The notes below the pieces were generated by a model. The model did no database searches and had not been told where the DNA came from. It saw only the letters and a list, made by a program, of their open reading frames with translations. This document shows, piece after piece, positions 1 to 57,516 of a stretch of DNA of 57,516 nucleotides. Source of the stretch: an uncultured Candidatus Berkelbacteria bacterium (GTDB lineage Bacteria > Patescibacteriota > UBA1384 > XYA2-FULL-43-10 > CAINNR01); contig CAINNR010000008.1 of the NCBI GenBank assembly GCA_903851235.1, positions 1 through 57,516 of the forward strand, in the 5' to 3' direction. Position numbers and translations under genes: made by a program. Positions within the stretch are counted from its first letter, which is position 1. Every line of letters starts with the position of its first letter.

Positions 1-276
1 AGCTTCGGCACCAGTGAAATACCACTCTTCTACTTTCTGGCTTCTAACCCCCCGACCTGAATCGATCGGGAGAGACAGTATCTGATGGGTAGTTTAACTG
101 GGGCGGTTGCCTCCTAAATTGTAACGGAGGCGTTCAAAGGTACACTTACTCCGGATGGAAATCGGAGTGAAAGTATAAAAGCATAAGTGTGCTTGACTGT
201 GAGACTTACAAGTCGAACAGGTGGGAAACCAGGATTTAGTGATCCGGTCCGTATTTATGATAATCGGACCGCTCAT

Positions 277-310
<34 letters not shown>

Positions 311-418
311 TGCATCCAATAGACCACATAGACGATGCAGTTTGGCACCTCGATGTCGGCTCGTCCTATCCTGGGGCTGAAGAAGGTCCCAAGGGTTTGG
401 CTGTTCGCCAATTAAAAG

Positions 419-454
<36 letters not shown>

Positions 455-760
455 AGAGTATGTGCTGTCTATAAATTTGGCTATATGCTGGGAACTCTGT
501 AGTCCTAATAGGACTTGTAGAATCTGGTGATACTTTGTAATAGAAAAGTATGTTGCAAAGTGAGAATTCATCCAGTGCAGACAATCAGCAGGAAAGACTT
601 CAATTAACATATTGAAGAATCCTCAACGACTACACGCCAAAAACCGATTAATGTCGGTTAAGATATAGTCTAAACTGCATAGCGATATGCAGAGTCCGAT
701 TCGCATCGGACCGCCACAGATAAATTTCAGAAATTGACGTGGTTATCAAGTAATAGATTG
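455..760 (+). ncRNA. Group I intron 1 in 23S rRNA (after E. coli-equivalent U2604), 306 nt, no ORF
   Basis: Exon ends in U454 and intron ends in G760; P1 AGACAGT(448-454)/GCTGTCT(464-470) with U.G at the splice site; core elements P ATGCTGGGAAC, Q AATCAGCAGG, R CCTCAACGACTA, S AAGATATAGTC; P3 TTTGGC/GCCAAA. Confidence 0.92.
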
Positions 761-811
761 TCGGTCCTAATCTGCTGTAGGCGTAAAAATTTGAGTGGGT
801 CTGTCCCTAGT

Positions 812-1258
812 AAATTTTTGCTACTTCATAAAGTAATTTATGATGACAAATCGGCTAATAACGGTGAAACCTTTAGAATTTTTGGTCCGTTGATAACTAT
901 TTTGCACTTCGGTCCCGCAAAATAGTACAATATACTTGAGGACCAAAATGAATAAAGGCAATATCGTGGGAAGTCGGTCTAAAAATGATTTTGCTGAACC
1001 AAAAATCATACAAACTTTTCTCATTGGAAGAAAAATGTTTGTTAATAAGCGCAATTCTTGCGATTCAGAATAATAACTATAACTCTGTCCATAAAAAGTG
1101 CAAGCGTGAACTTATTAAAATTTTAGACTTGACCCCGTAACGACTGAGGCTTAAACGCCAAGACTTCAGGTGAAATCTGAGGTAATACGCCGACTCCGTA
1201 ATAGGTTAAGCTAACGGAGAAGATATAGTCTGCGCTCTTAGTGATAAGAGAATAAGCG
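812..1258 (+). ncRNA. Group I intron 2 in 23S rRNA (after E. coli-equivalent U2656, sarcin-ricin loop), 447 nt, IA-like, no long ORF
   Basis: Removing it restores CCTAGT-ACGAGAGGACC; exon ends in U811 and intron ends in G1258; P1 TAGT/GCTA(820-823) with U.G; P GCTAATAACGGTGAAAC, Q AATATCGTGGGAAG, R GTAACGACTGA, S AAGATATAGTC; P7.1/P7.2-type hairpins between R and P3' (GCCGA). Confidence 0.9.
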
Positions 1259-1291
<33 letters not shown>

Positions 1292-1582
1292 GCCAGTTGG
1301 GTGAATCTCACCCATTGCTGGGTAGCCACGTTCGGTTCGGATAAATGCTGAAAGCATATAAGCGTGAAGCCGGCCACAAGATTAGATTTTTGATCCCCAG
1401 TAGACTACTGGGTTGATAGGCTCTAGGTGTAAGACCAGCGATGGTTGTAGCCGTGGAGTACTAATTGATCATTCTGACTTTAACTTTTTATCTCACAACA
1501 AAGTGAGGTTGCTTTGACTAGCGATTACTGACTAAAAATATTTACTATATTTATTTGTTTGAGCTTATAAAATATAGTATTG

Positions 1583-1701
1583 TGTTGGTGCTTATAGCGA
1601 AGTGGGTACACCTCTTCCCATTCCGAACAGAGTCGTTAAGCACTTCAGCCCCGATGGTACTCGGACCGCGAGGTCCCGGGAGAGTAGGACAGCGCCAACA
1701 C
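1583..1701 (+). rRNA. rrf: 5S rRNA
   Basis: Terminal helix TGTTGGTG/CGCCAACA; conserved CCCATTCCGAAC, GTTAAGC, CGATGGTACT, GGAGAGTAGG. Confidence 0.96.
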
Positions 1702-1760
1702 AATGCTATTTTTTTGTTGACTATTGCGTCTTGAAATATTAGATGTTAAAGTTAAAGCAT

Positions 1761-1979
1761 ATGAAAACACGAACAAAAATTATTTTGCCGCTGGCGGTTC
1801 TATTTGTTGGTGTAATGACGGTAATGGTTAGTAAGTCGGCAACCGTTGGTGCTGATACAACGACGCTTAACGCCAACTCCTCGCTTTATTCACTGTTAAC
1901 CGCGGCCGGTTTTCTTCTGATCGCCGTTTCGGCAATTGTCGCACTTTTTATGATCGCTTCAGGCGGAGACAAAAAATAA
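1761..1979 (+). CDS. Small membrane protein (signal-like N-terminus plus C-terminal TM helix)
   Basis: 72-aa ORF with two hydrophobic segments; start chosen at MKTRTK. Confidence 0.7.
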   Translation: MKTRTKIILPLAVLFVGVMTVMVSKSATVGADTTTLNANSSLYSLLTAAGFLLIAVSAIVALFMIASGGDKK

Positions 1980-2034
1980 AACACTCAAAGATGTTAATTT
2001 CAGCGTCAGATAGTGTTTTTTTGTATAGAAAAAA

Positions 2035-2053
2035 CCGACTCGGACAGAGTCGG
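2035..2053 (-). terminator. Intrinsic terminator between convergent genes
   Basis: CCGACTC-GGACA-GAGTCGG hairpin with an A-tract on its left (U-tract on the minus strand). Confidence 0.7.
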
Positions 2054-2089
2054 CGTGTTTAGAGTAATGTTTGGTCTAGAGTTATTAAG

Positions 2090-2395
2090 TTATTGGCTTA
2101 CACAACCTTGTGTCAGTGATTGGATAGCACTGGTAATGGCGGCAGGAAATACAACCTTCCACCTGATGTCATCTTCTGCCTTCTCAACACAATAATCTTG
2201 AATTTTTCCAAGGACTTGTGTCGGGTCAAGTCCCCGAATAGATTCCATGTTTTGTATGTAGGCTGAAAGATCGGTTGCCATATCAGTGGCGGAAATTGTT
2301 CGGGGCTTGTCTTTCCAATCAACCCCACCGTTGATTACTAACATTACACCAAAAGGAATTTCTTTCGGCCACGGACGCTGACCTTTGTCAGCCAT
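2090..2395 (-). CDS. Hypothetical protein
   Basis: ORF with GAAGGGG RBS before ATG (MADKGQ...) and downstream terminator. Confidence 0.7.
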   Translation of the reverse strand: MADKGQRPWPKEIPFGVMLVINGGVDWKDKPRTISATDMATDLSAYIQNMESIRGLDPTQVLGKIQDYCVEKAEDDIRWKVVFPAAITSAIQSLTQGCVSQ

Positions 2396-2463
2396 CGCGA
2401 TCACCCCTTCTTTTTATAGGACTAATTAGAATATACTATTGTTTAGAAAATTCTGCAATGATG

Positions 2464-2808
2464 TTACAACATTATCGCCTGTCGCAGTACCGGAATAATT
2501 TCGCCATAGGCTTTGGCGGCGGCGCGGAAGGCCGAGCGGCCCTTATCATTTAACGAATATACTTTTCGGACTTTTTTGCCGGCGGAAATTTTGTTGATTT
2601 CAACATAACCGCCGCGAAAAAGTTGCTCCAGCGCCGGATAAACCGTTGATTCCGTTGGGTGACAAAGTCCGTCGGAAATCTCTTCAATTCGTTTGACCAA
2701 ACCGTAACCGTGAGCTTCTTTGTCGGCGTAGAGAACTTTTAACAGAAAAAAGCGAATCAAACCCTGGTTTATTAACGACTTCCAATATTTTTCATCTTCG
2801 AAATGCAT
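2464..2808 (-). CDS. PadR-family transcriptional regulator
   Basis: Winged-HTH PadR motifs HGYGLVKRI, TESTVYPALEQL, RKVYSLNDKG. Confidence 0.9.
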   Translation of the reverse strand: MHFEDEKYWKSLINQGLIRFFLLKVLYADKEAHGYGLVKRIEEISDGLCHPTESTVYPALEQLFRGGYVEINKISAGKKVRKVYSLNDKGRSAFRAAAKAYGEIIPVLRQAIML

Positions 2809-2950
2809 TTGGTTTTTTATCAATAAAATAATACAACAATTAAGCAATGAAATTCTGCTGTCCAGGTTTTCATTTTATCCCTTTTGCGACAAAATATCAA
2901 GATCGAAATGAATTTGCTATAATTAGGCTATAATTTATCAGGAGATTATT

Positions 2951-3286
2951 ATGACTGAATTTGGTCCAAAAAATCTTGGCAGTGATATTGATCCGCAAAC
3001 CGGAAATTTTATCAAAACTCCGGAAGTGCCGGCACCAATCGAAGCTGAGGCAGTCGAAACTGACATCAGCCGTTTATTTGCTGACGGATCTGCTGCTGAA
3101 TATATCGAAGTTGCCGGGGCAATCCCAATCGAAGGAATATTGGAGTCACAAGGTAATGAAAGCACTTGGCCGGAGTTGCCGGAAGTGGAAAGAGTTGGCT
3201 ATCGCCAAGAATTTTCTCGATCTGCCGCCGCCGGTGACTACCGGGTAGTTGAAGATGAAACATCATTAATGGCGGAAGCCGCTTAA
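2951..3286 (+). CDS. Hypothetical acidic protein
   Basis: 111-aa ORF with AGGAG RBS. Confidence 0.75.
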   Translation: MTEFGPKNLGSDIDPQTGNFIKTPEVPAPIEAEAVETDISRLFADGSAAEYIEVAGAIPIEGILESQGNESTWPELPEVERVGYRQEFSRSAAAGDYRVVEDETSLMAEAA

Positions 3287-3302
3287 ATAAAAGGAGATTA
3301 TT

Positions 3303-4301
3303 ATGTCAGACAGAACTGGCCCAGATTCAGGAGAGTTAGGTTTGAGAGAAGAAGAGATGCAAACTCCGGAACAAAGAGCCGAGCTGGCGGAATTCAGAAA
3401 GCTTTCTGATCCAACAATGGATAAATATTGGGTCGAAGGGGGAGCTCCTTTTGGTTTGCCCCGTGAAGAGGTTGTTGCGAGAATATCAGTCAGGAGGTTT
3501 AAAGCGGTAGAGACAGCTGACGTAGCCTATGACAGTGATTTATTGCAGGATGTTCAGTCGATCGTAGCAACTATCAACGAAACCAGTGGGCAGCATTATT
3601 ATTTAGGTAAATACCCACTGGCGGTTGTTGAATACAACCTAGCATTGGCGCGAGGCGAAGATTCTGGAATCGATCCAAAAGAAATTGCCTATATTGCTGG
3701 CGAGATGGACAAGTATTTTAAACAATCAACCGGGAAAACTTTAGCGGAGTGGGCCAAGGAGTATGTCCAGTCGCATGAAGAAGTTGTTGTTCACAGGGAA
3801 GCTGACACAGCTTTTTTTGATCTTCTTGAAAGAGATTATAATCGACATAATATTAGTTTGGGAAATTTATCGCCGATTTTAGCAGAATATATTAAAAATC
3901 AAGGAATTGATAGTTTGGACCCTCAGTCAGCTCTTGGATTACTGGCCGAAAAAGATTTTGTTGTTCCCTCTGAGTGGAGCGATGAAGTGGCGGAAACCGC
4001 GGAGGGAAGAGATCTTCTTGAAATTATAGGGAAGATAAAGACAGATTTTCAAGCAGAGGAGATAGCTGATACACTGGAGGCAAATTATGCTGACGTTACT
4101 CCGGAAGAGTTAAAATTGGCGACGATTACAGTGGCAGATATTTTAGCCGTTGTTTCATTTAACATTGAAGCTCCAAAAGATTGGGACTCTTGTGATGAAG
4201 AGTTTAAGGCATTAATCAAGGCTGTAATGTCAAAACTTGAAACTAAACTTGGTGGCAAAGTTAGAAAGAGTAAGGGGGAGCCGGTGGTAAAATTTTTATA
4301 A
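3303..4301 (+). CDS. Hypothetical acidic helical protein
   Basis: 332-aa ORF with AGGAG RBS, 6 bp upstream of mutM. Confidence 0.8.
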   Translation: MSDRTGPDSGELGLREEEMQTPEQRAELAEFRKLSDPTMDKYWVEGGAPFGLPREEVVARISVRRFKAVETADVAYDSDLLQDVQSIVATINETSGQHYYLGKYPLAVVEYNLALARGEDSGIDPKEIAYIAGEMDKYFKQSTGKTLAEWAKEYVQSHEEVVVHREADTAFFDLLERDYNRHNISLGNLSPILAEYIKNQGIDSLDPQSALGLLAEKDFVVPSEWSDEVAETAEGRDLLEIIGKIKTDFQAEEIADTLEANYADVTPEELKLATITVADILAVVSFNIEAPKDWDSCDEEFKALIKAVMSKLETKLGGKVRKSKGEPVVKFL

Positions 4302-4307
4302 TTATTT

Positions 4308-5180
4308 ATGCCAGAGTTACCGGAAGTTGAAACAATAAGACTGGGTTTGAAGAAAGCGATCGTTGGCAAAACGATCGCTGGTGTTGATGTTCGCGTGCCG
4401 AAACTTTTTCATGGCGACAAAAAATCTATCATTGGGAAAAAAGTTTTGGATGTAGGTCGTCGGGCTAAGCAAATTATTATCGATGTTGAAGGCGACAATG
4501 ATCTACTTATCCATCTAAAGATGACCGGACAGTTGATATACAGACCAAAGCAGGAATCAGGGGTTGCAAGTCATGGACAGATAGCCGGTGGGCACCCAAG
4601 TAAGGACTGGACAGCAGTTTTGCCGAACGGAACGACTCACATCATTTTCGATTTTTCCGATGGCTCAAAACTGTTTTTTAACGATCTGCGAAAGTTTGGT
4701 TGGATAAAAATATTTGAGGCAAAAGAGCTAAAGCACAAATTGACCGAAGAACTTGGCGTCGAACCATTTGACAAGGAATTTACAACCGATGAATTGGCAA
4801 AGATTATTTCGAAAAAATCAAATTGGAATATTAAAAAAATACTGACCGATCAAACTTTAATTTCCGGCATCGGTAATATTTATGCCGACGAATCATTGTT
4901 TTGGGCCGGGATTTTACCGACCAGGATTGCCAAAACAATAAAGTATGACGAAGTATTACGACTTCATACTTCCATCATCAAGGCGCTCCAAATTGGTTTG
5001 AAATATGGCGGTTCATCAGAAAACACCTACTACAAAATCGATGGCGCAAAGGGTCAGGCGCAGGAACATTTTCAAGTTTACGCCCAAGAAGGAAAAAAGT
5101 GCAAACGATGCGGTGGTGTAATTCAAAAAATTAAATTAAACGGTCGCGGAACACATTTTTGTCCAGGTTGTCAGAAATAA
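4308..5180 (+). CDS. mutM: Formamidopyrimidine-DNA glycosylase
   Basis: N-terminal MPELPEVE, HLKMTG, GIGNIYADE, C-terminal zinc finger CKRCG...GRGTHFCPGCQ. Confidence 0.97.
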   Translation: MPELPEVETIRLGLKKAIVGKTIAGVDVRVPKLFHGDKKSIIGKKVLDVGRRAKQIIIDVEGDNDLLIHLKMTGQLIYRPKQESGVASHGQIAGGHPSKDWTAVLPNGTTHIIFDFSDGSKLFFNDLRKFGWIKIFEAKELKHKLTEELGVEPFDKEFTTDELAKIISKKSNWNIKKILTDQTLISGIGNIYADESLFWAGILPTRIAKTIKYDEVLRLHTSIIKALQIGLKYGGSSENTYYKIDGAKGQAQEHFQVYAQEGKKCKRCGGVIQKIKLNGRGTHFCPGCQK

Positions 5181-5242
5181 ACTATTGAATAGTTTTCAAA
5201 ACGCTGTTATACTCTATCCATCCTGTCCGACGGAGGCAATAT

Positions 5243-5449
5243 ATGGCTAGCCGAGGCTACGGCCCGCTTGTGGCCGGTTGGGTTTCAACAATTTTCAGTC
5301 AACCGCTAAATGTCAGTAGTGGTCGTCGGTGTCCAGAATCGATTACTAGTCAATTGACCGACGATTTGCTTCCTGTTGCCGACCGGGATGTTAGTAAAAC
5401 CGATCCGGTTACAGAAATAGCACTCGCAGAAGTTATAAATCAACTTTAA
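5243..5449 (+). CDS. Small hypothetical protein with own promoter and terminator
   Basis: TTGAAT-N17-TATACT (5185-5213), GGAGG RBS, hairpin plus T-tract at ~5452-5482. Confidence 0.6.
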   Translation: MASRGYGPLVAGWVSTIFSQPLNVSSGRRCPESITSQLTDDLLPVADRDVSKTDPVTEIALAEVINQL

Positions 5450-5495
5450 TCCACGCCACAGCGATAAGCTGGGCGTTTTTTGTTATACTGATTTT

Positions 5496-6236
5496 ATGCA
5501 TTTAAAAACACAAGGCATTGTAATCAAGCGAATGAATTTTGGCGAGGCCGATAGAATTCTGACGATTTTAACCGAGAGTCAGGGGAAAATTAAGGCAATC
5601 GCTAAAGGTTCGCGCAAAATTTTGGCGAAACTTGGCGGCTCACTGGAGCCGTTTTGTTTAGTCGACTTTATTTTTCATGAAGGCAAAAGTTTCTACATTG
5701 TAACGTCAGCAGTTGTCATCAAACATTTTGAAAAAATCCATACCGACATTGACAAAACTTCAAAAGCATTTTACATCGGCGAGCTACTGGACAAGTTTAT
5801 AGAAGTCGGTCAAAAACATCCGGAGGTTTTCCATCTATTTGCGAAATATTTAGAAAATTTAGAAAATGCCGACGACAAAATTTTAATTCCGGTTTTTTCA
5901 GCCAAGATATTGGAAGCACTCGGTTTCAAACCGGTAACATCGGAGTGTTTGCATTGTCGAAATAAGTTAGTACCAGAGCAGAATTTTTGGGATGACATTG
6001 AAGGTGGTGTAATTTGTCAAAAGTGTCATGATAAATTCGGTCATGGAAAAGAGATTTCAAATGATGTGATAAAAATTTTGCGGCTGGTTTTTTCGTCGGA
6101 GTTTAGTCTTGGCTCGAAAATTAACATTAATGACAAATACAAAAACCAAACCGCCGCGGTTTTGGAGAGTTATATTGAAGGCATTATCGAACGTGAGCTA
6201 AAAAGCAAAAAATTTATGAAAGATATCTGCAGTTGA
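5496..6236 (+). CDS. recO: DNA repair protein RecO
   Basis: GEADRILTILT...GKIKAIAKG N-terminal OB motif; CLHC...GGVICQKC zinc finger. Confidence 0.95.
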   Translation: MHLKTQGIVIKRMNFGEADRILTILTESQGKIKAIAKGSRKILAKLGGSLEPFCLVDFIFHEGKSFYIVTSAVVIKHFEKIHTDIDKTSKAFYIGELLDKFIEVGQKHPEVFHLFAKYLENLENADDKILIPVFSAKILEALGFKPVTSECLHCRNKLVPEQNFWDDIEGGVICQKCHDKFGHGKEISNDVIKILRLVFSSEFSLGSKININDKYKNQTAAVLESYIEGIIERELKSKKFMKDICS

Positions 6237-6297
6237 AACTTAAGCTAAAATTGTAGATTAATTTGAAATAAAAAAAATGGCGCCGGGTTTGGCGCCA

Positions 6298-7419
6298 TTA
6301 TGCATTTGGTTCTTGATCAATACCGATCCTTTTTTTGCCAGCCCCTCTCCCTGGCTTTGCAACTCTTTTCTTGGGATATTCAAGTTCGAAACCCCGAGGC
6401 GGGTTTACGCTATTTTGGTTCAGTTCAAACGGACCGACTATCGCAACAACCTTGCCGGTTGTTTTAAAAACCAGGCCGGGTTTTCGGTTGATAATTCTTT
6501 GTCGAGCGACCATTTCGATACTCTCAATACCGGTACCGGTCTTGGCCAGCAGTGCTAACCGTTGGCCAACCCGGATTTCCGGATCAAGTTCACGGATAAT
6601 ATTTGGAATCTGTACCGAATCAACATCGATCCCATCGACTCCACTACTTTGAGGAATGATGCTATCCGGACTGCCACCGATAATCTGAAATCTTAAGACT
6701 TGGTTGTCGAACCTGTCAAAGAGTGAAGCTTCGGGCATCCTTTTTGTCGGATCCTTGCCCTGGCTCAAAGCTATTTCAGTACTTTCAAAGTTGCGTGAGT
6801 AGAGTTTTGCTTCGCGACCCAAGAACAACGGTACCACACTGATATCTCTTCTTATCCAGTTTTTCGAGTTTACAAATCCGGAACTTGTGACATAAAAAAT
6901 CTCATCGGCTGTGACGATAACGCAATTGCGGATTCTGCTGAAGTTAACACGGTCTATTACCGGTCCAACCGGTGTTGTGACTGCGCTCATTGTCAGGTGT
7001 TCAATGAGTCGAAGTTCGAAATTGCGCATTGCTTCCAACCTGGCAACAAGGCCTTTATTTCGTCTCTGCTGTTTTGAAATTGTCGCTTCGGCGTGTTTCA
7101 GGTCATCGCTCATTCCTCTCATCCGTGAAAAACCCGGTGTCGAGGAACTTGCCATCTCCTGAAGTGCGGCGGAGAATGCTTCGTCTGTTGTTTGATTCAA
7201 CATCGATAATGCGGAGTTTACTTCGGCCATTCCAGCCTTTTGATCGTCCGGCGCATCAATCATTTGCGCGTCTGGGTAAAGACCGGTTGCAATTCCACGG
7301 TATAGTTGACCGGAAATCCAAGTCTTTAGATCAAGTGGATTGTCCTGGTATCTTTTTGCCAAATTGGGGCTTAGGCCGAAAGCGGAAAAAACTCTGTCAA
7401 GATCAAGCGGAGTGTCCAT
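6298..7419 (-). CDS. Hypothetical protein, second gene of a two-gene operon
   Basis: 373-aa ORF starting 2 bp after the upstream stop; terminator TGGCGCC hairpin plus T-tract just after its stop. Confidence 0.8.
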   Translation of the reverse strand: MDTPLDLDRVFSAFGLSPNLAKRYQDNPLDLKTWISGQLYRGIATGLYPDAQMIDAPDDQKAGMAEVNSALSMLNQTTDEAFSAALQEMASSSTPGFSRMRGMSDDLKHAEATISKQQRRNKGLVARLEAMRNFELRLIEHLTMSAVTTPVGPVIDRVNFSRIRNCVIVTADEIFYVTSSGFVNSKNWIRRDISVVPLFLGREAKLYSRNFESTEIALSQGKDPTKRMPEASLFDRFDNQVLRFQIIGGSPDSIIPQSSGVDGIDVDSVQIPNIIRELDPEIRVGQRLALLAKTGTGIESIEMVARQRIINRKPGLVFKTTGKVVAIVGPFELNQNSVNPPRGFELEYPKKRVAKPGRGAGKKRIGIDQEPNA

Positions 7420-7421
7420 GA

Positions 7422-7940
7422 CTAATACTCCTCCGGATTATCGAAAGCCAGATTCGGTGGGTCGCAAGGTTTTCCCTGAAATTCTCGAACCTTATTTGTC
7501 CCACGCGAGTGTCCTCCGCGACGGCCCCACATCTGACGATCGCGAAGCGTTCTTGAAACCTCGAGATCGATGGCTTCATCTATTGCCGTCTCATCGCCGT
7601 GTGTCTCCAAGTAAATATCAACCATTTTCGCACAACTAACTCCTTGACTAACTCCCTCGAGACACATTTCAACCGCAACCTGTGCTTCCTTGGCGTTAAT
7701 ACCTCCGTTTACAATCAATTGGCGAACAATGCTTTTGGCATGACGAAAACGAAGTTGATGTTTTTTTGCTACGTCATCAAGTTCTTCACACTCAGCAAGC
7801 GAGATTCCAAGCTTTGTTAAACCTCGGATTGAAACGATCGGCGCATTGATTTGCAATGACAATCTTTCAATCGGCGAAACGGTTTGTGCTACAACAATTC
7901 CTGTTGTTTCTTTGGTCGGCGTCTCAGTCGGTTTTTTCAT
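7422..7940 (-). CDS. Hypothetical protein
   Basis: GAGGGAGG RBS before MKKPTE; promoter TTGACA-N17-TATAGT on the minus strand (8010-7982). Confidence 0.8.
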   Translation of the reverse strand: MKKPTETPTKETTGIVVAQTVSPIERLSLQINAPIVSIRGLTKLGISLAECEELDDVAKKHQLRFRHAKSIVRQLIVNGGINAKEAQVAVEMCLEGVSQGVSCAKMVDIYLETHGDETAIDEAIDLEVSRTLRDRQMWGRRGGHSRGTNKVREFQGKPCDPPNLAFDNPEEY

Positions 7941-8139
7941 TGCGGTTCCTCCCTCGTTGTTAAGGTCCAAAAAGCATTCTTACTATATCGGGTTAGAATT
8001 AATTTGTCAATGGTCTTTGCTAATATTTTACTTAAAAATTAATCATGATAAATTTATCGATATCGATTAAAAATAAAAACGCCGTTGTCCCGGATGGGGG
8101 CAACGGCGTCGGTCGGTGTTACGATGGTGAAACGCTGGG

Positions 8140-8952
8140 TCAGAAGCCCATGGCTGCGGCCATAGACGCCTTTCTCAAGGTTGTCAGGTTCTCTGAGCAG
8201 TATGTGGCGGTGGTCCGGTTGAAGACCATCTCCGGATCGCTGGGGTGACCAGCAGCGTCAAAGTATGTCCACCCCTGCTCGGGTGCCTCCATCTTCATGT
8301 CGAGCATCAAGGCTGTGCGGTAGATCGCAGTCGTGACAGTAGCCACAGTCTTGATCTCGCCGAAGCTATTGCCCAGCTCTTCCATAACCCGGGCGATGAC
8401 ACCACGGTTGCCCGATTTGGGGTCGGGGTTGCATATCGTGACGATCCGGATGTCAGGGTATCTCTTCTTGATGACTCCGGCTGCGCCCTCACAGATCTTG
8501 ATCTCTTCATCAGCCTTAGGAGCGAAGTCCTCAACCGTGACTTGCTCGGCTTTGTTGGTTGGCCGGTTCGAGCCAGCGAAGACCAGAACCTTGGCGCCCG
8601 CCTTACCGCGAGCAATGGCTTCGGCCGCGTAGCAGGCGCGATGGAGCGGGGACCGACGAGCACCTCCAAGTGCGATGACCACATCCCAGTCGCCCTCGAG
8701 TCGCTTTTCGTTGAACATTCCCAACTCGCGTGCGAGGATCATTGTGGCGCGCCGCTGTTGCGGCTCCCACTGAGTCTCATCCTCCTCAAGCTGGAAGCGA
8801 ACCAGATCACGTCCGCCTTTGTAGCGCGGATTGGCCTGTTCACAGGCTTTCAGAAACGCTTCCGGCTCTGTGAACGGATCGGCATCAATGCCGATCTCTT
8901 CGAGGAACAACTGTGCAGCATCGCTTCTCAACAACAGATTGCCTGACAACAT
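8140..8952 (-). CDS. Hypothetical protein, possible distant YdcF/DUF218-like Rossmannoid fold; GC-rich
   Basis: AGGAGG RBS; DVVIALGGA, VFAGSNR and VATVTTAIY segments; promoter TTGACT-N17-TAGACT (9031-9003); fold call tentative. Confidence 0.7.
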   Translation of the reverse strand: MLSGNLLLRSDAAQLFLEEIGIDADPFTEPEAFLKACEQANPRYKGGRDLVRFQLEEDETQWEPQQRRATMILARELGMFNEKRLEGDWDVVIALGGARRSPLHRACYAAEAIARGKAGAKVLVFAGSNRPTNKAEQVTVEDFAPKADEEIKICEGAAGVIKKRYPDIRIVTICNPDPKSGNRGVIARVMEELGNSFGEIKTVATVTTAIYRTALMLDMKMEAPEQGWTYFDAAGHPSDPEMVFNRTTATYCSENLTTLRKASMAAAMGF

Positions 8953-9096
8953 GTTCGTTCGCCTCCTGGGATAGATGCTACCCTTTACTGGGTGCTGTTT
9001 GCAGTCTAGCACGAAGAGAACAAAAAGTCAATGGTTGAAGACGGAAATTTAAAATGATAAGATAAAAACAGAATAAGTAATTATGGATCAGAAATT

Positions 9097-10428
9097 ATGG
9101 ATAAAACAGAGAATAAGATCTCGAAACAAGTTCGGGATGACAAGTCGGGACTAATGGAAAAAATTGTCTCGCTTTGCAAGCGGCGGGGGTTTGTTTTTCA
9201 AGGTTCGGAAATTTATGGCGGAATGCAAGGTTTTTACGATTTCGGACCGCTTGGTGTTGCGATGAAAAAAAATCTTAAGGATTTGTGGTGGAATTGGATG
9301 ATAAACGATCATGAAGATATTGTCGGTATTGATGGCGCCATTATCACCAATCCAAAAGTTTGGGAGGCTTCCGGCCATATTAAAAGTTTTGTCGACCCAC
9401 TCTCTGAATGCAAAAAATGTCACCACCGGTTCAAAGCGGATGATCTTGATGGTGACAAATGTCCGGACTGTGGTGGTGAATTAACCGAGCCGCGAACTTA
9501 CAATATTTTGGTGCCAACGGAAATCGGCGTCATTGAGGGCGAAAAAGTTAAAGCCTATTTGCGTGGTGAAGCTTGTCAAACAATCTATCTTGATTACCAA
9601 AATGTCCTTGACTCCAGCCGGCTGAAAATCCCATTTGGAATTATCCAAATCGGTAAAGCTTTCCGAAACGAGATTACTCCCGGCAATTTTCTTTATCGCC
9701 AGCGTGAATTTGAACAGTGGGACTTGCAATGGTTTTGCCATCCAAGTGAAATGCAAAAATGGTTTGATTATTGGAAAGCTGAACGGATGGGTTGGTTTAA
9801 ATCCTATTTTAGGCAGCCGGAAAAACTTGGCTTTTATAAGCATGAAAAGTTGGCTCACTATGCCAAAGAGGCTTATGATATACAATACGACGGTAAAGAA
9901 ATCGAAGGCATCCATTGGCGGGGCGATTGGGATTTGTCTCAACACAGTAAATTTTCCGGCAAAGAGTTGACCTATACCCCTGAAGGCGCTCCAAAATTTA
10001 CTCCGAATATTGTTGAAACCTCCGGTGGCGTTGATCGTATGTTTTTGTTTTTGATGGTTGATGCTTACGACGAATCCGATGGAACCGATGGTCGGGAAAA
10101 GGGGGAAATTACTTTGCGACTAAACCCGAAGATTGCGCCGATTAAATGTGCGGTTTTCCCATTGGTGAAAAAAGACGGTGTCGGTGATAAGGCTCGCGAG
10201 GTATATAAATCGATCAAGAGCTGTTTGCCATCTTACTACGATGAATCCGGTTCAATCGGTCGCCGGTATCGTCGACAGGATGAAATCGGTACGCCTTTTT
10301 GTGTCACAATTGATTATCAAACACTAGAAGATCAAACCGTCACTATTCGCGAGCGAGATTTAATGGAACAGGAACGGATCAAAATTTCGGAGATCAGTAA
10401 CTATGTTTTTGGCAAGATAAATAGCTAG
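9097..10428 (+). CDS. glyQS: Glycine--tRNA ligase, homodimeric (alpha2) type
   Basis: CKRRGFVF...EIYGG, YDFGPLG, GKAFRNEITP, REFEQ, GSIGRRYRRQDEIGTPFCVTID. Confidence 0.97.
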   Translation: MDKTENKISKQVRDDKSGLMEKIVSLCKRRGFVFQGSEIYGGMQGFYDFGPLGVAMKKNLKDLWWNWMINDHEDIVGIDGAIITNPKVWEASGHIKSFVDPLSECKKCHHRFKADDLDGDKCPDCGGELTEPRTYNILVPTEIGVIEGEKVKAYLRGEACQTIYLDYQNVLDSSRLKIPFGIIQIGKAFRNEITPGNFLYRQREFEQWDLQWFCHPSEMQKWFDYWKAERMGWFKSYFRQPEKLGFYKHEKLAHYAKEAYDIQYDGKEIEGIHWRGDWDLSQHSKFSGKELTYTPEGAPKFTPNIVETSGGVDRMFLFLMVDAYDESDGTDGREKGEITLRLNPKIAPIKCAVFPLVKKDGVGDKAREVYKSIKSCLPSYYDESGSIGRRYRRQDEIGTPFCVTIDYQTLEDQTVTIRERDLMEQERIKISEISNYVFGKINS

Positions 10429-10532
10429 AAGGATAGAGTCAAAAAGCCGCCAGAAATGGTGGTTTTTTTATTGATAATATTTTGGTTTTATGGTATATTC
10501 TATCTATTCTGAACAGAAAGGTCGTGGTAGCT

Positions 10533-11306
10533 GTGAGCGCAGCCGTTGTACAGGTCGGAGCGAGTTCTAATGTGTTTGTAAAATACTCGCTTTTACTTTC
10601 AGTCCTGGCTAATTTCGAAGATGTTGTTAGTACGCAATCGTTTGGCGGAATTGAACTTTCACAGACCTTTGTTCGAGCCGGTGTACCGAAATATCAGAAT
10701 TTGGAGCTGGGCCTTTCGAAATCTAGTGTTTATCACTTGGATCAGCAGAGCAATCTGTGGGAAGGGCCGTATCAATATGAGCACATTTCCATTCGTTCCT
10801 GCACCGTCGGTGAAGTTAACGGTTGCCCCGGAATCATCGGAGAGTCACGGATAAGCTTTGCCGGTGGAAGAATGTCACCTGTGGGAGTTACGGTTTGGCA
10901 GCTGGCCAACTCTTTTGCGCCGCGATCGTTTGGATCAATTGCCTCTGTTTGTCCAAGCGATGTCTATGTAAGGAAGCTACAGTTTTTGATGAATTTTTGT
11001 ATCGAAGGACATCTTTCAGGTTATGCAACTTACGCGGTTATCAATTTGTTCCTTAATCGTGGCCGGAATAATCAGAAGATCTTACTTGTCCGCGATGATC
11101 AGCTGGAACAGTATTTCAAGACTCAAGACGATGCTCTTGGAAATTACGAAACCCCTTCGGTCGTTCGTGGGAAAATCTGTTCTGCTTTCGGTGATCTGCC
11201 AAGTCGAAAATTGGTTATTGCTGGCGAATGTGATAGCTGTTTGCGAATGGCGAAAATAATTATTCCAGACCACTACTTGATTTCCGGTTTGGCACCCCTA
11301 TCTTGA
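10533..11306 (+). CDS. Hypothetical protein, tandem paralog 1 of 3
   Basis: TTGATA-N17-TATATT promoter (10471-10499), GAAAGG RBS, GTG start; ends YLISGLAPLS. Confidence 0.75.
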   Translation: MSAAVVQVGASSNVFVKYSLLLSVLANFEDVVSTQSFGGIELSQTFVRAGVPKYQNLELGLSKSSVYHLDQQSNLWEGPYQYEHISIRSCTVGEVNGCPGIIGESRISFAGGRMSPVGVTVWQLANSFAPRSFGSIASVCPSDVYVRKLQFLMNFCIEGHLSGYATYAVINLFLNRGRNNQKILLVRDDQLEQYFKTQDDALGNYETPSVVRGKICSAFGDLPSRKLVIAGECDSCLRMAKIIIPDHYLISGLAPLS

Positions 11307-11341
11307 ATATCCTCTTTCACAACCCCACCGGTTTGGTGGGC

Positions 11342-11415
11342 TTTTTTGTTGATATATACTTTAACATCTGCTAAATTTAATTCATCCTATGAAAGGGAGT
11401 GGTCCGGATGGGACG
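11342..11415 (+). repeat. Leader repeat copy A (terminator tail, promoter, RBS, first codons)
   Basis: 67 of 74 nt identical, ungapped, to 12245-12318. Confidence 0.92.
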
Positions 11416-12208
11416 AGATAGGCCGCGAGTGATTTCCTGCGCGTCGTCGGCGGCTAATCGATTCGCTTTGGTCGCGTCGGCTGTTGTTGGCTTCGATTCA
11501 ATTGCAAAGGTTGAACCGGTTGTCGGTAACATTCGGGTTAGACAGGTCTATAATCCGGACGGGCGTTTTACTTATGACCGGCTTCAGTTGGTTATCGTCG
11601 GTGATGTTAGAGTTCATCACCGTCAAGGTATCGAGGATTCAGACTGGAGATTGGGGTCAAGAATTCTTCATGGGATTACAATCGACCTTGATCATGTTGA
11701 GTTTCTCCCCACGCTTTGTCCGGGAGTGGTCGGCAAGGACACAGAAGACAGATCGGTATTTTGCGACTGGACCGGCATTAAGGTTTGGGAATTGATTAGC
11801 CGGTTGTCGAGAAGCAATGTCCCGGCGCCAATGGTTGTTGGCGCAAATTCCACTAATGAATCAAAACTGTCACTGCTGGCTTTACTTGCCAATGGCAATT
11901 ATCAGGAGCTCTGTGGCCATCAAGTCGATTTGAATTTTGACTGCAACACCGGTCCGGCGGTAGTTCAGCTTGTTCAGTCGGGGAAGTCTGAGGAATACAT
12001 GGAAACTCACGATTATAAGTTGCTTTCTTCGTTATACAGCACATCGAGAGTTAATGGAGTGATCGAAGGCGTGGTTGGGAACGAACTACATCGATATCTG
12101 ACTGTTCGTGGCAGCTGCGATGGGCACGGTCACGATGAATTGTATATGTCAGTTTTGGATGCCAATTTGATTTCCGGCTTGGTCAAATTGAAAAAACCAA
12201 AGTATTAA
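11408..12208 (+). CDS. Hypothetical protein, tandem paralog 2 of 3
   Basis: TTGATA-N17-TAAATT promoter, GAAAGGGAG RBS; ends NLISGLVKLKKPKY. Confidence 0.8.
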   Translation: MGRDRPRVISCASSAANRFALVASAVVGFDSIAKVEPVVGNIRVRQVYNPDGRFTYDRLQLVIVGDVRVHHRQGIEDSDWRLGSRILHGITIDLDHVEFLPTLCPGVVGKDTEDRSVFCDWTGIKVWELISRLSRSNVPAPMVVGANSTNESKLSLLALLANGNYQELCGHQVDLNFDCNTGPAVVQLVQSGKSEEYMETHDYKLLSSLYSTSRVNGVIEGVVGNELHRYLTVRGSCDGHGHDELYMSVLDANLISGLVKLKKPKY

Positions 12209-12244
12209 ATAGTCAGAACCATTTGCTCGCCGACTTGGCGGGCA

Positions 12245-12318
12245 TTTTTTATTGATATATACTTATAGATCTGTTAAATTTAATTCATCCTACGAAAGGG
12301 AGTGGTCCAGATGGGACG
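12245..12318 (+). repeat. Leader repeat copy B
   Basis: 67 of 74 nt identical to 11342-11415. Confidence 0.92.
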
Positions 12319-13096
12319 GAAGATCGTTGTTTCGCCGGAGTCGTCGGCTGAAGTAAAATGGGCATTTATTGTTTCTCTGATCAAACCTTTGGACAATTTC
12401 AGCCATTTGTATCGTTGCGGAGCCGGCATTAACATTCATGCCACTGTTGGGCCGGCGATTGATGAAAGTTTCGAGCCAATTTCTGCTCCAACGTTTTCCA
12501 ATGTTAAGCTTCGGCTGAAATGGGATAATCCAACTTTATTGATGCGAACGACCGGCAGAACGACAACAACCGAGCGTTTGTCTGAACTTTCATCTGATTA
12601 TCTGGAGTTGGTGGCGCCGAGATTGGGGATTGACGCGGTTTTGAATACCAGACAGTCTGAATATAGTTATCGACTCGATTTGCAGGCGATTATCCAGGGA
12701 CTGTTTTACGGTGAGGGTTACAACAAGGCAATGGGTAAGGTTAGTCCTGACTCAGATCCTTTGGCTAAACTTGGATTCATTTATTCCTGTTTGCGTTGTT
12801 TCGCCCCTGATGGTAGAGCGTGTTTGCCGACGATTTCCGGATTAATAATCCGCCTGAAATGGCCCGGAGGCGGGATTTATCACTGGATTGGCAGAAGAAT
12901 TTCGTCAAATTCAATGAAACAGTATTTGAGCGACATTGTCATGGGAGAAGTTGACGACTTCTATTTCTACAAGCCTTTCCATAATCCTTTGGACGCTAAG
13001 CGATTGTTAGTGGTAACCGGATCCAGTACCGGTAAAACACTAATTCTCAATATTGCGATGCGACATATTGTCTCAGGATTGATCAAAATGGATTAA
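12311..13096 (+). CDS. Hypothetical protein, tandem paralog 3 of 3
   Basis: Same leader as paralog 2; ends HIVSGLIKMD; terminator hairpin plus T-tract follows. Confidence 0.8.
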   Translation: MGRKIVVSPESSAEVKWAFIVSLIKPLDNFSHLYRCGAGINIHATVGPAIDESFEPISAPTFSNVKLRLKWDNPTLLMRTTGRTTTTERLSELSSDYLELVAPRLGIDAVLNTRQSEYSYRLDLQAIIQGLFYGEGYNKAMGKVSPDSDPLAKLGFIYSCLRCFAPDGRACLPTISGLIIRLKWPGGGIYHWIGRRISSNSMKQYLSDIVMGEVDDFYFYKPFHNPLDAKRLLVVTGSSTGKTLILNIAMRHIVSGLIKMD

Positions 13097-13197
13097 GCCA
13101 TCATCCTATTTCCGCAAGCTCCGAAATATCGGGGCTTTTTTTGCATAAAAAACCCGCAAAGCCATGGTGGCTGCGGGCGGTACGATCGCTGTTTTTC

Positions 13198-13250
13198 AGG
13201 AATCTGATTCGATCCAGAATAGTCTGCCTTCACCCCAACCGGTATTTTCT
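13198..13250. repeat. 53-bp target-site duplication, left copy
   Basis: Identical to 14850-14902 (AGGAATCTGATT...GGTATTTTCT). Confidence 0.95.
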
Positions 13251-14849
13251 CCCGACTTGTATCATTAGTGTGACAAATTAAGTTTATCCACAATCTCCAT
13301 GGTTTCTTCCGGAATAGCTGAGCGCATTATTGTTATCTCGTCTGTCATTGTGTTTAAAATTTTGGCATCGGTTACTTTTTTGAATTGTTGAATGATTTTC
13401 TTGATTGATTTATTGGTTTTAAGTTCCATGTACCTACAGATACTCAGGGCGATAAAACAAATGAGCACGTGAGCCTCGATTGTCTGTTTTTTGAAGTGAT
13501 GGATTGGTCTCATTTGAAGATCGCTTTTGGCAATTCGAAAAGCATGTTCAACATGCCACAAGTCGTGATATTGTTGGATAATCATTTGATTATCAACTTT
13601 TCCCAAATTAGTGTAATAACCTTTAATACCAAGAAGGCTTTTTGTTTTCTTGATCAGTGTCTCATTCAGTTTTAAACTTGGTTTTTTGCTCTTGCCTGTG
13701 TTCTGAAGGAACTTAGCTCGTTTGATTTTACCGGGTTCTTTAAGTAAAGATTCGGCTTTGACGATCTGTTTTTCCATCTCTCGTTTATCCTTTTTGTAGC
13801 GGGTTAGAGAGAAACTTACAACCAGACTACCCAGTTTGGTTCTGATCTTCAGGTTGGTCCCATCTTTTCTTCCAAGCTCTCTGGAGACTCTCTCAATCGT
13901 AGCTGTCGGCAGGTTGGCCAGCCTAGCCCCAACAATGTAATGAAGTCGTTTACTTTTCAGTTCAGTAACATTGTCCCTACTGATCATTGCTGCATCGGCG
14001 ACCACAGTAAGGTTCTTGACTTGGTGATGCTGTTTAAAAGCAAGGATAACCGGAATGATCGTCTTACCCTCAAACTTGTTGCCTTCAAAGATTTCATAAG
14101 CTATTGGAAAGCCTTTATCATTTACAACCAACCCGATCAGTATTTGGGGCTGGTTTGATTTGCCGTCCTTAGAGAATCCGGGCTTTCGAAGTTCATCCTC
14201 ACCAAAGGCTTCGAAATACAGGCTGGTAACATCGTAAAAAACCAGGCTAAAGTTAAAACCCAGTTCATTCTTGGCGATATTAGTTACTGCGTCGATAACA
14301 GTATTTTTAGAGCCAACAAAATATTCCAGATGACGATAGAATTCAAGACGTGAATATTTAATACCGAACAACTCCTCCAGGAGTTCAAAGGAGCGCAGTT
14401 TAGAAGCCGGTTCAATGATTCGAATCAGGGCCAAGTCAAGAAGCATCTTGTCCTTGATCTTCATTAGGTCAAATCGCGATAACAGTTGATTTAGACATTC
14501 ATAGATAAAATTGTAACTAACTCCCAAATACTGACACTTACTCAGCGAGAACTGGTTTGATTCAGTAAATTTTAAGACCGGGAAAAGCTCGAACTGTTTC
14601 GATTCTTTTTTAATCCAGACCCGAGCAGAATCTTTTAAGACTTTTAGTTCATCTTCATTATGAGCACTACCAATATGTTTAACTACTATCAGTCTGCGAT
14701 ACTCATATCTAACAACTTGAACGGCAGTTGCTTTTGAGCTGGTTTTTGTTGTCCTAATATGAAACATGCTTCTAGTATGACAAAAACCCTATTTTGAATC
14801 AAATCACGCTCAAAGTTGTTAAGAGACCCCCAAAATGATACAAGTCGGG
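13251..14849 (-). mobile_element. IS1634-family insertion sequence
   Basis: Perfect 16-bp terminal inverted repeats CCCGACTTGTATCATT (13251-13266 / 14834-14849), long flanking direct repeat, one DDE transposase ORF. Confidence 0.93.
13265..14767 (-). CDS. IS1634-family DDE transposase
   Basis: VKHIGSAH N-terminus, FYDVTSLYFE, GFSKDGK, VVADAAM, WHVEHAFRIAKSDL. Confidence 0.93.
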   Translation of the reverse strand: MFHIRTTKTSSKATAVQVVRYEYRRLIVVKHIGSAHNEDELKVLKDSARVWIKKESKQFELFPVLKFTESNQFSLSKCQYLGVSYNFIYECLNQLLSRFDLMKIKDKMLLDLALIRIIEPASKLRSFELLEELFGIKYSRLEFYRHLEYFVGSKNTVIDAVTNIAKNELGFNFSLVFYDVTSLYFEAFGEDELRKPGFSKDGKSNQPQILIGLVVNDKGFPIAYEIFEGNKFEGKTIIPVILAFKQHHQVKNLTVVADAAMISRDNVTELKSKRLHYIVGARLANLPTATIERVSRELGRKDGTNLKIRTKLGSLVVSFSLTRYKKDKREMEKQIVKAESLLKEPGKIKRAKFLQNTGKSKKPSLKLNETLIKKTKSLLGIKGYYTNLGKVDNQMIIQQYHDLWHVEHAFRIAKSDLQMRPIHHFKKQTIEAHVLICFIALSICRYMELKTNKSIKKIIQQFKKVTDAKILNTMTDEITIMRSAIPEETMEIVDKLNLSH

Positions 14850-15345
14850 AGGAATCTGATTCGATCCAGAATAGTCTGCCTTCACCCCAACCGGTATTTT
14901 CTGTTGGATTTCGTGGCACGGACTTTTGATCGCAATCATGGTCGTAAATCGGCTCTAGATCCGCGGCTGGAGTTGTTCGATGTGTTGAAGGGTGAGTAAA
15001 TGTAACAGTGTCGTCACTCCAAATGATTAGGTTACCATTTTCACCCAGCCAAATGGCAACTATGCCAGTAAGTGGGAATTCGCGATACTTTACGGACTTT
15101 CTTGTTCTGCCACCAAATGTCTCTTGCCATGGAATCGCTTCGTATGGCGAAAACCACAATGTGTGGCCAGTTTCTTCCAATGCCTGCTGAACAATGTCGG
15201 CTGTCAACTCGTAACTGCCGAAACAAAGTGCATTGGGGTGAAGATCATCCAGCTCAATCGAATGTTGTCCGCATTCTGGGACCAAGCCACAGCGAATGCA
15301 AGTCAATTTACCGGTTTTCGCAGCCGTCCACCAGTCGTGTACCAT
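14689..15345 (-). CDS. Hypothetical protein whose stop codon was removed by the IS insertion (165 native aa plus 53 IS-derived aa)
   Basis: AAGGAG RBS before MVHDWW; CIRC...C motif; original ...ESDS-TGA end preserved at 13196-13250. Confidence 0.75.
   Translation of the reverse strand: MVHDWWTAAKTGKLTCIRCGLVPECGQHSIELDDLHPNALCFGSYELTADIVQQALEETGHTLWFSPYEAIPWQETFGGRTRKSVKYREFPLTGIVAIWLGENGNLIIWSDDTVTFTHPSTHRTTPAADLEPIYDHDCDQKSVPRNPTENTGWGEGRLFWIESDSSRLVSFWGSLNNFERDLIQNRVFVILEACFILGQQKPAQKQLPFKLLDMSIAD
14850..14902. repeat. 53-bp target-site duplication, right copy
   Basis: Identical to 13198-13250. Confidence 0.95.
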
Positions 15346-15533
15346 TCGGATACATCTCCTTTCGGCGTCTGTTTGCAGACTATACCGTATCAATACAAAA
15401 CAACAAACGCAAGATACCGCGACAATTTTTTCTAAAAAATATCCATTACAGAACTGGAAAATTGTTTGGCTGATATATATTAATGCTAATTGATGGGAAA
15501 TTATATTGACCAATGAATCAAATAGACATAAAA

Positions 15534-15558
15534 TGGGAAAAGGTGGGAAGAAGTGGGA
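15534..15558 (+). promoter_or_regulatory. MraZ operator: three TGGGA direct repeats with 10-bp period
   Basis: TGGGA at 15534, 15544 and 15554 upstream of mraZ; matches the known TGGGN MraZ-binding repeats. Confidence 0.85.
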
Positions 15559-15706
15559 TAGAAAGAATCGAAATTATGTTAAAACCAAAACACAAAAGAA
15601 TAAAAGTGGTGAACAAAAGCAAGTTGGTTACTTTAAAAATTTGTTTCGTTTGAATACGAGGGAATTAGTTTGAAAATTTTAAATTTTAAATATTAAATTT
15701 AAAAAC

Positions 15707-16138
15707 ATGTTCATCGGCGAATATAGCCACACAATCGATGAAAAAGGTCGTGTGTCGATTCCCTCAAAATTTCGTGGGGAGTTAGCTTCGGGTTGTGTTG
15801 TTACTCGCGGGTTGGATAAATGCCTTTGGGTTTATCCGATGGGTGAGTGGCAAAACTTGGCGGAAAAAATCGCCGAATTGCCAATTACCCAGAAAAATGC
15901 CAGAAGCTTTTCAAGGTTGATGTTGGCCGGCGCATCTGATGTTGAAACCGACCGAATCGGTCGGATAAACTTGCCAGCGTATCTGCGAGAATATGCGGCG
16001 ATAAAAAAAGAGGTGGTTATTGTCGGCATTTACAATCGAATCGAAATTTGGCCGGCCGATGTTTGGGCGAACTTTAAAAATGAGATGGAAGAAAACAGTT
16101 CGGAAGTGGCAGAGAGTTTATCGGAAATTGGATTCTGA
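15707..16138 (+). CDS. mraZ: Transcriptional regulator MraZ
   Basis: MFIGEYSHTIDEKGRVSIP, DRIGRINLP, IEIW. Confidence 0.97.
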   Translation: MFIGEYSHTIDEKGRVSIPSKFRGELASGCVVTRGLDKCLWVYPMGEWQNLAEKIAELPITQKNARSFSRLMLAGASDVETDRIGRINLPAYLREYAAIKKEVVIVGIYNRIEIWPADVWANFKNEMEENSSEVAESLSEIGF

Positions 16139-16152
16139 CATTTAGGCTTATC

Positions 16153-16310
16153 TTCTTTGACCAGTAGCCAGTGCACGACAGACAATTTGCATAAACAAGT
16201 TGTCAATTGGAGGGGCAAAGGCTTATATTTCACAAACAGCTTTTTATCATCCGGCGAACTTAATCGGATGAATCAAAACAAAAACAAAAAGCTGGCTACT
16301 GATCAAAGAA
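16153..16310 (+). ncRNA. Candidate structured RNA/DNA element in the mraZ-ftsL spacer
   Basis: 19-bp closing inverted repeat with one mismatch enclosing three hairpins. Confidence 0.45.
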
Positions 16311-16346
16311 ACGAAGGCGGATATAATATAATCACCAGGAGGGAAC

Positions 16347-16715
16347 GTGGGTAGAGATTTTGTTGTCACCAATTCAAATTCGGCAACCATTGGGAGCAGA
16401 AAAAGAACAGTTGAGAGAAAAGTTTTTATCGGACCGAAGGCGGCCAGATTTATTGCTGTGATTATTTTTGGTGCTCTGGGACTGCTTTATTTGACTCAAT
16501 CAACACAAGGCGCCGACAGAAGTTACACTTTGCGTGACCTATCAAGCCAAAAGTCGCAATTATCGGAACAAAGAGATAGACTACAAGTAGAACAGTCGCG
16601 ACTGGAATCATTGAATGAAATTAACAAGTCAATTACCCCGGCCGCTACCGGTGCTACACAGTTACAACCGAGCACTCAAGTTAATTATATTCCGAGTGAC
16701 AGCGCAAAAAATTAG
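16347..16715 (+). CDS. ftsL: Cell division protein FtsL-like
   Basis: AGGAGG RBS, GTG start; single TM helix then coiled coil; lies between mraZ and ftsI. Confidence 0.75.
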   Translation: MGRDFVVTNSNSATIGSRKRTVERKVFIGPKAARFIAVIIFGALGLLYLTQSTQGADRSYTLRDLSSQKSQLSEQRDRLQVEQSRLESLNEINKSITPAATGATQLQPSTQVNYIPSDSAKN

Positions 16716-16781
16716 CAAAATGTTCCCGGCAACTTCAGTCAAGGAATTCTGACTCGGTTTTCTAGTATCAAAGGAATTGAA

Positions 16782-18500
16782 ATGAAAGATGAAAAAATAG
16801 TTGGGCGAATAAAAATTATCGCGGCGCTTTTTATACTTCTATCGATTATACTAGTCGCCAGATTATTCCAAAAACAAATTATTGAAGGCAAAAGTTACGT
16901 TGCCGAAGCTAAAAGTCAGCAGGATTTTAGCAAAAAAGAATTGCCGCAGCGGGGAAAAATTTATTTTGCCGATTCAACCGATACCACTTCGGGAAATTAC
17001 GCCATGGCCTATGATACCGAGAATTTTTCACTTTTTGTCATACCACGAAATCTAGGCAACAAACAGGATGTGGCGGCGAAGTTGGCACCGTTTGTTGGAA
17101 TTTCGCAAATGGAAGTTTACAGCCTGATCAATAACGACAAAAGTTATCTGCCGGCTCTGAAAGCCGGGTTAAGTTATGACGACGCTGACAAAATCGAAGC
17201 GCAAGATATTCCCGGCGTTTATGTTCTGCCGGAGTACAAAAGATACTATCCGGAGTCGGATTTTTCCGCTCAACTCTTGGGTTTTGTCGATGGCAGCGGC
17301 GTTGGCCGCTACGGTTTTGAAGGTTTTTATGACAAGGAGCTTCAGGGCTCGGCCGGTGAAATTACCGGTCAGCAAGATACACTCGGTCGAGTTATCAGTT
17401 TGCTTTCGGAGAACGCGCCGAAAAATGGTACCAGTTATCAACTGTCAATTGATCGGTCGGTAAATTTTTATATTTATCAACAATTGCAGCTGGCGATACA
17501 AACCTACCAAGCCGAATCGGCGATGGCGGTAGCGGTTGATATTAAAACCGGAAAAGTCATTGCCATGGCGTCACTGCCGTCATTCGATCCGAATAACTAT
17601 TCACAATATGCCAACAGTAATCAAACGGCGCTGTTTAAAAATCCAATCATCTCGACCGCTTACGAACCGGGTAGCATCTTCAAACCTGTTATCGTCGCTT
17701 CCGGACTTGATAGCGGCAAAATCACGCCCGATTCCGGCTCAACCTTTGGCTCTTCGGTTGATGTTGCCGGCTTCACGATTCATACTGCCGAGGGCAAAGG
17801 ATTCGGGGCGGAAAAAATCGGTGACATTTTGCGCAACTCCGATAATGTCGGTATGGTTTGGGTCGGCCAACAGATCGGCAGTCCGATTATGGATCAATAT
17901 ATTCAAAAGTTTGGGTTTATGGACAAAACCGGTATCGACCTCTCGGGCGAAGGTGTCGGGATTGTCCAGCAATTAAAGAATTGGGGGCAGATCGGTCAAG
18001 CGACGGTTACCTTCGGTCAGGGAATTTCGGTCACAGCAATTCAACTGGTGATGGCTTACGCCGCTTTAGCAAATAAAGGCGTGATGATGAAGCCGGAGGT
18101 TGTCGACAAGATCTTAAACGATGACGGTAGCAGATCAAGCGTTGACCCGGTGACTGTCGGAAAGATAATTTCCGATCAAACTTCAGCCGAAATAAATCAA
18201 ATGCTGGTTCAGGTGGTTGAGAACGGTTATGGCAAAAAAGCGGCGGTTAAAGGTTTTTGGGTTGCCGGCAAGACTGGAACGGCGCAGTTGGTTGACCCGG
18301 CGACCGGAAAATACACCCAGGGAATTTTCAATCACTCATTTGCCGGATTTGCGCCGGCCGATAATCCGAAGTTTGCGCTTTTGGTCGAACTGAACAAACC
18401 GAAAAATGCGACATATGCCGAATCGACCGCAGCGCCGGTTTTTGGCAATATTGCATCTTACTTGTTAAACTACTATTATCGAATAGCACCGAATAGATAA
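16782..18500 (+). CDS. ftsI: Class B penicillin-binding protein (FtsI/PBP2 type)
   Basis: N-terminal TM, PQRGKI, EPGSIFKP (SxxK), SDN, GKTGTAQ. Confidence 0.93.
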   Translation: MKDEKIVGRIKIIAALFILLSIILVARLFQKQIIEGKSYVAEAKSQQDFSKKELPQRGKIYFADSTDTTSGNYAMAYDTENFSLFVIPRNLGNKQDVAAKLAPFVGISQMEVYSLINNDKSYLPALKAGLSYDDADKIEAQDIPGVYVLPEYKRYYPESDFSAQLLGFVDGSGVGRYGFEGFYDKELQGSAGEITGQQDTLGRVISLLSENAPKNGTSYQLSIDRSVNFYIYQQLQLAIQTYQAESAMAVAVDIKTGKVIAMASLPSFDPNNYSQYANSNQTALFKNPIISTAYEPGSIFKPVIVASGLDSGKITPDSGSTFGSSVDVAGFTIHTAEGKGFGAEKIGDILRNSDNVGMVWVGQQIGSPIMDQYIQKFGFMDKTGIDLSGEGVGIVQQLKNWGQIGQATVTFGQGISVTAIQLVMAYAALANKGVMMKPEVVDKILNDDGSRSSVDPVTVGKIISDQTSAEINQMLVQVVENGYGKKAAVKGFWVAGKTGTAQLVDPATGKYTQGIFNHSFAGFAPADNPKFALLVELNKPKNATYAESTAAPVFGNIASYLLNYYYRIAPNR

Positions 18501-18511
18501 TAAAAAGTTAT

Positions 18512-19252
18512 ATGAAAGAAACTGTTGTAAATGATCAATTGGTAAAATTTGAAAGTGTCGGCCTTGGTCAGTCGGCGATAATTTTTCTGCATGGATGGCG
18601 GTCAGAGTCCTCAGTCTGGAAAAATTTGGCTAAGAATTTGCCGTCTAGGGAATTCATGTCGTATCTAATCGATCTGCCTGGTTTTGGCGAGTCTCCGGCG
18701 CCGAAAGTGGCTTTTGGAGTTCAAGATTATGCACGGCTAGTAAATAATTTTGCAGAAAAACAGGGAGTTAAATCGGCAATAATTGTTGGTCACTCATTTG
18801 GCGGCCGAATTGGAATTGTGCTAGCGGCGAAATATCCAGACTTGGTGGGAAAGTTAGTATTGGTCGATAGTGCAGGAATAAAAAAAGAATATCCTGGTAG
18901 AGAAAAAATGGCCAAGATTGTTAAACCACTTTTTAAACCAAAATTCATGCATGGCCTTAGGCAAAAAATTTACAAACGAATCGGCTCAGAAGATTATTTG
19001 GCAACACCAGCTTTGACTGAAACATATCTAAAAGTTATTAATCAAGATTTAACATCGGAATTATCAAAGATTGTCCAACCGACATTATTAATATGGGGTG
19101 CTGATGATGTGGCAACGCCGGTTTCGGACGCAAAAATAATGAAAGAGAAAATTAATAATTCGAAATTAGAAATTTTGGAACATGCCGGTCACTTTAGTTT
19201 TCTTGATCAGCCAGAAAAATTTAGGCGGATTTTTGAAAATTACATAAAATGA
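18512..19252 (+). CDS. Alpha/beta hydrolase
   Basis: FLHGW, DLPGFG, GHSFGG nucleophile elbow, DDVATP, GHF; 4-bp overlap with murF. Confidence 0.92.
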   Translation: MKETVVNDQLVKFESVGLGQSAIIFLHGWRSESSVWKNLAKNLPSREFMSYLIDLPGFGESPAPKVAFGVQDYARLVNNFAEKQGVKSAIIVGHSFGGRIGIVLAAKYPDLVGKLVLVDSAGIKKEYPGREKMAKIVKPLFKPKFMHGLRQKIYKRIGSEDYLATPALTETYLKVINQDLTSELSKIVQPTLLIWGADDVATPVSDAKIMKEKINNSKLEILEHAGHFSFLDQPEKFRRIFENYIK

Positions 19253-20637
19253 ATTTTTTGCTTTATCAATTATACTTATTGCACTTAGAAAATTACGAAA
19301 TTCGTAGGTATTTTCGCATTCTAGCCAGAAAAGGTTATTTTGTTTCAAAAGTTCCTTTGCGCAAACGAAAAATTAACTGGACTAAAAAAATTTCGGCCAT
19401 TTTTTCTTTTGCAATAATTGCAACTATTGTCGGGTTTATATTATTTTTGAAGATATCGATTGTGCTAGCCGTCATTTGGTTTGTCATAGCATTACTTATT
19501 TTTCCGTTATTCTATATCATCGGACTGCTAATCATGTTACCATTTGATTTGCTTGCCAAAGCGATGATTATGAATAAGGCCAAAAATCTGGTTGCCAAAA
19601 ATCAAAAGATAAAAATTATTGGAATTGCTGGGAGCTATGGTAAAACCACAATGAAAAATGTTTTGGCAAAAATTTTGGCTGAGAAATTTAGTGTTGAACC
19701 GACGCCTGGCAATGTTAACACGCCGGTTGGAACCGCGTCATGGTATTTAAAAAATAACAAAGAAAATACGGATTATTTACTGATCGAATTCGGTGAGGAA
19801 TACCCAAGAGATAATGAGAAAATCGCGAGAATTTTCCCACTCAATATTGTTATCATCACAGGAATTAATGAAGCTCATTTTGAGCGTTTCAAAAATATCG
19901 AGATTACAGCGAAAACTATTTTCGAAGCGGTGACATTTTCTAAACCTGACGCTAATATATTTTTGAACTCTGATGACAAAAATATTCTGGATTATCAACA
20001 TAAATTTGTTGGTGATAAAAAAGTTACCTTATATGGCAGAAAGAACATTAATAATGCCAAATTTGATGATGACAAACTTTGCTGGGATGCCGAAATTACT
20101 GGTTTTGGAAAAGTTAGCTCTCCAATTCTCGGTAAATATATTCTTTCCGACATTGACGCTGCTGTAAAAATTGGAAAATCTTTAGGACTAACGGATGATG
20201 AAATCAAAAAAGGTCTGGCTAAAATCACGCCTATTAAACATCGATTAGAACCTATTGCTGGTGCGAATGGTGTACTGGTTATTGATGATACATACAATGG
20301 GAACCCCGAGGGAATTAAGGAAGCAGTAGATTTATTGGCGCTGTTTAAAACGAAGAGAAAAATATTTTTAACGCCTGGAATGGTTGAAGCCGGAAGTAGA
20401 AGTGTCGAAATCCACAAAGCAATTGGCGAACAATTGGCTGGTGTGGCCGACCTGGTTCTTTTGATAAAAACCAGTTCTACATCTGATATTTTGGAAGGGT
20501 TGAAATCAAAAAAATTTCCAGAGGAAAAGATAATTTGGTTTGAAACCGCGCAAGAAGCTCATGAGTCGCTAAAAAATATTTTGAAAAAAGATGACGTGAT
20601 ATTATTTCAAAACGATTGGCCTGATCTGTATCTGTAA
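19249..20637 (+). CDS. murF: MurF-type Mur ligase with N-terminal TM segments
   Basis: GSYGKTTMK P-loop, NTPVG, NEAHFERF, DDTYNGNP, TPGMVEAG, QNDWPDLY. Confidence 0.85.
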   Translation: MNFLLYQLYLLHLENYEIRRYFRILARKGYFVSKVPLRKRKINWTKKISAIFSFAIIATIVGFILFLKISIVLAVIWFVIALLIFPLFYIIGLLIMLPFDLLAKAMIMNKAKNLVAKNQKIKIIGIAGSYGKTTMKNVLAKILAEKFSVEPTPGNVNTPVGTASWYLKNNKENTDYLLIEFGEEYPRDNEKIARIFPLNIVIITGINEAHFERFKNIEITAKTIFEAVTFSKPDANIFLNSDDKNILDYQHKFVGDKKVTLYGRKNINNAKFDDDKLCWDAEITGFGKVSSPILGKYILSDIDAAVKIGKSLGLTDDEIKKGLAKITPIKHRLEPIAGANGVLVIDDTYNGNPEGIKEAVDLLALFKTKRKIFLTPGMVEAGSRSVEIHKAIGEQLAGVADLVLLIKTSSTSDILEGLKSKKFPEEKIIWFETAQEAHESLKNILKKDDVILFQNDWPDLYL

Positions 20638-20642
20638 AAATT

Positions 20643-21773
20643 ATGCTAAACAAATCCTTGAATTTCATCAATGATAAATTATTTAATAAAGTTCCATTGA
20701 TCAGGATTTTTATTTCTCGTGATGCAATATTGAATAATTATCATTCGTTCAAAAGTAAGAATAATTTATTGGTCGCGCCGGTATTAAAAAGCAATGCTTA
20801 CGGTCACGGATTGTCAGAAGTAGCAAAGATTTTAAAAAATGAACAAGTACCTTTTTTTGTCGTCGACTCATTATATGAAGCTCGAGTGCTGAGAAAAACG
20901 GGGATAGCTGATAAAATATTGGTCATTGGATTTGCGCCAATTGATTACATTAATTCTGGGTTCAAAAATATTGCTTATACTATCAGCAGTCTTGATCAGT
21001 TGAAAGAGATTTATAAGGGGCTAAAAAATAAGAGAATATTTCACTTAAAAATTGATACTGGAATGAGGCGACAGGGAATTCTGCCTGAAGAAATTTCCGA
21101 AGCGATAAAATTGATAAATGGAAATCCTAAAATCGAACTTGAAGGAATTTGTTCACATTTCGCCGATGCCGATGGAGAAGACTTTGATTTTACCAGAAAA
21201 CAAATTGAATTATGGAATACAGTGGTTGCACAGGTAAAAAAGGAATTTATCGATCTTAAATATTTTCACATTGCTGCCACTTCCGGTTCGACTTACTCGA
21301 AAAAAATTGATGCTAATTTAATTCGCCTAGGCATTGGTTTGTATGGATTTGATTTAACCAATCAGGGGATGGAGTTAAAATTGGCGTTGCGAATGACTTC
21401 TTCCGTTGGTCTTTTAAAAAAACTGGAAGCCAATCATAAAGTCGGGTATAATTTGACCTATGAGGCGCCAAAAGAAATGAGAATCGCTGCGGTGCCGGTA
21501 GGATATTTTGAGGGGGTTGATCGAAGGCTTTCCAACCATGGCTGTTTCATCATCTCCGGAAAGATTTGTCAGATTGTCGGTAGAGTTTGTATGAATATGA
21601 CCATGATTGATGTTTCGCAAGTTGGAAACATTGCGATCGGAGACGAAGTTGAAGTGTTTGGCAGTAAAAGTGAATCAAAAAATTCGATTGAACAGGTTGC
21701 GAAGTTGTGTGGAACAAATCCACATGAGATTTTGGTTCACATTCCGCAACATTTGAGAAGAATAATCGTTTAA
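20643..21773 (+). CDS. alr: Alanine racemase
   Basis: VLKSNAYGHG PLP lysine motif, HLKIDTGMRRQG, RLGIGLYG, GRVCMNM. Confidence 0.96.
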   Translation: MLNKSLNFINDKLFNKVPLIRIFISRDAILNNYHSFKSKNNLLVAPVLKSNAYGHGLSEVAKILKNEQVPFFVVDSLYEARVLRKTGIADKILVIGFAPIDYINSGFKNIAYTISSLDQLKEIYKGLKNKRIFHLKIDTGMRRQGILPEEISEAIKLINGNPKIELEGICSHFADADGEDFDFTRKQIELWNTVVAQVKKEFIDLKYFHIAATSGSTYSKKIDANLIRLGIGLYGFDLTNQGMELKLALRMTSSVGLLKKLEANHKVGYNLTYEAPKEMRIAAVPVGYFEGVDRRLSNHGCFIISGKICQIVGRVCMNMTMIDVSQVGNIAIGDEVEVFGSKSESKNSIEQVAKLCGTNPHEILVHIPQHLRRIIV

Positions 21774-21785
21774 TCAAAGGACAAA

Positions 21786-22967
21786 ATGAAAACTATCGGT
21801 GTATTTTTTGGCAGTCGGAGTCCGGAACATGACGTTTCAATTATTACCGCAGAGTTGGCAATCGACGGGTTAAAGAAACTCGGCTATCCGGTTGTGCCAG
21901 TCTACGTCAACCGCAGTGGCAAATGGCTAATCGGCGAAGAACTCGGCAAACTAGAAAATTTTACCGATCCTAAAAAAGACATTACAGAAGAAACAAAATA
22001 TCAGGAATATTTTCTAGACTTGGAAAATTCTCATGGCAAAATAGTTTTCCGTAAAAAGGGTATTGGAGGCAAAACAATTTCCATTGATTTGGCATTTCCT
22101 GCTTTACACGGTTCTTTTGGCGAGGATGGTACAATTCAAGGTTTATTTGAAATGCTAGATTTGCCATATGTCGGCTGCAATGTGGTAGCTTCGGCCATTG
22201 CCATGGATAAGGCATTTACCAAACAAATTTGTTTGGTAAATAATATTGAAACAACAAAATTTGAAGTTTTTTCCAAAAATAACTGGGAAAATGTGAAACA
22301 GGAAATAATTGCGAAAGTTAAACAGTTTAAATTTCCGCTCTTTGTCAAGCCGGTTCATCTCGGATCGTCAATAGGAATCGCCAAGGTGACAGAAGAAAAA
22401 GATCTTGCTGAAAAAATTGAAGTTGCATTTTATTACGATGATAAGGTATTGGTCGAAGAAGCTGTTGACAATCTGATGGATGTCACTTGTTGTATTATTG
22501 GAAATAATGAATTGATTGCCTCAGTTTTGCAAGAATCGGTTTTTTCCGCTGAGCTGTTTGATTTTGATGAAAAATATTTGAAAGATGGCGGAACACAATT
22601 GGGAAAATCGGAGAGTGGTTTGATTATTCCGGCTAGAATTGACAAAAATTTAACTGAGGAAATTCAAGAAACTGCCAAAAAAGTGTACACTGCGTTAGGG
22701 TGTGGCGGGATTGCCAGGGTAGACTTCCTTTTAGACAAAAAAACTAATAAATACTATGCTAATGAAGTCAACCCGTTACCCGGGACACTCTACCACCATT
22801 TATGGAAAGCTTCTGGAATTGAATTTTCTGATCTTCTGAATAAACTGATTCTGTATGCAGAAGATCGGCAAAAAAACAAGCATGATTTATCATTAACTTT
22901 TAAGTCTAATATACTTACAAATTTAAATTCGCAAAAATTAAATAACAAAAAATATTCACCCCGTTAA
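21786..22967 (+). CDS. ddl: D-alanine--D-alanine ligase
   Basis: GSRSPEHDVS, LHGSFGEDGTIQG, KPVHLGSSIG, RVDF, NEVNPLPG. Confidence 0.96.
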   Translation: MKTIGVFFGSRSPEHDVSIITAELAIDGLKKLGYPVVPVYVNRSGKWLIGEELGKLENFTDPKKDITEETKYQEYFLDLENSHGKIVFRKKGIGGKTISIDLAFPALHGSFGEDGTIQGLFEMLDLPYVGCNVVASAIAMDKAFTKQICLVNNIETTKFEVFSKNNWENVKQEIIAKVKQFKFPLFVKPVHLGSSIGIAKVTEEKDLAEKIEVAFYYDDKVLVEEAVDNLMDVTCCIIGNNELIASVLQESVFSAELFDFDEKYLKDGGTQLGKSESGLIIPARIDKNLTEEIQETAKKVYTALGCGGIARVDFLLDKKTNKYYANEVNPLPGTLYHHLWKASGIEFSDLLNKLILYAEDRQKNKHDLSLTFKSNILTNLNSQKLNNKKYSPR

Positions 22968-23021
22968 GTGCGCTGTTAGCGCATTCGCGGAGCGAATATT
23001 TAACAGGGAAAAAGGAGACTG

Positions 23022-24044
23022 ATGGACAAAGTTGAAATGATTGTGCTTTACAAGAACGATTTTATTCGTCTTTTCTGGTTAACGGGGCTTTCATTTTTGA
23101 TTGCCATGATTTGGACGCCGCTTCTGACCAATTTTCTTTACAAGTATAAGTTGGGAAAAAGAATTCGAGTTGACAAGAATACGCCGATTTACTCCAAGCT
23201 TCACGCGCATAAATCCGGAACGCCGACGATGGGTGGAACTTTGGTTTGGGTCACAACGGCGGTCTTGACTATCATCTTCAATTTGGAACGGAGCGCGACT
23301 TGGCTACCATTATTTGCACTTATCGGTGCCGGAATTATCGGTGGTATTGATGATCTCTTAAACATTTATGGGATTGGTGCCCGTGGCGGTGGAATGCGTT
23401 TTCGGGAGAAATTCCTACTATATGCTGCAATCGCCGCAGTTGGCGCTTGGTGGTTTTATGAAAAACTCGGTTGGAATTCTATTCACGTTCCGGGATTTGG
23501 TGATTACGTTCTCGGCGGTTGGTATATTCCACTTTTCATCATTGCTCTTGTCTGGGCGGCGTTTGCGTCGAATGAAGCCGACGGTCTTGACGGTTTGGCC
23601 GGTGGAATTTTTGCCTCATCTTACGGCGCTTACGCAATAATCTGCCTGACACAGGGGAAAATCTCGTTGGCGCTTTTTTGCGGCACGATTATGGGCGCGC
23701 TCCTAGCTTTTCTTTGGTTTAATATCCAACCGGCACGATTTTTTATGGGCGACACCGGTTCGATGGCGTTGGGAATTACTTTGGGCGTGATTGCATTTTT
23801 AACCAATTCAATCGTCGTTTTTCCGATTATCACACTGATTTTCACCATTGAAGGCCTTTCATTTTTAATTCAGCGATTCTGGAAGATCGTTTTTAAGCGA
23901 AAATTATTCCTGTCATCGCCGATTCATCATCATCTTGAAGCCATCGGCTGGCCGGAACAAAAAATTGTCATGCGGTTTTGGGTCATCGGTGCCGTTTCGG
24001 CCGTTGCCGGTTTGGCGATTGCGCTATTTGGTCGGGGATTGTAA
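23022..24044 (+). CDS. mraY: Phospho-N-acetylmuramoyl-pentapeptide transferase
   Basis: KSGTPTMGG, GGIDD, DGLDGL, FMGDTGS, SPIHHHLE. Confidence 0.97.
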   Translation: MDKVEMIVLYKNDFIRLFWLTGLSFLIAMIWTPLLTNFLYKYKLGKRIRVDKNTPIYSKLHAHKSGTPTMGGTLVWVTTAVLTIIFNLERSATWLPLFALIGAGIIGGIDDLLNIYGIGARGGGMRFREKFLLYAAIAAVGAWWFYEKLGWNSIHVPGFGDYVLGGWYIPLFIIALVWAAFASNEADGLDGLAGGIFASSYGAYAIICLTQGKISLALFCGTIMGALLAFLWFNIQPARFFMGDTGSMALGITLGVIAFLTNSIVVFPIITLIFTIEGLSFLIQRFWKIVFKRKLFLSSPIHHHLEAIGWPEQKIVMRFWVIGAVSAVAGLAIALFGRGL

Positions 24045-24054
24045 TATTAAAAAT

Positions 24055-24903
24055 ATGACTGAAAAAGTACCTGGTTTGGACCTGGAACAATATAGCGGTG
24101 GAAGGCACCTACCGGACAAATTTTATGATTACTTCTACCCCGAGGAGGATTTTGAGGTGATTGATGATGCTCGCCAGGCACGAATTTGGGGTAGCGACAA
24201 TGGCGGTCTAACCGTGTACACCGAAGCCGAGTGGCTTGAGCTATTCAGACAGCAGGATCTCGAAAAGCTTGCAAGTGGAATCTTTTGGGACACTTTGGTT
24301 AAAGAAGTTAATCGAACGAATTTTAAGTTGCCGGAAAAAAGACCTGTCGATATTTTGGATTTAGCTTGTGGCAGATGCAAAGAGGGAAGATTGTTGAACT
24401 CCTTTTTTGGCTCAGAAGAACCCTTTGAATTCAGCGATCAGGTAAATTTATTTGGAATTGATACCGATTCGGAAAGTATTGAAAGTGCCCAATATGCTAA
24501 TGGTGAAGAATTTGATGTAGAAACAGCCAAGAGAGTTCCGTCGAAGAATATGGTTTTCATTGCCGGTGATGCGACAAGATTAGAAGATTATCCGGAAATT
24601 CCCGAACAAGTCGATGTGGTTGTCATTCGTCATCAACAATTTGTTGGGGGACCTGATTATTTGCCGGGACAAGCGGAGGAGATTTGGAGCCAAATTATTT
24701 CTAATGGTATCAAGCGTTTACGGCCCGGTGGAATTGCAATTATTACTTGCTATTTTCAAATCGAAAGCGAGCCGGTTAAAAAATTATTGGAAGGTTTTAG
24801 TGGGAAAATTGTTGTTGATGAGAAAAATGAATTCGCTCGCGACCGGGATGATGAACAATCAATCTTAGACGATCAATATATTTTAATTTTTGAAAAAGAA
24901 TAA
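24055..24903 (+). CDS. Class I SAM-dependent methyltransferase
   Basis: ILDLACG, GIDTD, FIAGDAT, LRPGGIAII motifs. Confidence 0.8.
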   Translation: MTEKVPGLDLEQYSGGRHLPDKFYDYFYPEEDFEVIDDARQARIWGSDNGGLTVYTEAEWLELFRQQDLEKLASGIFWDTLVKEVNRTNFKLPEKRPVDILDLACGRCKEGRLLNSFFGSEEPFEFSDQVNLFGIDTDSESIESAQYANGEEFDVETAKRVPSKNMVFIAGDATRLEDYPEIPEQVDVVVIRHQQFVGGPDYLPGQAEEIWSQIISNGIKRLRPGGIAIITCYFQIESEPVKKLLEGFSGKIVVDEKNEFARDRDDEQSILDDQYILIFEKE

Positions 24904-24948
24904 CACGGATTTTTAAATCAGGTTATTTCTGTCGGGGATTGTAAAATT

Positions 24949-25308
24949 ATGAATAAATTCCAAAAAGAAATTGACAAGTTTTCCAAAGATCGCAACTGGG
25001 ATCAGTTTCACAATCCGAAAGATTTGCTTTTGGGAATTGTAGAGGAAATCGGCGAATTTCGTAATATTATCAAATGGGAACAGGATCCGCAAAAGATTCG
25101 CCAGGTGCTAAAGGAAAAAAATGTTGAGGTGGATGACACGATTGGAGATATTCTATGGTTTTTATCTCTGTTGGCAAACCAATCAAACATTGATATTGAT
25201 AAATCTCTTAGTCGAGTCATTGACGCCAACAAAAAAAGATTTCCAATTACCAAAACAAGAAATCGCCACACCAATGTCAATATTGGTGGTCACGATGGGA
25301 GAAAATAG
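24949..25308 (+). CDS. MazG-like all-alpha NTP pyrophosphatase
   Basis: RNWDQFHNPKDLLLGIVEEIGE...DTIGDILWFL (dCTP-pyrophosphatase-like). Confidence 0.88.
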   Translation: MNKFQKEIDKFSKDRNWDQFHNPKDLLLGIVEEIGEFRNIIKWEQDPQKIRQVLKEKNVEVDDTIGDILWFLSLLANQSNIDIDKSLSRVIDANKKRFPITKTRNRHTNVNIGGHDGRK

Positions 25309-25310
25309 TT

Positions 25311-25661
25311 ATGGGTATTGCTGTTGAATTCAATCCGGATTTGGCGCTGCGAGATTATAAATTTTTCAAATCCGGCAAAAGAAAAAAAGAGGAGTGTTTG
25401 CCTTTAAAATTAGATAAAGGTAAAGTTTATAACTTTCTGAAATCCGGCCAACGCAATTATTGGCTGGAAGGTGAGGTGCCACTTTTGAAAACCGAAGGGA
25501 ATCAAAAACTTTCTCGGCCGTTTGCCAGTATTAGAATTTTGGAAGTGATCCATTTTTTGTATCACAATCAACCATTTACAAAAGGAAAATACAAAATCAT
25601 TGAAATTTTTGATATCGATTCGCCTATTATTAATTTTGAAAGTTATGCCAGGAGAAAATAA
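25311..25661 (+). CDS. Hypothetical protein (MGIAVEFNPDLALR...)
   Basis: 116-aa ORF packed between the MazG-like and CDGSH genes (2-bp and 1-bp gaps). Confidence 0.8.
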   Translation: MGIAVEFNPDLALRDYKFFKSGKRKKEECLPLKLDKGKVYNFLKSGQRNYWLEGEVPLLKTEGNQKLSRPFASIRILEVIHFLYHNQPFTKGKYKIIEIFDIDSPIINFESYARRK

Positions 25662-25662
25662 A

Positions 25663-26337
25663 ATGAAGAAAATTAAAGTGACAAAAAACGGTCCGTATGA
25701 AGTTACCGGCAACACGCCTCTGAGTGAAGAGAAAGTTATTGTCGACAAAGACGGGTATCCGATAAATTGGCAAAAGACAAAAAGCTATCCAAATCAAGAA
25801 AACTTCGCCCTTTGTCGTTGTGGCAAATCAAAGAATATGCCATTCTGTGATGGCAGTCACATTAAGCAGAAATTTGATGGTACGGAAGCTGAGAGCGCCA
25901 AGAAAAAATATGTCGAAATGGAAGAGGTGTACGAAGGTCAGATGATGGATTTGCACGATGCCGGGGAACTTTGTGTTGGAGCCGGTTTTTGCGACCGAGC
26001 CGGCGGAGCTTGGGAATTGTCTGCCAGCAGTTCAAAATCAGAAACCGATGTTGCCAAAGAACAATGTTGCAATTGCCCGTCGGGCAGATTGGCTCTTATG
26101 GATAAAAAAGGCAATGCTATCGAGCCGGAATTTAAGGAATCAATTTCTGTTGTCCAGGAGCCGGAAATCGGTCTGTCAGGTCCGCTTTGGGTCAAAGGTG
26201 GCGTTGAAATCGAATCGGTCGACGGCGAACTATACGAAAAAAGAAATCGGGCCACACTCTGTCGTTGCGGCAAATCAAATAACAAACCATTTTGTGACGG
26301 AACTCATCACCTTGTAAACTTTTCCGACGAGAACTAG
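25663..26337 (+). CDS. CDGSH iron-sulfur domain protein with central divergent 4Fe-4S-like segment
   Basis: Two LCRCGKS...PFCDG[S/T]H motifs flanking CVGAGFC...CPSGRL. Confidence 0.9.
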   Translation: MKKIKVTKNGPYEVTGNTPLSEEKVIVDKDGYPINWQKTKSYPNQENFALCRCGKSKNMPFCDGSHIKQKFDGTEAESAKKKYVEMEEVYEGQMMDLHDAGELCVGAGFCDRAGGAWELSASSSKSETDVAKEQCCNCPSGRLALMDKKGNAIEPEFKESISVVQEPEIGLSGPLWVKGGVEIESVDGELYEKRNRATLCRCGKSNNKPFCDGTHHLVNFSDEN

Positions 26338-26420
26338 CTTTAACAGCCTTATTCATTTACAAAAGTCTGGGGTTTTTGCTATTGTGGAGTCATAAGCCTA
26401 TATCCGAAGGGAGCCCTGTG

Positions 26421-26591
26421 ATGATGCGACGCTTGTTTTGTCAACTACTTGTCTGGTTTGATACAAAAGTGAGTGAACGTTACAATCGCTTACACCCTAT
26501 ACGGATGAACTACAAGGGGCAGTATGTTCGCGTTAACATCCATGGAGAAGAAGTTTGGAATTATGAAGAACCTTGGGGGACAAAGAATTAG
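26421..26591 (+). CDS. Small hypothetical protein
   Basis: AAGGGAG RBS; terminator hairpin plus T-tract at ~26598-26630. Confidence 0.55.
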   Translation: MMRRLFCQLLVWFDTKVSERYNRLHPIRMNYKGQYVRVNIHGEEVWNYEEPWGTKN

Positions 26592-26664
26592 GAACCATGC
26601 CTTTGCCGGATGTTGGCGGAGGTTTTTTCTTTTCTAATGGTGAAAATTAAGATAGAATAGAAGT

Positions 26665-28038
26665 ATGGATTTAGAAAAATTTGAAGCTAAAAAAATTGCG
26701 CTTCTTGGTTTTGGCATTGAAAATATCTCCGTTGCCAAGTTTTTTATTAAACATGGTGTCGATTTTACAATTCTCGATCGCGAAGATGACCAGCTTGATA
26801 ATTTTGAGGGTCAGAAATTAATTGATGGGTATCAATTAAAATTTATCGCCGGTAAAGATTACCTAAGAGATTTATCAAATTACGACATAGTGGTTCGTTC
26901 GCCGGGTGTGCCGTATTTGACAAAGGAAATCCAAGATGCAAAATCAGCCGGTTGCGAAATTACTTCATCGACTAAACTGTTTTTTGATTTTTGTCCGGCG
27001 AAAATTATCGGTGTTACCGGAACCAAAGGGAAAGGGACGACCGCTTCATTAATATCGGAGATATTAATCAAAAGTCAAAATTACCGAGTGTATTTGGTTG
27101 GGAATATTGGTCTGCCGTCTTTTGATATTATCGAAGCCTTGAAGCCAAGCGACACGGTGGTTTTTGAACTTTCGAGTTTTCAGCTCCAGGATATGGAAAA
27201 GTCACCGCAGATTGCGGTTGTAGTTAATTTAGCCGATGATCACCTGGATTATCATCAAACAATCGAAGAGTATCGAGCGACAAAACAAAATATTTTGAAA
27301 TATCAGACAGCAGATGATTTTGCAGTTATCAACTGGGATTATCCGGAATCGCGAAAGCTGGGAGGATATGGTGGTGCGAAAAAATACTATTTTTCGTCAA
27401 AGGAAAAGATTGCTGACGGTGCTTATGTTGACCCGAGGGGTGATGTGATTCTGACAATCGGCGGGGAAGAGAAAGTTTGTTCCCAGAGCGAATTAAAATT
27501 AATTGGCCGACATAATTTGGAAAATATCGCCTCAGCAGCGATTATCGGGAAAATTTTGGCTGTTCCAACAAAAATAATTTCCGAGGCGGTGAGAATATTT
27601 GATGGCTTGCCGCACAGACTTGAATTTGTTAGAGCAGTTGACGGGCTGAAATTTTACAACGATTCTTTCTCGACAAATCCGACGCCAACAATCGCGGCGA
27701 TTAAATCATTTGACACACCGATTTCAATTATCCTTGGTGGCTCGGAAAAGGGCGCCGATTTTTCCGAGTTGGCCGAAGTTATTAAATCATCGACAGTTAA
27801 AAATGTTATTGTCATCGGAATTGAAGGGCCGCGAATTCGCCAAGCTTTGGTCGGCTCAGGAGCAAAATTGAACATAATCAACGGTGGTAAAAACATTGAG
27901 AGTATTGTCGAAATCGCGACGAGAAATACCGAAAATGGTGGCGTAGTTTTGTTTTCACCGGCCTGCGCATCATTTGACATGTTCAAAAATTACAAAGATC
28001 GTGGTGAAAAATTTAAAGCTGCAGTCAGGAAACTCTGA
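26665..28038 (+). CDS. murD: UDP-N-acetylmuramoyl-L-alanine--D-glutamate ligase
   Basis: RSPGVP, GVTGTKGKGTT, ELSSFQL, DHLDYH, LPHRLEFV, SPACASFDMFKNYKDRG. Confidence 0.97.
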   Translation: MDLEKFEAKKIALLGFGIENISVAKFFIKHGVDFTILDREDDQLDNFEGQKLIDGYQLKFIAGKDYLRDLSNYDIVVRSPGVPYLTKEIQDAKSAGCEITSSTKLFFDFCPAKIIGVTGTKGKGTTASLISEILIKSQNYRVYLVGNIGLPSFDIIEALKPSDTVVFELSSFQLQDMEKSPQIAVVVNLADDHLDYHQTIEEYRATKQNILKYQTADDFAVINWDYPESRKLGGYGGAKKYYFSSKEKIADGAYVDPRGDVILTIGGEEKVCSQSELKLIGRHNLENIASAAIIGKILAVPTKIISEAVRIFDGLPHRLEFVRAVDGLKFYNDSFSTNPTPTIAAIKSFDTPISIILGGSEKGADFSELAEVIKSSTVKNVIVIGIEGPRIRQALVGSGAKLNIINGGKNIESIVEIATRNTENGGVVLFSPACASFDMFKNYKDRGEKFKAAVRKL

Positions 28039-28118
28039 TGGAGTAATCAGGCAGATTTCACAGATTAGGGTAGAAATAAGTGCAATTCGCCCAGAGGGTC
28101 AATAAATTAGTAAAGGAC

Positions 28119-29219
28119 ATGAATTCATCATACAAAAAAAGAAAAACCGTCGATTATTTTTTAATGATTCTGGTTTTTGCATTGACGGCGTTTGGTTTAA
28201 TAATGATCTATTCGGTTTCAAAATATCTCTCATTGCAAATTACCGGTCAAGCTAGCGACAAATATTATCTTGTTCGCCAATTGGTTTCTTTGGGAATTGG
28301 CGTGGTTGTTTGGATAGTTTTTCAAGCTATCGATTACAAGTATTGGCAAAAACATACCGGCACGATGCTTTGGATTACAATTATTCTACTCTGCTGCGTT
28401 TTCTTTTTTCGTGGTGGGAGCAGTTCGCGCTGGATCAGTCTATTCGGTCTTGGTTTTCAGCCATCTGAGTTTGCAAAACTTTCAATGATTCTCTATCTCT
28501 CCGGTTGGCTTTCAAGCAAAAAAGAATCCGGTGATATCGACCAATCATTTGTGCCGTTTCTGCTTTTTGTCGGTGCCATTTCACTGTTGATGTTAATCCA
28601 AAAAGATTTAGGTACCCTAAGTATCATCGTTTTTATCGCCGCCATAATTTTCTTTACCGCCGGCGCCAAATTATCCAATATTGCGATTGGCGGATCACTC
28701 GGAGTTTTCTTGGTTTGGTTGGCGATTAAAATTGAGCCGTACCGGATGCAGCGATTAACGGCATTTTTAAATCCGAATAATGTAACGCTGTCGGCAACTT
28801 ATCAAATCAGAAACGCTCTAATCGCCATCGGTTCCGGCGGACTTTGGGGCAAGGGATTCGGCCAAAGTGTTCAGAAATATCTTTATCTGCCGGAAGCCCA
28901 AACCGATGCCATTTTTCCGATTATCGCCGAAGAGTTGGGATTTTTACGCGCCGGTGCGGTTATTGTCGTATATGCGGTTATTGCCTATCGTGGTTATTCG
29001 ATCGCCAGGCGAGCGCCGGATTCATACTCGCAATTGGTTGCGGTTGGCATAACCACTTGGATTATCTGGCAAACATTCGTTAATCTGGCGGCGATGATGG
29101 CGTTGGTGCCGCTGACCGGCGTGCCATTGCCGTTTGTCAGTTACGGTGGTACTTCGCTTATTGCTTTTTTGGCCGCAGTTGGTATACTTCTTAATATTTC
29201 CAAACAAGCAGCGGATTGA
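28119..29219 (+). CDS. ftsW: SEDS-family peptidoglycan polymerase FtsW
   Basis: FQPSEFAK, QKDLGT, GSGGLWGKG, LPEAQTDAIF, LPFVSYGGTS. Confidence 0.95.
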   Translation: MNSSYKKRKTVDYFLMILVFALTAFGLIMIYSVSKYLSLQITGQASDKYYLVRQLVSLGIGVVVWIVFQAIDYKYWQKHTGTMLWITIILLCCVFFFRGGSSSRWISLFGLGFQPSEFAKLSMILYLSGWLSSKKESGDIDQSFVPFLLFVGAISLLMLIQKDLGTLSIIVFIAAIIFFTAGAKLSNIAIGGSLGVFLVWLAIKIEPYRMQRLTAFLNPNNVTLSATYQIRNALIAIGSGGLWGKGFGQSVQKYLYLPEAQTDAIFPIIAEELGFLRAGAVIVVYAVIAYRGYSIARRAPDSYSQLVAVGITTWIIWQTFVNLAAMMALVPLTGVPLPFVSYGGTSLIAFLAAVGILLNISKQAAD

Positions 29220-29223
29220 TAAA

Positions 29224-29634
29224 ATGATTCCGTATAAAACAAAATTAAAGAAGTTGCCCGGATCAAATTTAGGCGAAGTTTATAAATCTGCCTGGAAAAT
29301 TTATCATCAGATTGAAAAGTCGACGAAGAGAAAAGCGTATATCAGAAGTACGTTCTTCAAAAAAGACAAAATATTCTTCGATTTTTTCTGGGAACATCTT
29401 AAAAGTTAGCCGCCAAATGCAAGATTCAATAGATTAAAATTTTTTTCAGCCGCAATTGATATAATCAAGAATTCTACGAGTGCACCTGTAATAAAAAATA
29501 ATCCAAATAAGAAATCTGAAATCTTTTATCGCTTTTCAGGGCTGACAAAATCGGGTGAATTATTTATTGTTCAGATTAAGGAAAACAGAATTAGTAAAAG
29601 AAAATATTTCATGTCATGTTTTCCAGTGGAATAA
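29224..29634 (+). pseudogene. 136-codon reading frame with one internal TAG (29407-29409); possible small nuclease/toxin-like fold
   Basis: Frame continues after the TAG without further stops (PPNARFNRLKFF...FIVQIKE...KYFMSCFPVE*); fold call tentative. Confidence 0.7.
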
Positions 29635-29814
29635 AAAAATCCCCCGCCTAAGTGAAGTATGGAAACTTCGCGCCGGAGATTTCTTAACTACAGCTTATCA
29701 AATAAATAAAATATTATCAACAGGAGAAAATGTCAAATCCGGAAGTGCATAATCGAAATTTGCTTTGTCCGATGAAAGATGATGTAATAAAAGAGGGAAA
29801 TATCGAAAGAAAAA

Positions 29815-30909
29815 ATGAAGAATAAAAAAACCATATTTTTAGTCGGGGCTGATACCGGCGGGCACGTCGTGCCGGTGTTTGCTTTGGCCAAAGATTTGGC
29901 ATTAGACGAAAAATACCGTGTTGTGGTCATCGGTGTCGGTTCGACGATTGAAAAAAGGTTTTACAGAAAATTATCTGCTGTTGAATACAGGACAATTGTT
30001 GCCGGTAAATTTCAATTCAAGTCAGCGTGGAGAAATTTTATTGCGGTTTTGAAATCCGGCATCGGTTTTTTCCAGTCAATCGGGCTTATTGTTAAATATC
30101 ATCCGAAAGTAATTTTTCTTAAAGGTAATTATGCCACGGTGCCGGTGGCTTATGCCGCCAGGATCTTTGGTATTCCGATTTTTGCCCATGAATCGGACGC
30201 AATTATCGGCAAAAGCAATAAATTGATTGCCGGGTTTGCCCGAAAACTTTTTGTTTCCTACCCAGCGGAAGTTTTTTCTCATCCGGGCAAAAATTTAGAA
30301 TATAGCGGAGCGATTTTGCGGTCGGAATATCAGATAAAAACATTTGGCCCGAAAAATCAAGCAAAAAAAATGCCAACAGTTTTGATTCTCGGCGGCAGTC
30401 AGGGCGCGCACGCGATAAATGAAATAATTTTCTCGACACTGAAGGAGTTGGTATCCGGTTACGAGATTATCCATCAAACCGGAGTCGTCGATTATAAGAG
30501 ATCGGTGGAAAAGAAGCGGGAATTGTCAAAAGAGATAGCTGGAAATTATCAGCCCTCGGCATTCATCGAAGATGATTTTCAAGCGATTTCAAAAGCTGAC
30601 TTGATTATTTCTCGCGCCTCGTCGTCGATTTTTGAGTTTGCCGCTTTCAGAAAAGCGATAATTCTGATACCATATCCATACGCCAGTCTGGATCATCAAC
30701 TGGCAAACGCCAAATACTTTGCCGATCGCGACGCGGCGATCGTTCTTAACGAAAAGGATTTGTCACCGACGATACTATACTCTGCAATTGCCAAAATTCT
30801 CTCATCCGAAAAACGGAAAAAAGAGTTGGGTCAGAAGCTGGGGAAATCAGTGAAACTCAACGGGGAAAGAATAATTAGAGATGAATTAGTCAAGTTTCTT
30901 GAAAGATAG
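29815..30909 (+). CDS. murG: Undecaprenyl-PP-MurNAc-pentapeptide GlcNAc transferase
   Basis: ADTGGHVVP, HESDAIIG, LGGSQGA, HQLANA. Confidence 0.95.
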   Translation: MKNKKTIFLVGADTGGHVVPVFALAKDLALDEKYRVVVIGVGSTIEKRFYRKLSAVEYRTIVAGKFQFKSAWRNFIAVLKSGIGFFQSIGLIVKYHPKVIFLKGNYATVPVAYAARIFGIPIFAHESDAIIGKSNKLIAGFARKLFVSYPAEVFSHPGKNLEYSGAILRSEYQIKTFGPKNQAKKMPTVLILGGSQGAHAINEIIFSTLKELVSGYEIIHQTGVVDYKRSVEKKRELSKEIAGNYQPSAFIEDDFQAISKADLIISRASSSIFEFAAFRKAIILIPYPYASLDHQLANAKYFADRDAAIVLNEKDLSPTILYSAIAKILSSEKRKKELGQKLGKSVKLNGERIIRDELVKFLER

Positions 30910-30932
30910 TTTTTATATTTTAAATTGAAAAT

Positions 30933-32216
30933 ATGTGGTATCACTTAATTGGAATTTCCGGCATCTCAATGCGAGCAATTGCCCAAATATTGGAGAAACA
31001 AGGTCATAAGGTTACTGGCTCCGATTTAAAATTGTCCGGTCACAGCGCCGATAATGTGGTCGAAGGTATTGATGCTGTAATATATACTTCAGCTGTTACA
31101 GCCGATTCCCCTGGCTGGGTTGAGATTGAGAAAGCCAAAGAGTTGGGGATCAAATTAACCAAACGCGGCGAAATGTTGGCGGAGTTGGTAAAAAATTATA
31201 AGGTCATTGCTGTTTCCGGCACGCATGGGAAAACGACAACAACTTCGATGATTGGACTGACATTAATCAAGGCCGGACTTGATCCCTTGATCATCGTTGG
31301 TGAAGAGGTTGTCGACTTGGGTGGCGTTGTGCGGTTCGGTGGCGGCGATTGGGCGGTGGTTGAGGCTTGTGAATACGATCGAAATTTTCTTTATTTCCAT
31401 CCAACCATTACCGTTATCACCAATATTGAAGAGGAGCACCTGGATCATTATCCGGGCGGACTGCCGGAAATCGAGGAAACTTTTGCCAAGTTTGCGTCTC
31501 AGACAGTTGATGGTGGTTCTATTATCGTTTGCGCTGACGACAAAAATGCCATGGAAACTGTCAATCAAATTAAAAATGACAAAATTAAAATCATCAAATA
31601 CGGTTTAGAGAAATCCAATGACATAAATGACTTAGCGTTTAAGTTGTCTCTTCCGGGAGACCATAATCGCCGAAACGCATTGGCTGCGATCGCTGTTGCT
31701 TCTGTTTTGAATATTGATAAAAATCTTGTTCAGTCGGCAATTAAAAATTTTCATGGCGCCAACCGACGGTTCCAAATAAAGGGTGAAAAAAACGGCGTAA
31801 CGGTAATCGACGACTATGGTCACCATCCGACCGAAATTGCCGCCCTGCTCTCCGGCGTCAAAGAGAAATATCCGGAGAAAAAAATTATGGCGGTTTTTTG
31901 GCCGCATCAATACAGGCGAACAAAAGATTTCCTTGAAAGATTTCCCCAAGCTTTCGCCAACGCCGACAAAGTAATAATTAAAGAGATTTTTTTCGTTCCC
32001 GGTCGCGACAAAATATTGAATGTCTCCGGTCGAGACATTGTCAAGTTAATTAATAAATCCGATCCGGGTAAAGCTGAGTTTATCGACCGAGATGATGAAA
32101 TTATCAAAAATTTGAAAAAAAATTTGTCTGCGGACTGGGTCTTGGTCACCGTCGGAATTCCACCGATTTATAAAATTGCCGACAGATATTTAAATGAAAA
32201 TCAGAGATCATGTTAA
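30933..32216 (+). CDS. murC: UDP-N-acetylmuramate--L-alanine ligase
   Basis: GISGISM, VSGTHGKTTTT, EACEYDR, NIEEEHLDHY, DDYGHHPTEI. Confidence 0.96.
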   Translation: MWYHLIGISGISMRAIAQILEKQGHKVTGSDLKLSGHSADNVVEGIDAVIYTSAVTADSPGWVEIEKAKELGIKLTKRGEMLAELVKNYKVIAVSGTHGKTTTTSMIGLTLIKAGLDPLIIVGEEVVDLGGVVRFGGGDWAVVEACEYDRNFLYFHPTITVITNIEEEHLDHYPGGLPEIEETFAKFASQTVDGGSIIVCADDKNAMETVNQIKNDKIKIIKYGLEKSNDINDLAFKLSLPGDHNRRNALAAIAVASVLNIDKNLVQSAIKNFHGANRRFQIKGEKNGVTVIDDYGHHPTEIAALLSGVKEKYPEKKIMAVFWPHQYRRTKDFLERFPQAFANADKVIIKEIFFVPGRDKILNVSGRDIVKLINKSDPGKAEFIDRDDEIIKNLKKNLSADWVLVTVGIPPIYKIADRYLNENQRSC

Positions 32217-33160
32217 ATGCAAGGGAGTTAAAAGAACATTTTGGTGATAAACTTGAGGAGAACGTCCTGTTGCGTGATTTCACCTCGATGGCTGTCGGCG
32301 GTGTCGCCGATTATTTTCTTCGTGTCCAAAAAGTTGATGACCTGGTTGGCGCGGTTTCCTATTTATCAAAAGCCCAAATTCCATATTTTGTTCTTGGTGG
32401 TGGTTACAATATTATCGTTTCAGATATGGGTTTTCCCGGAGTGGTAATTAAAAATGAAGTCAAGGACATTGTTTTTTCCGGTGGCAATACCGAGGTGATA
32501 GTTGGTTCGGGAGTCGAAATTAGCCGCCTCTTAATGGATGCAGCCTCCCGGGATTTTGGCGGATTGGAATTTCTGTTTGGAATTCCCGGCACAATCGGTG
32601 GCTCAGTTTATGGCAACGCCGGCGCTTTCGGTCACGCAATCGGTGACTTTGTAAAATCAGTGACGCTACTGATCCCCGGCGGCGATGATCGCGAATCTAA
32701 AATAGTTCGGCATACGGCAAAATGGTTTGAGTTCGGTAATCGGAGTTCAAAATTAAAGGAGTTTAACAAACTCCATCCTTTGACCAACAAACCGATAATT
32801 CTTTCGGTTAAACTTCAACTCTGTCAAAGTCGCAAAGATGTCATATTACGTAAAATGCAAGAAAATTTAAAAATTAAAAAGTTATCTCAGCCTTTGGGGG
32901 TTAAAAGTGCCGGCAGTTTTTTCAAAAATCCCGGGATCGAAAAGGAGCAATCAGCCGGATTTTTGCTTGACCGTTCGGGCGCAAAACGATTTCGAGTCGG
33001 TGATGCGGTAGTTTCTCGACAACATGCCAATTTTGTTATTAACCGTAACAAGGCAACCGCTGATGATATCCGTCGTCTGGCCGGTCAAATGAAAGATGCG
33101 GTTCGTGGCGAGTTTCGGACCAATCTCGAAGAAGAAGTCGAATATATCGGTAAGTGGTAA
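32210..33160 (+). CDS. murB: UDP-N-acetylenolpyruvoylglucosamine reductase
   Basis: VGGVAD, GIPGTIGGSVYGNAGA, SAGSFFKNP, HANF, LEEEV. Confidence 0.96.
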   Translation: MLNARELKEHFGDKLEENVLLRDFTSMAVGGVADYFLRVQKVDDLVGAVSYLSKAQIPYFVLGGGYNIIVSDMGFPGVVIKNEVKDIVFSGGNTEVIVGSGVEISRLLMDAASRDFGGLEFLFGIPGTIGGSVYGNAGAFGHAIGDFVKSVTLLIPGGDDRESKIVRHTAKWFEFGNRSSKLKEFNKLHPLTNKPIILSVKLQLCQSRKDVILRKMQENLKIKKLSQPLGVKSAGSFFKNPGIEKEQSAGFLLDRSGAKRFRVGDAVVSRQHANFVINRNKATADDIRRLAGQMKDAVRGEFRTNLEEEVEYIGKW

Positions 33161-33225
33161 TCTCTTACGAAATGGCATTTTTTTAAGTATGATAGTTTTT
33201 AGTCAGTTGGCAGGAGAGGAGTTTT

Positions 33226-34044
33226 GTGCGTTCGAACGAGAAGTACTCTTATTCTAAATATCGCAACACCGATGCCAGACCGACCGGAAGTGGCAAGATT
33301 TTTGTCGCACCAAAAGTCAAATATTCTTACAACCCGATAATCAATCTTCCGGCGAAATTTTGGGGCAATATCGGACTGTTGTTTTTGCTACTGGTTGGCG
33401 CTTGGTTCATATTTTATTCCAAGTATTTTCGAATAAGCGATATTATTGTCGAGGGCAATTCGCTGGTCTTGTCCGAACAAATTTCCAAAAATGTAAATTT
33501 GGGTCAAAATGTTTTTCGTTTCAATATCGCCAGCACCAGAGAAAAAATAATTTCATCAAATCCTATAATTGCCGATGTGGCAATTTATCGTGGTATTCCG
33601 AACGCTTTAAAAATCGTCGTTCTCGAGCGCAAGCCGCAGGTGGTTTGGCAATCGGCAGGAAATTATTATCTTGTTGATGATGCTGGAATCGCCGACAAGC
33701 AAATTGCGGCAAGCGATTACCCCAACCTGATTCATGTTAGCGATCAAAAAAATATGACGGTTCAAATTGGCGAGCAACTGCTTTCACCAGGTTTTATCAA
33801 TTTTGCTAAAAATATTCAGGCAAAGTTCTTTGATCAAACAAATATTCATCTTACCGGATATTACATTACCGAGACGACCTTTGATCTTTATGTTCAAACC
33901 GATGGCGGTTTTTATGTTAAATTTGACACAACCAGATCGGTTGACAAACAGCTAACCGATCTGAAAGATATTATTGTCGCATATCGTCCGAATATTCATG
34001 AATATGTTGATGTTCGAATCAATGGTTGGGCTTATTATAAATAG
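33226..34044 (+). CDS. ftsQ: Cell division protein FtsQ/DivIB-like
   Basis: Single TM, POTRA-like segment, IVVLERKP, YVDVR near the C-terminus; follows murB. Confidence 0.85.
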   Translation: MRSNEKYSYSKYRNTDARPTGSGKIFVAPKVKYSYNPIINLPAKFWGNIGLLFLLLVGAWFIFYSKYFRISDIIVEGNSLVLSEQISKNVNLGQNVFRFNIASTREKIISSNPIIADVAIYRGIPNALKIVVLERKPQVVWQSAGNYYLVDDAGIADKQIAASDYPNLIHVSDQKNMTVQIGEQLLSPGFINFAKNIQAKFFDQTNIHLTGYYITETTFDLYVQTDGGFYVKFDTTRSVDKQLTDLKDIIVAYRPNIHEYVDVRINGWAYYK

Positions 34045-34072
34045 CTAGAATATAATTTTGAAAGGCGGATGT

Positions 34073-34465
34073 ATGTCTATTGAAATGGAGTCGGAAATTG
34101 AAGAGCATTTTGATTTAAGTCCTGAATTATATCCGGATGATATTAGGAAAATATTAAATAATACGGTTGAATTACTTGAAGATTCACGCCAAGGATGCCT
34201 AAAAAGACGCGACGAATCACTGGATTTAAGAGGAGTCAGGTCTCCATCAAACTCAGATATGGTAATTGGGGGTGACGTGGCTAAACGTGAAGAACATTTT
34301 GCTGATATTCTTCAGGACGCAATTGGTATGATTTTGGGGACTAACCCAGAAGTTGCTCTTAATACGGCGATAAAAGTTTTATCCAAAAAACCGGATATTT
34401 ACCAGGCTGATATTGAAAGTCTCAGAGGCGAATTATGGGGAATTCAGCACGACAAAGCAGCATAA
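34073..34465 (+). CDS. Hypothetical acidic protein
   Basis: ORF with GAAAGG RBS. Confidence 0.7.
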   Translation: MSIEMESEIEEHFDLSPELYPDDIRKILNNTVELLEDSRQGCLKRRDESLDLRGVRSPSNSDMVIGGDVAKREEHFADILQDAIGMILGTNPEVALNTAIKVLSKKPDIYQADIESLRGELWGIQHDKAA

Positions 34466-34614
34466 CTCTTTTTTGTTCGGGTGTAAATATTGGTATTTTT
34501 AATTGGATAAAATTTGACACAATCAGAAGCTTGTTAAAAATTGTTTTTTTGCTTGCAAAAAATCTGATCTAGTGCTAACATTGGGTCACCACCGACTACA
34601 AGGAGGAGATTGCG

Positions 34615-35061
34615 ATGGGAAACCCGGCTGCATATGAAGTCAATGTTATTCAGTCGCCGGAATTTCAGCGCTACGCGTTGGAAGCCGCTAGCAGAGAAGT
34701 CGTCAAACTAGTATTGGAGTTGGCTTGTGACCAGATTTGGGGTTTAACCGGTATAGAGTCATGCCCTGAAAATATTGTTTCACAGAAGATACAGTTGACA
34801 CTTGGGGCGGTACAGCCAGGTAATCATCAAACTCCGGTCTTTATCGTTGTTATTGCCAGTCCAATCGAAGGCTTTGTTTTACCGGATAGATGCAAATCCG
34901 AGTATCCGTCCGTCGACGCTTTTTTCGAAGATTTGAATTTGATGTTGAACGCAATCGGTGTTAAGGCGGAAAAGGTGAAATGGGATATTGAAATCGTAGA
35001 TGATCATGATAAAGGGATCAGAACCATTACAGTTTTGCCGCCAAAGTCCGATGCCGGGTAA
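34615..35061 (+). CDS. Hypothetical protein with own terminator
   Basis: AAGGAGG RBS; GCCGGG/CCCGGC hairpin plus T-tract over the stop. Confidence 0.75.
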   Translation: MGNPAAYEVNVIQSPEFQRYALEAASREVVKLVLELACDQIWGLTGIESCPENIVSQKIQLTLGAVQPGNHQTPVFIVVIASPIEGFVLPDRCKSEYPSVDAFFEDLNLMLNAIGVKAEKVKWDIEIVDDHDKGIRTITVLPPKSDAG

Positions 35062-35114
35062 TCCCCGGCTTTTTTAATTAAGCTTTATGCGATGAAAAAT
35101 GATATAATCGTTCC

Positions 35115-36821
35115 ATGAGTAAAGCCTGGCAGCTAAAACCGAAAAAGTATGATGATGTCATAGAACAGCTACTTTTTAATCGCGGAATAATTGGTGAAAG
35201 TGTCGAGAAAAAAGATCTTGAGCTATTTTTAAATCCTAACTTTGACCGGGATTTTTTTGATCCGGAGCTTTTGCCGGATTTCAAAATTGCAATTTTACGG
35301 ATTTGTCAGGCGGTTGAAAATAAGGAGAAAGTTGGGATCTATGCCGATTATGATGCCGACGGAATTCCAGGTGCGGCGATTCTTTACAAAAGCTTAATTG
35401 CTTTGGGATTGGAAGCCGAGGTTTATATTCCCGCGCGATCAGATGGTTATGGTTTTAATCAATCTGGTATTGACCATTTAATTTCCACCGGCTGCAAATT
35501 AATTATTAGTGTTGACCTTGGAATCAGAGAGATTAAATTTTCAGAGCGGATACTCGAAAAAAAAATCGACTTAATAATCACTGATCATCACGAACCGGGC
35601 GATGAATTGCCTCTGGCACTGGCAGTGGTCAATCCGAAAAGACTCGACTCAAAATATCCCTTTCGCGAACTTTGCGGCGCCGGAGTCGTTTACAAAATAA
35701 TTCAGGGGCTGGCGAAAGTATATCCGAAAGTTATCAATGAAAAATTCTTAAAATGGAATTTGGATTTAGTCGCAATCTCAACAATCTCCGATGTTGTACC
35801 GCTTGTTTCTGAAAATCGAATTATTGCAAAATACGGTTTGAAAGTTTTGGTCAAAACTAAAAATATCGGTTTACAAGAATTATACAAAATCGCCGATATT
35901 GATCAAAATAAGATTGACACTTACACTGTCGGTTTTCAAATTGGTCCAAGAATTAACGCTCCCGGACGACTCGATAGTGCCAGGGAATCATTTATTTTGC
36001 TAACAACATTGGATAAAAATCAAGCTTATAAATCGGCGAAATATCTCCAAAATCAAAATGAAAAACGCCAAGTTGAAATGGAGGAAATTTTCGAATCGGC
36101 ATCAAAGATAATCGATAGAGAAAAATTGGCTGACGGGAAAATCATTATTGTAAAAAAAATCGGTTGGCAAAAAGGCGTTATCGGTCCGGTTGCCAGTCGA
36201 CTGGTAGAGAAGTATTTTCGACCGACAATTATTTTATCTGAAACTGCCGGAGTCTTGGATGGTAGCTGTCGCAGTATTTCCGGTTTTGATATTACCAAGG
36301 CCCTGTCATTTTGTGAAAAGTATCTTTTGGGTTTTGGCGGTCACGCCGGAGCGGCCGGTGTTCACATGAAATTGGACAATTTCCAAAAATTTTTTACTGC
36401 GATGATGAAGTATGGTGAAAAAAATATCTCAGAAAAACGGCTGCTACCAAAAATATCAATTGACCTTGAACTTGATAAAAATAAAATCGGTATCGGTCTA
36501 TTTAAAACTCTTGGAGAGTTGGAACCATTCGGTTTAGGCAATCCCAGACCGTTTTTTTTAACAACAAATATTAAATTATTAACTCACCGATTGGTCGGTC
36601 GAGAAAACAAACATTTGCAACTAAAATTCTCCAATGGAATTTCTGAAATAAAAGGGGTAATATTTAATCACGATATCGATTTGAAAAAAATCTCTTCTGG
36701 CGCAAATTACGATATCGTTTATCAGCCGGGTCTAAACTTTTGGAATGGAAAAAATTGGATTGATTTAAGAATTATCGATATTCGACCAAGAGCGGAGTCA
36801 GATGAAATCATCAAAGGATAA
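35115..36821 (+). CDS. recJ: ssDNA-specific exonuclease RecJ
   Basis: DYDADG, DGYG, VDLG, ITDHH, GPRINAPGR, GGHAGAAG, LEPFGLGNPRP. Confidence 0.97.
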   Translation: MSKAWQLKPKKYDDVIEQLLFNRGIIGESVEKKDLELFLNPNFDRDFFDPELLPDFKIAILRICQAVENKEKVGIYADYDADGIPGAAILYKSLIALGLEAEVYIPARSDGYGFNQSGIDHLISTGCKLIISVDLGIREIKFSERILEKKIDLIITDHHEPGDELPLALAVVNPKRLDSKYPFRELCGAGVVYKIIQGLAKVYPKVINEKFLKWNLDLVAISTISDVVPLVSENRIIAKYGLKVLVKTKNIGLQELYKIADIDQNKIDTYTVGFQIGPRINAPGRLDSARESFILLTTLDKNQAYKSAKYLQNQNEKRQVEMEEIFESASKIIDREKLADGKIIIVKKIGWQKGVIGPVASRLVEKYFRPTIILSETAGVLDGSCRSISGFDITKALSFCEKYLLGFGGHAGAAGVHMKLDNFQKFFTAMMKYGEKNISEKRLLPKISIDLELDKNKIGIGLFKTLGELEPFGLGNPRPFFLTTNIKLLTHRLVGRENKHLQLKFSNGISEIKGVIFNHDIDLKKISSGANYDIVYQPGLNFWNGKNWIDLRIIDIRPRAESDEIIKG

Positions 36822-38088
36822 AACAATTTTTGTTTGTGAAAACTGCGGCAATGAATATTCGACTTGGGCCGGTCGTTGTTCGGCTTGCGGCGAATGGAAT
36901 ACTTTAAAGGAATTTAAAACCGCCGCCACCGGGTCATCATCGGCGGAAAAAATTATCGCCAGTAAATTGGCCAGTTTTTCAATTACGGCAAAAACCAGAA
37001 TTAAAACCGGCTTTTTTGAAGTTGACCGAGTTTTCGGTGGTGGGATCGTTGACGGCTCGGTGATTCTGCTCGGCGGCGAACCGGGAATCGGAAAATCAAC
37101 ACTACTGTTGCAAATTGTTGATAATTTACCAAAGACACTTTATATCTCCGGTGAGGAATCCGGCCAGCAGTTAAAACTTCGAGCTGATAGGTTGGGGCTT
37201 TTGGGCAAAAACATCGATGTTACCAGCGCTGTTGATATTGCTTCTCTGGAAGCGGCAATCTTGGAAAATAAACCGAAAATAATTGTCGTCGATTCAATAC
37301 AAACAGTAATTGACTCAAGAGTTGCCGGCACTGCCGGCAGCCAAATTCAAATCAAGGAGTCCGGTTTGGTTTTGCAACAATTGGCAAAAAAACATGATGT
37401 TGCAATCATCATCGTCGGTCATGTGACGAAAGAGGGGACGGTTGCCGGTCCGCGGATGCTTGAGCATTTGGTTGATGTTGTGGTCTATCTGGAAGGTGAG
37501 AGAAGTCATGACGCCAGAATTTTGCGAACGGTGAAAAATCGTTTTGGCAACACCGATGAGATTGCGGTCTTGAAGATGGGTGAAAAAGGTTTAGAGGAAA
37601 TTAAAAATCCCGGAGCTTTTTTCCTTTCTGAGAGCGACAATTTACCCGGCAGCGCAACCACCGTATTACTCGAAGGATCGCGACCACTTTTGGTTGAAAT
37701 TCAGGCGCTAACGACGCCGACGACATTCGGTTATCCCAGACGAACGGCGTCCGGATTGGATTTGAATCGACTGAATATCATCATCGGAATCTTGACCAAG
37801 CGTGCGGGGATAAATTTGGGTAACCAAGACGTTTATATCTCCGTCGCCGGTGGACTTTCGGCTCGCGAACCGGCGGCCGATCTGGCCGTTGCTCTGGCAA
37901 TTGTTTCATCTTACAAAAATAAATTGTTGCCGAAAAAATCAGTATTTTTCTCTGAAATTGGACTTACCGGTGAACTAAAAAAAGTTATGGCTGCTGACAA
38001 ACGAAAAAAAGAGGCCGAGGCCTTAGGCTACAAAGTTTATTCGAACTATAAAAACATTAGCGAGGCGTTGGCAAAAAATTTGTTCTAA
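36802..38088 (+). CDS. radA: DNA repair protein RadA/Sms
   Basis: CENCG...GRCSACG zinc finger, GEPGIGKSTLL, KNRFG. Confidence 0.97.
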   Translation: MKSSKDKTIFVCENCGNEYSTWAGRCSACGEWNTLKEFKTAATGSSSAEKIIASKLASFSITAKTRIKTGFFEVDRVFGGGIVDGSVILLGGEPGIGKSTLLLQIVDNLPKTLYISGEESGQQLKLRADRLGLLGKNIDVTSAVDIASLEAAILENKPKIIVVDSIQTVIDSRVAGTAGSQIQIKESGLVLQQLAKKHDVAIIIVGHVTKEGTVAGPRMLEHLVDVVVYLEGERSHDARILRTVKNRFGNTDEIAVLKMGEKGLEEIKNPGAFFLSESDNLPGSATTVLLEGSRPLLVEIQALTTPTTFGYPRRTASGLDLNRLNIIIGILTKRAGINLGNQDVYISVAGGLSAREPAADLAVALAIVSSYKNKLLPKKSVFFSEIGLTGELKKVMAADKRKKEAEALGYKVYSNYKNISEALAKNLF

Positions 38089-38108
38089 AAATAGTCATTG
38101 AGGAAAAA

Positions 38109-40919
38109 TCAAAGTGTTGTCTTGAAGGTGTAATCATTAGAACTGACGATGTCGTTGTTGGAATCAATGGAAACAACGCGGAAATGATAGGTTGTGTTTG
38201 GGGTTAGGGCGGTTAGACCGGCTGAATGATTAGTTGATAGTGCCGGATTTTTTGAAGTCGACAAAACATAATCGTTGTAATTGTCATGGGAAATTGTATC
38301 GTAGAAAACTTGACTTGTTCCACCGGAAGAAGTGACCCAAGCGACTGTCGCGCCGGAACTTGAGATGCTACCGGTGGAGACACCGGAGATTGTAAAATCA
38401 CTGTTGACAGAGAAAAAGGAAACTTCATGGGAGTCGGTTGTGCCGTTGACTCCGGTAGCGACGACCTTCAACACATGCCGGCCGGAAGCAACGGTGTTAA
38501 AATCGAAAGTTACCGAATATGGTGAGCTGCTATCGGACCCAACCGAAACATCATCAATAAAAAACTCAACTTTTTGTGTGTCTGCCGGCGCCAGAGTTGA
38601 TGCAGTTAGGGCTGTACTGCCACTGACAGTTTGATCCGCAGTCGGTGAATTGATTGAAACTACGATACTTGGACCGATGTCGCATGTACCGGCCGGTTGC
38701 GGGTTGTACAACCCGGCAGCGACTGCCCAGGCATGAACCGGACCCTCCCAAGCCGAATTATCCGGTCGCTCCGAGTGGACATTGGAGAAAATTTTTGTGT
38801 CAACCAAACTGTCCGGTGTACCGTCCGGTGCGACCAGGCCGTTGGATTTGCAAACTCGAACGACGACATTGACATCATCAGGTTTTGTCGGCAGCTGCCA
38901 TGAGGCGAAAATGTCGGTTGTGGTTTCTTTCGAATAGGCGGTCGGCAATTTGCTTGAGTATTTTTCGACCGTTACGGTTTGGATTCCAGCCGGGGCGACA
39001 AATTGATCTACCGGCTTACCGGCCATTTCCGTCGCCATAAATTGATGGAATATCGGAGCGGCAACAACCACACCATCAGCACCGGAGGACATTGGATGGT
39101 TATCATCATTACCAACCCAAACACCAACGGCCAGCGTTGGAGTATATCCGATTGTCCAGGCATCGCGAAAGTCGGTTGTTGTTCCGGTTTTGGCGGCGAC
39201 CGGTCGGTCAGTAAATTTCAACGCCGTGTTGGTACCGAAAACCATTGATCTTGAATTATTATCACTCATAATATTTTGCATTTCGTAGGCGATTTGCGGG
39301 TCAATTGCTTGTTTGCCTTTATCATCCACCGGTTTGTATTCGTAGACTGTTTTGCCACCACTATCAACAACCTTCAGCATGGTGTGAATGTCGTGATGGT
39401 TACCGTTGTTGGCGAAGGTTGCAAAACCGTTGGTGTGCTCTAAAAGTGATACTTCACCGACGCCAAGACCCAACGAGTCGCCATAACGATCCGGCTGATT
39501 AAGCGAGGTGATACCCATGTCGGAAGCGGTGGTTAAAATATTGTTGATGCCGATCAGGTCGGTGGTTTTGACCGCCGGAATATTTAGCGAATTGGCAATT
39601 GCTTGACGAATTGTTATCGGTCCGCGATTTTTTCCATCGTAATCATGCGGTGTGTAATTACCGCCGAAAGTTGTTGTCAGATCGAACAAGACCCTACTGG
39701 GTGAAAAATCGCTTCGTTTGAATGCGGTGGCATAAACGTATGGTTTAAATGACGACCCCGGCTGTCGGAGTGCAGTGGCGACATTAAAGTTGCCTTCATT
39801 GGCGGTGTCAAAGAAATCTTTTGAGCCGTCCATCGCCAAAACTTCGCCGGTTTTCGGATCAATCGCCACCAATGCGCCGTTTGAACCGCCATATTTTGTC
39901 ACTTTCGCCATTCCGGCAGAAACCGATTGTTCGGCGACTTTTTGTTCGTTGTAATCCAGCGTTGTGTAAATTGATAAGCCTTCCTTTTCAACTCTCTGTT
40001 CGCCAAATTGTGTCGCAGCTTGTTCCAAAACATACATTGAAAAATGTGGCGCCAGTATTGACATTTTTCGCGGTTGAACAATCGTTCCAACGGTTGTCGT
40101 ATCCTCTTTTTTCGCCGCATCAGCCTGATCTTTGGTGATGTATTTCATTTTGACCATTTGATCGAGAACGTAATTTCGGCGAATTATCAATTTGTCGGTG
40201 TGAGTGCCGTAAGGCGAATAGTATGTCGGTGCCTGCGGGATTGCCGCCATTGTCGCCGATTGGGCCAGGTCTAAATCTTTGGCCGATTTGTTATAGTACA
40301 TCTGCGATGCCGCTTCGACTCCGGCCGCTTGGCCGCCGTAAGGAATTTCATTCAGATACATGGTGAGTATTTGGTCTTTGGAATACATAAACTCCAATTC
40401 GATCGAAAGAATCGCTTCTTTGATTTTTCTTGAGATTGTCTGATTGGAGTAAAGTAAAGCGTTTTTGACATATTGCTGAGTAATCGTCGAACCACCCTGT
40501 GTTCCCGTACCGATATGGAAGATGTCGCGAATCGCCGCTCTGGCAATGCCTTTAAAGTTGATACCATGATTTTGATAGAACGATTGATCCTCAACCGAAA
40601 CGGTTGCATCTTTAATATTTTGCGGAATTTGATCTGAGGTAACCAGAGTACGCTTCAAATCACCGGTTTCGTAGAGCAAAAGACTGTTCCGATCATAAAT
40701 TTTTGTCGATTGAGACGGTTGCATCTGGGCGATTTTTGCCGGTGTCGGCAAATCCTTGGCATACCAAGCGAAAACAATTGAAATTGACAACAAAACCGCC
40801 AAGAGTGTAAAGCCCAAAACTTTAAACAGCCTTTTTTTATCAAGCGGTTTGCGTTTTTTCGGCTTGCCTGACTTCGAACGCAAGCTCAACGGGTTTTTGA
40901 ATCCGAATTTTATTGCCAT
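38109..40919 (-). CDS. Class A penicillin-binding protein with C-terminal Ig-like and FN3-like domains
   Basis: EDQSFYQNHG and GGSTITQQY transglycosylase motifs; QPGSSFKP, SLN, KTGT transpeptidase motifs; TYHFRVVS C-terminus. Confidence 0.93.
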   Translation of the reverse strand: MAIKFGFKNPLSLRSKSGKPKKRKPLDKKRLFKVLGFTLLAVLLSISIVFAWYAKDLPTPAKIAQMQPSQSTKIYDRNSLLLYETGDLKRTLVTSDQIPQNIKDATVSVEDQSFYQNHGINFKGIARAAIRDIFHIGTGTQGGSTITQQYVKNALLYSNQTISRKIKEAILSIELEFMYSKDQILTMYLNEIPYGGQAAGVEAASQMYYNKSAKDLDLAQSATMAAIPQAPTYYSPYGTHTDKLIIRRNYVLDQMVKMKYITKDQADAAKKEDTTTVGTIVQPRKMSILAPHFSMYVLEQAATQFGEQRVEKEGLSIYTTLDYNEQKVAEQSVSAGMAKVTKYGGSNGALVAIDPKTGEVLAMDGSKDFFDTANEGNFNVATALRQPGSSFKPYVYATAFKRSDFSPSRVLFDLTTTFGGNYTPHDYDGKNRGPITIRQAIANSLNIPAVKTTDLIGINNILTTASDMGITSLNQPDRYGDSLGLGVGEVSLLEHTNGFATFANNGNHHDIHTMLKVVDSGGKTVYEYKPVDDKGKQAIDPQIAYEMQNIMSDNNSRSMVFGTNTALKFTDRPVAAKTGTTTDFRDAWTIGYTPTLAVGVWVGNDDNHPMSSGADGVVVAAPIFHQFMATEMAGKPVDQFVAPAGIQTVTVEKYSSKLPTAYSKETTTDIFASWQLPTKPDDVNVVVRVCKSNGLVAPDGTPDSLVDTKIFSNVHSERPDNSAWEGPVHAWAVAAGLYNPQPAGTCDIGPSIVVSINSPTADQTVSGSTALTASTLAPADTQKVEFFIDDVSVGSDSSSPYSVTFDFNTVASGRHVLKVVATGVNGTTDSHEVSFFSVNSDFTISGVSTGSISSSGATVAWVTSSGGTSQVFYDTISHDNYNDYVLSTSKNPALSTNHSAGLTALTPNTTYHFRVVSIDSNNDIVSSNDYTFKTTL

Positions 40920-41033
40920 ATTTTCCTCTTCTATTTACATTATAATCGTTTGTCAGTATGATGTAAAATAGTTAATTCTAAATTACTAAAGTCACAATAG
41001 TTTAGACTAAACCATCGAATATTGTCAAGGACT

Positions 41034-42713
41034 ATGGTAGAAGAAATAAAAAATCAATTCGAAGCGGCAATCAAATCTGCCGGATTCACTATCCCGTCAG
41101 ATTTTGAATTATCATCTCCACCAAGCGATCAACTTGGTGATTTTTCTACCTCGGTTGCACTTTCAATCGGATCGAAGTCCAGCAAAAATCCCAAGGAAAT
41201 CGCCGAGAAAATTATCAAGCATCTGAAATCCGATCAAATAAAAAGTTCGGAAATTGCCGGTCCTGGATTTATTAATATCAAACTTGCCGATTCGTTTTTC
41301 CAGAAATATTTGGCTTCGGTTCTTGCCAGCGGCGCCGATTTTGGTAAAAGTCAAGTTGGTAAAGGTCAGAGGGTTTTAGTTGAATTTATCTCCGCCAACC
41401 CGACCGGTCCGCTGCATATCGGAAATGCTCGCGGCGGCCCGATTGGCGAAGTAATCTCTAATGCTTTTTCCTGGCTTGGATATCATGTGGAAAAAGAATT
41501 CTATGTCAATGATAGCGGAAATCAAATTCAGAAGTTTGCCCAAACTTTGGCCTACTATTATACAATCAAATCCGATCCGAAATTTCATTTTCCCGAGGCC
41601 GGTTATCCGGGTGATTTTCTCAAAGAGCTGTCAGAAGAGATTCAGCATGAATACAAAAAGGAGTTGTTGGAACTCCGCGATGACAAACTTTCGGATTTTT
41701 TTGCAAGAGTGGGACTGGAAAAAACCATTCGCCGAATTAAAGAAGATATCGCTGCCCTGGGAATCACATTCGATCGTTTTGTCTATGAAAGCGATTTTCT
41801 AAACTCCGGTAAAAGTATGGAGATTGTGGAGAAACTGAAAACTGATGGTCATACCAATGTTCGCGAAGGCGCGCTCTGGTTTACATCCAATGACTTGGAT
41901 CCGAACGATCGCGAAACGGTACTTTTGCGCTCTGATGTCAATAAAACTCCGACATACTTCGCATCCGATATCGCTTATCACAAAGATAAATTCGACAGAG
42001 GAAATGAAATCCTAATTGATATTTGGGGCCCTGGTCATCACGGACACATTCCTAGGGTGAAAAGTGCGATGAAAATTTTGGGTTATGATGAAAACAAATT
42101 GCACATTTTTCTCTATCAGAATGTTAAATTGAAAAAAAACGGGGAAGCGGTACAAATGGGGAAACGGCTGGGAAATTTTATTAACATTGCTGATTTAATT
42201 ACCAAATTGAGCGTTCCGGCCGATGTCTTTAAATACATGATAATTTCTCAATCGCCATCATCGATTATCGATTTTGATTTGGAGCTGGCCCTGGAGCAAT
42301 CGGAAAAAAATCCGGTCTACTACTTACAATACGCCTATGCCAGAATCTGCAGTATACTGCGAAAAGTTCCGACAAAAGAGCAAGAGGCGCTGGAAAAAAT
42401 CGCCAACGGGCAGGGGAGTATCAAACCATCAGACCTGGAGAATCTTAAAGACAAAAAAGAGATTATTCTAATCAAAACTTTGGGAGAATTTTCCACCGCC
42501 ATTGAAAAGGTGACCGATGATTTTCAGGTTCAGGCGCTCCCCAACTTTACAGCCGAAGTTGCCAGAGCGTATCACAATTTTTATACTAACTGTCAGGTAC
42601 TGTCAGATGACAAAAAGTTAACTCGCTCTCGCCTGCTTTTGATTTTGGCCACCAGAAATGTGCTAAAAATTTCCCTAACGCTGATGGGAATCAGCGCACC
42701 GGAGAAGATGTAG
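41034..42713 (+). CDS. argS: Arginine--tRNA ligase
   Basis: EFISANPTGPLHIGNARG, MGKR, YLQYAYARICSI, APEKM. Confidence 0.97.
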   Translation: MVEEIKNQFEAAIKSAGFTIPSDFELSSPPSDQLGDFSTSVALSIGSKSSKNPKEIAEKIIKHLKSDQIKSSEIAGPGFINIKLADSFFQKYLASVLASGADFGKSQVGKGQRVLVEFISANPTGPLHIGNARGGPIGEVISNAFSWLGYHVEKEFYVNDSGNQIQKFAQTLAYYYTIKSDPKFHFPEAGYPGDFLKELSEEIQHEYKKELLELRDDKLSDFFARVGLEKTIRRIKEDIAALGITFDRFVYESDFLNSGKSMEIVEKLKTDGHTNVREGALWFTSNDLDPNDRETVLLRSDVNKTPTYFASDIAYHKDKFDRGNEILIDIWGPGHHGHIPRVKSAMKILGYDENKLHIFLYQNVKLKKNGEAVQMGKRLGNFINIADLITKLSVPADVFKYMIISQSPSSIIDFDLELALEQSEKNPVYYLQYAYARICSILRKVPTKEQEALEKIANGQGSIKPSDLENLKDKKEIILIKTLGEFSTAIEKVTDDFQVQALPNFTAEVARAYHNFYTNCQVLSDDKKLTRSRLLLILATRNVLKISLTLMGISAPEKM

Positions 42714-42765
42714 CTCTCCGACAAAAAAAGCAGCCCAAGTGGGCTGCACGGTGAAATTCAAATAA

Positions 42766-43209
42766 CTAACTGAAGGTCAGGCATTCTGTCAGGTTAATGC
42801 CGCCTTTTTCGATTGCCAGTTGATTTAACTCCTCCATGTCCTCGGGTTTTATCAGACCATTCTGAAGATATTCTTGTCTAAAGTCAGACAAAAGTCGGGG
42901 TTGGTCCTCCCCTTCAAAGTGGATGGCTGCAACGATGACGATATGAGACGCATGTTTTTCAGCATGCGGGATAGTTCCGATAAATACATGTTTGACTGCG
43001 TAATGATGCCAACTACCTTGATTTTCAAAGTCACTACCAGGCCCGATGTCAGGAAGATAGGGCAATCGGTCGGCCGCGACATCTATTCCGGTCCAAAACC
43101 AAATCTCATTCGGATCGCCGTTTCCGGCGTCATAGGCAATCAATCTGGCAAAACCGTCTGCCACTCCTCGAAAACCAACTGGTTTGATACCAGTCAGATA
43201 TTTATACAT
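42766..43209 (-). CDS. Hypothetical protein
   Basis: 147-aa ORF with GGAG RBS; GCAGCCC hairpin terminator at ~42722-42748. Confidence 0.7.
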   Translation of the reverse strand: MYKYLTGIKPVGFRGVADGFARLIAYDAGNGDPNEIWFWTGIDVAADRLPYLPDIGPGSDFENQGSWHHYAVKHVFIGTIPHAEKHASHIVIVAAIHFEGEDQPRLLSDFRQEYLQNGLIKPEDMEELNQLAIEKGGINLTECLTFS

Positions 43210-43311
43210 CTTGGCATCATCTCCGTTTCGCAGGTTGTGTCGTCTCTATCTTTTTGTACCGCAAAATCAATGGGAAGTCAAGACATCTTGGCTATGTGAA
43301 GGCCCGTCGGC

Positions 43312-45453
43312 TTAAATATCCAACTCGAAAACTTTGGTTCCGGAGATCAGCCAAAGTTTTTTTAATTTTTCATTAACGGCAAAAGTTGTTAGCGCTAAAT
43401 TGCTGTCCATAACAAACTGTTTTTGATAGACGCCGAGTTTCGTAAATTGTAGGACTCGATTAGCGGCGCTGTCGACAATATAAATTGAATTTGAACTTTG
43501 ATCGGTAAATATCTTTTTCGGAGAGGTAATTTTCGAATCCGGTGTTGGAAGCGCTGAAAGGGCAAAAGTGCTGTCCTCAACCGATTTGGCAATTTTTATC
43601 GCTGAGCCGTCGTTTTTTAATACAAAGACATTGCCGTCAACCGCCAGGTCGAGACTATCTTTCAAGGAAACCGCTTGTTTTGTGACATACAGGGAGCCTT
43701 TTGAGTAGCTGCCGGCGGAAAGTGTATGTTTCCAAATTTGACCATTGGTGCCGTCCAATAAATAGATATTTGATGAATAAGTCGCGATTGCACTTGACTT
43801 TTCCCAACTGCCACCGGTTACGACGACAGGGGTGGAGATTGATTTTGAACTGATATCGAGCTTTGCGACTGCCGGCAAATCAGTTAATATCAACAGAGAA
43901 TTGTCACTGTCATTATATGTAGCGTCAACAACTTTCCCGAGTTTGTTATTAATTTGACCGTAACTTTCAGCGGTTTTTGCCCGGGTATCATATTCGGAAA
44001 TTTTGCCGTCGGCAGTGATCGAAAAGAGGCTGGCGCCAACGGCGTAAACAGCTGTCGAATTTGTCGAAAGTGAGAATGTCGGAGTGGAATTCCCGACGAT
44101 TCTGGTTGCCGAATTTAAACTATCCAACTTTGCTTGGATTTGGGCCAACAAATTTTTTGCTTCATCGGCTATCGCCGGAGTTCCGGTTGCTTTTGTCGCG
44201 GCATCACGGGCGGAGATTAATTCATCCTTGCCGGCGGATTTTTTCAAGCCCAAGTCATCCAAGGCTTTCGAATACATACTCCGGGCCGCGTCCAGACTGG
44301 TTAAGTTTTGGCTGGAAGTGGTAATATTCTGATTTTTTTTGCTGTTGATTTGAATTTTGACGAAACCGATTATTAAAAGTATGACAACGATCGTTATATA
44401 AAGGTATTTTCTATTTTCCGGTTTTGTCAGCGCCTTGGCCCACAAAAGCAGGTTGGCGAAAAAATATTGCAGATATGACAGAAATCCCGAAGATTTCTTC
44501 GACCGCGAGTTAAAATGATTGATTTTCGGAACGCTGCCGAATCGCTCGGTTAGCGGTTGCAAGCTCTTGCCGGAGGAGTTTTTTATTCGGCCGCCAACAC
44601 TTTTGGCACCGGCGGAGATTTTCGGCTGAATTTGTTTGACCCAAAATTCAGCGAACTTTCTGGCCCCCCGGCCGCTGGCTTTTGCCCCAAAATCCAAGCC
44701 TTTAAAAAACAGTTTTGTGTAATGAATCGGCGCTGAATCGGGAATATCATCCAAGAGAATAATTTCCGGTTTGTCATCATCTATTTGATCAGATTTCCCA
44801 TCGGCTAAATCGAAAATCATCAAATTTACGTCCTTTATTTTTGATCGGCGCAAATTTTTAGTAATTTCAGCAATCACTTCCCGGTAGTTCAGTGTGCCAA
44901 ACATTTGTCTCAGGCGATCAAGCGACAGATGAGAATAAAGCTGACTATTGGCGATTATCACTTTATCGTCGGCGGCGACACTGCCGTCAATTATCGAAAT
45001 AAAAGTTTTTAACGGATGGACTTCATCGCCATCAACCGGCTTTTCGGTTATATGAGAAATTTTATTGCCACGGAACAGATAGCCGGAAATATTGCCGGTT
45101 TGGGAAAAAACCAACTCGTTATCGGAGATTAAACCGACAATGGCGTTTAATTTACCGACCCATTCGTGTTCGCCGGACTGTGACAGCTCACCGAGTGCGG
45201 CATTGATCTTTTTAATTACAACTTCAAAGCTCTCGGTTTTATCACCGTCGCCCTGCCAATCATCACCGAGTGTTCTGACAATGGCATTTTTAATTTTTTC
45301 GCCATCAACCCAAGGTGTATCAATTTCAATCAAATAAAAAAATCTGTCCTGTGAGTCCGCAGGTTCGATTGTTCCAACAAAGAGAAATCGCTCCTTGTGC
45401 TTTCCCTTGGTCGCAATTTGCCCAATTCTAGCTACAAGATTTTTATCTGACAT
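43312..45453 (-). CDS. Membrane protein: degenerate PP2C-like N-terminal domain, single TM, C-terminal beta-propeller
   Basis: LNAIVG...QTGNISGYLFR...DDKVIIANSQL...DVNLMIF PP2C-like pattern; TM YLYITIVVILLIIGFV; NHL-like repeats (SNIYLLD, GNVFVL, NSIYIVDSAANRVLQF). Confidence 0.7.
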   Translation of the reverse strand: MSDKNLVARIGQIATKGKHKERFLFVGTIEPADSQDRFFYLIEIDTPWVDGEKIKNAIVRTLGDDWQGDGDKTESFEVVIKKINAALGELSQSGEHEWVGKLNAIVGLISDNELVFSQTGNISGYLFRGNKISHITEKPVDGDEVHPLKTFISIIDGSVAADDKVIIANSQLYSHLSLDRLRQMFGTLNYREVIAEITKNLRRSKIKDVNLMIFDLADGKSDQIDDDKPEIILLDDIPDSAPIHYTKLFFKGLDFGAKASGRGARKFAEFWVKQIQPKISAGAKSVGGRIKNSSGKSLQPLTERFGSVPKINHFNSRSKKSSGFLSYLQYFFANLLLWAKALTKPENRKYLYITIVVILLIIGFVKIQINSKKNQNITTSSQNLTSLDAARSMYSKALDDLGLKKSAGKDELISARDAATKATGTPAIADEAKNLLAQIQAKLDSLNSATRIVGNSTPTFSLSTNSTAVYAVGASLFSITADGKISEYDTRAKTAESYGQINNKLGKVVDATYNDSDNSLLILTDLPAVAKLDISSKSISTPVVVTGGSWEKSSAIATYSSNIYLLDGTNGQIWKHTLSAGSYSKGSLYVTKQAVSLKDSLDLAVDGNVFVLKNDGSAIKIAKSVEDSTFALSALPTPDSKITSPKKIFTDQSSNSIYIVDSAANRVLQFTKLGVYQKQFVMDSNLALTTFAVNEKLKKLWLISGTKVFELDI

Positions 45454-45613
45454 TTCCGTATTATTTTTCCTATTCGTATTTTTGTAGGAGTTATGTCTAT
45501 ATTCTAGCAGATTTTTTCAAAATCAAGCAAGAGAAGGAAAAAAAATTGCAATTTATCGGAGTTTTGATACTATAAAAGCGAAGGTCCGACATCAAGCCAT
45601 AAGGAGCGATGAA

Positions 45614-45865
45614 ATGGCACCCAAGCTGAGGAAGCTGAATCCATTCGTCGAACTCTTGATTGGAGCTTTTCTGATATGCGTTGGGTTGCTTTTGATGGGC
45701 AATAACTGGAAAGGAACTCTCTGCGAGTTTGGATCGGCAATCGGTTTGGTTGTTGGTTTAGCTGGTTTATTTTTCATCAGCTGTCTTGTCAAAGATTGGT
45801 TCTTTGAATATCGGCGCCGGCGCGACTATACCGCTGGCAAAACAACTTCTCGACCAAACGAATAG
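45614..45865 (+). CDS. Small two-TM hypothetical protein
   Basis: AAGGAG RBS; two hydrophobic helices. Confidence 0.7.
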   Translation: MAPKLRKLNPFVELLIGAFLICVGLLLMGNNWKGTLCEFGSAIGLVVGLAGLFFISCLVKDWFFEYRRRRDYTAGKTTSRPNE

Positions 45866-45872
45866 CTTCTTC

Positions 45873-45897
45873 GCGGCGGTTGCAACTAACCACCGCT
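45873..45897. terminator. Hairpin plus T-tract; reverse-complement copy of the AGCGGTG motif
   Basis: GCGGCGGTT-GCAACT-AACCACCGCT. Confidence 0.65.
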
Positions 45898-45987
45898 TTT
45901 TTCATATCAGCCGAAAAATCTTGAAAAATTTCAGCCAATCTGATATAAATTAGTCACGCCGACAACACGCGCAGGGAGAGATGATGG

Positions 45988-46383
45988 ATGGAAGAGACAC
46001 TTCGGATTTTGCTTTTTGGTTGCCATTCGATTTTGGTTCCCCGTCAGATTGCTGGCATTAATACCGAGGTTCAAGGTAGTGACAAAGATTGGTCGGGTTC
46101 AGACGCCAAATACACTTTCCCACCGAGCGAGCGCACATTATTGCCGGTCCTAACCGATAACTTTGATTTCGGAGTCATCGGCAACAATGCGGGGCTTGGT
46201 GTTCTAAAGGCCCAGTTGGTGCCAACCGGATTGCGGTATAAGTTTATTATCGTTTGGAACGTTTGTCCGGGCAACAATGAAGGACTCTACACTTTGCTCG
46301 GTTATCAACACTTTAGCGCCAGAGAAGGATTGAGCCATAAGCTCGAGGAACTTTGGGCGGAAAGACAATTAAATTCGAGTTAG
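45988..46383 (+). CDS. Hypothetical protein
   Basis: TTGAAA-N17-TATAAA promoter (45921-45949), AGGGAG RBS. Confidence 0.7.
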   Translation: MEETLRILLFGCHSILVPRQIAGINTEVQGSDKDWSGSDAKYTFPPSERTLLPVLTDNFDFGVIGNNAGLGVLKAQLVPTGLRYKFIIVWNVCPGNNEGLYTLLGYQHFSAREGLSHKLEELWAERQLNSS

Positions 46384-46400
46384 TTTTATCATTTTTCCCA

Positions 46401-46431
46401 AGCGGTGGCCGAAGTTGGTCGCCGTTTTTTT
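46401..46431 (+). terminator. AGCGGTGGCC-loop-GGTCGCCGT hairpin plus T-tract
   Basis: Shared motif with 47466, 47917 and 48442. Confidence 0.75.
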
Positions 46432-46534
46432 ATAACACCTGGAAAATCATCCGAAAAACATTGACAGTGCCAGAATATTCTGTCACAATGTTGGTGAGAT
46501 CTCGACTCATCCAGAGGAAAGGCAGGTGTTGGGG

Positions 46535-47467
46535 ATGCGAGTTAGTGTCGACGATCACCATGCTCGTTTGGATAGATGCAAGGATTTGATCGGGAAGGGA
46601 TCAACTAAAGAAGAAATTGCCTTAGATTTGGGCGTTCGCCTTGGTACGATAAGGGACTACATCAGGACATTGGGGATGAAAGTTGCCAGTGTGCCAACTC
46701 GCAAAAAGCCGGTTAGATGCAAGACGGCTAGACGATTGAAGTTAGAGGAAGCAATCATTGCCGGGATTGATGCCAATCTGACTTTGAATGCGATCGGTCT
46801 GCTCCTTGACATCAGCCGCGAAAGAGTTAGACAGATAGTTGATGAGATGAAAGAAGAGGGAATTCTCTCAGCTGATTTTACCAATGCGGTTACCGCCTAC
46901 GAAGCTGCTAGAAGATCAGGTCTGTCCCATGACAAAGTCTATGATGCTTGTAAATATGGGCTGGTCAAATGTTTCAAGGCCTATGGTGGAAAGGGTGTAC
47001 TTTATCGGATCTTACCATCAGAACTTGAAAGTCTTGCCTTGGCTGTTGAGCTGCTAAACCAAAAGTGCTGTCCGGTTTGCCGGAAGTATTTTCATCCTGT
47101 GCCGAAATCGGGATACAGGGGATGTTGTTCCTCTATTTGTTCCAATCAAAGATACAAGGAAGTTCGGAAAGCTGAAAAGAGGAAAGGGATCTGTAATCCC
47201 AACTGCTTGGCGATGAAAATCAAGGCGAAATTGCCTAAACCCGACGGGTCCTGGTTGAGTCTGGCTGAAGCAGTGGCCAAATACAATGTGACCGATATAC
47301 GGTTTAGACATTTGGCTGACAATGGTGTTCTCGCTACCAGAGATCATCCGACAAAGATTTCGAAAGGGAAACCGGTAAAGCAAGTTTCTGGCAATCAAGC
47401 CGAATTTATCAGCCAAGTTTACCACGGGGAGATCGATTTGGAGCAATTGCCAATTGCAACATTCTAG
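46535..47467 (+). CDS. Multi-HTH DNA-binding protein with zinc-finger-like module
   Basis: TTGACA-N17-CACAAT promoter (46461-46489); HTH-like segments TKEEIALDLGVRLGTI, TLNAIGLLLDISRERVRQI, TAYEAARRSGLSHDKV, LSLAEAVAKYNV; CPVC...CCSSIC. Confidence 0.75.
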   Translation: MRVSVDDHHARLDRCKDLIGKGSTKEEIALDLGVRLGTIRDYIRTLGMKVASVPTRKKPVRCKTARRLKLEEAIIAGIDANLTLNAIGLLLDISRERVRQIVDEMKEEGILSADFTNAVTAYEAARRSGLSHDKVYDACKYGLVKCFKAYGGKGVLYRILPSELESLALAVELLNQKCCPVCRKYFHPVPKSGYRGCCSSICSNQRYKEVRKAEKRKGICNPNCLAMKIKAKLPKPDGSWLSLAEAVAKYNVTDIRFRHLADNGVLATRDHPTKISKGKPVKQVSGNQAEFISQVYHGEIDLEQLPIATF

Positions 47468-47496
47468 CGGTGGCCGCCGTGGCCGCCGTTTTTTTT
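47466..47496 (+). terminator. AGCGGTGGCC-loop-GGCCGCCGT hairpin plus T-tract
   Basis: Overlaps the TAG stop; shared motif. Confidence 0.75.
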
Positions 47497-47562
47497 AATC
47501 TTTACATTGGAGTATCTATTTGCTAATATCCAATTAGATAGAAGATAATCCTCCAAAGGAGC

Positions 47563-47934
47563 GTGGTTGACGTGGGTGCTTGTCACTCTCTTATTACGCT
47601 CGCCGGTGCAATTTCTGTCGCAAGATTACCGTTTGTCGAAATCATCAGATCCGCCATGCTAACTTTGCCGGCAATTACGACTGGTGATCCCGAATTGAAG
47701 AGAGCTGCACTTGAGTTTTTTGAGACCAGCGTTATGTTGTTTGCCTTGCAAACCGGTGAGCTGGGAACCGACATTGTCGATCAGCTCTTAGATGCAATCT
47801 CCGATTACGGAGAAAACAAAAATGCTGTTCTGGAGCGACTGTTGGGGCAAATCGTTCGCTGGGATCTTGCCAAAGGTATTGCGTTGTGTAGACTTTCGCA
47901 GTTTGGTTTGATTCAGAGCGGTGACTCATTGTGA
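47563..47934 (+). CDS. Hypothetical helical protein
   Basis: TTTACA-N17-TAATAT promoter (47501-47529), AAGGAG RBS. Confidence 0.65.
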   Translation: MVDVGACHSLITLAGAISVARLPFVEIIRSAMLTLPAITTGDPELKRAALEFFETSVMLFALQTGELGTDIVDQLLDAISDYGENKNAVLERLLGQIVRWDLAKGIALCRLSQFGLIQSGDSL

Positions 47935-47950
47935 GCCGCCGCATTTTTTT
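47917..47950 (+). terminator. AGCGGTGACTC-loop-GAGCCGCCGC hairpin plus T-tract
   Basis: Spans the stop codon; shared motif. Confidence 0.7.
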
Positions 47951-48033
47951 TAAAGCCCAAAAATATTGACATTGGTGATTTTTGTTGATAACTTTTCATT
48001 AGTCGTACGATGACTAGAAAAGGGGGCCGTGAA

Positions 48034-48393
48034 ATGTTCGACGGTTTCAGCGGGCTGCTTCATTATCTTGGGAAATACACTGGCAAATTATCGGAGAGCG
48101 ATCGGGTTGAATTGCGTCAGAAGATTCGGCTCTCAGCAATCTCTGCTCGGGACTATTTTCGCTTCAATTCCACAACCGCTGATATTTATTTTACTGCACT
48201 TGCAGAAGCTGCCAAAGAATTTGGCTTGGAATATGATCCGTTTGTCGAGGGGAAAATGGCTGCTGATTTGGCGCCGGTTAAGTTATTGGATCGGCTTACT
48301 GCCGGTCAGATCGGCTCAGTCTCTGACCCCGAAGTTGTCGGTTTGAAAAAATTCCTCCTAGAATATGCGAGACAAATTAATCTAGCTGGATAG
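48034..48393 (+). CDS. Hypothetical protein
   Basis: TTGACA at 47966, AAGGGGG RBS before MFDGF. Confidence 0.7.
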   Translation: MFDGFSGLLHYLGKYTGKLSESDRVELRQKIRLSAISARDYFRFNSTTADIYFTALAEAAKEFGLEYDPFVEGKMAADLAPVKLLDRLTAGQIGSVSDPEVVGLKKFLLEYARQINLAG

Positions 48394-48441
48394 TAAGATC
48401 TCGCTAGAGACTGTCTGAAATCAGAGAGTTACAATTAGCCA

Positions 48442-48470
48442 AGCGGTGTCCAATTGGATTGCCGCTATTT
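48442..48470 (+). terminator. AGCGGTGTCC-loop-GGATTGCCGCT hairpin
   Basis: Shared motif; lies between convergent genes. Confidence 0.7.
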
Positions 48471-48473
48471 TAT

Positions 48474-48884
48474 TTAGTTCTTCTTATAGTTCCCATAGTC
48501 GCCTTGATTTTCATTGCGATCGCCATTTTTAAGTAAAGTGGCGCCAATTTTGAATTTTCGAATTTTACCCTCGGCATCAAGAAATTCCTCTTTGTTTGAT
48601 TTTTGGTAGAAATCCAAAAGTTCAGCCGAAAGAATATCTTTCAGTACCGACAAATCCAACTGGTTGTTTTTTATCGTCTCGGTCAAAGTTTGATTTTCCG
48701 GCATACTGAGAAGCTGATCCTTAATCGCTTTCTTCTTCAGATTAGCGGTTTTTGCTTCGTCTTGGGCTTGAACATACTCCAAATCGTTTTCCAACTGTTG
48801 TTTAATCGCGTCCTTGGCGGCTTTAATCTCCGCTTGATTTTTTTCCAACTCGGCGATTCTTGCCTGAATTTGTGAATTCTCCAT
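48474..48884 (-). CDS. Hypothetical coiled-coil protein
   Basis: 136-aa ORF rich in E/K/Q heptads. Confidence 0.8.
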   Translation of the reverse strand: MENSQIQARIAELEKNQAEIKAAKDAIKQQLENDLEYVQAQDEAKTANLKKKAIKDQLLSMPENQTLTETIKNNQLDLSVLKDILSAELLDFYQKSNKEEFLDAEGKIRKFKIGATLLKNGDRNENQGDYGNYKKN

Positions 48885-49107
48885 AATTATTTCTAGTTAA
48901 TGATTGATAAATGAAATTGCAACAGTTTATGGCTTGCCATTAGCTTAGGCGCAGTTTACAGCCACTCAAAGTTTTCCCTAAAAACTGATATTTGTTGGCC
49001 GATTTGCCATAACTTTCGCCAAATTTTGTATCCGATCTTAGCATAGCACTTTGCGCTCGGCTGATAAACCGTTTCGGTCTCAAGTTTTCAGTTTGAAACT
49101 GTTTTTT

Positions 49108-49926
49108 TCAGATTTCTTCCCAAATCTGACCGCCAACACCATGTTCTATAATCAGGTCGATGGTCGTAAATTGGATATGAAGATCGTCCGGATTGTCCTC
49201 GTCCTCCAGCAATCTTTTGGCCATCCGTTTCGAATAAATCAAGGTCGGGAGGTTGGGACAGACGATCATAATCGTTGGGAAGGTTTTGTTAATTTCATCC
49301 CACTCGTAGCCATTGTAAAGCTCGATGAAATTTTTAACCTGTCGCCTGATCGAAAAGCGAGGTAGAGTCGGCGCTATTAGGGCAAAAAGAAAGTAGTCTG
49401 ATTTTGTTCGATTGCCGGTTTTCTTTTTCTTCAGTCTCTTAATCACCAGATCGGTTTTGTACTGCGATAAAAAGTTAAAACGGTATTCGGGATCGGCCAG
49501 GTCGGTGGAAGTGGCAACCAAATAACTAAGCTCATATTCTTCCTCGGACTTTCGGCTTTGAATTGCCGCAGCTTTGAGATCCAAAACGATTTTGCCGACA
49601 AGAATGGATTTTTCAATAAAGTCATTTGAGCGGTCTTTGAGCCGATAGAATGTTCCAAGTACCTCCAGCGAACAATCAACCTGGGTTTTTAGAAATCTTA
49701 TGCCATTTAACCCCAGATAGTAGATCGCCGGCTTGGTATTTTCTCCAAATTTATTCGAGTAAATTCGATTAAGGAAGTCTTTTTGTCTTAGGTCGCCTAA
49801 CCAATCGTTGACTCTTTTGTGGTATTTATGATTAAGGAAGATTTGAATTTGTTTTCGGTTTAGGAATTTGTATTTATAGAGCAGTTTGAGTATTTCTTGT
49901 TGTTTTGTAGTTATCTTGTTAGCCAT
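49108..49926 (-). CDS. Replication-relaxation (Replic_Relax-like) family protein
   Basis: ITTKQQEILKLLYKYKFLNRKQI winged-HTH, PAIYYLGLNG, TDL and FPTIMIVCP nuclease-like core. Confidence 0.78.
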   Translation of the reverse strand: MANKITTKQQEILKLLYKYKFLNRKQIQIFLNHKYHKRVNDWLGDLRQKDFLNRIYSNKFGENTKPAIYYLGLNGIRFLKTQVDCSLEVLGTFYRLKDRSNDFIEKSILVGKIVLDLKAAAIQSRKSEEEYELSYLVATSTDLADPEYRFNFLSQYKTDLVIKRLKKKKTGNRTKSDYFLFALIAPTLPRFSIRRQVKNFIELYNGYEWDEINKTFPTIMIVCPNLPTLIYSKRMAKRLLEDEDNPDDLHIQFTTIDLIIEHGVGGQIWEEI

Positions 49927-50135
49927 GGTTTCTTGGATTAGTTTTTTCGTTTGCGTATTTACCGTTATTACCTACACCGACCAAACCTATATTTGTGAAG
50001 GTAGATGACACAAATCTTCTATATTTAATATCAAATTAGACAGATTTTAGTATCAGCTCGCTGATACAATAATGCCGGCGATTTTTTAGCCTGTTTCAGC
50101 CTAATAAAAGATTTAAGAGCTGAAGTTGTTAGACT

Positions 50136-50211
50136 TGGTCGGGGTGACCTGACTTGAACAGGCGACCTCGCGCACCCCATGCGCGCGCGCTACCAACTGC
50201 GCCACACCCCG
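50136..50211 (-). tRNA. tRNA-Pro(GGG)
   Basis: Full cloverleaf CGGGGTG...anticodon loop ATGGGGT...TTCAAGT...CACCCCGACCA. Confidence 0.96.
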
Positions 50212-50597
50212 AAAGTTCCACCCGACGATAAATTGGACTTATGATATATAAGTGGGCGCCTCAGCTGAAAAATCACGGTTAATCAGCAATATTGAACCAA
50301 CCTTTATCTCATCTTGCGATGAGATATCAGCGTCCGGACTCGCCGAAGCGAGACGGAGCCCGATGTAAAATAAATTGTGGTCCAATTTATAAAATCGGAT
50401 AGAACAAAATTATCGTAGCAAAAAAATATAATTACTTATAGTCGGAGAGATATTAAATACCCCGGGTTTAGGTCGCAGGTGACATAACAGCCGATTTACT
50501 CTGTCTGCGGCTATGTTATTTGTTTCGGCCTTACGGGCATGAGTTTTTCTGTTATAAAAAAAAGCCCGAAATAGTTGCTAAATTATCCGAGGCGACT

Positions 50598-50759
50598 TTA
50601 CTTGTCTTCTTTATTTGCCGTGCGCAAACAACGGGTGCAAAGAGTTGTACCCGCGACTTTTTGTAAATTTGGTTTGAAAAATCTTTTGGTGTGCCGTTGC
50701 GAGTGGGAAACATTCGAGCCGACAACTTTGGATTTTCCGCAAATTGAGCAGATAGCCAT
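50598..50759 (-). CDS. rpmB: 50S ribosomal protein L28 (zinc-binding form); not in the supplied ORF track
   Basis: Manual translation [53 protein letters not shown]. Confidence 0.95.
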
Positions 50760-50904
50760 TTTTTTAAGAATTATGAATTATGAGCTATAAGTTATGGCTG
50801 ATCCGTTGACCCGTAGCTCATAACTGACAAATCGTGATTCAAAATAGTATTAAAACATGCTACAATACTCTCATATGTTAACAGAAATAAATAACTAAAT
50901 CAAG

Positions 50905-51552
50905 ATGTTTCTATTGAATTTGATTTCACAACCGGTTTTTGCCATCTCCGCCATTGTCGGCCTGCTTTTGGCGATTACCTTTCACGAATTCGCCCATGCT
51001 TGGATGGCGAATTATTTAGGCGATCCGACAGCAAAAAATTTAGGTCGGCTGACACTAAACCCGTTTAAACACTTGGATCCGTTGGGGACGCTGTTTTTGC
51101 TCGTTGCCGGCTTTGGCTGGGGAAAACCGGTGCCGTACAATCCGAGTAATTTAAAATCCGACGCCGATGAAGTCAAAGTCGCACTCGCCGGAGTTACCGC
51201 TAACTTAATTTTGGCGCTAATTTTGGGCATTCCGCTGCGGATTGCGACGGCGATGCATGTCGCAATCGACTCAAATCTTTGGCTCTTGGCAGTGGAAATT
51301 TTGCTTGAAATGAACTTGGTGTTGATCGCCTTCAATATCATTCCGATTCCACCACTTGACGGCTCGAAGTTGATTTTCCCTTTCATTAGCTTTGATGCCA
51401 GAGTAACCTTTGAACGTTTTGGCCCGATAATACTATTAGGACTGATTATCGCCAGTAATTTTTTCGGCTCGCCGTTTTTGGTCAGCTTTATGGAGCCGAT
51501 TATTCGAGTTCTGTCCTTTGTGGCCAAAGGAACTTATACCGCGATCTTCTAG
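50905..51552 (+). CDS. Site-2 protease (peptidase M50)
   Basis: HEFAH, GRLTLNP, GWGKPVP, FNIIPIPPLDG. Confidence 0.95.
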   Translation: MFLLNLISQPVFAISAIVGLLLAITFHEFAHAWMANYLGDPTAKNLGRLTLNPFKHLDPLGTLFLLVAGFGWGKPVPYNPSNLKSDADEVKVALAGVTANLILALILGIPLRIATAMHVAIDSNLWLLAVEILLEMNLVLIAFNIIPIPPLDGSKLIFPFISFDARVTFERFGPIILLGLIIASNFFGSPFLVSFMEPIIRVLSFVAKGTYTAIF

Positions 51553-51614
51553 ATCGCAATTTTCAATTATATATATATATTTCCAAATTTGGGCGGTTTT
51601 TTTGAATAAAAAAA

Positions 51615-51645
51615 AGCCGGTGGCCACAATGTCGTGGTCACCGGT
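51615..51645 (-). terminator. CCGGTGGCCAC/GTGGTCACCGG hairpin with A-tract on its left
   Basis: Terminator of the minus-strand gene; resembles the AGCGGTGGCC motif. Confidence 0.7.
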
Positions 51646-51679
51646 GTGTTGCGTGTGTTGCGTGGGGTTTGGGCCCAGG

Positions 51680-52408
51680 CTACTTCTTGGGCAGGGTCAG
51701 GCCGTACTTGGCGGCCAGCGTACTGGCCGAGGCCGCGAAGGCCTGCCTGCGCATCTCCGGAATGATGGTCTTGGCCTTGATGGCCTCGACCCGGGCACTC
51801 AGTGCCCCGGTCGCCGACTTCACCTTGTCGACGTCATCGTTCAGCAGCCCGGCCAAGATGGCCTGTGCCGCCTCCCGCGACTCCTTGTCGGCCTGCTTCG
51901 TGTCGACCTCGGTCCAGGCGGCCAGGGCCGCGTCGGCCATGGCCTCAACACTGTTGGTGAAGCCCGAGATCTTGTCCGCCGCGATGGTCTCGGCCTTGGG
52001 CCGAGAGACAACTGCGTGGTAGTAGCCCGAGATCCAGTCCGTCGTGTTGTCCTTCCCCGCCGACTGGCGAGAGACGCTGACGCGGATGATCATGCCCGGC
52101 ACGGGCGTCACATCCTGGCGGTCCATCCCGCCCGTGGTGAAGGGGATGATGAAGACCGACTCACCCTCAATCGGGTGTCCCTCACCGTCGTTGGTGTCGC
52201 CGCGGGTATCGACCCCGACGTACTCAACAACGGTTCCGAAGCCGATCGGCTTCTGGTTCCTGTCAACCCGAACCTTGTCGAACTCGACAAGTGCGATGAA
52301 GCGCTTGCGCGGGGCGTTGAAATCCTCGACATCGAAGTTCTCCTCAGTTGCAGGAGTCTCCTCATCTGCAACTCCGGCTGCGACCAATCCAGCGGCTAAG
52401 GTCGTCAT
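51680..52408 (-). CDS. GC-rich hypothetical protein, possible OB/cold-shock-like domain plus helical C-terminus
   Basis: TTGACA-N17-TACAAT promoter (52498-52470), GAAAGGA RBS; KPIGFGTV and SVFIIPF resemble RNP1/RNP2. Confidence 0.7.
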   Translation of the reverse strand: MTTLAAGLVAAGVADEETPATEENFDVEDFNAPRKRFIALVEFDKVRVDRNQKPIGFGTVVEYVGVDTRGDTNDGEGHPIEGESVFIIPFTTGGMDRQDVTPVPGMIIRVSVSRQSAGKDNTTDWISGYYHAVVSRPKAETIAADKISGFTNSVEAMADAALAAWTEVDTKQADKESREAAQAILAGLLNDDVDKVKSATGALSARVEAIKAKTIIPEMRRQAFAASASTLAAKYGLTLPKK

Positions 52409-52557
52409 CTTTGAACAACCGTCCTTTCGATTGGCGACTGTACGACGAGTTTTTTACAATGACAACAAGATTGTAGCATATAATAAAAAAAATGTCAATA
52501 CCATTTAGCATTTTATTGCAATTTGGTATTGACATTCGGTTGGCGCCGTTCTGGCGC

Positions 52558-53898
52558 TTAGATTACGATTGGTTCGTTATCGGAGACGATTAAGACGTCG
52601 AGCTCCGGGTTTGTTGAATGGACTGCCTTGCCGAGTTGCACTCGGCTTGGCCGATCGCCGTGAATTGGCATCAACCTTTGGGGTTGAATCGTTTCGGTCG
52701 CTCTCTTCAAGCCATCAATCATCTCATGACCGGAAACGTGAATCTCCGGAGACTCTTTCGTTGTGATGACCTCGCAACCGATGGTTTTGATTCTTGATAC
52801 CATCAGTTCAATATTCACGTCATTCCCGGGAATCGGATTTGACGCAATAATCACAACGTCGGACGGCTGAAGTTCAAGCCAATCGCTTTGTCCAAGGGAG
52901 GCTTTGTTTAAGACCGCAGTCTTCTCCGCTTGGCCACCGGTGACAAAGATCACTTCTTGGCCGTCGGCATAATGCGATTGGTCGCCCAAGACGCCGAACA
53001 GGTCAAAGAAGAAACTCATCGCCACTCCGCGGCAGCTGCATTGCCGGCCGCCGAGTTCATTGGCGGCGATTGCAATGTCGCTGGCATCCTCGAACGCCGA
53101 GGAAAACATTGCGATAATGATTCGGCGGTCTTTGTACTTCTCCGCCGTCAGAATTCGTTCAAATGTCGCTCTAGTTCGGGTAACGCTAGGAGTCTGACCC
53201 TCCATTTTCGCGTTAGTCGAATCCATCAACAACAGGTCGATGTTGGTCCGGGCGAGTTTTTCGAAAAGAACTTGGGCCTCGGAGTACTCAATCCAGTTGT
53301 TCCTCATCCACTTAAAGTCGGAGAGGTACATAATTCTCTTCTTGCAGGCCTCGATGACCAAGCACACCGAGCCCGGGATTGAGTGGATTACCGGATAGGC
53401 TTCAATCTTAAACCGACCGATACTCTGTTGATCGTTTAGCAACTGGAAGGTTGTCAGTTTTGACAATTGATCGGCTTTGTAGCCGGCATTTGCCAGAACT
53501 TTTTCCAGCACCACAAAGGTTACCGGTGTAGCAAGGATCAGAAGCGGAATTTCCCGTTCTCCGCGCAACTCCAAGAGTTTCGGTATTGCCAGGATGTGAT
53601 CGTAGTGGCCATGCGACAAAACAACTGCCACCAGACGGTCGAAATTGATGGCGTCGAAATTCGGGTAGAGACTTGCTTTCTCCTTCTCGAAGTTGTCATC
53701 ACCGACGATTTTTCCACAATCGATCAATAGCTGATCACCATTTGGAAGAGTGATCAGTACGCAGTTTTGTCCGCCGATTTTCTTTAAACCACCCAACGAC
53801 GTAACTTCTACACCAGCACTGTCAAGTGAGTATTTTCTGACGATTTCAAGCACAGTTCTAGTATTGAGTGTCGGTCCTCGGTTGAGCAACTTCTTCAC
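52558..53898 (-). CDS. RNase J-like MBL/beta-CASP metallo-hydrolase (short, divergent)
   Basis: LIDCG, HGHYDH, HSIP, SDFK, DSTNA, HVSGH, PIHGD; own promoter TTGACA-N17-TACAAT (53986-53958). Confidence 0.88.
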   Translation of the reverse strand: MKKLLNRGPTLNTRTVLEIVRKYSLDSAGVEVTSLGGLKKIGGQNCVLITLPNGDQLLIDCGKIVGDDNFEKEKASLYPNFDAINFDRLVAVVLSHGHYDHILAIPKLLELRGEREIPLLILATPVTFVVLEKVLANAGYKADQLSKLTTFQLLNDQQSIGRFKIEAYPVIHSIPGSVCLVIEACKKRIMYLSDFKWMRNNWIEYSEAQVLFEKLARTNIDLLLMDSTNAKMEGQTPSVTRTRATFERILTAEKYKDRRIIIAMFSSAFEDASDIAIAANELGGRQCSCRGVAMSFFFDLFGVLGDQSHYADGQEVIFVTGGQAEKTAVLNKASLGQSDWLELQPSDVVIIASNPIPGNDVNIELMVSRIKTIGCEVITTKESPEIHVSGHEMIDGLKRATETIQPQRLMPIHGDRPSRVQLGKAVHSTNPELDVLIVSDNEPIVI

Positions 53899-54052
53899 TC
53901 CTTGTCTTGTCTTGCGACATGTATACGTTCACGAATGGCTGTGATTCCGTCTGAAGTATTGTATAACAAAAAAAACACTCTGTCAAGAGGTTTTGCAATT
54001 TTTTAAAAAAAATTAGCTCAAATCAAACAAAAGTTTAAATTTCTGCCTTCGA

Positions 54053-54388
54053 TCATGTCGGGAGTGACAAACCGGCTTCGGCTATCAATTTATCGCGTTT
54101 TTCGATTTCCTGCTTAAAGCAATCCTCGCAAAGAATATCGTCGGACTTCGGTTCGAAGGGGACTTCGGCTTTTCGCTTACATTTTTTGCATCTGATCCAA
54201 TTCATCGGGTGTTTTTCCCGCAGTACAGCTTTATATTTTTCGGCGCACGGTTTGCACCGCTTGGGAACATTCTGTAAACCTTTATCGTGAAAAAACTGTT
54301 GCTCGCCAACAGTCCAAATGAATTTGTCGCCACAGTCCTTGCAGTTTAGCACTTGGTCTTCAAATTGTTTCTGATTAGTTTCCATCAT
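54053..54388 (-). CDS. Zinc-ribbon protein (zf-trcl-like plus CxxC-x17-CxxC)
   Basis: CKDCGDKFIWTVGEQQFF...PKRCKPC; CKKC...CEDC. Confidence 0.88.
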   Translation of the reverse strand: MMETNQKQFEDQVLNCKDCGDKFIWTVGEQQFFHDKGLQNVPKRCKPCAEKYKAVLREKHPMNWIRCKKCKRKAEVPFEPKSDDILCEDCFKQEIEKRDKLIAEAGLSLPT

Positions 54389-54452
54389 ATAAATAGTATC
54401 GCTAATTGATTTTGTTGTCAATCGAAGCGAAATCTGATAAATTTTGAATAGG

Positions 54453-55148
54453 ATGGATAATAATCAGTTAGAAACTAATAGCAAGTCCAGGTCATATGTT
54501 TTTTATGGTTCGAATTCGGATATTTCCTATACTGCGGCGAAAGATTTTGCCAAAGATGCCGGCGTTTCCGAATTCGATATTATCGAAGTCGAACCGGAGA
54601 TCAGAGAGAAAAATTCCAAAGGCGAGATTGGCGTCAAACAAATCAGAGAAATGATTCGGCAAATAAACTTGACTCCGGGTCACGGTAGCGGTAAAATGGC
54701 GATAATCAGGGAAGCCGATAAATTAGGGGTTGAAGCGGCAAACACACTGCTAAAAACATTAGAAGAACCGCCGAAAACAGCGACGATTATTCTTTTGTCA
54801 TCAGACCTGAAACTTCTGCCGACGATCCTTTCACGTTGCCAAATACTCCGACAATCTGATAAATTAACGCCGGCGGATGAAGAGATTTTAGCCGATTTTC
54901 GTCAAGCAATTTCCGGCAATTTAAAAAAAGCTTTTAAAAATGCCGAAAAGATGAGCACCGATGAAGATCTTGATGGAAAATTGAACACGATTCTGGCTTC
55001 ACTGCGGAATCAACTTTTCGCTGATGCCAATATTGATAAAATCAGAGTGATGAAATCGATTTTCGCGGCTAAAAAAAATCTAAAAGTCACAACCAACAAA
55101 AGATTAATTTTGGAAAACTTGTTCTTAAGTATCAAATATAGGTCGTAA
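54453..55148 (+). CDS. holB: DNA polymerase III delta' subunit (short)
   Basis: IGVKQIR, AANTLLKTLEEPP, LLPTILSRC. Confidence 0.9.
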   Translation: MDNNQLETNSKSRSYVFYGSNSDISYTAAKDFAKDAGVSEFDIIEVEPEIREKNSKGEIGVKQIREMIRQINLTPGHGSGKMAIIREADKLGVEAANTLLKTLEEPPKTATIILLSSDLKLLPTILSRCQILRQSDKLTPADEEILADFRQAISGNLKKAFKNAEKMSTDEDLDGKLNTILASLRNQLFADANIDKIRVMKSIFAAKKNLKVTTNKRLILENLFLSIKYRS

Positions 55149-55178
55149 GTCAGAAGGTGAATCATTTAAGCTAAAAAT

Positions 55179-55982
55179 ATGGCTAAAATTGCAATTAAAA
55201 TAAAAAGTACTGGGCAAATTATCGAAGTTGAGAGCGGGAAATTGAAGTTTTCCGTTGGCGATTGGATTTTAGTTGAAACCCGCGAATGCAAGGAAGTTGC
55301 GATTGTTGTTGATAGTGAAAAACTAAAAGATGGAAGACCCGAGGAGGAATCTGACGATATTGAAGTTGAAATTATTCGAAAGTTAAATGAAAAGGATACA
55401 GAGCAAAATCGGCAGTTTAAAAAAATGGCCCAGGGATTAATCCCGGAGTGTCAGAAAAAGATCGAGTCGCACAATTTGCCAATGGAATTGATGGATGCTG
55501 AATTGTCATTCGACGAAAAGAAATTGACCTTCTATTTTTCTGCTGAGGGCAGAGTTGATTTTCGTTCGCTGGTCTCCGATTTGGCATCAACATTTAATAA
55601 ACTGATCAGGTTGCAACAAGTTGGAAGTCGGGACGAAGCGAGATTTATCGGTGGTTGCGGCCGCTGTGGTCAAGTGATTTGTTGCCGCCGGTTTCTGAAG
55701 GGCGATTTGGATTCAGTGACACTGGAAATGGCCCAGATTCAAGGGTTGGCAACAATGGGATCAAATCGAATCACCGGCTGTTGCGGTAAACTGATGTGCT
55801 GTTTGTCTTATGAATTAGAGGAATACAAGGAATCGGCAAAAGATTTGCCAAAATTGGGCGAGACGATCAAAACTGAAAAGGGCATGGGAATTGTTATTTC
55901 GCAAAACGTTTTGGCCAAAAAGGTTTTGGTAGAAATCGAAGACGGAACAAAATTGGAGGTACAGTGCTCGAAATTGCAATAA
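55179..55982 (+). CDS. ricT: PSP1-domain protein RicT/YaaT
   Basis: FYFSAEGRVDFR, RLQQVGSRDEA, CGRCGQVICC, GCCGKLMCCLSYE; downstream of holB. Confidence 0.92.
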   Translation: MAKIAIKIKSTGQIIEVESGKLKFSVGDWILVETRECKEVAIVVDSEKLKDGRPEEESDDIEVEIIRKLNEKDTEQNRQFKKMAQGLIPECQKKIESHNLPMELMDAELSFDEKKLTFYFSAEGRVDFRSLVSDLASTFNKLIRLQQVGSRDEARFIGGCGRCGQVICCRRFLKGDLDSVTLEMAQIQGLATMGSNRITGCCGKLMCCLSYELEEYKESAKDLPKLGETIKTEKGMGIVISQNVLAKKVLVEIEDGTKLEVQCSKLQ

Positions 55983-56665
55983 TAGTTTGTGTTGCGGCGG
56001 TTTTCATCATTGTCGCTGTCCGTTTTCCCAAAACGGCGAATTTATCATCTGCCAGAAAAGAAAAAATGCTGGGTGATGATGTAATTTTGGAAGCAAAAAA
56101 GATCTTGAATGAAAAGTCTATGGAGGAGTTGCCTGAAATTACCTCGGAAGCAGACGAACTTGATGTTTACACCGATGAAGTTTCAGAGCTGTTGAAGTCG
56201 GCGAGAGATAAAATTGAAAGTGGAAAATATGCTTCGGCTGAGAATATATTGATCGATGCGATTTGCAAGGACAGTAAATGTGCTTGGGCCTACGAGCGAC
56301 TCGGTTTCATTTATTTGATGATCGGCAAAAATCTCTCCGATGCCGCTGAATCATTTATTATGGCGACCAAATTGGACCCGAACAACGATCGAGCCTGGTT
56401 CGGTCTGGGGCAAATTTATTTTACCGAAGGGCATTATAATAAAGCGATTGATGTTTTCACTAAAGCGGTGAATATTTCGCGGACAGATCCGGAGTATCTT
56501 GCGTTTTTAGGCAAAGCTTATATGGAAATTCGTCAGTATGGCAAAGCCTCAAAATCATTGAAGCGAGCCGCGTCGTTGGAAATTTCCAATCAGGAATATA
56601 AAGAATTGGCATCAATTGCCGAAGATAAACACCGCGAGCATTCTCGTACATCAAAGTTGAGTTGA
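55964..56665 (+). CDS. TPR-repeat protein with N-terminal membrane anchor
   Basis: Hydrophobic N-terminus; TPR motifs (AWFGLGQIYFTEGHYNKAIDVF, YLAFLGKAY). Confidence 0.85.
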   Translation: MLEIAIIVCVAAVFIIVAVRFPKTANLSSARKEKMLGDDVILEAKKILNEKSMEELPEITSEADELDVYTDEVSELLKSARDKIESGKYASAENILIDAICKDSKCAWAYERLGFIYLMIGKNLSDAAESFIMATKLDPNNDRAWFGLGQIYFTEGHYNKAIDVFTKAVNISRTDPEYLAFLGKAYMEIRQYGKASKSLKRAASLEISNQEYKELASIAEDKHREHSRTSKLS

Positions 56666-56741
56666 AATTAATCTTCGATTCTGGTAGAATACTGAGTTAT
56701 TAGGGGCAATTTTTGTTTTGGTCTGCATCTGTATCACTGAT

Positions 56742-56817
56742 GCCCAGATAGCTCAGTTGGTAGAGCAACTCCATGGTAAGGAGTAGGTCGTCGGTTCAAG
56801 TCCGATTCTGGGCTCCA
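56742..56817 (+). tRNA. tRNA-Thr(GGT)
   Basis: Cloverleaf GCCCAGA...ATGGTAA...GGTTCAAGTCC...TCTGGGCTCCA. Confidence 0.96.
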
Positions 56818-56837
56818 TGATAAATTTAAGATTATTT

Positions 56838-56923
56838 GCTGGGATAGCGAAGTGGTCAAACGCATTAGACTGTAAATCTAACGGCTTACGCCTTCGTAGG
56901 TTCGAGTCCTACTCCCAGCACCA
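56838..56923 (+). tRNA. tRNA-Tyr(GTA)
   Basis: Cloverleaf with long variable arm, loop CTGTAAA, CCA end. Confidence 0.96.
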
Positions 56924-56925
56924 TT

Positions 56926-57001
56926 GCCGATATAGCTCAGTTGGTAGAGCAACACTTTTGTAAAGTGAAGGTCGTGGGTTCGAATCCCTCTATCGGCTCC
57001 A
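56926..57001 (+). tRNA. tRNA-Thr(TGT)
   Basis: GCCGATA acceptor stem, loop TTTGTAA, GGTTCGAATCC, CCA end. Confidence 0.94.
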
Positions 57002-57060
57002 TACCACCAAAATTGGCTCGGAAACACTATGTTTAAAGAAAAAACTAAGAAAGGATATTT

Positions 57061-57222
57061 ATGGCAAAAGACGCACGGACGATTGTAACTTTGGAGTGTG
57101 AAGTCTGCAAAGAGCGAAATTATCAGACCGAAAAAAACACCAAACTTCAAAAAGAACGGTTGCAACTTTCAAAATATTGCAAACGATGCAAAAAACAAAC
57201 TTTGCACAAAGAAGCGAAATAG
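57061..57222 (+). CDS. rpmG: 50S ribosomal protein L33 (zinc-binding form); not in the supplied ORF track
   Basis: Manual translation [26 protein letters not shown]...[18 protein letters not shown]. Confidence 0.96.
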
Positions 57223-57278
57223 TGGACAGAGATATTTCATAGAGATTATCAAGGATCAAAATATCTGGGTTTTAGCAT

Positions 57279-57352
57279 AGGAGCTTAATTTAAAGGTAAA
57301 ATACCTCTCTCCAAAAGAGGCTATAGGGGTTCGATTCCTCTAGCTCCTGCCA
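57279..57352 (+). tRNA. tRNA-Trp(CCA)
   Basis: AGGAGCT/AGCTCCT acceptor stem, CCTCT-CTCCAAA-AGAGG anticodon arm, CCA end. Confidence 0.94.
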
Positions 57353-57360
57353 TATATAAA

Positions 57361-57385
57361 AAGCTAGTCTAGCACTAGTTTTTTT
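57361..57385 (+). terminator. Terminator after tRNA-Trp
   Basis: AAGCTAGT-CTAGC-ACTAGTTT hairpin plus T-tract. Confidence 0.6.
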
Positions 57386-57516
57386 GTTATTTTTCACAAT
57401 TATCTGAACATCAGTCAAGTTCTATAATCCTGATTTGAACCCGGGTGAACTTAAGGCAAATCCAGACGCACTAGTCGCTCCAGGAGTAAATTATAGAGCT
57501 ATTGAACTTACATTTG

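Follow-up and report, generated by a model that had tools for sequence, protein, structure and literature searches.

The 23S rRNA gene at the beginning of the window (the whole stretch of 57,516 nucleotides analysed here, a contig of an uncultured Candidatus Berkelbacteria bacterium) is interrupted twice near its 3' end, and the second insert cuts the sarcin-ricin loop (SRL). This locus raises the question of what the second insert is, and whether the gene that carries it could still give a working rRNA. Judged from its site, fold and homologues, the segment 812-1258 is with high probability an IA-type group I intron at the SRL position L2656 of a CPR 23S rRNA gene, derived by deletion of its endonuclease gene, and we infer that it still splices.

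By alignment with rrlH of E. coli MG1655, the 447-nt insert was found to be located between U2656 and A2657, in agreement with the earlier note, which had described the SRL as split after U2656. Excision of 812-1258 gives back AGUACGAGAGGACC, and the first base of the SRL motif AGTACGAGAGGACC corresponds to E. coli 2654. The exon blocks are colinear with rrlH, 1-454 reaching up to U2604, 761-811 covering 2605-2656 and 1259-1486 covering 2657-2904. As A stands at both 812 and 1259, the DNA alone would allow the splice boundary to be shifted by one A; following the group I rules (5' exon ending in U, intron ending in G), the junctions 811/812 and 1258/1259 were chosen. The Rfam LSU model spans 1-475 and 1233-1472. 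Of the 23S gene the window covers the 3' ~750 nt, and any further rrn copy would lie outside it; the gene is arranged as follows.

1-454, forward strand: 23S rRNA exon equivalent to E. coli ~2135-2604, incomplete at its 5' side since the window starts within the gene (Rfam LSU_rRNA_bacteria, 432 bits; E. coli alignment)
455-760, forward strand: upstream group I intron at L2604 (U2604/U2605), ORF-less, without P7.1/P7.2 (Rfam Intron_gpI, 75.9 bits, above the gathering score)
761-811, forward strand: 51-nt exon, E. coli 2605-2656, H94 plus the 5' half of H95/SRL, 3' end ..CCCTAGT (E. coli alignment; intron-less contigs)
812-1258, forward strand: probable IA-like group I intron at L2656 that has lost its endonuclease gene by deletion (Rfam, homologue alignment, covariation, MFE)
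1259-1486, forward strand: 23S 3' exon beginning ACGAGAGGACC, E. coli 2657-2904 (Rfam LSU, 146.7 bits; E. coli alignment)
1584-1700, forward strand: 5S rRNA gene (Rfam, 95 bits)

The exons are 97-99% identical to those of locus L037, from a MAG with the depositor's label Berkelbacteria, and this identity, which makes the host a near relation of that MAG, is the basis for assigning it to CPR. The 51-nt exon between two introns, to which the note had drawn attention, is real, and it is colinear in intron-less contigs.

Relatives of the L2656 intron were collected by scanning GTDB species representatives for G+ACGAGAGGACCGGNNTGGAC. The 52 loci obtained consist of 31 with an intron of the same type at the same junction, 9 uninterrupted 23S genes with G2656 and 12 chance non-rRNA matches; the catalogue of L2656 insertions asked for previously thus contains 31 family members among GTDB species representatives. 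Full-length members are all preceded by C(C/T)TAGT, and the other 27 of them (27/27) end in G before ACGAGAGG, a regularity that is not independent evidence, as the scan pattern demanded the terminal G. In the window, the 5' exon ends in U811, which is wobble-paired to G820 in P1, and this U.G pair is present in 22/22 members aligned; the intron terminates in G1258 (omega G). P10 consists of at most 1 bp.

The Rfam group I model RF00028 aligns to 801-1251 over its whole length, giving 22.4 bits (E = 0.0026, 861-nt search) against a gathering score of 50 bits. Since the score lies below gathering, the intron is missed by a default Rfam scan, and a scan of the whole window at the gathering threshold indeed called only the upstream intron. 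The low score is due to insertions of ~260 nt in P5, P6 and J7/3, the core being undamaged; the compact 359-nt family member L038 scores 58 bits, above the gathering score.

The core fold was examined by covariation in 22 members, which were trimmed by hand of variable periphery at sequence anchors and aligned as mini-introns (alignment A2, MAFFT). L047 and five members with long P9 extensions were excluded from this set; trimming was needed because P9 extensions upset the MAFFT alignment when the untrimmed last 175 nt are used. In this alignment, 56 pairs form ten helices (P1, P2, P3, P4, P5, P6, P7, P8, P9.0 and P9). Paired cells amounted to 89.7%, compared with 34.6-44.1% when the 3' partners were slid; as the structure was written from the window sequence and trimming was chosen by anchors, the paired percentage is somewhat inflated, and it is this inflation that the slid controls address. 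Both-sided changes were observed at 28/56 pairs, and the covariation score of 0.402 (slid controls, at most 0.110) was reached by 0/500 shuffles. The elements of the fold are as follows.

808-823, forward strand: P1, exon UAGU 808-811 plus AA 812-813 with the internal guide UUGCUA 818-823, U811.G820 at the 5' splice site (helix 97.7% paired)
826-843, forward strand: P2 hairpin, 7 bp, GUAA (GNRA) loop (compensatory changes at 7/7 pairs; MFE)
851-855, forward strand: P3 5' strand, partner 1189-1193 (double changes at 3 pairs; MFE)
861-865/963-967, within 861-967, forward strand: P4 (100% paired)
870-875/953-958, within 861-967, forward strand: P5 (5 covarying pairs)
880-888/940-948 and 897-905/917-925, forward strand: P5 extension, P5a and P5b respectively (MFE; L037 without P5b)
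968-1135, forward strand: P6, 968-975 with 1126-1135, enclosing the P6 extension (helix 89.8% paired; GGG/CCC invariant)
1140-1145, forward strand: P7 5' strand, A1140, bulged C1141 and G1142-U1145 (5 pairs invariant in 22/22)
1146-1183, forward strand: P7.1 (1148-1150/1157-1159) and P7.2 (1163-1169/1177-1183) (MFE; family-wide hairpins)
1189-1193, forward strand: P3 3' strand (covariation alignment)
1195-1218, forward strand: P8 hairpin, formed by 1195-1199/1214-1218 and 3 bp further in (67% paired, covariation at 3 pairs; MFE)
1219-1231, forward strand: J8/7 and P7 3' strand (GAAGAUAU plus AGUCU), the best conserved core motif of group I introns (Rfam consensus match; family-invariant)
1232-1258, forward strand: P9.0 (1232-1233/1256-1257), P9 (1235-1240/1245-1250, GUGA loop; 5 covarying pairs) and G1258

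P9.0, just upstream of the terminal G, is paired in 22/22 members, with compensatory changes at both pairs. P8 reaches only 67%, as the members are loosely aligned by MAFFT in that region. P7 is without variation across the 22 members, as is the GGG/CCC of P6, so that covariation is silent on both, speaking neither for nor against them; invariance is usual for P7. The conserved core from P3 to P9, including the P3/P7 pseudoknot, was thus found in the window, with P7 itself invariant. Unconstrained MFE folding of the window intron recovered P2, P3, P4, P5, P8 and P9 exactly, and added P5a/P5b, P7.1 and P7.2. The window retains each position that does not vary among the 22 aligned cores; the sole departure of its core from the consensus is a C-to-U change in P4, which turns a G-C pair into G.U. 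These observations of core, U.G pair, terminal G and covariation support the earlier identification of a group I intron at L2656. From the arrangement in other group I introns, we infer that the G1142-C1230 pair, next to the bulged C1141, is the guanosine-binding pair. As a separate observation, a conserved (C/U)GGUC(C/U) in the P5b loop (907-915) has its complement in the GGACC that forms part of the conserved CUUGAGGACC on the 3' side of P5a (935-945), which hints at a tertiary contact or at a second way of pairing.

Subgroup IA is recognised by a pair of extra hairpins, P7.1 and P7.2, that separate P7 from P3. Two hairpins were found at this place in all 28 full-length members (three in L029), those of the window lying at 1148-1159 and 1163-1183. 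By these hairpins the L2656 intron would be classified as IA-like; the same assignment had been made before from the sequence, and the MFE fold together with the hairpins of 28/28 members bears it out. In the L2604 intron P7 leads directly to P3 with no insert between, in keeping with the earlier statement that the two introns belong to different subclasses.

What remains of a reading frame in the L2656 intron was examined against its closest relatives, which are the introns of L037 (6841-7559; Berkelbacteria MAG LacPavin_0419_WC70L_MAG_40_9) and L028 (3604-4374, minus strand). Both agree with the window in every base of the last 46 nt and in their junctions, and both are likewise twinned with an intron at L2604. 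They differ from it in carrying an intact ORF of ~159-190 aa, classified as Pfam LAGLIDADG_1. An ORF of ~150-200 aa with the motif AYIAGFLDGDGS is present in 21/27 of the other full-length members, so that the search for orthologous introns with LAGLIDADG ORFs, which had been recommended, was successful. In the insert of the window, no ORF longer than 77 aa was found and the ORF fragments gave no Pfam match; both the absence of an ORF and the presence of structured peripheral extensions had been described correctly. By alignment with the L037 and L028 introns, 305 nt were found to be missing from the window as a single gap after ~991, and by tblastn the endonuclease residues left are only 1-10 and 111-159, in two different frames.

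966-991, forward strand: what is left of the N-terminal part of the LAGLIDADG gene, beginning with GTG at 966 (3' strand of P4), ..GSRSKND, deletion point at ~991 (L037/L028 alignment; tblastn residues 1-10)
992-1140, forward strand: C-terminal remnant ..EEKCLLISAILAIQNNNYNSVHKKCKRELIKILDLTP*, out of frame with the N-terminal remnant, TAA at 1138-1140 in J6/7 (tblastn residues 111-159)

The C-terminal remnant, lying in ORF 985-1140 and ending ..ILDLTP, shows 73% identity (tblastn, E = 1e-22). Together the remnants preserve 10 N-terminal and 49 C-terminal codons of a LAGLIDADG_1 gene, which close relatives carry intact; ~100 codons were removed and the frame was shifted, and the LAGLIDADG motif and most of the endonuclease fold are absent. 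The AT-rich P6 extension is, on this comparison, evidently the wreck of a LAGLIDADG homing-endonuclease gene. The P5 extension is ordinary variable periphery and not a coding remnant, P5b being absent from L037, and L028 carrying an additional hairpin of 20 nt. The suggestion that the extensions are eroded endonuclease remnants was therefore right for P6, where residues 1-10 and 111-159 are kept, and wrong for P5. Identity to the L037 and L028 introns is 94-97% in the core, compared with 80-82% in the endonuclease remnant. As the invariant positions are kept, with the single G-C to G.U change, and as the core is better preserved than the remnant, the ribozyme appears to be constrained.

The nearest solved relatives of the L037/L028 endonuclease are I-MsoI, I-CreI and I-CvuI (E = 1e-10 to 1e-26 for L037), all of which are single-domain homodimeric enzymes. 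The chloroplast intron Cr.LSU, which encodes I-CreI, resembles the L2656 family in that it, too, is of group I, lies in domain V/VI of 23S and carries a single-domain homodimeric LAGLIDADG enzyme; the I-CreI ORF lies in a peripheral loop, and its intron is of IA type. Cr.LSU differs in its site (L2593, not 2656), in its host compartment and in the low protein identity, and the window copy has no ORF. In the window and in family loci, the endonuclease ORF was observed to overlap the ribozyme core: it begins with a GTG on the 3' side of P4 and stops within J6/7. Owing to this overlap, the conserved ..GSRS.. and ..LDLTP* codons double as P6 strands. A second subfamily (L018, L033, L035 and L039) reads the core GTCCCCGTAACGACT in another frame, as VPVTT.

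JGI metagenome contigs were then scanned with a lineage-specific 5' exon sequence. Five contigs (L054, L056, L057, L058 and L059) have exons 97-99% identical to those of the window, with both introns precisely absent. They are colinear with 1-454, 761-811 and 1259-1488, and the straight run through 454/761 and 811/1259 indicates that both inserts are exactly missing there. In these close relatives, the homing sites are empty. Their similarity to the window was seen to stop soon 3' of the 5S gene.

A survey of 348 CPR 23S genes has described fourteen frequent insertion sites (Tsurumaki et al. 2024, J Bacteriol, PMC11270868). Three of these, 23IS12-14 at positions 2593, 2604 and 2657, hold group I-like insertions with LAGLIDADG_1 as the predominant ORF; 222 group I introns in CPR 23S genes were ORF-less, and group I introns at 2604 and 2657 had been unreported in known bacteria before that survey (PMC11270868). 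Position 2657 of 23IS14 equals L2656 within the one-A ambiguity, just as position 1952 of the survey equals classical L1951, and 23IS13 at 2604 corresponds to the first intron of the window. The L2656 insert resembles 23IS14 in gene, site and group I-like nature, ORF-less versions being common there, and it has the features of that class: an insertion of at least 100 bp, group I-like, at 23S position 2657, in a CPR host by exon identity. The earlier note did not, with reserve, count the site among the commonly cited LSU intron sites, which is right in so far as it is absent from classical lists, but it is catalogued now; novelty of the site thus fails, since 2657 and 2604 are both listed as frequent CPR group I/LAGLIDADG_1 sites (PMC11270868). 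Beyond this survey, no paper in the literature collection searched names the L2656 site. The survey gives positions and counts, whereas the present analysis adds a secondary-structure model, a subclass and a deletion derivative.

The life cycle of homing endonucleases is described by Goddard and Burt (1999) and Burt and Koufopanou (2004), as cited in PMC11270868. Its states are all represented among close relatives here, namely the empty site (L054 and L056-L059), the intron with endonuclease gene (L037 and L028) and the intron with a degenerate gene (the window). The pattern of presence and absence is consistent with the usual succession of homing, decay of the endonuclease and loss of the intron, although the order of gain and loss is deduced from the pattern. 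For the field this changes little, as the abundance of group I introns in CPR rRNA genes is well known and the site is already listed. The locus offers a clean worked example of endonuclease decay, with three states among near-identical rRNA genes, and it adds a secondary-structure model for the 2657-site family, which PMC11270868 lacks. It is also a reminder that such introns escape the Rfam gathering threshold, and that the SRL then looks broken in automated 23S annotation.

If the IA-type intron is active, its core would fold within the pre-23S RNA, and P1 would join the exon UAGU to the guide GCUA, so placing the U2656.G wobble at the 5' splice site. An external guanosine bound by P7 would attack the 5' splice site; G1258, held by P9.0 and P9, would then replace it, and the 3'-OH of U2656 would attack the 3' splice site, ligating the exons and restoring AGUACGAGAGGACC. 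The family would spread by a single-domain LAGLIDADG homing endonuclease of the I-CreI/I-MsoI type encoded in the P6 loop. Owing to the 305-nt deletion with its frame shift, the window intron could presumably not home by itself, and it would persist only since the ribozyme must still splice for a working ribosome.

The destroyed endonuclease gene and the Rfam score under the gathering threshold would also be expected of a dead intron, sitting in an inactive or decaying rRNA gene copy with a ribozyme that no longer splices and a 23S that goes unused. Such decay is very unlikely, because the core keeps every family-invariant position with a single G-C to G.U change in P4 and is far closer to its relatives than the remnant is. 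The exons, too, are 97-99% identical to those of intron-less relatives, the 5S gene follows normally, and CPR genomes usually have a single rrn copy (PMC11270868). Removal could also proceed without ligation, RNase III or another nuclease cutting out the insert as an intervening sequence and leaving a fragmented 23S; insertions of this fragmenting type are known in bacterial 23S and have been suggested for some CPR insertions elsewhere (PMC11270868). The sites so suggested (23IS2 and 23IS4) lie, however, in helices tolerant of expansion and not in an invariant loop, and cutting the RNA between U2656 and A2657 would leave the SRL itself in two pieces. As the ends of the insert form no long terminal stem, and as it shows the marks of a group I intron (conserved core, U.G pair, P9.0, terminal G), fragmentation seems extremely improbable.

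Metagenome rRNA regions are prone to chimeras, and an assembly artefact, with the insert absent from the organism, has to be weighed on that account. This is hardly conceivable when the same intron stands at the same junction in 31 independent assemblies, when two of the assemblies share with the window a core identity of 94-97% and identical junctions, and when the deletion end-points lie within one continuous homologous alignment. In a wider reading, the L2656 introns would be one IA lineage moved between CPR and non-CPR phyla, with an endonuclease gene dual-coded with the ribozyme core; splicing would be an obligate late step that keeps the pre-50S silent, its GTPase-activating loop being severed, and together with the L2604 intron there would be a fixed order of removal around the 51-nt exon. 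We regard this combination as improbable as a whole. The splicing order of the two introns and splicing as a checkpoint in 50S maturation, both raised in the earlier note, are speculation. The reading of 812-1258 as an IA-type intron derived by endonuclease deletion is the one preferred here.

The upstream L2604 intron is precisely missing in the five intron-less contigs, and the homologous site carries in L028 an intron of 830 nt with a 194-aa ORF (sequence containing Ns) and in L037 one of 667 nt with no long ORF. Since the L2604 intron of the window is an ORF-less mini version and its L028 homologue has the 194-aa ORF, both introns of the gene have lost their endonuclease genes. An exon of 51-52 nt between L2604 and L2656 introns was also observed in L028, L032, L037 and L052. 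L037 carries in addition a third insertion of ~980 nt (4801-5780) at ~E. coli 2262, with a 234-aa ORF; it is absent from the window (112/113), the flanking exons being 97-99% identical.

Several observations concern the distribution of the family. Seven L2656 introns (L005, L025, L027, L028, L031, L032 and L051), most with an intact LAGLIDADG ORF, were found in MAGs labelled Candidatus Saccharibacteria, in contrast to the survey, in which Saccharibacteria rRNA genes had almost no group I introns or endonuclease genes (PMC11270868); the discrepancy reflects either unreliable labels or binning, or differing sampling. Members were also found, unlike in the survey, in MAGs labelled Chloroflexota, Acidobacteriota and Desulfobacterales. 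The deposited non-CPR labels are Chloroflexia, Anaerolineae, Acidobacteriota, Desulfobacterales and Mycoplasmatales (L026, L035, L038, L039, L041, L049 and L013), and the introns of these loci have a higher G+C (0.43-0.52).

U at 2656 is universally conserved. About nine loci with uninterrupted 23S have G in its place (..CCCTAGGACGAGAGG; L003, L010, L023, L024, L030, L036, L045 and L053), mostly in MAGs labelled Alphaproteobacteria or proteobacterium and in one labelled Vicinamibacteria; G2656 may be genuine variation of the SRL, or it may stem from an error that recurs systematically in assembly. Elsewhere in the window, a cluster of four tRNA genes was detected by Rfam scan near its end (56742-57349), and the segment 2244-5526 is 100% identical to the ENA contig ERZ18626762 (BUCK21-1 scaffold_33491, L060), indicating that the same organism has been assembled independently.

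Follow-up and report, generated by a model that had tools for sequence, protein, structure and literature searches.

A tandem array of three genes lies in the window, that is, the whole 57,516-nucleotide stretch of DNA from an uncultured Candidatus Berkelbacteria bacterium that was analysed; the array genes and their signals are all encoded on the + strand. Upstream of the first unit lies glyS (9097-10428), which is closed by a hairpin and T-tract at approximately 10447-10469, an element read by eye to which the terminator scan gave no score; equivalent glyS terminators are also present in relatives. Unit 1 opens with the promoter TTGATA-N17-TATATT carrying a TG extension (10471-10499; 10/12 matches in the promoter scan), which is followed by gene 1 (10533-11306; P0004, 257 aa, C-type, GTG start), a public gene call that matches the family HMM at E=1e-79, and by a terminator at 11324-11347 (scored span in the terminator scan, 11324-11340). 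In unit 2 a promoter of the form TTGATA-N17-TAAATT with TG extension (11349-11377; promoter scan) precedes gene 2 (11408-12208; P0001, 266 aa, A-type, ATG start), identified by public gene call and family search, and a terminator at 12224-12250 (scored span 12224-12244). The promoter of unit 3 at 12252-12280, found by the same scan, is likewise TTGATA-N17-TAAATT with TG extension; gene 3 (12311-13096; P0002, 261 aa, B-type, ATG start) was identified by family and profile-profile searches, and its terminator at 13116-13142 (scored span 13116-13137) ends the array.

The -35 elements of the three units start at 10471, 11349 and 12252, and the resulting spacings of 878 and 903 bp agree with the unit sizes given in an earlier note on this DNA. 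The order of signals described there, namely a GC-rich hairpin with T-tract, TTGATA-N17-TG-extended -10, GAAAGG(GA)GTGGTn and start codon, was likewise recovered. The start codons at 10533, 11408 and 12311 are those used by public gene calls on identical contigs; the earlier starts at 10482, 11399 and 12302 suggested by an ORF lister were rejected, as the public calls place the starts further downstream. Across all genomes, a promoter and a ribosome-binding site of its own stand in front of every family gene examined, and a terminator behind each one whose 3′ flank falls inside its contig. The three ORFs are real genes, each transcribed separately according to these predicted signals. Their codon usage and GC content are normal for the host genome, and signs of phage or mobile cargo were not found, neither as atypical composition nor as viral relatives in IMG/VR or PHROGs; by these measures the trio are resident genes of this genome.

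The products of genes 1 and 2 share 24% identity over 263 aa (E=3e-6), the similarity of gene 3 to either of them is marginal by BLASTP, and hhalign aligns the gene 3 (B) type with the other types at a probability of 88.9% (E=2.4e-6, 164 aligned columns). Judged by these alignments, the three proteins are true, very distant homologues of one family, whose paralogue bodies share 15-22% amino-acid identity. An exhaustive HMM search among 1.84 billion (1.84e9) proteins provided nine representatives of this family at 50% identity. The other members surfaced only through this search; word-indexed searching with 3- and 9-sequence profiles returned P0003 and, otherwise, only the proteins of the window itself. 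The nine representatives agree in length and motifs, and the scattered anchor motifs that the earlier note had picked out in the three proteins coincide with conserved columns of the nine-member alignment. No family match was found in Pfam (where none of the nine members matched), NCBIfam, PADLOC, PHROGs or PDB sequences, the only named member (TSC93950.1) is a 'hypothetical protein', and a literature search for the family or the locus yielded nothing relevant; the first impression that the proteins belong to no recognisable family was correct, and the family is undescribed. Pattern scans for the A-type and B-type in GTDB genomes, JGI metagenomes and IMG/VR revealed no relatives, P0008 as query in genome and metagenome scans returned only the already known MAG, and the family HMM detected no copies outside the array in the 57.5-kb window.

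An AlphaFold model of the gene 2 protein, built with the 9-sequence alignment, reached a pLDDT of 82.3 and a pTM of 0.83, and includes a confidently modelled N-terminal helix (pLDDT 93, residues 11-20). The best TM-score of this model against the PDB in Foldseek was about 0.2, and a first, poorer model (pLDDT 67.6) gave TM-scores of <=0.22 against the PDB and BFVD; BFVD was covered with the poorer model, and the statement that there is no structural match refers to the PDB. The family members are soluble proteins of ~260 aa with a predicted mixed alpha/beta fold. The invariant residues are exclusively small or hydrophobic (S13, L175, G217, G235 and S256-G257-L258), conservation is highest over the first 30 residues and in the C-terminal ISGL helix, and the 3-8 cysteines per protein are not conserved in position.

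Sequence change in the family proteins is about 7-10 times faster than in GlyRS and MraZ on either side. Between genomes L010 and L012 the C-terminus of GlyRS is 90% identical (dN 0.07), compared with 35% for the family protein (dN 0.68); between the window and L012, GlyRS and MraZ are each 83% identical (dN 0.11-0.13), compared with a family dN of 1.0. In all pairs dS is saturated (at least 1.4) or undefined, with a crude ceiling for omega of ~0.4, so that positive selection is indistinguishable from relaxed constraint.

Against this divergence stands the DNA at the 5′ ends of genes 2 and 3. A leader block that comprises the T-tract, -35, -10, 5′UTR, ribosome-binding site and the first 8 nt of the ORF occurs at 11342-11415 and again at 12245-12318, where 67/74 positions are identical without a gap; beyond the block, in-register identity over the remaining ORF is 26%, which is chance level. 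This collapse of identity inside the ORF is as the earlier note described it. Its statement that the leaders of the array are near-identical holds for genes 2 and 3 and fails for gene 1, whose leader is only ~60% identical to both. The 57-nt core of the leader occurs exactly twice in the window versus 0 times expected from shuffles, and further copies were sought there and not found. Exact matches to the -35 element TTGATATATACT lie solely before family genes, of the A as well as the B type, in three genomes; with one mismatch allowed, the minus strand of the window has a single further site (7610-7621).

A second multi-copy genome, L001, carries the same A-type-then-B-type pair, and here, too, the two leaders are near-identical to each other and unlike those of the window, with a shared block of roughly 60 nt that includes one 1-nt indel. 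Within genomes, leader identity amounts to 89% (genes 2 and 3 of the window) and 81% (A and B of L001), compared with 57-69% for leaders of the same type between genomes; gene bodies cluster by type between genomes, whereas leaders cluster by genome. This discordance argues for short-tract gene conversion of promoter and leader, and the edges of the tracts are sharp, the window tract extending from the T-tract to codon 3 and the L001 tract from the -10 to codon 6. We infer, with good support, that such conversion has probably occurred independently in two genomes, the two multi-copy genomes on which the comparison rests, L001 being represented by one 1.4-kb contig with 25 codons of the second gene. 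The earlier proposal that the regulatory ends are homogenised while coding interiors diverge is hereby sustained beyond what ordinary conservation would give, and L001 behaves likewise.

The leaders could also be alike without any copying of DNA, if a common operator, promoter and initiation region were held under selection by one trans-acting regulator, with regulator and site drifting together between species. Part of the 5′ end is indeed under selection, given that the AGG-N1-2-GTG motif behind the ribosome-binding site and the N-terminal stretch of 30 residues are kept across genomes, and a common operator has been retained for co-regulation in the Borrelia erp paralogues (PMC9112904). Selection of this kind sits poorly with near-total identity over a 74-nt block that includes spacer and 5′UTR positions varying freely between genomes, with sharp tract edges placed differently in the window and L001, and with gene 1 carrying a different leader in the same cell; we consider a purely selective origin rather unlikely.

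Under gene conversion, the array would have arisen by an old tandem duplication, because the A-then-B order is older than the split from L001. Later, repeated conversion tracts of 60-75 bp would have replaced the promoter, 5′UTR and initial codons of a paralogue with the corresponding sequence of the adjacent one, and the paralogues would thereby retain the same strong, autonomous expression signals and remain co-expressed. The leader of gene 1 has escaped homogenisation and forms a counterpoint to conversion.

Several other candidates for the nature of the leader were tried and rejected. A structured RNA leader or riboswitch is at odds with a 5′UTR of about 25 nt, for which Rfam gives no match. 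A mobile promoter element or MITE is at odds with the lack of flanking repeats and with L007 and L008, which have the same -35 at the orthologous site. Control by MraZ was considered on account of the resemblance between ATGGGA at the starts of genes 2 and 3 and TGGGA boxes, three of which are located at 15533-15565; the leaders have a single box with the wrong spacing, and the leaders of L001, L007 and L008 have none.

All genomes in which the family has been found belong to one narrow Berkelbacteria-like (CPR/Patescibacteria) group. The arrangement glyS, family gene or genes, mraZ is seen in L008 and L011-L014; in L001, L007 and L010 the glyS flank alone is visible, and in L009 the mraZ flank alone, because these contigs are short. 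Judged by the flanks, the slot between glyS and mraZ is always the family's place. Between the array and mraZ the window additionally contains an IS and an ORF on the minus strand; GlyRS, the IS transposase, MraZ and a PBP make up the neighbourhood, together with ORFs that lack Pfam domains. Across related genomes, the majority of which were located via the family itself and hence form a biased sample, the slot holds 0, 1, at least 2, or 3 copies (by type: none, B only, A only, D only, A+B, or C+A+B), in keeping with the variable content that the earlier note had proposed. An empty slot with no remnant is found in three relatives whose MraZ is 86-91% identical; their GlyRS is 53-60% identical to that of the window, and these genomes may therefore be less related than MraZ implies.

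A position that is always directly upstream of the mraZ/dcw genes and in the same orientation raises the possibility of a lineage-specific accessory of division or envelope that heads the dcw cluster and evolves fast only through weak constraint, as an omega not demonstrably >1 would allow. The family is missing, however, from the three relatives, whose mraZ-dcw cluster is intact, it has its own terminator, and a MraZ-box promoter region (in the window also the IS and the minus-strand ORF) separates it from mraZ; with no known division protein matched, we regard a division role as very unlikely.

Variation of the slot between genomes contrasts with constancy within the strain. All eleven records, which come from at least ten other assemblies, show the order gene 1-gene 2-gene 3, and those seven contigs that were read as DNA are base-identical to the window bar one substitution in total. 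The earlier note had envisaged a variable repertoire exchanged by recombination at conserved ends, whose members would be swapped, gained or lost via leader and terminal repeats and give rise to strain-level cassette diversity. The 74-nt leader repeat and a 16-nt 3′ repeat shared by genes 1 and 2, TTGATTTCCGGYTTGG, are direct repeats long enough for recombination, and slot copy number and paralogue type do vary among related genomes. Set against this are the fixed order on every contig of the strain, the single substitution, the absence of a direct gene 1-gene 3 junction from all contigs, the mere two occurrences of the leader and the confinement of the family to the array within the window. 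Nor did Tandem Repeats Finder, a repeat scan and the annotation of neighbouring genes provide any exchange machinery: silent cassettes, a recombinase, promoter-flanking inverted repeats or other invertible elements, and internal repeats were not found, the sole recombinase nearby being the DDE transposase of the independent IS. Exchange of cassettes is thus not borne out, and we hold it to be distinctly unlikely.

With respect to function, the predicted features are few. In no family protein does a 19-residue stretch reach 1.6 on the Kyte-Doolittle scale, and signal peptides, transmembrane segments and pilin motifs are absent; a candidate signal peptide with lipobox (VISC in gene 2) was rejected on the grounds that it has no hydrophobic core and that its cysteine is unconserved. 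The lack of any catalytic-looking conserved residue and of an export signal hints at a protein that acts in the cytoplasm as a binder or scaffold, has no enzymatic activity and can change its surface freely. That the family is patchily distributed, differs in copy number and diverges quickly would, tentatively, fit an accessory role in conflict (with phage, competitor or host) better than a core role. The PADLOC-DB v2 HMMs left the three genes unmatched and produced one chance-level match to the family (E=0.043, 1/9 members). With regard to the candidate roles named in the earlier note, immunity proteins, anti-phage factors or host-interaction effectors, neither a cognate toxin among the recognisable neighbours nor a match to an immunity family was found, and the same is true of a partner gene, a defence-family match and a phage relative.

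CPR bacteria depend on host contact, and the proteins might be factors that an epibiotic cell exports or displays on its surface to interact with the host, using a non-classical secretion signal at one of the conserved termini. Conservation does peak in the first 30 residues and the ISGL helix, and surface proteins typically evolve fast. Export is contradicted by the missing signal peptide, lipobox with hydrophobic core, transmembrane segment and pilin motif, by the packing of both termini into the fold, where they are modelled with high confidence, and by the many unconserved cysteines, which suit a cytoplasmic protein; we deem it highly improbable.

Taken together, we lean, with slightly better than even confidence, towards a reading in which an undescribed family arose at this locus by old duplication, underwent conversion of its leaders and encodes what is, as a best guess, an accessory, conflict-type binding protein. 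A more far-reaching version, in which a family with a new fold forms a co-regulated, diversifying repertoire in biological conflict, for example by recognising or neutralising factors of phage or host inside the cell, and the copied leader keeps each new paralogue equally highly expressed, is conceivable and on balance doubtful.

Genomes of CPR/Patescibacteria are tiny, about half of their genes are 'hypothetical', and the determinants of their interactions with hosts and phages are largely unknown. The locus offers a testable case, with a clade-restricted family whose fold is predicted with confidence and unmatched in the PDB, which has 0-3 copies in one fixed chromosomal slot and whose evolution is about ten times faster than that of its neighbours. 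It also provides a compact natural example in which conversion would be confined to ~70 bp of promoter-leader while the coding bodies have diverged almost past recognition, and bears on how bacteria maintain co-expression of new duplicates. Should the conflict-repertoire reading prove true, ultra-small episymbiotic bacteria would have a so far undescribed accessory system specific to them; should no function come to light, the array will be a well-described orphan family only.

Among known systems, the erp genes of Borrelia burgdorferi (ospE/ospF/elp, with their 'upstream homology box') are divergent paralogues with a highly conserved promoter/operator and N-terminal coding segment, and are all co-expressed owing to the conserved promoter/operator (PMC9112904). 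In the present family, two of the three window paralogues and both L001 paralogues share their promoter-leader, and the N-terminus is the most conserved part. The Erp proteins differ in being lipoproteins of the cell surface whose genes lie on cp32 prophages behind a ~145-bp operator, to which BpaB, BpuR and EbfC bind, whereas the window genes are chromosomal and tandem, have neither a lipoprotein signal nor a conserved lipobox cysteine, and conserve as DNA the promoter and roughly 25-nt 5′UTR only; Foldseek comparison with ErpC and OspE was not significant (TM 0.13-0.15, probability <=0.14).

The vsp, vlp and vsa loci of Mycoplasma are tandem lipoprotein paralogues with internal tandem repeats that switch by site-specific inversion or homopolymer slippage. 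Near-identical 5′ regions that comprise promoter, ribosome-binding site and first codons, divergent remainders, tandem clusters and reduced genomes are common to both; the window array differs in that a lipobox, tandem repeats, an invertible element and a recombinase are all missing, and its three promoters are all intact. Orphan-immunity arrays and defence 'hotspots' resemble the locus in occupying a fixed core-gene slot whose contents vary among close relatives (here 0-3 copies), and in their small, fast-evolving cytoplasmic proteins without enzymatic signature. Unlike in those systems, no toxin, effector, integrase or known defence match lies nearby, and the occupants of the slot all belong to one family instead of a mixture of systems. 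Finally, gene conversion homogenises the whole gene in tufA/tufB and rRNA operons, and paralogous DNA is, as here, more alike within than between genomes; in the present array, homogenisation is limited to a regulatory and 5′ segment of 60-75 bp, ahead of bodies that retain 15-22% amino-acid identity.

The three genes that follow glyS in the window belong to an undescribed, clade-restricted, fast-evolving but real protein family, which occupies a fixed yet variably filled slot on the chromosome. They lie on the plus strand directly downstream of glyS (9097-10428, with GlyRS domains), as g1 (10533-11306), g2 (11408-12208) and g3 (12311-13096). Their starts (GTG 10533, ATG 11408 and ATG 12311) are taken as real since each is preceded by a ribosome-binding site, promoters lie upstream and public calls on identical contigs agree. 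Upstream of each gene, a GC-rich hairpin and T-tract are followed by a promoter of the form TTGATA-N17-TGn(TATATT/TAAATT); successive -35 elements are 878 and 903 bp apart, the unit spacing reported in the earlier note, and each gene has its own terminator downstream. The window holds three predicted autonomous transcription units of one family, whose codon usage and GC content are ordinary for the host genome, which argues for long residence.

Judged from their sequences, the three products are distant paralogues. The g1 and g2 proteins align end to end with 24% identity (E=3e-6); BLASTP similarity of the g3 protein is limited to the extreme N- and C-termini. A g3-type profile, built independently from the g3 protein (P0002) and its relative P0009, matches the profile of all other types over 164 aligned columns (hhalign probability 88.9%, E=2.4e-6). 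Common to all members are length, an N-terminal motif [IV][IV]S..SSA..[KR][FW][AS][LF][IV], the anchors GIxVWxL, KLxFL and RxLx[IV]xGxC, and a C-terminal [IV][IL]SGL. The HMM search proposed in the earlier note, run exhaustively over 1.84 billion cluster representatives, yields nine proteins in total, of 257-275 aa and matching end to end; the sole named one is 'hypothetical protein Athens101428_473' (TSC93950.1). None of the nine matches Pfam, NCBIfam, PADLOC or PHROGs, nor do PDB sequences match family members, which bears out the first impression that no family could be recognised; the protein family is new to databases. Structure prediction, also proposed there, delivered a model without a counterpart in the PDB. 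Supplied with the alignment of all nine sequences, AlphaFold predicts with confidence (pLDDT 82.3, pTM 0.83; all five models 79-82) a fold made up of a helix at the N-terminus, three long beta-hairpin strands and a C-terminal half of alpha/beta type, for which Foldseek finds no match in the PDB (best TM ~0.2); a search of BFVD with an earlier, poorer model returned nothing meaningful. Family proteins lack both a signal peptide and a transmembrane segment, have pI values between 5.2 and 9.1 and contain 3-8 non-conserved cysteines each. Invariance is confined to S13, L175, G217, G235 and S256-G257-L258, a set that does not look like an active site.

The leaders (promoter, 5'UTR and first codons) tell a different story from the gene bodies, which fall into types A to D; g1 is C-type, g2 A-type and g3 B-type. 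The leaders of g2 (11342-11415) and g3 (12245-12318) are identical at 67 of 74 positions without gaps, and in-register identity beyond them drops to 26%; the leader core occurs twice in the window and never in shuffled sequence. The near-identity once ascribed to all three leaders holds for this pair but not for g1, whose leader is only ~60% identical to the other two; in all else the observation of the earlier note stands confirmed. The pattern recurs in another contig, L001, where an A-type and a B-type gene are likewise adjacent and their leaders nearly identical to one another, in a block that spans the -10 element to codon 6 with one 1-nt indel and differs in sequence from the g2/g3 leader. 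When ten leaders are compared pair by pair, g2/g3 (89%), the L001 pair (81%) and the orthologous D-type pair of L010 and L012 (79%) stand out as high, and same-type leaders from different genomes reach only 57-69%; gene bodies, in opposite fashion, cluster by type. Since leaders are alike within a genome and bodies alike by type, these comparisons indicate that short-tract gene conversion has probably acted on promoter, 5'UTR and first codons, independently in two lineages, much as the idea of homogenised regulatory ends around a diversified interior had it. The exact -35 element TTGATATATACT is found only before family genes, namely g2, g3, an A-type gene (L007) and a B-type gene (L008), which argues that the promoter moves with the family and that the body type behind it differs between genomes; a search that tolerates one mismatch adds just one site in the window (7610-7621, minus strand). 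A shared regulatory site under selection may contribute to leader identity, since cross-genome conservation is seen in the N-terminal peptide and in an AGG-N1-2-GTG motif; however, selection fails to account for the match at those positions of the spacer and UTR that differ freely from one genome to another, and gene conversion remains the preferred reading. Near the other end of the genes, the DNA encoding LISGL in g1 and g2 (11277-11292 and 12167-12182) is identical at 15 of 16 positions, including synonymous sites, which may mark another converted tract, a very short one, or be due to chance.

All family members found lie after glyS and before mraZ, as far as each contig extends. L011-L014 carry one D-type gene each, L010 a D-type gene after glyS on a contig that stops before any next gene or mraZ, L008 one B-type gene, L009 one A-type gene before mraZ, L007 an A-type gene that follows glyS and whose downstream neighbour lies beyond the contig, L001 an A-type then a B-type gene, and the window C, A and B. 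Each of the family genes examined comes with a promoter and ribosome-binding site of its own, and with a terminator wherever the 3' flank is on the contig. In three relatives, with MraZ 91%, 89% and 86% identical to the window's, glyS is followed directly by the mraZ promoter region, and a six-frame HMM search of these empty slots finds neither a family gene nor a remnant. The copy-number comparison urged earlier thus returned a variable slot (0, 1, at least 2, or 3 copies) and an accessory family. In the empty-slot genomes GlyRS shares only 53-60% identity with that of the window (9097-10428), compared with 83% for L012, so that GlyRS and MraZ conflict over which of L018, L023, L026, L008 and L012 is closest, a disagreement suggestive of two GlyRS lineages or of recombination at the locus.

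The family evolves 7-10 times faster than the genes on either side. In the comparison of L010 with L012, the C-terminus of GlyRS is 90% identical (dN 0.07) and the family proteins 35% (dN 0.68); in that of the window with L012, identity is 83% for GlyRS and MraZ (dN 0.11-0.13) and 24% for g2 and P0008 (dN 1.0). The proposed dN/dS comparison gave a high dN, but dS is saturated throughout, which leaves positive selection and weak constraint indistinguishable; the crude upper bound on omega is ~0.4. In g2 the variable stretches are residues 61-90, 136-150, 181-195 and 241-255, and the first 30 residues are best conserved.

The further proposal that cassettes are exchanged at the conserved ends finds no direct support. 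The g1-g2-g3 order is identical on all eleven records, which stem from ten or more other assemblies, the seven read as DNA matching the window with one substitution in all; the array has no internal tandem repeats, inverted repeats around promoters or silent copies, and no recombinase besides the transposase of an unrelated insertion sequence. The 74-nt repeat could in principle mediate gain or loss of a unit; among the contigs examined, none joins g1 to g3. Searches for a toxin partner, a defence-family match or a phage relative found none.

The window is a chromosomal segment (GC ~42%) of a small-genome CPR/Patescibacteria bacterium, whose nearest named relatives in public databases carry the label Candidatus Berkelbacteria; one MAG that has this locus is labelled Saccharibacteria. 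Its first features are the 3' portion of a 23S rRNA gene, in which a group I intron lies, and a 5S gene after it (1584-1700); the 23S match ends at model position 2651, where the intron (445-692) begins, and the downstream exon is absent from the scan results (1-1700). Downstream of the array, mraZ (15707-16138) heads a cell-division and cell-wall cluster and is preceded at 15533-15565 by three TGGGA boxes with 10-nt spacing (ATGGGAaaagGTGGGAagaaGTGGGA), the classic MraZ operator layout, also present in L018, L023 and L026. The insertion sequence (13251-14849; DDE_Tnp_1 transposase at 13265-14767, minus strand) ends in 16-bp inverted repeats (CCCGACTTGTATCATT), lies between the two perfect copies of a 53-bp direct repeat (13198-13250 and 14850-14902) and disrupts a minus-strand ORF (start 15513; 221 aa expected at the empty site) at its 3' end. 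L005 and L006, from other samples, join 13250 directly to 14903, so the insertion would be polymorphic, or of recent date, unless assembly collapsed the repeat. Two ORFs, 8140-9012 (minus strand) and 51518-52399, have a GC content of 0.58-0.60, against ~42% for the genome, and deviant codon usage; the one tested has no Pfam domain, and relatives carry a minus-strand gene of 267-273 aa at the same place upstream of glyS as the former. Four tRNA genes cluster at the window end (56742-57349).

We infer, with good support, that the array would have arisen by an old tandem duplication, after which repeated conversion of promoter and leader would hold the paralogues under the same strong predicted expression signals. 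The product might conceivably be a binding protein of the cytoplasm that has no enzymatic activity and serves an accessory, conflict-type role, as suggested by its patchy presence, changes in copy number, fast divergence at the surface and the lack of any catalytic or export signature; the array would be of far greater interest if a part in interactions with phages or hosts were demonstrated. The nearest analogue in logic is the erp family of Borrelia, in which divergent, co-expressed paralogues have a common promoter/operator and N-terminal segment (PMC9112904), but the window family differs from it in each feature tested, namely lipoprotein signal, prophage location and homology. The evolutionary behaviour of the array is a variation on a kind already known; what is new is the protein family.

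Follow-up and report, generated by a model that had tools for sequence, protein, structure and literature searches.

Why would five neighboring genes that encode unrelated proteins all end in nearly the same hairpin? In the window (the whole 57,516-nt stretch of DNA that we analysed), five ORFans in a row are each followed by a hairpin with the common stem GCGG(T/C)G...C(G/A)CCG, starting at 45873, 46400, 47466, 47918 and 48442 (Table 1). A preliminary description of this DNA had likened these hairpins to the attC or REP substrates of recombination systems, and all five are present where it had placed them. We propose that the shared stem is that of one terminator which was copied or reused as the ORFans were added or exchanged. 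We put the probability of this reading at about 55%.

Five hairpins and five ORFans

The hairpins have stems of 9-12 bp and loops of 3-6 nt, for a total of 23-27 nt, and their folding energies range from -12.9 to -18.5 kcal/mol (z = -2.8 to -4.1). On their 3' side, hp1 to hp4 are followed by T6-T8, with one A as a spacer in hp4; the tail of hp5 (TATTTTATTT) is weaker. hp5, which lies between convergent genes, is the weakest member of the family. All five are in the coding-strand orientation and are 0-48 nt from the stop codon of a plus-strand ORFan: hp1 starts 7 nt past the TAG stop of the 83-aa gene, hp2 starts 17 nt past the stop of the 131-aa gene, hp3 overlaps the TAG stop of the 313-aa gene, and the 5' arm and loop of hp4 include the last codons and the TGA stop of ORFan 4. 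This is the anatomy of canonical terminators with T-tails, which have G+C-rich stems of some 5-12 bp, a short loop, and a U-tract directly on the 3' side, and we predict that all five hairpins are Rho-independent terminators.

The likeness between the stems includes a position that does not form a Watson-Crick pair. The fifth pair of the stem is T.G in four of the five hairpins. In hp1, this pair is C/A on the plus strand, which is T.G on the minus strand, and it is on the minus strand that hp1 carries the family's motif AGCGGTG. So, the preliminary description was correct both in assigning the same wobble to every copy and in reading hp1 as a reverse-complement copy. The conserved bases are confined to the paired stem (the 5' A pairs with the first U of the tail), and the differences between stems are mostly G.U-compatible transitions. 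The similarities are mosaic: AGCGGTGGCC and CGCCGT7 are common to hp2 and hp3; CCGCCGC is common to hp4 and to the reverse complement of hp1; and CCAAGCGGTG is common to hp2 and hp5, which corrects an earlier note. Within hp3, GGCCGCCGT is present twice.

Each unit of the array consists of a sigma70-type promoter, a ribosome-binding site, an ORFan, and a terminator. Only four of the genes had been credited with their own sigma70 promoter; such promoters are indeed present, but the count was wrong, as all five genes have a plausible one. Each of the four inter-ORF spacers contains a hairpin, a T-run, an A-rich stretch, a -35 box and a -10 box. The similarity of the promoters to each other is not clearly above that of any sigma70 promoter with an A-tract, and the 5' ends of the units are not conserved.

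The proteins are unrelated, as had been claimed (z ≤ 1.8 in pairwise comparisons). We found no family matches for them except for HTH motifs in the 313-aa protein, which matches only itself among 5.8 billion proteins. Of the other four array proteins, three (83, 131 and 119 aa) are singletons in clusters at 90%; the exact sequence of the fourth is not in that collection. The 83-aa protein is encoded on 10 contigs. A single-sequence AF2 model of ORFan 2 (131 aa) had a pLDDT of 36 and was unusable. The G+C content of the array genes (46-48%, versus 41.7 ± 3.6% for core genes) is slightly higher, which is not decisive. If the stems are only inherited terminators, then this array would be an ordinary example of island ORFans that are autonomous, insulated transcription units.

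Table 1. Features of the ORFan array and of the rest of the island, with positions in the window.
Feature	Position	Strand	Description
Promoter P1	45546..45573	+	TTGCAA, 16-nt spacer, TGaTACTAT; read from sequence
ORFan 1	45614..45865	+	83 aa, two predicted membrane helices
hp1, predicted terminator of 83-aa gene	45873..45896	+	GCGGCGGTT-GCAACT-AACCACCGC, then T6; -12.9 kcal/mol, z = -4.0
Promoter P2	45921..45949	+	TTGAAA, 17-nt spacer, TATAAA; CCGAAAAA upstream; family D8
ORFan 2	45988..46383	+	131 aa
hp2, predicted terminator of 131-aa gene	46400..46426	+	AAGCGGTGGCC-GAAG-TTGGTCGCCGTT, then T-run; -17.3 kcal/mol
Promoter P3	46461..46489	+	TTGACA, 17-nt spacer, CACAAT with extended TG; CCGAAAAA upstream
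ORFan 3	46526..47467	+	313 aa, several HTH motifs, Cys-rich stretch
hp3, predicted terminator of 313-aa HTH gene	47466..47489	+	AGCGGTGGCC-GCCGT-GGCCGCCGT, then T8; -18.5 kcal/mol
Promoter P4	47501..47529	+	TTTACA, 17-nt spacer, TAATAT
ORFan 4	47572..47934	+	120 aa from GTG at 47572; 123 aa if from 47563
hp4, predicted terminator of 120/123-aa gene	47918..47942	+	GCGGTGACTC-ATTGT-GAGCCGCCGC, then A + T8; -14.7 kcal/mol
Promoter P5	47966..47994	+	TTGACA, 17-nt spacer, TAACTT; read from sequence
ORFan 5	48034..48393	+	119 aa from ATG at 48034; 127 aa if from 48010
hp5, predicted terminator of 119/127-aa gene	48442..48466	+	AGCGGTGTCC-AATT-GGATTGCCGCT, then ATTTTATTT; -13.1 kcal/mol, z = -2.8
Charged-residue-rich ORFan	48474..48884	-	136 aa, island cargo, co-oriented with Replic_Relax
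Replic_Relax (PF13814, MOBC-type)	49108..49926	-	Winged-helix N-terminal domain and alpha/beta C-terminal domain
Conserved non-coding region upstream of Replic_Relax	49927..50090	-	Alignment A2; inverted repeat 50050-50067, 40-nt block 49957-49996
tRNA-Pro(GGG), encoded CCA	50136..50211	-	Right edge of island

Specificity and origin of the shared stem

In a terminator scan of the 57 kb, the array stem was present in 5 of 5 array terminators and in 0 of about 15 other convincing terminators, so the window's generic terminator is a different one. There are 10 copies of AGCGGTG in the window, versus 3.65 ± 1.81 in shuffled sequences (0 of 100 shuffles reached 10). Five of these 10 copies are within the 2.6-kb array, and each of the five is at a stem's 5' base. 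The copies of the hairpin are spaced 0.45-1.07 kb apart within the array, and there are none elsewhere in the 57 kb. The intergenic regions of the array account for 4 of the 7 most similar pairs in the window (Mann-Whitney p = 0.002). The claim that the stems are more alike than termination needs is supported.

A near copy had also been reported at about 51615. We excluded this hairpin (51616-51645) from the family: it has only the 8-mer CGGTGGCC in common with it (about 1.8 are expected by chance), it has T-A at the "wobble" position, and it is the terminator of a minus-strand gene. We judge the resemblance to be due to chance, as we do two other long k-mer coincidences, of which the zf_Tbcl gene has one (a 13-mer) and the PBP gene the other (a 12-mer).

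The stems could be alike by convergence or chance, as strong terminators in a genome with 42% G+C need G+C-rich stems. Identical stems (AGCGGTGGCC...GGYCGCCGTTTT) do occur in unrelated organisms: a pattern scan of JGI metagenomes found 19 unrelated singletons. A pattern scan of viral sequences gave 26 unrelated singletons. With a looser degenerate hairpin pattern, over 120 matches were listed in GTDB genomes. These were all singletons from unrelated phyla and did not include the source genome, so the GTDB scan can be used only as a control for clustering. Also, the hairpin resembles its own reverse complement, which lowers the significance of the inverted hp1. However, among the matches listed, the 24-base stem pattern outside of our locus is limited to single matches that are scattered across unrelated genomes and metagenomes, and 0 of about 165 loci from other organisms have two matches. 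This implies that convergence is rare per site and that the clustering is unique to this locus. The adjacency of the five array terminators, their contrast with the other terminators of the window, and the shuffle test for AGCGGTG also argue against convergence, which we consider quite unlikely.

Copying of a terminator could account for the clustering as follows. One terminator, along with the adjacent A-rich promoter region, would have been copied or reused while recombination at the terminator, or close to it, brought in ORFans or exchanged them. This is similar to the route that has been proposed for the spread of phage morons and of the terminator-promoter (PeSL) modules of T4-type phages. 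Afterwards, selection for pairing would hold the stems nearly constant, with mainly G.U-compatible transitions being tolerated, and the loops and flanks would drift. We infer, then, that the hairpins descend from one copy and that the genes arrived by recombination at these modules. The window contains a precedent for adjacent genes that have a regulatory module in common and encode dissimilar proteins: at 11399-12208 and 12302-13096, two genes have a near-identical promoter/leader of about 58 nt, and their proteins are not detectably similar. Weighing against copying, the family has just five members, and the sequence that they have in common is short (7-12 nt per arm). Also, the motif of hp1 is inverted relative to its T-tail, which would not be predicted if a terminator and its tail were simply copied. 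To account for hp1, either an inversion must have taken place or the same pair must have undergone an independent G-to-A change.

Alternatively, whole units might have been duplicated in tandem, with the coding parts diverging or being replaced and the stems being held by the pairing constraint. The units are in tandem and co-oriented, two of the proteins are of similar size (119 and 120 aa), and the gene pair at 11.3-12.3 kb would fit this explanation as well. But the proteins vary from 83 to 313 aa, their predicted types differ (membrane, HTH, or helical), they have no pairwise similarity, and conservation does not extend to the 5' ends of the units. We consider tandem duplication to be unlikely.

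It is also conceivable that the stem is recognized by sequence, as RNA or as double-stranded DNA, and is a binding or processing site that co-regulates the five units. The reader of the site might be a factor encoded by the island, such as the 313-aa multi-HTH protein, an antiterminator, or an RNase. Recognition would fit with the conserved stems, the variable loops, and the fixed non-Watson-Crick position, and the array does encode a predicted DNA-binding protein. But no base outside the paired stem is conserved, and in RNA the inverted hp1 would give a C/A mismatch instead of G.U. There are no homologues anywhere that could be examined for covariation. Overall, a role in recognition seems very unlikely.

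Recombination sites and phage modules

If the hairpins were attC- or REP-like sites, then they would capture or rearrange cassettes by recombining as single strands, and the enzyme that cuts them would be an integrase, a RAYT, or the Replic_Relax protein. The hairpins are imperfect, their mismatch is fixed, one copy is inverted, and each follows one of several unrelated small genes; the ORFan "cassettes" are in a slot that is demonstrably variable, next to a relaxase-like gene and a tRNA. However, attC sites are 57-141 nt long, with R''-L''/L'-R' boxes and a GTTRRRY core, they are adjacent to the tyrosine integrase IntI, attI and Pc, and most of their cassettes lack promoters. Our hairpins fail to match in length, in the conserved boxes, and in the extrahelical bases. 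There is no GTTRRRY or RYYYAAC at their bases, and the genes have their own promoters. We found no integrase domain in the ORFs scanned from the island and its flanks. Among the ORFs scanned in the window (up to 21.8 kb and from 35 kb onward), there was no integron integrase or other tyrosine integrase and no RAYT or other Y1 transposase; the only transposase was a DDE_Tnp_1 (13265-14767).

REP sequences and REPINs are extragenic, dispersed across the genome in many copies, often as close inverted pairs, and they have a cognate RAYT (a Y1 transposase). Like our hairpins, they are short palindromes with imperfect pairing that are found at gene 3' ends; they can be in either orientation and may act as terminators or stabilize mRNAs. 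But instead of being dispersed, all of our copies within the 57 kb are in the same 2.6 kb, with no close inverted pairs and no conserved 5' tetranucleotide outside the stem. Furthermore, the hairpin is absent from the islands of relatives whose Replic_Relax proteins are 69-80% identical, which keep a different inverted repeat upstream of that gene, and the order of the genes is fixed in all contigs. That the hairpins are attC- or REP-like substrates is highly improbable.

The units resemble morons, which are self-contained insertions of a promoter, a gene, and a terminator in lambdoid prophages. Here too, each ORFan is an autonomous unit with its own promoter and predicted intrinsic terminator inside a mobile element. 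But morons are usually single insertions with unrelated terminators, whereas here there are five in tandem with related terminators, and the element is not a prophage (it has no PHROG structural matches).

T4-type phages have another similar system, the PeSL (promoter-early stem-loop) modules (Arbiol et al. 2010, PMC2839356; Comeau et al. 2014, PMC4122927). In both cases, small ORFans in a hyper-variable part of a mobile genome are separated by repeated intergenic composites of a stem-loop terminator, an A/T-rich stretch, and a sigma70-type promoter. The differences are that our array is in a chromosomal island of a Patescibacterium and not in a T4-like phage; that only the stem arms of 7-12 nt are clearly conserved and not the whole module; and that we saw no recombination products, indels, or mini-circles among about 20 contigs. 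These contigs are from the same population (over 10 samples), are colinear, and are at least 99.96% identical; we found no closer relatives. There was just one gene order and no alternative to it in these contigs.

We tentatively raise an idea that we think is unlikely: the hairpin-plus-promoter spacers might be PeSL-like exchange modules outside phages, with crossovers taking place at the stems. There, ORFan units (perhaps in the form of small circles) would be inserted, deleted, or inverted, and an inversion of this kind would have left hp1 as its scar. If so, then modular shuffling of the PeSL type would be found not just in T4 phages but also in the mobile islands of CPR bacteria, in which the mechanisms of gene flux are poorly known, and these ultra-small bacteria could sample new genes without an integrase.

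The island and its element family

The island, of which the five units are cargo, extends from 45.5 to 50.2 kb (about 4.7 kb), between a conserved core gene and tRNA-Pro. The core gene encodes a protein of 713 aa with 5224 homologues. In L186, a syntenic relative that lacks the island, M50-rpmB is directly beside the gene for the 713-aa protein and is followed by ArgRS-TyrRS-PBP-RadA-RecJ. This comparison bounds the island precisely. Relatives with the element carry cargo that is entirely different from our array (AbiEii, Fic, a DGR, an ABC transporter, and others). Both of these comparisons support one part of the preliminary description's reading, in that the locus is a variable cargo slot beside Replic_Relax and a tRNA.

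Replic_Relax is the conserved core gene of this family of islands. The protein's score against PF13814 is 32.5 bits (the cut-off is 25.3), its AF2 model has a pLDDT of 91 and contains both a wHTH domain and an alpha/beta domain, and it has 421 homologues, which are from Patescibacteria. Elsewhere, these homologues adjoin a large serine recombinase, a tRNA gene (tRNA-Tyr or tRNA-Ser in the relatives' elements), and highly variable cargo. The core of the element family is the large serine recombinase, a gene of about 105 aa, and the Replic_Relax/MOBC-type protein. Most of the relatives that we examined have the recombinase; the L184 lineage has a 371-aa gene instead. No serine recombinase was found in our window using tblastn with the recombinases of three relatives, nor were there remnants in the window of the recombinase or the ~105-aa gene. 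We also did not find att direct repeats flanking the island, which is expected for large serine recombinases, as they leave only a very short crossover core.

We propose that the island belongs to a family of integrative and probably mobilizable elements in Patescibacteria, as a remnant that lacks the recombinase. The family is widespread beside tRNA genes, and its cargo includes AbiE, Fic, and diversity-generating retroelements. The island had no blastn match in phage and plasmid collections, and the Replic_Relax protein had no match in plasmids (tblastn) or in IMG/VR. A search of 45.4-51 kb against Rfam gave no match. In the literature that we searched, we did not find a description of elements with the serine recombinase, the ~105-aa gene, and Replic_Relax. 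The most similar elements are integrative mobilizable elements whose relaxase is of the MOBC/Replic_Relax (PF13814) type (Coluzzi et al. 2017, PMC5357655; for the fold assignment of PF13814, see PMC3424549). They are alike in having a PF13814 gene, an adjacent tRNA, and a variable slot for cargo, as well as a large serine recombinase in the relatives, and our island is an insertion relative to the syntenic genome. However, the recombinase and its ~105-aa partner are absent here, and for this clade the relaxase activity and the oriT are predictions from sequence.

The non-coding region upstream of Replic_Relax is conserved among relatives and is a candidate oriT or operator. If the Replic_Relax protein is a relaxase, then the conserved inverted repeat in this region would be a better candidate for its substrate than the hairpins are. 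The 136-aa ORFan, which is between the array and the Replic_Relax gene, looks coiled-coil-like by eye.

Five terminators with a shared stem

By their anatomy, the five stem-sharing hairpins in this region (hp1-hp5, see the table) are intrinsic terminators, each of which would insulate one autonomous ORFan unit. Each of the five ORFs, which encode 83, 131, 313, 120/123 and 119/127 amino acids on the + strand within 45.5-48.5 kb, is preceded by a Shine-Dalgarno-like sequence and followed by a hairpin that lies 0-48 nt from its stop codon. The preliminary description gave four of the five genes a sigma70 promoter of their own; such promoters are plausible, but we count them for all five. Folding of the + strand RNA gives each hairpin 9-12 stem pairs and a loop of 3-6 nt, at -12.9 to -18.5 kcal/mol (z = -2.8 to -4.1 relative to shuffled sequences). 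Hp1-hp4 are followed by a run of T6-T8, and hp5 is followed by TATTTTATTT.

The positions, the folds, the shared stem, and the lack of pairwise similarity among the five proteins (z ≤ 1.8) bear out the initial impression of related hairpins behind unrelated orphan genes. Other than HTH motifs in the 313-aa protein, none of the five proteins matches a Pfam, PHROG or NCBIfam family. The 313-aa protein matched only itself among 5.8 billion proteins. (For the other five ORFans of the island, orphan status is based on family libraries only.) The 83-, 131- and 119-aa proteins and the adjoining 136-aa protein form singleton clusters at 90% identity, and the exact 120-aa sequence as submitted was absent from the protein-cluster collection.

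On the + strand, four of the five hairpins start with AGCGGTG. Hp1 starts with GCGGCGG and ends with CCACCGC, and is indeed a reverse-complement copy. Because hp1 is inverted relative to the other four, the T.G wobble at the fifth pair, which had been described as fixed, holds on the + strand for four hairpins; in hp1, the + strand has C/A at this pair, and T.G is read from the - strand. Hp2 and hp5 also have CCAAGCGGTG in common. A supposed near copy at 51616 can be set aside: it shares just an 8-mer, as expected by chance, has a T-A pair in place of the wobble, and serves as the terminator of a gene on the - strand.

Features of the island, its surroundings and its relatives
Feature	Position	Strand	Remarks
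713-aa protein	43312-45453	-	left of array
hp1	45873-45896		after 83-aa ORF
hp2	46400-46426		after 131-aa ORF
hp3	47466-47489		after 313-aa ORF; overlaps stop codon
hp4	47918-47942		after 120/123-aa ORF; last codons and stop inside hairpin
hp5	48442-48466		after 119/127-aa ORF
136-aa ORFan		-	right of array
Replic_Relax (PF13814), 272 aa	49108-49926	-	right of array
40-nt near-invariant block	49957-49996		upstream of Replic_Relax; conserved across relatives
Inverted repeat GTATCAGCTCGCTGATAC	50050-50067		upstream of Replic_Relax; conserved across relatives
tRNA-Pro(GGG)	50136-50211	-	ARAGORN; apparently intact, CCA encoded
rpmB (ribosomal protein L28), 53 aa	50598-50759	-	in seemingly non-coding stretch between tRNA-Pro and M50 gene; kept in L186
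Family core (recombinase, ~105-aa gene, divergent Replic_Relax)	L155 7673-10813; L157 240-3484; L159 7783-10816		examples from relatives

A Replic_Relax island with variable cargo

We conclude that the ORFan units were carried as cargo by an integrative, probably mobilizable element that has since decayed. L186, a syntenic relative, has in order zf_Tbcl, a 222-aa gene, M50 peptidase, rpmB, the 713-aa gene, ArgRS, TyrRS, PBP1, RadA and RecJ. This agrees with the flanks in our window, except that in L186 rpmB directly adjoins the 713-aa gene, so 45.5-50.2 kb is an insertion. The 713-aa gene adjoins ArgRS in another relative (L185) as well. Its product has no Pfam, PHROG or NCBIfam match, but it has 5,224 full-length homologues, so we consider it a core gene that encodes a conserved uncharacterised protein of the lineage. 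The tRNA-Pro(GGG) gene lies 210 bp upstream of Replic_Relax. It was not listed by Rfam cmscan, either at the gathering threshold or at E ≤ 1, and no tRNA occupies the corresponding site in L186.

Replic_Relax has 421 homologues, which, where named, are from Berkelbacteria, Saccharibacteria or Patescibacteria. We examined the DNA of five lineages (L154-156, L157-158, L159-161, L181 and L182-183). In all five, a gene of ~104-115 aa divergently precedes Replic_Relax, and in most of them a large serine recombinase (515-602 aa) comes next, with its 3' end overlapping tRNA-Tyr or tRNA-Ser. (In the L184 lineage, a 371-aa gene takes the place of the recombinase.) Neither the recombinase nor the ~105-aa gene was found in the window by tblastn. 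The cargo downstream of Replic_Relax differs in every relative lineage examined: AbiEii and Fic; a diversity-generating retroelement (bAvd, RVT_1, Lcl_C); a branched-chain ABC transporter; or a pair of 297-aa proteins. The suggestion of a locus with variable cargo therefore holds up, given also that the island is absent from L186. We found no description of this element family of Patescibacteria in the paper library that we searched.

PF13814 has been placed in the PD-(D/E)XK fold (PMC3424549), and corresponds to the MOBC relaxases of streptococcal mobilizable elements (PMC5357655). The AlphaFold2 model of this protein (pLDDT 91) has a MarR-like winged helix and an alpha/beta domain, and weakly matched the endonuclease PaqCI. 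The preliminary description called for a test of whether Replic_Relax nicks the hairpins. Such nicking is unlikely because close homologues occur without the hairpin: no AGCGGTG hairpin was found in any of the relatives' islands. A better candidate for the substrate or operator of Replic_Relax is the ~170 bp upstream of it (49927-50090), which is non-coding and is kept in relatives with 69-80% protein identity. This region is a candidate for the element's oriT or operator. The island family and this conserved element are the more reusable findings.

The broader proposal that the hairpins are recombination substrates is also unsupported. The attC reading fails because the hairpins are too short and lack the boxes, no integrase turned up among the ORFs scanned, and the genes are not promoterless cassettes. 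The REP reading fits poorly as far as the window goes: the copies there are neither dispersed nor set in close pairs, and the ORFs scanned include no RAYT. Nor do the population data indicate that cassettes were gained, lost or reordered. Parts of the array are present on about 20 contigs from over 10 samples, every one of them colinear with the window at 99.96-100% identity; these contigs represent one clonal population, and the hairpins do not coincide with contig ends. The source samples are of the BUCK21 series (e.g. ERR4193245 and ERR4197941). We found no genome at intermediate distance from this population.

Origin of the shared stem

The window has 10 copies of AGCGGTG, versus 3.65 ± 1.81 in shuffled controls (0 of 100 shuffles reached 10), and hp1-hp5 account for five of these occurrences. 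In a terminator scan of the whole window, none of the ~15 other convincing terminators carries the stem, so it is not the generic terminator of the window. Similar hairpins elsewhere are isolated. A degenerate pattern gave over 120 singleton matches among those listed in GTDB genomes, across all phyla, and 26 singletons in IMG/VR; a strict pattern gave 19 singletons in JGI metagenomes, mostly on high-G+C contigs that are unrelated to the window. No locus among these listed matches has a second copy. Sporadic convergence can thus produce the stem, but convergence alone is an improbable source of a stem that is present in all five array terminators and in 0 of ~15 others. Among the loci compared, only this island has such a cluster. 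Also, in local alignments of all intergenic spacers, array pairs are four of the seven best among 666 (Mann-Whitney p = 0.002).

The simplest account would be one ancestral terminator followed by differential decay. Stems would be slow to change, as any single substitution disrupts pairing unless it is a transition yielding G.U; loops and flanks would be free to change. Hp2 differs from hp3 in wobble-compatible ways, every loop differs, and the similarities between members are mosaic, all of which agrees with descent and differential decay. The stem might instead be conserved as a sequence-specific binding site. This is conceivable, but no conserved unpaired base favours it. Two points remain loose in the descent account: hp1 is inverted relative to its own T-tail, and promoter conservation is weak.

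The hairpins are of a known type, namely intrinsic terminators in ORFan units that resemble morons or PeSLs (promoter-early stem-loops). The route by which terminator copies reached unrelated genes is inferred; among documented processes, the nearest is the modular shuffling of T4-type phages, in which terminator-promoter modules (PeSLs) flank ORFans and recombine (PMC2839356, PMC4122927). Phage morons are a looser parallel. The window also contains a mirror image of the array. Two adjacent genes at 11399 and 12302 (~265 aa each) have a near-identical promoter/leader of ~58 nt (11341-11398 and 12244-12301) that extends into the first codons (MGR), but different upstream terminators. They have no Pfam match and no detectable protein similarity, so in this genome regulatory modules can serve adjacent genes with dissimilar proteins.

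Two longer words from the hairpins recur in the window: a 13-mer from hp2 and its 5' flank (TTCCCAAGCGGTG) at 54249-54261 (-) within the zf_Tbcl gene, and a 12-mer from hp1 (AAGCGGTGGTTA, reverse complement) at 39524-39535 (+) within the PBP1 gene. The chance expectation is ~0.002-0.007 for each, but both are coding and lack a partner arm, so they are probably due to chance. In hp3, a 9-nt stretch (GGCCGCCGT) is perfectly duplicated in tandem (47472-47489), which gives this hairpin two possible pairing registers. Elsewhere in the window, a group I intron (445-692) splits the 3' part of the 23S rRNA, which the 5S rRNA follows (1-692 and 1584-1700 in all), and a DDE_Tnp_1 (IS4-like) transposase (13265-14767, -) lies between a tandem gene cluster and the mraZ/dcw cluster.
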